Shown in pieces: positions 1 to 22,206 of a stretch of 22,206 nucleotides of DNA. Origin of the DNA: Candidatus Hermodarchaeota archaeon (lineage in GTDB: Archaea; Asgardarchaeota; Lokiarchaeia; Sigyniarchaeales; SOKP01); NCBI GenBank assembly GCA_048885925.1, contig JBHLLG010000047.1, positions 1-22,206 on the forward strand. The letters run 5' to 3'. The notes beneath the pieces were generated by a model. That model saw nothing but the letters and a program-made list of their open reading frames with translations, was not told the origin of the DNA and searched no databases. Numbering within the stretch: the first letter of the stretch is position 1; each line of letters starts with the position of its first letter. A program made the translations under genes and the position numbers.

Positions 1-17
1 CTTTTCGCTTCAGACAT
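1..17 (-). CDS. Probable 5' end of a gene running off the window (MSEAK...)
   Basis: ATG at 17-15 followed by TCT GAA GCG AAA, downstream of the 728-aa gene; too short to identify. Confidence 0.35.
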
Positions 18-90
18 GCGTACTTTACTTAATATTGTTGGAATAATCCTCTTAAATATTTGGTAGTTATTTCTTGAAGATGAGTAATTG

Positions 91-2277
91 TTAGAGAGCA
101 AGGTCCTTTATTCTAGAATTAATTTTTTTTCGTAGCTTAATTGTTAAACGCATTAAATTTTTAGCTTGGCTTATGAAATCTGATACATTAATTTTCATTT
201 TTCCCAATACTTTTAATTTTATTTTAAGTCTATCTTGAAGTTCAGTAATCATATCTCCAATCTGACCATAATAATTAAAGTAAAAATTATATTGAAGTTT
301 TCTTATCTCATTTCGTCTTTGCATCGGTTCTAAATTTTGAATCATTAATTTTTCCTGAGGATACACTTCAAGCATTTCTCTTGTTTTTAAATTAAAAGAT
401 TTTACTATCTTTTTTAGTTCAGCCCTCTCAAATTCAAAATTTTTTGCTTCTCTCTCTCTTTTCTCTTCATTCACATTATCATCGATAATCTGAATATAAT
501 CTAATATATCTCCCTTTTTATCTTCTCTAACTTTGTCTAATTTCTCTATTAATGCATCTTTAATTTTCTCTAAAAATTTGGGATTGGAGTCTAGGGGAAC
601 ACTAAAAGATAAGTGCCACGACTCTCTTGAACTGGAAGTATATAAGTTCTCTTTTCCTTCTGGAAGCTCTAGTATTTTTAATACAATATCTCCAAGGATA
701 GTAGGAAACCTCTTAGCACATTTTTGGAGAAAATTGGATAACATTTTAGGCTGAGATGAGACAATCTTAATTAGGGTTGTAGTATCTATTATTGTTTTGA
801 ATTCAAAGGAGGTGAATTGGCTTATATATCCTAGAATTATGAGATATTTAACGACAGAGGGGTACCCACTTTTAAGCCTTTGGGCAATTTCTTCTTTAAA
901 TACTCTTTTTGCCATTGGATCTCCAGCTTCAGTCAATTTTTTTAATACTGGAAAAGAAATATTACTCATTAATAACCGCGTGTCATAATTATGTTCGACC
1001 CATACTTGGAGATTTGAACAATGACCCCAAAATTCTTGTTCAGGAGTTATCGTTATATTTTGGAACTGAGAAGCTATTCCCACTTGACCTTCTACAATTC
1101 TATTTTCCCATAGAGACTGCTTATAGACCTTTACCGCTTCATCGATAGATTCTATTTCTTCATATAAATCTCTCTCTTGAGGTGGAATTTGCAGAAAAAG
1201 TCGTATACATTGGAGAAATCTCTTTCCATTTATGTAGATGTAAGTCCTTTTATCTTCCAACTTAAGCGTTATATATTCATTAATCTTGTAAACTTTTTTA
1301 ACTGTAGGTGCTTTTTCCTTCGGTAACTTTTTTTCAGTAAAAACTACTTTCGGTGGTTTTTTTTCAGTAAAAACTACTTTCGGTGGTTTTTTTTCAGTAA
1401 TCTTAGGTGCTCTTTCCTTAGGTATTATTTCATTATATATTCTCAAAAATTTTGAAATTAGTTGAGGATTATTCTGTTGAAGTAAATAATTAATATAACC
1501 AGCTAGTCCTTCACTATCTTTATTCCAGTTTAAATCATTTTTAAACTGGAATATTTCATCTCTTAATTTGGAATCTACACGCTTGATATCTCTACTACTG
1601 TGCTTAATTTCACCTTTTTCCTTAGGTACCGGATATAATTTAGGCTCAGGAGCTATTAATTCAAAGTCTATATGAGGTTTGACTTTCTTAAATTTTATAA
1701 TATTTCCAAAGATATCAGTGGATACTCCCTTAGTAAAGAGATAGCGCATTACATATGGACCTAAAACAGGAAGTCCATCATCCTTAGAGATCTTCAATAC
1801 ATCAGCACCAAATATTTCAGGAAGATATTGTCTCTCAATCGTTAATTCATTAATAGAATTATTTTTCATTATAGATTTGATTTTTTTTCCTACTGAGCTA
1901 AGTTTCTTGGTAATTACTCGAAGAATGATTATATATTCATCATCTTTTGTAGCCACGATACTTTCTACACCACTATAAGACATAGCTACTAATCGTTCGG
2001 CTTCCATCTGTAGTATAGTATATTTAACTCCTGATATCGTGATGAATTGAGCATTTTGACCAAACCAACTTGATAACAAACTGTCAACATCTCCACTAAT
2101 GTCCCAATTATCTGTTGTATAAATAATTCGTCTATCTTTAATTATAGCTCCAGCAATAATTTCGAAATTCTTTTTTAAAGAATCTCTGATATTCAGGTAT
2201 TTTAATGGAATTCCACAGTTTAAACAAAATTGTTGATTTGGATCTTGTAGCTCTTTACCGCAATTTCCGCAATACAT
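91..2277 (-). CDS. Multidomain protein: N-terminal zinc ribbon, Asgard profilin-like domain, Lys/Pro repeat linker, Lokiarchaeia-expanded domain (usually LRR-associated), helical C-terminus
   Basis: CGNC...CLNC ribbon; IIYTTDNWDISGDV...SGVKYTILQMEAERLVA resembles Asgard profilins; INEYITLKLE...SIDEA...EFWGHCSNLQVW...YDTRLL..NISFPVLKKL..AGDP.AKRVFKEEI is a motif set I recognise from a large lokiarchaeal paralogue family. Confidence 0.75.
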   Translation of the reverse strand: MYCGNCGKELQDPNQQFCLNCGIPLKYLNIRDSLKKNFEIIAGAIIKDRRIIYTTDNWDISGDVDSLLSSWFGQNAQFITISGVKYTILQMEAERLVAMSYSGVESIVATKDDEYIIILRVITKKLSSVGKKIKSIMKNNSINELTIERQYLPEIFGADVLKISKDDGLPVLGPYVMRYLFTKGVSTDIFGNIIKFKKVKPHIDFELIAPEPKLYPVPKEKGEIKHSSRDIKRVDSKLRDEIFQFKNDLNWNKDSEGLAGYINYLLQQNNPQLISKFLRIYNEIIPKERAPKITEKKPPKVVFTEKKPPKVVFTEKKLPKEKAPTVKKVYKINEYITLKLEDKRTYIYINGKRFLQCIRLFLQIPPQERDLYEEIESIDEAVKVYKQSLWENRIVEGQVGIASQFQNITITPEQEFWGHCSNLQVWVEHNYDTRLLMSNISFPVLKKLTEAGDPMAKRVFKEEIAQRLKSGYPSVVKYLIILGYISQFTSFEFKTIIDTTTLIKIVSSQPKMLSNFLQKCAKRFPTILGDIVLKILELPEGKENLYTSSSRESWHLSFSVPLDSNPKFLEKIKDALIEKLDKVREDKKGDILDYIQIIDDNVNEEKREREAKNFEFERAELKKIVKSFNLKTREMLEVYPQEKLMIQNLEPMQRRNEIRKLQYNFYFNYYGQIGDMITELQDRLKIKLKVLGKMKINVSDFISQAKNLMRLTIKLRKKINSRIKDLAL
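1305..1423. repeat. Coding tandem repeat: about 2.7 copies of a 30-bp unit (TEKKPPKVVF), flanked by two near-identical 20-bp PKE(K/R)AP-coding segments
   Basis: cggtggttttttttcagtaaaaactacttt repeated over 1321-1400; taggtgctttttccttcggt (1305-1324) vs taggtgctctttccttaggt (1404-1423). Confidence 0.95.
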
Positions 2278-2535
2278 AATTTACTCTAAATGGTAGTAGT
2301 AAAGTTTTACATAAAAGTAAAATTTAGTCTTTAAGAAATTAAAAAAATTATGCCTTAATAATTGTATCGGTATCTTATTACAAATTCTTATTAAATATTC
2401 TATTTCTTTCTAAGTCATGTAAAAATAAATTTGTGGGCTTAAAATATCATTGTTGCATATGTACAAACTTTTATATTTCATTAAATCATGTAAATTTTAA
2501 ATATCCACTTCAAGTTTATTAAAAGGAAAGAATGA

Positions 2536-2868
2536 TTGATTATGGATTTAGAATCTTATAAAAAGAAATTTCCTTATATTTGTAATAATTGTGGAAAATT
2601 TACTCGTACTTATTCTGAATATTGTGAAAATTGTGGAACATATAGCTCAATAAGGAATACTAATGATAATGATTATACAGAAGAAAATATTATGAGACAG
2701 AGCGAGCATAAGACCATAAGAAGTATCCCAGAAGAAGTCTTGTTTACTGTTAAAAGCTTTAATGAGGATGTTCAAAAGGGAAAAAAGCTTGGTGCCGATG
2801 CCTATAATAGCAAGCCTTTTTCCGGTAAAAAACTTTTAAACAGAATCAAGAAGATATTAGATAAATAA
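2536..2868 (+). CDS. Small zinc-ribbon protein fused to the C-terminal half of a CheY-like receiver domain (start may be ATG at 2542)
   Basis: CNNC...CENC; C-terminal VLFTVKSFNEDVQKGKKLGADAYNSKPFSGKKLLNRIKKIL matches receiver beta4-alpha4-beta5-alpha5 with the T and KP motifs. Confidence 0.65.
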   Translation: MIMDLESYKKKFPYICNNCGKFTRTYSEYCENCGTYSSIRNTNDNDYTEENIMRQSEHKTIRSIPEEVLFTVKSFNEDVQKGKKLGADAYNSKPFSGKKLLNRIKKILDK

Positions 2869-2877
2869 AATTCTGAT

Positions 2878-3276
2878 TCAAACACGTCTCCCCCTGTGAC
2901 CACCCTTCCTTCTACAGTGGTCATGCGATTTAGGGGTTACTTCTTCAATCCTTCCAACTTGTAATCCTGCTCGTGCGAGAGCACGAATACATGCCTGTGC
3001 TCCTGGACCAGGAGTTTGTGATTTATTTCCACCGGGTGCTCTTACTTTTATATGAATCCCTCTGATTCCCTTATCCCGAAGATCATTAGCCACTCTAAAC
3101 CCACATTGCATTGCTGCATAGGGATTGCTCTCATCTCGGTCTGCTTTTACGACCATACCACCAGAACATTTTGAGAATGTTTCAGCTCCACTTATATCTG
3201 TTGCAGTTACTAATGTGTTATTATAACTTGAAAAAATATGTACAATTGCCCATTTAATTTCATCTTTTTTACTCAT
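2878..3276 (-). CDS. rps11: 30S ribosomal protein S11 (uS11)
   Basis: [46 protein letters not shown] archaeal uS11 motifs; SD GAGGT upstream. Confidence 0.98.
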
Positions 3277-3289
3277 TATTTAACCTCTT

Positions 3290-3793
3290 TTAACTTTTTT
3301 CAGTCGTTGCTGTTAATGGACTACTTGGAACGAAGTCAATAAGATCTTCTTCCGCTTTTTTAACTAAATAGGAAGGAGCATTAATTTTTTTTCCAGCAAC
3401 TTGAATATGTCCATGGGTAATATATTGTCTGGCTTGATAAACCGTGCTTGCGAGACCTTTATCATAAACAAGGGTTTGTAGTCGTCTTTTTAAAACATCT
3501 TCGACATTGAGGAGAAGCACATCTTCAAACTCTGCTTCTGGTCCAATAATACCTAGGCGATTTAATTTTTTAATCAATTCCTTTTGGACTTCTATAGCTT
3601 GTTCTCTAGGTAATGTTCTAGATTGTCTAGCAATATTACGCCAATTACCTAACATTGTACGTGATTTCCAAAATTCTCGCTTGTTTCTAAGACCATATTT
3701 ACCAAGAAATTCGAGTTCTTCCATTATTCGACCTTTCTGAAATGGATGTTTCGGTTTTTTAAATTTCTTTTTTAAACGTCTTGGATCTCCCAT
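3290..3793 (-). CDS. rps4: 30S ribosomal protein S4 (uS4)
   Basis: MGDPRR..KK, YGLRNKRE, RRLQTLV..KGLA....QARQYITHGHI; SD GGTGA. Confidence 0.98.
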   Translation of the reverse strand: MGDPRRLKKKFKKPKHPFQKGRIMEELEFLGKYGLRNKREFWKSRTMLGNWRNIARQSRTLPREQAIEVQKELIKKLNRLGIIGPEAEFEDVLLLNVEDVLKRRLQTLVYDKGLASTVYQARQYITHGHIQVAGKKINAPSYLVKKAEEDLIDFVPSSPLTATTEKS

Positions 3794-3807
3794 TTACTCA
3801 CCTTCAT

Positions 3808-4302
3808 TTATTTAGCTTTTGGTTGACCCTTTCTCTTTCGTACTACTCCAATTACTAGACCATGTCGACCAGTACTTTTAGTTCTCTGTCCACGTACTTT
3901 TAATCCCAGGTGATGCCTAACTCCTTTGTAGTTTTTAATTTTTTTCATTCTATCAACGTCCCTTTTAACGGTAATTTCTAACATATTTCCAAGAATATGA
4001 ATATCATTACCTGTACGTAAATCTTTTGGGCGGTTTACCATCCATTTAGGGATGCCATTTTCAACAGGATTTATAATTATTTCTTCCAGTCTGTTCAATT
4101 CTTTTTCAGAAACAGCACCTATTCTTGTGTCTGGGTCGATTTCCGCTACTTTAATGACTGCTTGGGCAAATCTTTTACCAATGCCCCTAATTTGAGTTAA
4201 ACCAAACTCAACTTTGGCATTACCATCTATTTGTGCTCGAAATTTGCGAAAAAACACCTTTTCACGAAAACTTTTTGGTCGAACGGCGGATATTGAACTC
4301 AT
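3808..4302 (-). CDS. rps13: 30S ribosomal protein S13 (uS13)
   Basis: LTQIRGIGKRFA, IPKWMVNRPKD, YKGVRHHLGLKVRGQRTKSTGR. Confidence 0.98.
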   Translation of the reverse strand: MSSISAVRPKSFREKVFFRKFRAQIDGNAKVEFGLTQIRGIGKRFAQAVIKVAEIDPDTRIGAVSEKELNRLEEIIINPVENGIPKWMVNRPKDLRTGNDIHILGNMLEITVKRDVDRMKKIKNYKGVRHHLGLKVRGQRTKSTGRHGLVIGVVRKRKGQPKAK

Positions 4303-4433
4303 TTAAATTCAATTAAATAGAATTATCTTTTTTATTTTGATTTAATGTTAGTAAATATAGAATTTAATATTAAATTTTTGGTTTTCCTTAAGAAAAAGTT
4401 TAAGAGATAATAAGATTCTTAAAATAGAATTAT

Positions 4434-5927
4434 CTAGTAGTTAGGAACCCTCTTCTTTTCTTCTAATTTCAAATTAATATGCTTCATACTTTTAGTTTTT
4501 TTAGAACCAGCAATTTTTTGCAACATTGGTAACCCTGGTTTCACTTCTTCTATAGGTTTAGATTCAATTAAGTTGTTTTTTATCAATTCGTTATAAAGAT
4601 TTTTCCCTCTTTCAGTTCTTATAAGGACTGTGTTCCATCCTGAAGGAGAACCTATGGAACCAATTGATAAATCTGCAGATTCTGATGTTAAATCATAGCA
4701 AATTTCACAATCTTCTCGAGCTAAATGTGAGATTTCCTTAATTGGGACGTTTAATTCTTCACCTTTGTGAGTGTATACAAAAAATTTGCCTTTATTAATA
4801 TCCATTTTTTTAACATTTTTGAGATCTACATTTACTTTATTGCATATTTTTAAAAGAGATTCATAGGAGAAAGATTCCATACAGAATATACCAATTCTGT
4901 ACTCTATATTTTGTAGTGAGGGAATACCAATATCATATATTTTGGATTTTAAAAGAGCTTGCATCTGACATGGTACTCCTACAACTGCGATTTTTTTGTC
5001 TTTCAAGTCATTTTGATTAAGTACTTGAAGATTGGGATTATTAACATATTTTGTACCAGCTGCAGTTATTATATCTTCCTTATTTTCGATCAATAAAGCT
5101 TCAGGACGCCATAATGTATTACTCATTTTAGCTCCAACAGCAAAATTGATTTTCTTATTATCTAAAAGGTATAAAATACATGTACTTGAAATTCCACCAT
5201 CTTGGCATACATCTGCAATTTCTTTTATTTTAGTACGTGCTGAGTATACTTCACGATAATAACCAACATTAGAATAATCTTTAATTTCAGAGACTGCTTC
5301 CTGTACCATATTTAAAATTTTAACTGGTAAATATGTCCTTGGACATAAAAAATAGCATAATCCACATTTGATGCATTTATTCTCATCAATTTTTCCAAAT
5401 CCATTATAGATATGAAGACAGTTGACAGGACAGATTCCTGAGCATAATCCGCAGCCCGAACAGTTATTTGAATCGAAAATAACTTTTACAGGTTCATAAA
5501 TAGTTTTTAATTCTGAAATTCTATTATCATTAGCTTTTATTGACATATCTTTGAATAGTAATTTATCAGGATTAGATTCGTCGCCTTCAATTTTATCATA
5601 TGATTCCTCAACAGAAACTAGTCTTTCATTTCTTAATAGTTCTAATAAGCTTAGAGTCTTATAGATATCAATAGAATTTTGCTCCGAAAATTGTTTAATA
5701 ACTTCAAATTGATTATTAGAATTGTTCTGTAAAAAATTGAAAAGGGAATATTTTAGTAATTCATTATCAAACATTTTAAAAAGAATATTTTCATATTGAG
5801 CTTCATTATAGATTCCAGCTTCTAATATATCTTGTTTTGCATCAATTAAAGCTCGAATCCTATATGAATCTAAGGCAAAAGCCACATTTTTTAAATATTC
5901 CCATGAAAATTCTTCTTCAGAACTCAT
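4434..5927 (-). CDS. Coenzyme F420 hydrogenase/dehydrogenase beta subunit (FrhB/FdhB family) with a 2x[4Fe-4S] ferredoxin domain and an N-terminal extension of about 145 aa
   Basis: CSGCGLCSGICP and CIKCGLCYFLCP; QDGG, AAGTKY, VGVPCQ, IGIFCMESF, CEICYDLTSESADLSIGSIGSPSGW FrhB motifs. Confidence 0.9.
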   Translation of the reverse strand: MSSEEEFSWEYLKNVAFALDSYRIRALIDAKQDILEAGIYNEAQYENILFKMFDNELLKYSLFNFLQNNSNNQFEVIKQFSEQNSIDIYKTLSLLELLRNERLVSVEESYDKIEGDESNPDKLLFKDMSIKANDNRISELKTIYEPVKVIFDSNNCSGCGLCSGICPVNCLHIYNGFGKIDENKCIKCGLCYFLCPRTYLPVKILNMVQEAVSEIKDYSNVGYYREVYSARTKIKEIADVCQDGGISSTCILYLLDNKKINFAVGAKMSNTLWRPEALLIENKEDIITAAGTKYVNNPNLQVLNQNDLKDKKIAVVGVPCQMQALLKSKIYDIGIPSLQNIEYRIGIFCMESFSYESLLKICNKVNVDLKNVKKMDINKGKFFVYTHKGEELNVPIKEISHLAREDCEICYDLTSESADLSIGSIGSPSGWNTVLIRTERGKNLYNELIKNNLIESKPIEEVKPGLPMLQKIAGSKKTKSMKHINLKLEEKKRVPNY

Positions 5928-5957
5928 AATACTATTTAATTATTTTTTTCTTACTTT

Positions 5958-6028
5958 TCCGAACACCCATACAGTGGGTTAGTTCCTTTTCAACTATAAT
6001 TTGTTTGAAAAGATCATTCTATTTCGGA
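5958..6028 (-). promoter_or_regulatory. SECIS-like RNA element of the eukaryote/Loki type in the 3' UTR of mvhD
   Basis: Minus strand reads AUGA-U-CUUUUCAA-ACAAAUUAUAG-UUGAAAAG-GA: AUGA/GA core, 8-bp stem, unpaired AAA in the loop. Closing helices UAG/CUA and UCCGAA/UUCGGA, side hairpin ACCCA-CUGUA-UGGGU. Lies directly after a UGA-containing gene. Confidence 0.75.
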
Positions 6029-6447
6029 TTAAATTTTGGAATAGGAGGGAGGGTGTGAATCTTTTTCGTAATATCTGCGACAGAATTGATAAATTTTTCA
6101 ACCTCTGCCGCAGAGCAAAAGTATTGTTGAACTCTATCTTCAGAAATGCCTACATGTTTTAAAAATTTCTTTAATGTTAAAATATGTTTATAAGTATTCA
6201 TATTCCCGTTACCAAATTCACATTCGCCTTCTTTTCATGAAATTATTGCCACGCCATCAGCCCCATTTAAAAATGCTTCCATGATTAAATGAATACCAAT
6301 TCGCCCGGTACATCTTACACGAATCAAATGAAAATCAGTAGAATAAGACCTTCTTGTTACTCCAGTTAAATCAGCTGCAGAATACCCTCATTTATCACAG
6401 CCAAAAGCAATTATCTTTCTAGACTTTTCATCTTTTTTACTTGAAAT
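6019..6447 (-). CDS. mvhD: Hydrogenase iron-sulfur subunit MvhD/VhuD, selenoprotein with 2 Sec (TGA at 6390-6388 and 6237-6235); probable ATT start
   Basis: One frame reads KIIAFGCDK-U-GYSAADLTGVTRRSYSTDFHLIRVRCTGRIG...AFLNGADGVAIIS-U-KEGECEFGNGN into the 60-aa ORF of the track. Both TGA match the Cys ligands of MvhD motifs CxxC and GCxxGxC. Confidence 0.92.
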
Positions 6448-6468
6448 GATTAATTACCTCTAAATTGT

Positions 6469-8472
6469 TTATTGTTCTATCTTTTCAGGAATTTTTTTGT
6501 GAATTTCTAATTCATCACATCCAATTCCCTTGATTTCTTCTGAAAATTGCTTATCTCTATAATATTTTAAATCAATTGCTCTTGCTGGACAAGATGAAAC
6601 GCAGACACCACAGCCCTTACATTTTAAATCATCAACTTTAGCAATTTGATCTTCCTTAACTTTAATTGCTTCATAAAAGCAGAGTTTTTCGCATCTATGA
6701 CATCCCATGCATAGATCTTCATCTACTTCTGCAATGATTAATTCTTGTTTTATTGTATCATGTGATAATAATGTTGATGCTTTGCTTGCAGCAGCTAAAG
6801 CGGAAGATACTGAATAGGGGATGTTTTTAGGACCTGCAGCGCATCCACTTATATAAATTCCTAAATCCTTAGTTTCTTGAGGGCTCAAACAACCGTGGAT
6901 TTCAGTTAGAAATCCTCCCGGACCTTTACTTAATCCCATTACTTCAATAATTTCTTCAGTTCCCTTAGAAGGTACCATCCCTGTGGATAGTACAACCAAA
7001 TCTGCATCTATTCTAATAATCTCACCCGTCAATGAAGAATATGCTCTAACTTTTAACTTATTAGTTTTGGGGTCTTCTATTATTTCACCTACTTTTCCTC
7101 TTATCATTCTGATACCAGTTTCTCTTATTTTTCTGTAATAATCTTCATTTCCTTTATCAGTAGTACGAATATCTATATAAAACATAATAACTTCCATATC
7201 TGGATATTCTTGCTTTAATAACTGTGCATTTTTGAGTGCTACATTACAACAAACGAAAGAACAATAAGAATTTGCATTTACGTCTCTTGAACCCACGCAT
7301 TGAATCATGATCACTGTTTTTGGTGTTGTTCCATTAGATATTCTATAAACATGTCCACCTGTGGGTCCAATTGGGCTTAGCATTCTTTCCAATTCTATCT
7401 GAGTAATTACGTCTGAATAGATACCGTAATTGTATTCATTTGTTTTCCAAATAGGATATTCATCCCATCCTGTAGCTATAATTACGGATCCTACTTTCAC
7501 ATCAATAATTTCTTCTTTTTGTTCAAAATTTATAGCTTCAGCAGGGCAAGTTCTTTCGCAATTTTTGCAATCTATACATACAGTTCTATCCATTACAGCT
7601 AGTTTTGGCACAGCTTGAGGAAAAGGTATATAAATAGCGCCTCTTTCACCAATACCTCTATCAAATTCACTTGGTACTTTTATAGGGCATTTTGTTGTAC
7701 ATAATCCACATCCCGTACATTTTTTTTCATCAACATACCGAGGATTTTTTTTTATTTTAACATTATAATCCCCAGGAATCCCTCTAAATTCAACGACATC
7801 ACTATAAGTATATAATGTTATATTTGGATGCTTTGATGCATTTACCATGATGGGAGCTAGAACTCATATTCCACAATCATCAGTTGGGTAAATTCGATCT
7901 AATTGTGCCATTTTTCCTCCTATTGTTGCTTCTTTTTCTACCAAATAGACATTAATTCCTTGATTTGCTAAATCTAAGGCAGCATTCATTCCTGCGATAC
8001 CTGCTCCAACTACTAATACTGCTTTTTCAACAGGTATTTCTTTTCGAGGTATTGCCTCTAATTCACGTGCTCGATTTATTCCTGCTTTAATTAACCTTTT
8101 TGCTTTTTCTGTTGCATTTTCTCTGTCTTTAGCATGGACAAAAGAGCAATGTTCACGAAGATTTACCATTTGAAAAAAATACGGACTTAAACCTGCCTCA
8201 ATTAGGACAGCTCTATAGGTTGGTTCATGAATTTTAGGCGTACAAGCAGCTACTACTACTCTGTTTAAATTTAATTCTAAAATATCATTCTTGATAATAT
8301 TTTGACCAGGATCACTACAGGTAAAATCGTTTACTCGAGCAATAATTACATTAGGTAAATGTTCAACATAATCTCGAACAGCATCACAATCAATAGAAGC
8401 TCCTATGTTCACTCCTCACCTACATACATAAACTCCGATTCTTGGTTCATCCTTGGTCTGTTTATCAGACAA
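6469..8472 (-). CDS. hdrA: Heterodisulfide reductase subunit A family flavoprotein (667 aa), selenoprotein with 2 Sec (U19, TGA 8418-8416; U203, TGA 7866-7864)
   Basis: TTG start at 8472 behind AGGTGA; RIGVYVCR-U-GVNIG; VVGAGIAG FAD motif; PTDDCGI-U-VLAPIM joins the two track ORFs in one frame; CTGCGLC, CIDCKNC, IQCVGSRD...YCSFVCC, C-terminal CMGCHRC/CKGCGVC. Confidence 0.95.
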
Positions 8473-8681
8473 TTAATTCACCTTTTTGTAAAAGATCACC
8501 ATTGATTTTATGTAAATTTAAAATTTTACCTTAAATCTTAATGGTTTATGAAATTAATGAAATAATTTATTTTTTCTGATTAGACTTTAATAAGTGTTTA
8601 TTGTTGTTTTCTTTTAATTCAATATTAATTAATGTGAGCTTTCTCGTGAATTTTTTATGGAGAAATTAATTATAAAAAATT

Positions 8682-8867
8682 ATGTCTGAATCAGAAGAAA
8701 AAAAGAAAGAAGCTTTCGCAAATGAGTTTATGGCCGAAGAGGGCTTAAAGGGAAAAGCTAGAAGAATAAAAATTATGAAAATTATTGATATGGTAGGATA
8801 TGATAAAAGAAAGATAAAAACAGCTCTTGCACGTTCTACTATTTCTGAAAGGATCCAACATGAATAA
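8682..8867 (+). CDS. Small hypothetical protein (61 aa)
   Basis: ATG TCT start, charged helical composition, occupies an otherwise empty intergenic gap. Confidence 0.7.
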   Translation: MSESEEKKKEAFANEFMAEEGLKGKARRIKIMKIIDMVGYDKRKIKTALARSTISERIQHE

Positions 8868-8978
8868 TTTCAATATTTATAAAAATATTTTTGAGTCAGC
8901 TTTACATTTTAATAAAATGGTAGTTTTATAAATCTAATAATAAATTGATATTGCCAAGAGAATCAAAGGAACTTAATT

Positions 8979-10268
8979 TTGATTGATATTGAATTATTTC
9001 GCACCAATCTTGAAAAAGTATTAGATTCAGAGAAGAAAAGGTTTAAGGATCCTTCAATTGCAGAAAAAGTTTTGGAATATGACATGAAATGGAGATCAAT
9101 TCTGCAAGAACTACAAGATTTAAGGGAAAAAAGAAACAAAATTTCAATTAAAATTGGTGAATTCAAAAAATCAAATGAGAACAAAAAGGCAGAAGAAGTA
9201 ATAAAGAAATCAAGAAAAATCAAAGAAAAGATTGATGAATTAGAAAAAATACGAGAAGATTACCTTGAACAACGAGAAAAATATCGTTATATGGTAGGAA
9301 ATATTCTCCATGATTCTGTTCCTATTGGTGAAACTGAGGAAGAGAATGAAATTGTTAGGATAATTGGAAATATACCAAAATTTGATTTTAAACCATTATC
9401 ACATTTTGATTTGATTGAAAAAATTGATGGAGTAGATACTAAAAAAGCTTCGGAAGTAGTAGGCTCGAGATTTTTTTATTTAAAAGGAGATCTTGTTTTA
9501 CTTAATTTAGCTCTTTTGAAGTATGCATTAGACAAATTATTAAGTAAAAATTATATCCCCATGTGGACTCCATTCTTTACAAAATATGAAGTAATGAAAG
9601 CAGCAGCAGAATTAGCAGATTTTGAAGATCAATTATACAAAATTCAGGATGAAGATTTATATATGATTGCAACATCTGAACAATCCCTAGCCGCTTATCA
9701 TTATGATGAAATAATAGAACCAGAAAGATTACCAATCAAATACGCAGGAATCTCTTCATGTTTTAGAAGAGAAGCAGGTTCTCATGGAAAGGATACTTTA
9801 GGAATATTTAGAGTACATCGATTTGAAAAAGTAGAACAATTTATATTTTGTAAACCGGAAGATTCATGGATGCATCATGAGGAATTAATAAAAAATGCTG
9901 AAGAAATTTATAAGGAATTAAAATTACCCTACAGAATTGTGAATATCGCTTCTGGAGCGTTAAATGATAACGCGGCAAAAAAATATGATTTAGAAGTATG
10001 GTTTCCTGCGTCAGAAACATACCGTGAATTAGTATCCTGCAGTAATTGTTTAGATTATCAAGCAAGGAAGTTAAAAATTCGTATGGGAAAAGTTGGTTCC
10101 CAAGAAGCAAAAGAAACATTGCATACCTTAAATTCAACTGCAATAGCAACTGAACGTACAATATGTTGTATTATTGAAAATTATCAAAACAAGGATCATT
10201 CAATCACGATTCCAGAGGTTCTACGCAAATATATGAATGGTAGAAAGATTATTAAGGCAATAAAATAA
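8979..10268 (+). CDS. serS: Serine--tRNA ligase
   Basis: N-terminal coiled-coil arm, ATSEQ, SSCFRREAGSHGKDTLGIFRVHRFEKVEQF (motif 2), KKYDLEVWFP, ELVSCSNC.DYQAR, TLNSTAIATER (motif 3). Confidence 0.97.
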   Translation: MIDIELFRTNLEKVLDSEKKRFKDPSIAEKVLEYDMKWRSILQELQDLREKRNKISIKIGEFKKSNENKKAEEVIKKSRKIKEKIDELEKIREDYLEQREKYRYMVGNILHDSVPIGETEEENEIVRIIGNIPKFDFKPLSHFDLIEKIDGVDTKKASEVVGSRFFYLKGDLVLLNLALLKYALDKLLSKNYIPMWTPFFTKYEVMKAAAELADFEDQLYKIQDEDLYMIATSEQSLAAYHYDEIIEPERLPIKYAGISSCFRREAGSHGKDTLGIFRVHRFEKVEQFIFCKPEDSWMHHEELIKNAEEIYKELKLPYRIVNIASGALNDNAAKKYDLEVWFPASETYRELVSCSNCLDYQARKLKIRMGKVGSQEAKETLHTLNSTAIATERTICCIIENYQNKDHSITIPEVLRKYMNGRKIIKAIK

Positions 10269-10280
10269 AATTTAAGTAAA

Positions 10281-11513
10281 ATGATTGAAAAAGAATTAGA
10301 ACAGTTTGAAAATTATTATAAAGAGCAACTTAATTCTAAATATTCTAAGATCAAGAAAATTGTTAATAAATTACTCTTAGAGATTAGAGAGAATTTGATT
10401 GAAATCAAAGTATGTTTAGATCACTTTTTAGAAACTGGAAAGGAAAAAATTGATCAAAAAGCACAAAGATCGTTAAACTTTTTTTCTGATAGAATAAGAA
10501 AAGAAATTGATGAAATCATAATTCCTGAAAAGGAAATAAATTACGAGGTAATTATGGATTTACTAAATTCTATTAAAAAATTATTTAATACAATTAATGA
10601 AATCGCTAGAAAATCGCTACCAAAGTTTCATAAAGAAGTTCAGGCAGAAATTAAAGAATTAAACTATATAACTCGAAAATTAGGGAAAAAGCAAACAACA
10701 TTAGATCAATTCATGAGAAAAAAGTATACTGAAGTGAAAGATGCTGAGGAGAATCTTAAAAAACTACCAAAACTCTTCCACCTAAAAGAAAATATAGAAC
10801 ATGCTAAAACGAATTTGGATCAATTTGAAAAAGAATTACAAGATCGTAAAAAAACCCAAGAAGAATTAAATTCAGAGTTAATAGAACTAGAAAAAAATGA
10901 ATTATTTAAGGAATTAGATGATAAAAAAGATGATTTGTTTCAATTACGATTAACAATTAATGATGAAATAGGATTTAAAAAAGCCTTAAAGAAATTAAAG
11001 TTTGAATTAGAAAAAGAAACAATTCATATTTCAAATGTTGATTTAAATTATATGAAAGACTTTCTTAAAAGTCCAATTAAAGCCTTAATTAATGAACGTA
11101 AAGATTTACCAAAATTTACAGCTCTTATGGTTCAATTACGTCATGCTTTGGAGGAAAATAAATTAAATCTCAAAACTGATACTAAAGAAAAAACAATAGA
11201 ACAGATAAATACAATTTTTGATACTAAGCAATTACATGAGAAAATTGAAAAATACATTCAAATTAAAGAAGAAGTTAAAGAAATAGATAAGAAAATTCAA
11301 GATGCAGGTTTAGCACAAAAATTAGAGGATCTTAAAAATCAAATTGCTGCAAATGCTATAAAATTAGAACATGTGGAAAATGATTTTGATAGAAAAAATA
11401 AGGACTATACTCGATATCTTGGAGCTCTTAAAACAGAAAGAGAAGAATTTCAGAACTCGATAGAGCAAGTATTAAATGATAAAGTTAAAATAAATATTAC
11501 TTTTTCTTTCTAA
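10281..11513 (+). CDS. Long coiled-coil hypothetical protein (410 aa)
   Basis: E/K/L-rich heptad character throughout; no Walker motif or TM segment seen; 12 nt after serS. Confidence 0.8.
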   Translation: MIEKELEQFENYYKEQLNSKYSKIKKIVNKLLLEIRENLIEIKVCLDHFLETGKEKIDQKAQRSLNFFSDRIRKEIDEIIIPEKEINYEVIMDLLNSIKKLFNTINEIARKSLPKFHKEVQAEIKELNYITRKLGKKQTTLDQFMRKKYTEVKDAEENLKKLPKLFHLKENIEHAKTNLDQFEKELQDRKKTQEELNSELIELEKNELFKELDDKKDDLFQLRLTINDEIGFKKALKKLKFELEKETIHISNVDLNYMKDFLKSPIKALINERKDLPKFTALMVQLRHALEENKLNLKTDTKEKTIEQINTIFDTKQLHEKIEKYIQIKEEVKEIDKKIQDAGLAQKLEDLKNQIAANAIKLEHVENDFDRKNKDYTRYLGALKTEREEFQNSIEQVLNDKVKINITFSF

Positions 11514-11517
11514 ATTA

Positions 11518-12249
11518 TTACTTGCGCTCTGTTATTTCAAAAGATCTGTTGTCATAAACACTTTTCTTTTTTAAAGTTAATTTAAGATTATTTTTTAAAA
11601 ATTTGAATACGTCCTTATGTGTTAATTTAAATGCTTTAAGATAGGTGTAGGCAAGAATCAAATCTTGCTTTATATCTACATCAAAACCAGCTCTAAAAGA
11701 ATCATATATTGCTATTTTATCTATCCCTATCTTTTCAGCATTGTTAAGTAGAGCAATTAAAGAAGGCGTAATCGGATCAGAGAAATAAGATGAGATTATA
11801 TTAGGTGGATTTCTTCCAAGAATAGAAATACCTGCAGAATGAATTGCAGGGCAAATGACAAGTTGATTTATTTCTAAAAGTGTGTTAATCTCATAGAAAT
11901 TTTTTGATGAAATCAATATCAAATCTAAAAAGCTAAATATAGTTTGTTTTGCATTAAATTTTTTAAATCCAATATTATTAAGATCGGCTATTACTTCGTC
12001 AAAAGATTTGGGAGGTGCTGTTATTTCTTCTTTTATTCCTGTTAAATCATAATCTTTTGCTAGATCTAATATTTCAGGAGCATTGCAATACACAATCTTC
12101 TTATCAAAACATTCGACTTCAGATAAAGTACTTCCAAGATCTTTAAACATAGCAATTGTTAATTCTTTAAGTTGTACATTGGAAAAACAATCTCTAAGAC
12201 GAGATTTTGTTCTTGCTAGTGGAGCAATAGGAATCAATAAAACACTCAT
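11518..12249 (-). CDS. cofC: CofC-like 2-phospho-L-lactate/PEP guanylyltransferase (F420 biosynthesis)
   Basis: LLIPI...TKSRL...L..AMFKD N-terminus, LVICPA...G, FDVD...DL C-terminal motif. Confidence 0.75.
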   Translation of the reverse strand: MSVLLIPIAPLARTKSRLRDCFSNVQLKELTIAMFKDLGSTLSEVECFDKKIVYCNAPEILDLAKDYDLTGIKEEITAPPKSFDEVIADLNNIGFKKFNAKQTIFSFLDLILISSKNFYEINTLLEINQLVICPAIHSAGISILGRNPPNIISSYFSDPITPSLIALLNNAEKIGIDKIAIYDSFRAGFDVDIKQDLILAYTYLKAFKLTHKDVFKFLKNNLKLTLKKKSVYDNRSFEITERK

Positions 12250-12331
12250 AATAATTGCTAAAACAATCTCTTGACAAAGAATGTAGTATTAAATTCAAAA
12301 ATAAATTTTAATATTTAAGATTATTTAGAAT

Positions 12332-12895
12332 CTATTTAAAAGTATTTAAAATCAATACTGCTAAGCTTTCAAATGCTTCATCAACATTCTCATTCAATTT
12401 TGCAGAGGTTTCGATGTAATTGACTTTGTATTTCTTTGCTTTTTCTTGAGCTTTTTCTACTTTAACTTTTCTTTCATTATTTCTATCAATCTTGTTACCC
12501 AAAATCATAAAAGGGATTTCTCCACTAAGTTCTTTAAGTTTGTTTACCCAGAAATCGATACTATCAAATGTGTCCTTTCGAAGGATATCGTAGATTACAA
12601 AAGCTCCAACAGCTTGGACGAAATAATATTCATTGGCAAAAAGTGCTTGCTTTTGACCTCCAAGATCCCAGAAATAGAGCTTAAATCCTTTTTCTTTAAT
12701 ATCGTTTTTCAATTTAGGATTTTTAAGATTTAATTTATCAATTACTTTCTTTAAATCAATTTCTTTAATTAAAAAGTTTGCTCCTATTGTTTGATGATAC
12801 TCATCACTAAACTGATCATCTACATATTGAGCTAATAAACTTGTTTTACCAACTCCAGGATCACCGCATAAGATTACTTTTCCACGATAAGACAA
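12332..12895 (-). CDS. Rab/Ras-superfamily small GTPase (Asgard type)
   Basis: G1 GDPGVGKTS, G2 YHQTIGANF, G3 WDLGGQ, G4 GNKID, G5 ETSAK; TTG start after GGGGGT. Confidence 0.95.
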   Translation of the reverse strand: MSYRGKVILCGDPGVGKTSLLAQYVDDQFSDEYHQTIGANFLIKEIDLKKVIDKLNLKNPKLKNDIKEKGFKLYFWDLGGQKQALFANEYYFVQAVGAFVIYDILRKDTFDSIDFWVNKLKELSGEIPFMILGNKIDRNNERKVKVEKAQEKAKKYKVNYIETSAKLNENVDEAFESLAVLILNTFK

Positions 12896-13011
12896 TAATT
12901 TATACCCCCTAATCTTTAAATTAAACTTTAACCTAATGTTCTAATTTTTGACTTTAATATTATATTATACTAATAGTTTAATATCATTTATTTTTATTTA
13001 AATTAGAAAAT

Positions 13012-13857
13012 TCAATCCTTAACTGAATTTTTTTTAGGCGTTAATTGTATTAATTTACACTCACTTGTAATGAAATGCTTGAATAGATGTTCATATCCTA
13101 CAATTTGTTTTGGGGTCCCATTTTCTAACCATAAACCTGATGTATATTCAGGTGCCTCTTTTACACTATCTAAGGTTGTGATTAAAAATTGATTATCAGT
13201 AATTAACAATCCAAAAGGAATAACACTATCTCCTTCAATTGAATGAATAACTATTGAGATTTTAAGCAATTTTTTTATTTCTTCTTTCAAATATTCATTA
13301 TATTTTAATGCTATAACAATTTGTATATCAGAAGAGAATTTTTTATTCCAAAGTTCTTTTAATACCCAATCATAACCACCTAGCTCTTGCATAAGCAAAT
13401 CAGGAGTAATTATAAAAAATATTCTTTTATCTGCTGAACTTATTAATTCTTTTACTTTTTTCCTAATTTTTGATCTTGAATTTATAGACCAAACCCGTGG
13501 TTCTGATTCTTCTTGATCAATTTCTAATTCAGCAATTACTTTTTCTAATGTTAAAGTTTCTTCTATTTTTTGCTTATATTCTTCACGTATCGCTTTAAAA
13601 ATTCTCTCTATGGGTATTACTTGGTAGTTAGCACCTCGTTTAACGGGTTCTTTCTGAATGAAGCCTTTTTCTATTAATCGATTCAATGAATCGTAAACTC
13701 GAGCTCGATCAACCCCAGACTGCTTTGCAATATCCGCTGGGCTTAAAATTTTAAACTTACATAAAGTTAGTAATACTTTTGAATCATTTTTAGTGAATCC
13801 TAATGATTGAAGTGCATCTTCAATATCAAATTCGTTTGAATTTTTATTTATAGACAT
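13012..13857 (-). CDS. TrmB-family transcriptional regulator
   Basis: LQSLGFT..DSKV...L, ADIAKQSGVDRARVYDSLNRLIEKGFI winged HTH, followed by a TrmB effector-like domain (LISSADKRI, LITDNQ). Confidence 0.88.
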   Translation of the reverse strand: MSINKNSNEFDIEDALQSLGFTKNDSKVLLTLCKFKILSPADIAKQSGVDRARVYDSLNRLIEKGFIQKEPVKRGANYQVIPIERIFKAIREEYKQKIEETLTLEKVIAELEIDQEESEPRVWSINSRSKIRKKVKELISSADKRIFFIITPDLLMQELGGYDWVLKELWNKKFSSDIQIVIALKYNEYLKEEIKKLLKISIVIHSIEGDSVIPFGLLITDNQFLITTLDSVKEAPEYTSGLWLENGTPKQIVGYEHLFKHFITSECKLIQLTPKKNSVKD

Positions 13858-14402
13858 TGTTTAAGAAAAACTATTTCATCAAGGTTATATGCTTTCTCTA
13901 TATTACACTAATCAAATAAGTACTATTTTAATTTTTATATTTGAAAAAGGTTTATAACAATAAGATTTTAATTTTTAACTATATCAAGTCTAGATTTATT
14001 TTATATTATAACGTTATGATGCTTGTAAAAATCATATAAATCAATTGGTCACGTTTTTTAAACAAAATTCTTTATCGAAATATGGATCATAGGAGAATTC
14101 AAAAAAAATTAGAAATCAAGTCTTTAGGAGGTCTAATTTGAATTTTCTATAATATCCGACTCATTAAGAATTTTATATAAATTAATTAATGATTAATAAA
14201 TTATCAACGAAAAAATTGGATTATTAATCGGAGCAAAATATCAAAAAATTGAGAAACCACGCTTTTACCTAATAAAAATTAAAAAAAAATTTTAGTCGGA
14301 AAAATTAATATCAAATTAATAAAACGATCTATTTTTCGATTGGATATGATCTCTTATTGGAAACATGAGAGATCCTTTCTCGCATTGATTCGAATCATAA
14401 CA

Positions 14403-14410
14403 TTTATATA
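14403..14410 (+). promoter_or_regulatory. Candidate TATA box of the histone gene
   Basis: TTTATATA about 75 nt upstream of the ATG; SD GGAGG at 14471-14475. The AT-rich background weakens the call. Confidence 0.4.
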
Positions 14411-14483
14411 ATAGAAATGTGTAGTTATACTTAATTAACATCTAAAAAATAAAATAATTAAATAAATAGTGGAGGAATAAAAA

Positions 14484-14732
14484 ATGGCTAAAAAAGCTCC
14501 AGCGAAAAAAGCACCTGCAAAGAAAAAAGCTGAAGGATATATAGCAAAAGCTCCTATCAGAAGATTGATGAAAAAGGAGGGTGCTGACTTAGTAGCTGCT
14601 GAAGCACTCGACAAATTGATTGATTTCCTTGAAGGTAGTGCTGCTGAAGCAACTAAAAACGCTATAAAAATCTGTAAGAATGATAAACGCAAAAGAGTCA
14701 CAGCTACGGATATTCGCAACGCGACTCGGTAA
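14484..14732 (+). CDS. Archaeal histone with a Lys/Ala/Pro-rich N-terminal tail
   Basis: IAKAPIRRLMKKEGA.LVAAEA...L...KRKRVTATDI histone fold; tail MAKKAPAKKAPAKKKAEG; strong SD GGAGG. Confidence 0.93.
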   Translation: MAKKAPAKKAPAKKKAEGYIAKAPIRRLMKKEGADLVAAEALDKLIDFLEGSAAEATKNAIKICKNDKRKRVTATDIRNATR

Positions 14733-14742
14733 ATACTTCAGA

Positions 14743-14776
14743 TTTTTTTCATCAAATAATTTTTTTTTCCTTTTTA
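14743..14776 (+). terminator. Oligo-T archaeal terminator candidate after the histone gene
   Basis: Several T runs (T7, T9, T5) within about 45 nt of the stop codon. Confidence 0.5.
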
Positions 14777-14841
14777 TTGATTTTATCTAACTTCTCAATA
14801 AGTTAATTCTAAGTATTCAACAAGGATTGATACTAAAAAAT

Positions 14842-15360
14842 TCAAAAATTTTTAAAAAACTCTTTATTTAAATACTTGAAAATTGTTTTTTCTAATTTTT
14901 GTTTAACAGCATCCAAACCCTCAGGTATGACTCGAGTTTCACCAACTATATCTATGAATCCTAGTTCAGAACCATATCTTGGAACTATATGAAAGTGTAA
15001 ATGTTCAATACTACCTCCTGCGTCTTTTCCTTGATTTGTACCAATATTATAACCTTTAGGATTGTATAAATCATCTAATAAAAATTGGATTCCTTGAATG
15101 GCTCTATTGATGTGAATTAATTCTTCTTTAGTTAATTCAATAAATTTTGTTATGTGCCTTTTAGTAACCACCATTAGATGTGCGGGATTATATGGATAGA
15201 GATTCAATACAATAAAGCATATATCATCTTCATAAATCTTTAAGGATTTAACCCGCTCATCATTATCTCTTACAGCACATAGGATACAATCTACATTTGG
15301 TCTCGCTTTTCCTTGAACATAATCTAATTTTCCTAATGCTTGGAGCCACTTTTCAAAAAT
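14842..15360 (-). CDS. HIT-family hydrolase (Ap4A/AMP-X hydrolase-like); the true start lies upstream of the track ORF, probably ATT at 15360
   Basis: NLYPYNPAHLMV, GYNIGTNQG..AGGSIEHLHFHIVPR HIT motif; the frame extends upstream through DCILC (Zn ligands) to ATT behind GGTGA. Confidence 0.9.
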   Translation of the reverse strand: MFEKWLQALGKLDYVQGKARPNVDCILCAVRDNDERVKSLKIYEDDICFIVLNLYPYNPAHLMVVTKRHITKFIELTKEELIHINRAIQGIQFLLDDLYNPKGYNIGTNQGKDAGGSIEHLHFHIVPRYGSELGFIDIVGETRVIPEGLDAVKQKLEKTIFKYLNKEFFKNF

Positions 15361-15390
15361 CTTTCTTCACCAATTGGTTATTAATTAAAA

Positions 15391-15939
15391 TCATGAATAA
15401 AGAGAAAAATTAGAGTCAGATTCGAAGTCTTTTGATTTTAGAAGATCTTCTGGTTTTATTTTACCTGCACAATATTCTCCTAAAATAATATGGCTATAAG
15501 CAGCACAGTTAAATACTTTTTTAATAGTTTTAAAAAAAGAATTTTTAGAAATTAATCCATCATCATTAAGAAATACTTGATCTGATATCTCATATCTATG
15601 ATTGTTTAAATCTATTCTATAAAAAACATTCTTCAAAAGAAAATTCTTCCTTAAATCCATGAAAAAATTCAATTTTTTATTACTTTCTAAAGAATTTAGA
15701 GCATTAACATGAGGTTCTGAAATTTGAATTCCTAAACTTACTACAATTAGATTTTTATTTTTAGGTTGAATAACGACCATATTTCTTCCAATTGGGCGAC
15801 CTAGTGGATCTTTTCCAGGAGGAAATATGAATTGAAATCCAAATTCAAGTTTAGGATCTGATATTTTATTTCGTAATAAACCTTCATCTAATAAATAATC
15901 TTGAATCTTTTGTTTAATTTTACTTTCTTGACTCGACAT
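15391..15939 (-). CDS. Conserved archaeal hypothetical protein, DUF2299-like
   Basis: KIQDYLLDEG...FGF..IFPPG N-terminus, ISEPH..AL, GLISKNSFFKTIKKV. Confidence 0.65.
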   Translation of the reverse strand: MSSQESKIKQKIQDYLLDEGLLRNKISDPKLEFGFQFIFPPGKDPLGRPIGRNMVVIQPKNKNLIVVSLGIQISEPHVNALNSLESNKKLNFFMDLRKNFLLKNVFYRIDLNNHRYEISDQVFLNDDGLISKNSFFKTIKKVFNCAAYSHIILGEYCAGKIKPEDLLKSKDFESDSNFSLYS

Positions 15940-16041
15940 CGTAATTCAGTAATTAAATGAATGTTAGAATAAGTATTAAACTTTATTTTCAAGGAAGTGA
16001 ACAGCTCTACTAATATCAAACTAAATAAATCTAATTAAAAT

Positions 16042-16395
16042 TTAATACTTCCCTTTTGGTCTACCTTGAGGTTTAATTCCTGCAGATTTTAACTTCTCAA
16101 TATTTTTTTTCAACTCTTCAGCTGAAGTGCAATATATGACTTTCAAGGTATCTATATCAATAAAGATACTACCTACAATACCTAAACCCATTAATTGATT
16201 ATTTTTTTCAATAAAAGTGTGATCTATATTCATTTTAATGGCTTGTTTACCACCCTCCAATTCAACAAGTTTAGGTTGGCATGCAGTATAACCAGTGCCT
16301 CTATTTTTAAGTAGATAATTCATTAATGCATAATCTAACTCATCATTAATTTCTCCTTGTTCTTCAAGAACCTTAATCACACTGGGATTTATCAT
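16042..16395 (-). CDS. Hypothetical protein (117 aa)
   Basis: Clean ATG-started ORF with globular composition, co-oriented with its neighbours. Confidence 0.75.
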   Translation of the reverse strand: MINPSVIKVLEEQGEINDELDYALMNYLLKNRGTGYTACQPKLVELEGGKQAIKMNIDHTFIEKNNQLMGLGIVGSIFIDIDTLKVIYCTSAEELKKNIEKLKSAGIKPQGRPKGKY

Positions 16396-16563
16396 TTTTC
16401 TGAAAGATAAAATTTTCTTCTTATATTTAAAATTAGTTATCTAATTTTTATTTTTTTTGTTAAGTTAATAGAATTAAAAAAAAGGTAAAGAGAAATTACT
16501 CTAATTCCAGAAATAAAGGATCGATTATCGAATTGGGTGTATTGTAAAAATCACTTCTTTATA

Positions 16564-16818
16564 TTAATCCTTTTCCTCCATAACAACCTCATCAACGCTA
16601 TGGAGAGCACAATTCAGTGAACCTAAAACTTCTGTTACTTTTTCAAGTGAAAGGTTAGTTCCTTCAATATTAACATGTAATGATGCAGTTTTTTGATCTA
16701 ATTCATCAACTTTAACGCGAACTTTTGTTACTCCATTAATTTCCATTAAAGTACGAGCTACTAAATCTACCCCTGGAGCGTGTGGTTTTAATATGTCTAA
16801 ATCGTACTGTACTCTCAT
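16564..16818 (-). CDS. DUF211-family protein
   Basis: LDILKPHAP...NGV..V.V...ELD..T......IEG......LHSVDEVV pattern. Confidence 0.85.
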   Translation of the reverse strand: MRVQYDLDILKPHAPGVDLVARTLMEINGVTKVRVKVDELDQKTASLHVNIEGTNLSLEKVTEVLGSLNCALHSVDEVVMEEKD

Positions 16819-16903
16819 TATTTTATATTAAACCCTTAAATATAATTATCCAATAAAAGTTGTAGTAGTAATTTTATTAATATTTTATTAATTTGTTTTT
16901 AAT

Positions 16904-17593
16904 TTATAAAAGTTTCCCAATTTCCTCTATTAGCCTTAGCGGGATTTCATTTTCTTTAATTATTTTATCTGCTATTTTGAGCGTTTCAATTTTCGCTAAT
17001 TTTGTATGCATAGCTATAGAATATGCTCCAATATTAATCGCAGCTTCAATATCACGAACATTATCTCCAATAACTAACAGTTCATTAGGATTAACATTTA
17101 ATTTTTTACATATATAATTTAAGTGGTCTGGGTGGGGTTTTAGGTTAGTAATGTTATCTCTCCCTACAATAATATTAAAGTAATTTAGGATATTAGTTTT
17201 ATTGAGGGAAATTTTAGCATTTTTTTGTGTATTGAATGTAAAAATTGCTTGTTTTAGGTTTTTATTCTTTGCAAATTCTAATACTTGATCTATTCCATTA
17301 ATTATTTTAGCATTAATAGCTGCTTCATATTCTATTTTACTAATCTCAGTATCTACTTCAGTTATAATTTGATTAATTTTTTCTTTAGTAAACCCTTCTT
17401 TTTCAAAAAATTCTCTTGCAGATTGCATATTTTCTAAAATAGAAATTTTTATGGTGAGGAGATTTTTAGGAACTCCATATTTTCTTAAAATTTCTATAGC
17501 TGTTTTACGGGCTCTTAAATAATCTATTTTAAAATGAATGAGAGTGCCATCCAAATCCCAGACGATTGCTTTGATCGGTTGTTTATCCTGCAT
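16904..17593 (-). CDS. HAD-superfamily hydrolase (phosphoglycolate phosphatase-like)
   Basis: WDLDGTL motif I, FTFN motif II, KPHP, IGDNVRDIEAA motif IV. Confidence 0.9.
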   Translation of the reverse strand: MQDKQPIKAIVWDLDGTLIHFKIDYLRARKTAIEILRKYGVPKNLLTIKISILENMQSAREFFEKEGFTKEKINQIITEVDTEISKIEYEAAINAKIINGIDQVLEFAKNKNLKQAIFTFNTQKNAKISLNKTNILNYFNIIVGRDNITNLKPHPDHLNYICKKLNVNPNELLVIGDNVRDIEAAINIGAYSIAMHTKLAKIETLKIADKIIKENEIPLRLIEEIGKLL

Positions 17594-18166
17594 TTAATAT
17601 ACCAAATCAGAATAGAGAGGACCTTGGCTTGTTAATTGAGACTTTTTTAACTTAACTCTATTGATATTGAAAGCTCCAAATTCCAAATCTTTATTCTCAT
17701 TAATTAATTTCTTGAAGATATCAAATGTTTTATAATTTATTCTGTTTTTTTGGAGTCTACCAATTGTTAAATGTGGTTTGAATATAGGTCTATTATCACG
17801 TTCGATCTTTAATTTTTCAAATAAAAAGTTTTCAGTTGTATCTTTAATTTTTTGTAAAAATTGTATATCTCCAAGTAGTTTTACCCATATAACAGAGAAT
17901 TTATTAAATTGACCTACTCCTTTTAAATGATATTTGAAAATTTTACTTTGAAATAATTTTTTATTAATCTCCTCTTGTAAAATAATATAAATTTGAGGTG
18001 CTAAAGGTTCAGGGATATTTCCTAAAAATTTTAATGTCATATGAAGATTTTCAGGTTCTACAATTTTAAGTTTAGATTGATTTTGCTTTAATCTCTGAGA
18101 GAATAAAGTGATTTTCTCAATTGTATCTTTTTCTTCTAATTCAATTGCTATAAATGATCGTATCAT
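17594..18166 (-). CDS. thpR: RNA 2',3'-cyclic phosphodiesterase (2H phosphoesterase, ThpR/LigT); likely start ATG at 18166
   Basis: MIRSFIAIEL, NLHMTLKFLG and FKPHLTIGR (two HxT motifs), KSQLTSQGPLY; ATGA overlap with the upstream stop. Confidence 0.93.
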   Translation of the reverse strand: MIRSFIAIELEEKDTIEKITLFSQRLKQNQSKLKIVEPENLHMTLKFLGNIPEPLAPQIYIILQEEINKKLFQSKIFKYHLKGVGQFNKFSVIWVKLLGDIQFLQKIKDTTENFLFEKLKIERDNRPIFKPHLTIGRLQKNRINYKTFDIFKKLINENKDLEFGAFNINRVKLKKSQLTSQGPLYSDLVY

Positions 18167-19299
18167 TTTATTTTCTCCCAATAATTAAAAATTCTCCATT
18201 TCTTTTCTTTTAATTGATTTTTATGTTCAGGTATAATGTGAATTTTTTTTAGATCTTCTATGGAAGAAGATTCTATAATCTTTATAATATCTTCTAGAAA
18301 AATAATATTCATTTTAGCTCGTGTATTGGCATTAGCAGAGGCATTATGAGGAATTAAAATCATTCTTATCTCTGGTTGGTTCTTTTTTATTCTTTTCAAC
18401 TTTCCAAGAGTAGTAGAGTCAATAGGTTCAACTGGAAACACATCAAATGCGAGATTAATTTGAATTTCTTTCTTTTCTAACAGATCTAATAAAATATTTA
18501 AATCTAAAACTCCTCCACGAGCAGTATTTACAAGTAAAGCATTTTTTTTCATCAACTTTAATAAGTCATAACTAATTAAATTTTCGGTATATTTATTTAA
18601 AGGAAGATGTAGACTAACAACGTCTGATTCTTTAAAAACGTCTTCAATTTTTTGTTTATATTCGATTAAAGGGAAATTTTTTTCAAATTCATTCATTCGT
18701 TTAATATCGTAATAAATAATTTTTACACCCCAAGGGTATAATTTCTTCACAATTTCCTTCCCAATTTCACCCAATCCTATAATTCCGACTGTTTTTTCGG
18801 TGATTACTGAAGATAAAGATTGATCTAAGTCCCATTTATCATCATGAGTCCATTGGGTATCCCATAAATAATTATGAAGATCAATTAGATTTCTTAAATT
18901 CGCCATGATTAGTGCTATAGTATAATCTGCTACTGTCTCGTATAGAACACCGGGAGTATGTGTAATTAAAATGTCATCTTTTTCAGTTCTTTGAATATGA
19001 TTATAACCAGCAGTTGAAGTAGAAATAGCAATAAGATTTGAATTTGTTAATATATCTGCGGATAGTTCATGACTTAAATGGCATGCAAGAATATCAGGAT
19101 TAAAATCTTCAATTGCTTTTTTAATTTGGTCCTTTGAGGGAAATCTTCCATTAAAGATTTTAATATTGGCAATTTGTTCTAATTTTTGCCATAACTTTCT
19201 AATGGTTAAACGAAAATTTTCAGAGATTTTTTCATTCGACCCAATTTCTTGAACTGAGAAAACATTTGAGGCAAAAAATACCTTAGGAAAATAAGTCAT
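18163..19299 (-). CDS. D-isomer-specific 2-hydroxyacid dehydrogenase (glyoxylate reductase-like)
   Basis: THTPGVL.ETVAD, GIIGLGEIG, SDVVSLHLPL, LVNTARG, DVFPVEP, PHNAS. Confidence 0.9.
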   Translation of the reverse strand: MTYFPKVFFASNVFSVQEIGSNEKISENFRLTIRKLWQKLEQIANIKIFNGRFPSKDQIKKAIEDFNPDILACHLSHELSADILTNSNLIAISTSTAGYNHIQRTEKDDILITHTPGVLYETVADYTIALIMANLRNLIDLHNYLWDTQWTHDDKWDLDQSLSSVITEKTVGIIGLGEIGKEIVKKLYPWGVKIIYYDIKRMNEFEKNFPLIEYKQKIEDVFKESDVVSLHLPLNKYTENLISYDLLKLMKKNALLVNTARGGVLDLNILLDLLEKKEIQINLAFDVFPVEPIDSTTLGKLKRIKKNQPEIRMILIPHNASANANTRAKMNIIFLEDIIKIIESSSIEDLKKIHIIPEHKNQLKEKKWRIFNYWEKIK

Positions 19300-19427
19300 T
19301 TCAATATATAGTATTATAAATTAGTTGAATTTTATGATTATAAGAATCTATTTGTACTTTTTATTATTATCAAAATTTATTAGAATAAAATCTATTTTAT
19401 AATTAAAAATTATAGTAGTAGTATAAA

Positions 19428-19553
19428 ATGGCCAAAGTGAAATGTCAACATTGCGACAAGGAAATTATTGGAGGAGCAAAAATACAACATTTTGATCTTA
19501 ATGAGTCTACTACTATTCATGTTTTCTGTTCAGAAAAATGCAAAAATGAATGA
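19428..19553 (+). CDS. Small TRASH/YHS-like metal-binding protein (41 aa; 51 aa to 19583 if the TGA is read through), absent from the ORF track
   Basis: MAKVKCQHCDKEIIGGAKIQHFDLNESTTIHVFCSEKCKNE: CxxC...FCSxxC pattern. Confidence 0.75.
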   Translation: MAKVKCQHCDKEIIGGAKIQHFDLNESTTIHVFCSEKCKNE

Positions 19554-19595
19554 ATCTCAAAGGAAGAAAAAAAGAAGAATTAAAGATTCTAAAAA

Positions 19596-20558
19596 TTATC
19601 TTTCAATCATACCTGGAAGATAATAATCATATTTTTTTCTCAATAATTTAGTTTTTATAAATCTATCAAATTTCCTCATTCTCTGATATAGAACCCAGAC
19701 GAATTTATCAGATTTATAATATTTCTCAATTTCTTCAAAATTTAAAGGCTCAATATTAAATTCACTAGCCTCTTCTTTTAAAAAATTATTAACTACTTTT
19801 ATTAAAGATGGAATTAATTCTGGTTTCTGCTCTTTAAAGAAATTAGCTACAAGATCAATAATTACTAATCTCCAATCATAATATCTATCAATTAGATCTT
19901 GGAGAAAAATCCTTTTTAATAGCCCTCTTATAAATGAAGGCATACTTTTTGTCAATAATTCAATTTCCATTGCTTCAATTCCATTTATACGGTAAAATGG
20001 CGGAACTGTATCTATATAAATTAGTTTTGGATTCTGTTCTACAACAGGATTTTCTGGATTGTAATTAAGAACTGCAAAATTTGAAATTTGTCCATCTAAT
20101 CCAACGTCATAAGTCTGATTTTCCCTATTAAAAGCCCAAACTTTTTTCATTTCTCTTAGTGCATTAAGAACTAGAATCTCAGTCTCTTTCTTACTAACTT
20201 TATGAATCACTTTATTACCAACAGATTCAGATAAAATTTTTTCTTGGATTGCATAAAAAATGATTTTTCCTTCATCATTTTCAAACCAAACTATATCAAG
20301 TGGAGGGGTTTTGATATTTAATTCTTCATTTAAAATTCTATTATATTCTCGAAACACATGTTCGTGCTTTTTTGCTTGTTCATGAGTTTCAAAAATCGGT
20401 AATCGTTTATAGGCATACTTATAATTATCATTAACTATTTCAAAAACTAATGTAATCTCTCCATAACCAAGAATTTTTATAGGCACTATTCCTCTTTCTG
20501 GATTGCCCGTATCGATTGTTCGTTCTAATTTTTTTAATAATTCAATATTTACTTCTAT
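19596..20558 (-). CDS. DUF6206-like protein (kinase-like N-lobe pattern); probable ATA start at 20558 rather than GTG at 20486
   Basis: KILGYGEITLVF, AYKRLPIF, GLDGQISNF, YIDTVPP; open frame upstream (EVNIELLKKLERTIDTGNPERG) bounded by an in-frame TGA inside the SD-like AAGTGA. Confidence 0.65.
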   Translation of the reverse strand: MEVNIELLKKLERTIDTGNPERGIVPIKILGYGEITLVFEIVNDNYKYAYKRLPIFETHEQAKKHEHVFREYNRILNEELNIKTPPLDIVWFENDEGKIIFYAIQEKILSESVGNKVIHKVSKKETEILVLNALREMKKVWAFNRENQTYDVGLDGQISNFAVLNYNPENPVVEQNPKLIYIDTVPPFYRINGIEAMEIELLTKSMPSFIRGLLKRIFLQDLIDRYYDWRLVIIDLVANFFKEQKPELIPSLIKVVNNFLKEEASEFNIEPLNFEEIEKYYKSDKFVWVLYQRMRKFDRFIKTKLLRKKYDYYLPGMIER

Positions 20559-20686
20559 GGCAACTCACTTTCGAAATTAGCTATATTACTTAATCATAAT
20601 TTAATTTTAATATTATTTAAAAGTATAAACTTTATTCTTTTTGTTTTCTTTAAAGAATTAAAAATGAGACTTAGTTGAAAAAATAG

Positions 20687-22206
<1,520 letters not shown>

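Follow-up and report, generated by a model that had tools for sequence, protein, structure and literature searches.

How four in-frame UGA codons in two neighbouring genes could be read as selenocysteine (Sec), with a single recognisable SECIS element placed behind the second gene, is the question raised by this locus of a Candidatus Hermodarchaeota archaeon. The whole stretch of DNA analysed, referred to here as the window, has 22,206 nucleotides, and the three genes of the locus, hdrA, mvhD and an frhB-like gene, are all on its minus strand. The preliminary description had proposed that one element acts across a cistron boundary, over about 2.4 kb. The reading that we consider very probable is that of an ordinary Lokiarchaeia hdrA-vhuD selenoprotein pair on one mRNA, with all four UGAs translated as Sec by means of one SECIS. 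For comparison we used 56 related Promethearchaeota loci from other species, and all counts per site refer to the covered cases only.

The gene hdrA (6469-8472) codes for a heterodisulfide-reductase subunit A-like flavoprotein of 667 aa, which is one open frame when TGA is read as U. Its start is TTG, with GGTGA just before, and its stop is TAA. In terms of PFAM domains, it contains Fer4 families and Pyr_redox_2, and residues 9-650 align with PDB 9sfi_A (E=1.9e-220). The first of its two UGAs, codon 19 (8416-8418, motif VCRUG), is separated by 2401 nt from the AUGA of the downstream SECIS; it is aligned with Cys13 of 9sfi_A and is TGA in 48/48 covered relatives. The second, codon 203 (7864-7866, motif DDCGIU), is at the canonical Sec/Cys197 position of HdrA, where the structure has an X (Sec), and all 51 covered relatives have TGA. 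The domain set and a Sec at the canonical position of about 197-203 are those of the HdrA selenoproteins. As for the stop codon of hdrA in the relatives, it is TAA in 42/54, TAG in 12/54 and TGA in none of the 54.

The next gene, mvhD (also vhuD or frhD, FlpD family; 6019-6447), gives a protein of 142 aa, counted from an AUU at 6447-6445 to the stop TAG at 6021-6019. It has the FlpD domain of PFAM (E=2.4e-38) and matches PDB 5odc_D with E=2.6e-27. Codon 20 (6388-6390, motif GCDKU) is aligned with Cys16 of 5odc_D and is TGA in 55/55 covered relatives. Codon 71 (6235-6237, motif IISUKEGEC), with 220 nt between it and the AUGA of the downstream SECIS, is likewise aligned with a Cys of 5odc_D, with TGA in 49/56 relatives and TGT or TGC in the other 7/56. 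An FlpD domain with two Sec residues 51 codons apart, both at Cys positions, places the protein with VhuD/MvhD/FrhD. There is no canonical start codon in this genome, with AUU at the assigned start position, which is ATG, GTG or TTG in 53/54 relatives.

The four in-frame TGA codons that had been described, at codons 19 and 203 of hdrA and 20 and 71 of mvhD, are thus all present, and the correspondence between UGA and Cys expected for them is borne out by alignment, with each site being Cys or Sec in the solved structures 9sfi_A and 5odc_D. The more specific statement, that each of them occupies a Cys position of an Fe-S cluster, holds in part: the alignment to Cys or Sec extends to all four, and papers describe cluster ligation only for the equivalent of codon 203 (Cys197/Sec197). 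Around the four TGAs, the flanking codons vary among relatives. Judged by this comparison of sequences, four TGA codons conserved in this manner are more than chance.

Among the runs listed as containing the stretch, none is of RNA. In contigs from the runs of other studies, the TGA codons of mvhD and its ATT start read identically, and a zero-difference contig from another run spans hdrA codon 19. The check at the TGA and ATT sites rests on zero-difference contigs and on one contig with 6 listed differences, and is a check of letters only, since transcripts, starts and ends are not visible in contigs. TGA is also an ordinary stop in the window, ending 5 of the 17 long ORFs, including the S11, TrmB and 2-Hacid_dh genes, and in-frame TGA is confined to known selenoprotein families with a SECIS behind them.

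In terms of layout, the gap between hdrA and mvhD, previously put at about 20 nt, is 21 nt long (6468-6448). It contains a Shine-Dalgarno-like GAGGT at 6460-6456, alone, and two further in-frame stops. The tandem order is found in all 54 relatives that have hdrA in the locus. The stop codons are as first described, TAA for hdrA and TAG for both mvhD and the frhB-like gene. We also observed that hdrA and mvhD share the same reading frame. A read-through fusion in this shared frame is ruled out by the three in-frame stops in between.

The SECIS core (5983-6017, minus strand) begins 1 nt past the mvhD stop. It starts with AUGA at 6017-6014, followed by a helix II of 9 bp, formed by 6013-6005 with 5993-5985, where 9/9 positions pair, including one U.G beside the core. 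The apical loop of 11 nt (ACAAAUUAUAG, 6004-5994) has A in four of its first five positions and ends in AG. The AA at 5984-5983 makes the core type AUGA_AA; among relatives that match the strict pattern, AA is found 3' of the stem in most and GA in a minority. With AUGA, the 9-bp stem, the 11-nt A-rich loop ending in AG, the AA and a single copy per pair behind VhuD, the element has all features of a lokiSECIS.

The covariance model R1, run on the window with filters off, places the SECIS at 5946-6033 (minus strand) with 98 bits (E=1.3e-23). Its second-best match in the window has 22.7 bits and falls inside frhB, lacking AUGA as well as six of the nine pairs of helix II, and matches inside hdrA reach at most 12.4 bits, with E of 2 or more. 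A SECIS is present at the end of mvhD in 55/55 relatives having downstream sequence, and a strict-pattern scan of both strands of 55 related 6.4-kb loci found none away from that end. The view that the only SECIS follows mvhD therefore stands for hdrA, the region upstream and the 55 related loci, as far as the covariance model and the pattern scan are concerned; these detect elements like the published lokiSECIS, and other SECIS types in hdrA are outside their reach. The 5' leader of hdrA (8460-8640) folds no better than its shuffles (z=-0.48). An Rfam scan of the whole window, with E up to 10, gave no SECIS family and three chance miRNA/lncRNA matches; it missed the true element too and is therefore uninformative.

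As for the Sec machinery, it is largely present in the genome. SepSecS (TIGR03531, 478.4 bits against a cut-off of 225) and a Sec-containing SelD (TIGR00476, 176.7 bits, with one internal TGA) are above their cut-offs, and to this extent the expected machinery was found. The remaining parts are less complete: the EFSec candidate has 234.9 bits against the 242.25 cut-off of the bacterial selB model, the tRNA-Sec candidate has 34.1 bits against an Rfam cut-off of 47, and PSTK is represented by a piece only. Searches for PSTK (TIGR03574, PF08433) returned only P-loop N-terminal matches, one of them, on contig C154, being an N-terminal fragment of 50 residues interrupted by a block of N, and the other, on contig C66, being presumably an APS kinase. 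The tRNA-Sec candidate has the anticodon UCA and forms a 9-bp acceptor stem only with two insertions in its 5' half removed. It was not called by ARAGORN, which found no tRNA in the window either. A distance of 80 nt separates it from SepSecS, which is downstream, and about 6 kb separate it from the EFSec candidate, which is on the other strand, a synteny of tRNA-Sec, SepSecS and EFSec as described in the text of Mariotti et al. 2016 (PMC4989117).

The mechanism we propose would have hdrA and mvhD most likely on one mRNA, which would probably continue into the frhB-like gene. Sec-tRNA(Sec) and EFSec would decode all four UGA codons, and one eukaryote-like, kink-turn-type AUGA_AA SECIS would act over 220 to 2401 nt, across the cistron boundary, so that the element behind mvhD would serve hdrA also. 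The earlier claim of one element acting over some 2.4 kb is supported by comparison only, with a single SECIS found and 2401 nt between it and the first UGA. A related case exists in the same genome, where a paralogous hdrA on another contig (C11) has two UGAs and is immediately followed by a SECIS of this type, with no mvhD; this shows such an element paired with the UGAs of an hdrA at a distance of about 2 kb.

That paralogue also counts against a reading in which the element behind mvhD is limited to mvhD and the UGAs of hdrA depend on a separate Sec signal of another build, located in the hdrA coding region or 5' leader. Bacterial SECIS elements do occur within coding regions, and our searches would pass over a signal unlike the lokiSECIS, as Rfam passes over even the true one. 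Against it, there is no second match in the window or in the 55 related loci, the leader fold is unremarkable, and Mariotti et al. 2016 (PMC4989117), who screened coding sequences and their 200-nt flanks with RNAz, reported no other conserved structure. We consider this reading very improbable. Separate transcripts for hdrA and mvhD, with the hdrA UGAs served in trans or by low-level read-through with no SECIS in cis, would agree with the weak AUU start of mvhD, by which synthesis of the two proteins need not be coordinated. The spacer is, however, too small to accommodate both a terminator and a promoter, the tandem order is kept in every relative with hdrA, and no trans-acting SECIS is known, which makes such a division very improbable.

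Two further explanations would do away with the selenoproteins altogether. If the TGAs were true stops, sequencing errors or marks of a pseudogene, no full-length selenoproteins would be made, and the splitting of the locus under table 11, as well as the missing ATG, GTG or TTG start of mvhD, would be accounted for. But 48 to 55 other species have TGA at these four positions, amid variable flanking codons, the frames are open for 667 and 142 aa with sites that align to Cys or Sec in structures, and independent contigs agree, all of which renders this explanation extremely improbable. A genome-wide reassignment of UGA to a standard amino acid, which would need no SECIS, has a practically negligible probability, given that TGA ends 5/17 long ORFs of the window, PFAM-supported genes included, and that no in-frame TGA was seen outside known selenoprotein families having a SECIS behind them.

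Returning to the shared-SECIS reading, the position of the element on the transcript depends on the gene behind it. The frhB/fdhB-like iron-sulfur protein (4434-5927, 497 aa, no TGA) has the domains FrhB_FdhB_C (E=2.1e-43) and FrhB_FdhB_N (E=4.3e-16) of PFAM. Its ATG is located 91 nt past the mvhD stop and 30 nt past helix I, the closing helix described below, and such a gene is found downstream on the same strand in 55/55 relatives. A run of five or more T is missing from the interval that separates the SECIS from frhB, both here and in 53/55 relatives. Because of this conserved downstream gene and the lack of a T-run between them, the SECIS is probably intercistronic, as far as can be read from the sequence. 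Some TATA-like strings are also found between the SECIS and frhB, too near the ATG to judge as a promoter.

Around the core, MFE folds, covariation counts and a flank-shuffle control point to a larger structure, a three-way junction at 5958-6028 (minus strand). Its helix I pairs UCCGAA at 6028-6023 with UUCGGA at 5963-5958, the 5' strand being formed by the last sense codons of mvhD, and a third hairpin (ACCCA-CUGUA-UGGGU) occupies 5979-5965. Position 5958, where the preliminary description had its feature begin, is the exact 3' end of this larger fold (6028-5958). The topology is k-junction-like, with covarying helices, at the level of secondary structure only. The Loki-type SECIS may, with about even chances, be a k-junction-like three-way junction and not a simple hairpin, with a closing helix built from the last sense codons, the stop codon in the junction loop, a kink-turn core that precedes helix II, the third hairpin, conserved, on the 3' strand and an intercistronic position in the hdrA-mvhD-frhB cluster. 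With the stop codon within the junction, a terminating ribosome would have to melt the element each time. No mention of a three-way-junction architecture was found in the main texts or in a full-text literature search; S4 of Mariotti et al. and Fig. S11 and Table S4 of Huang et al. may show flanking pairings. This architecture is potentially new, as is the apparent location of the element between cistrons and not in a 3' UTR, and the helices of the model are definite targets for mutation in the Methanococcus Sec reporter system that already exists.

The sharing of one SECIS by HdrA and VhuD is itself not new, and has been in print since 2016. According to the main texts, Lokiarchaeota tandem pairs sharing one lokiSECIS were reported by Mariotti et al. 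2016 (PMC4989117), and the survey was extended to >400 Asgard genomes by Huang et al. 2024 (PMC11227280). The present locus agrees with the published pairs in gene order, the very short spacer, an hdrA never ending in UGA, the span of about 2 kb, a multi-Sec HdrA that includes the canonical position around 200, and a VhuD whose two Sec are separated by about 50 codons. In the published pairs, too, one lokiSECIS directly follows the stop of VhuD, and it consists of AUGA, a stem of 9 bp and a loop of 11 nt that is A-rich at first and closes with AG. It differs in being AUGA_GA, where the present one is AUGA_AA, a variant that Huang et al. 2024 (PMC11227280) give for hdrA/frhD. The AUU start of mvhD, and the closing helix and third hairpin described here, also set this locus apart.

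Methanococcales and Methanopyrus share with it the VhuD and HdrA families, the Sec positions (about 197 in HdrA; two in VhuD), the hdrA-vhuD neighbourhood and, going by the text of PMC4989117, an AUGA...[G/A]AC motif around the VhuD element. Their SECIS differs in its GAA_A bulge and G+C-rich upper stem, and one element there serves just two VhuD UGAs, 50 codons apart, according to the same text. The eukaryotic type I SECIS, with a kink-turn core of AUGA/GA and an A-rich apical loop, resembles the present element in the AUGA core, a similar register of helix II, an apical loop that opens with unpaired A's and, as proposed here, distant action from downstream of the stop. Unlike it, the present element has a shorter stem, a probably polycistronic mRNA and a third hairpin that, on the 3' strand, separates helix II from helix I. 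The k-junction of the TPP riboswitch (Wang et al. 2014, PMC4005666) likewise has a k-turn-like G.A core and a non-bulged strand interrupted by a third helix ahead of its return to the canonical helix, a likeness in secondary structure only; the 5' loop has 7 nt here against 3-4 there, and the function is unrelated.

No SBP2 has been reported in Asgard archaea, and the shared SECIS bears on Sec decoding without SBP2 and across cistrons, as well as on the origin of the eukaryotic SECIS in archaea. This was already pointed out in 2016; the window is one more clean example.

Lastly, as anticipated, standard gene calling fragments the locus, with table 11 returning pieces of 459, 182 and 60 aa. In practical terms, table-11 callers break hdrA into three and truncate mvhD in such genomes.

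Read with TGA as selenocysteine (Sec, U), hdrA is a single frame of 667 codons (8472..6469, minus strand), with a TTG start after GGTGA, a TAA stop and in-frame TGA at codons 19 and 203. It is followed by mvhD/vhuD, also on the minus strand, with two further in-frame TGA codons (6390-6388 and 6237-6235) and a TAG stop at 6021-6019. The spacer, put at about 20 nt in the preliminary description, measures 21 nt and has GAGGT inside. The frhB/fdhB-like gene (5927..4434, minus) starts 91 nt past mvhD, contains no TGA and stops with TAG, so that all three stops are as had been described. Under translation table 11 the hdrA-mvhD locus falls into ORFs of 459, 182 and 60 aa, which bears out the expected fragmentation by standard gene calling.

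In terms of Pfam domains, the hdrA product contains Fer4 families and a pyridine-nucleotide-disulphide oxidoreductase domain, the mvhD product is FlpD (E=2.4e-38), and the frhB-like product has FrhB_FdhB_C (E=2.1e-43) and FrhB_FdhB_N (E=4.3e-16). Among solved structures, HdrA of 9sfi (E=1.9e-220) and MvhD of 5odc (E=2.6e-27) match. The frhB/fdhB-like protein (4434-5927, minus) also carries two 4Fe-4S motifs and is extended at its N-terminus.

All four UGA codons align with Cys or X in these homologues. HdrA U19 is aligned with Cys13 of 9sfi_A and U203 with residue X of the same chain, the canonical HdrA Sec position, while the U of CDKU and that of SUKEGEC in MvhD both fall on Cys in 5odc_D. 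The description of these sites as Fe-S Cys positions stands for the Cys/X correspondence; a ligand role is published, in the text of PMC9012536, for Cys197 only. That paper names Cys197 of HdrA as a ligand of the partner subunit's N-terminal [4Fe-4S] cluster; according to the text of a 2026 cryo-EM study (PMC13518236), a Cys-Sec197 bridge instead joins that cluster and FAD.

The window was compared with 56 related loci of other genomes, all Asgard MAGs, with MvhD identities of 59-89% to that of the window. Their titles are mostly Promethearchaeota/Promethearchaeia, with a few Thor-, Hod- or Odinarchaeota or “uncultured archaeon”. TGA is present at hdrA codon 19 in 48/48 covered loci (8 without coverage), at codon 203 in 51/51 (5 without coverage) and at the first mvhD site in 55/55 (1 without coverage). 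The second mvhD site is TGA in 49 of the 56 loci and TGT/TGC in seven. A general reassignment of UGA was rejected: 5 of the 17 long ORFs in the window end in TGA, including the S11, TrmB-like and 2-hydroxyacid-dehydrogenase genes.

As for the letters themselves, contigs from runs of other studies carry the same TGA at the window's own sites. Contigs with zero differences from two sequencing runs (X1 records 2, 5 and 7; X2 record 13) cover all four codons, those of X1 not being independent because X1 may be the source sample. Both mvhD codons are also covered by record 18 of a third run, X3, with six differences to the window, every one of them listed. Zero-difference contigs of two runs likewise span the ATT found at the mvhD start position (6445-6447, minus), 8 nt past GAGGT and 21 nt past the hdrA stop. 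Among relatives this position is ATG, GTG or TTG in 53/54, with none of these in one. Two readings of the ATT fit: a rare AUU start, or re-initiation coupled to hdrA termination.

The SECIS begins with AUGA at 6017-6014, one base past the mvhD TAG, and continues as a 9-bp helix (6013-6005 with 5993-5985) closed by the 11-nt loop ACAAAUUAUAG and followed by AA. The text of Mariotti et al. 2016 (PMC4989117) describes the Lokiarchaeota element, lokiSECIS, as a 9-bp stem with AUGA before it and GA or AA behind it, capped by an 11-nt loop in which the first five bases are A-rich and the last is a G with A before it; each of these features is present in the window element. AUGA_AA is a variant occurring in hdrA/frhD genes, as stated in the text of Huang et al. 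2024 (PMC11227280). The four UGA codons lie 2401, 1849, 373 and 220 nt from the AUGA.

A covariance model (R1) built from the relatives' elements, with which the window was scanned with filters off, placed its top match at 5946-6033 (minus; 98 bits, E=1.3e-23). A second match inside frhB (22.7 bits) was rejected, having no AUGA and lacking six of nine helix II pairs. Within hdrA no match exceeded 12.4 bits (E of at least 2), and the hdrA leader folds no more strongly than shuffles (z=-0.48). The claim that the only SECIS follows mvhD thus held, with no second credible element of this type in the window. Among relatives, a strict pattern located the SECIS at -40..+60 of the TAA/TAG closing the mvhD frame in 49 of the 55 loci with downstream sequence, and slightly upstream of it in three more, because the real stop there is TGA. 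No other strict match was found on either strand of these ~6.4-kb loci, the whole of hdrA included. A relaxed pattern (7 of 9 pairs, loop of 10-12 nt) recovered the SECIS in 55/55.

Comparison also supports the proposal that one element acts across the cistron boundary, with the first UGA about 2.4 kb away. The tandem is kept in 54/54 loci with an hdrA, and the hdrA stop is 4-48 nt from the start of the MvhD alignment. This stop is TAA in 42 and TAG in 12 relatives and never TGA, an avoidance attributed in the text of Mariotti et al. (PMC4989117) to selection against a stop the SECIS would recode. In the window's own genome, further hdrA-vhuD pairs on contigs C5, C23 and C31 each have one element behind vhuD, and a Prx-like gene on C2 has two Sec. 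The closest hdrA paralogue (C11:60150-62200, minus; locus L087) has two UGA and a SECIS directly behind it, with no mvhD, which shows that the same kind of element goes with hdrA UGAs ~2 kb upstream. A Cys-type mvhD-frhB pair converges on this paralogue from the opposite strand. A single SECIS serving both hdrA and mvhD is therefore supported at the level of sequence comparison, and we infer co-transcription of the two genes and Sec insertion. This arrangement is a finding of Mariotti et al., repeated for >400 Asgard genomes in the text of Huang et al. 2024 (PMC11227280), and is therefore a correct rediscovery and not a new system. The remaining weight of the locus lies mainly in the extended SECIS fold.

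In the MFE fold the SECIS hairpin sits in a three-way junction (5958-6028, minus). Helix I is formed by the last sense codons of mvhD (UCCGAA) and UUCGGA. The 5' strand of the junction holds the mvhD stop codon and AUGA, and helix II is separated from the 3' arm of helix I by a third hairpin, ACCCA-CUGUA-UGGGU. In secondary structure the topology resembles a k-junction, in which a third helix interrupts the non-bulged strand of a k-turn-like core.

Covariation supports this predicted junction. When the window is aligned with 55 orthologues and 5 own paralogues (61 sequences, which are related, with a structure derived from one of them and a coding helix I 5' arm), 91.1% of cells pair and both-sided changes occur at 18/20 pairs. 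These values were reached by 0/500 column shuffles, and shifting the 3' partners by one column gave 56.5-63.9% pairing. An independent family of 36 Prx-like SECIS, from 29 of 30 loci fetched out of 150 genomes of the order, shares this architecture, its helix I having another sequence (AUCCCAA/UUGGGAU); 86.1% of its cells pair, and none of 500 shuffles reached either its pairing or its covariation score. Helix I differs again in the other own paralogues, and five of the six own elements have the junction as their MFE structure. The complete set of three helices is present in the unconstrained MFE of 45/61 and 27/36 sequences, against 171/1220 and 71/720 flank-shuffled controls, respectively. 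The junction was seen in contigs C5, C11, C2 and C31 of the own genome and in loci L023-L078 (hdrA-vhuD) and L093-L121 (Prx-like).

No mention of such a junction or of a third hairpin was found in the main-text passages of Mariotti et al., Huang et al. and a 2026 review, or in full-text literature searching. The model in the text of Huang et al. (PMC11227280) consists of core, upper stem and loop only, with a lower stem mentioned that has no conserved bases. A further SECIS-like three-way junction (C11:37070-37155, plus; L089 1262-1586; 61.3 bits) follows an 80-codon ORF that contains a single in-frame TGA (GTGUGC) and a hydrophobic segment; this ORF may encode a small selenoprotein belonging to none of the five common Asgard families.

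In terms of Sec machinery, the genome contains SepSecS (478.4 bits, cut-off 224.85) and SelD (176.7 bits, cut-off 125), the latter with one internal TGA. With the bacterial selB model an EFSec candidate reaches 234.9 bits, below the cut-off of 242.25, and the best tRNA-Sec match has 34.1 bits, below that of 47. This tRNA candidate (C8:83691-83815, plus; L085 92-216) precedes SepSecS by 80 nt, and the EFSec candidate lies ~6 kb from it and opposite in strand; the text of Mariotti et al. (PMC4989117) reports the same spacing and opposite strands for EFsec-tRNAsec in Loki contigs. The tRNA candidate has a CUUCAAA anticodon loop, anticodon UCA and an encoded CCA; two insertions of ~14-20 nt must be removed from its 5' half before a 9-bp acceptor stem and a D arm can be drawn. 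PSTK is present as an N-terminal fragment only, running into an N stretch. Beside the hdrA promoter region lies a divergent seryl-tRNA synthetase gene (8979-10268, plus), whose product charges tRNA-Sec with serine.

Downstream, the frhB-like gene is on the same strand in 55/55 loci, mostly 88-126 nt past the closing stop. The SECIS-frhB spacer has no T-run of at least 5 in 53/55 loci and no T-run in the window (5928-5957), which makes an intercistronic position probable for the SECIS of this cluster. By contrast, most of the Prx-like elements inspected have T runs in their 3' flank, as judged by eye and uncounted. Next after frhB on its strand come the ribosomal protein genes S13, S4 and S11 (2878-4302, minus), and the TGA stop of S11 is ~2.7 kb past the SECIS. 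This UGA would need to stay a stop if the transcript reached S11.

Lastly, no Pfam family matched (E up to 1e-5) either of two long ORFs, 91-2277 (minus, 728 aa) and 10281-11513 (plus, 410 aa), and a CofC-like F420-biosynthesis gene (11518-12249, minus) is found near the hdrA promoter region.
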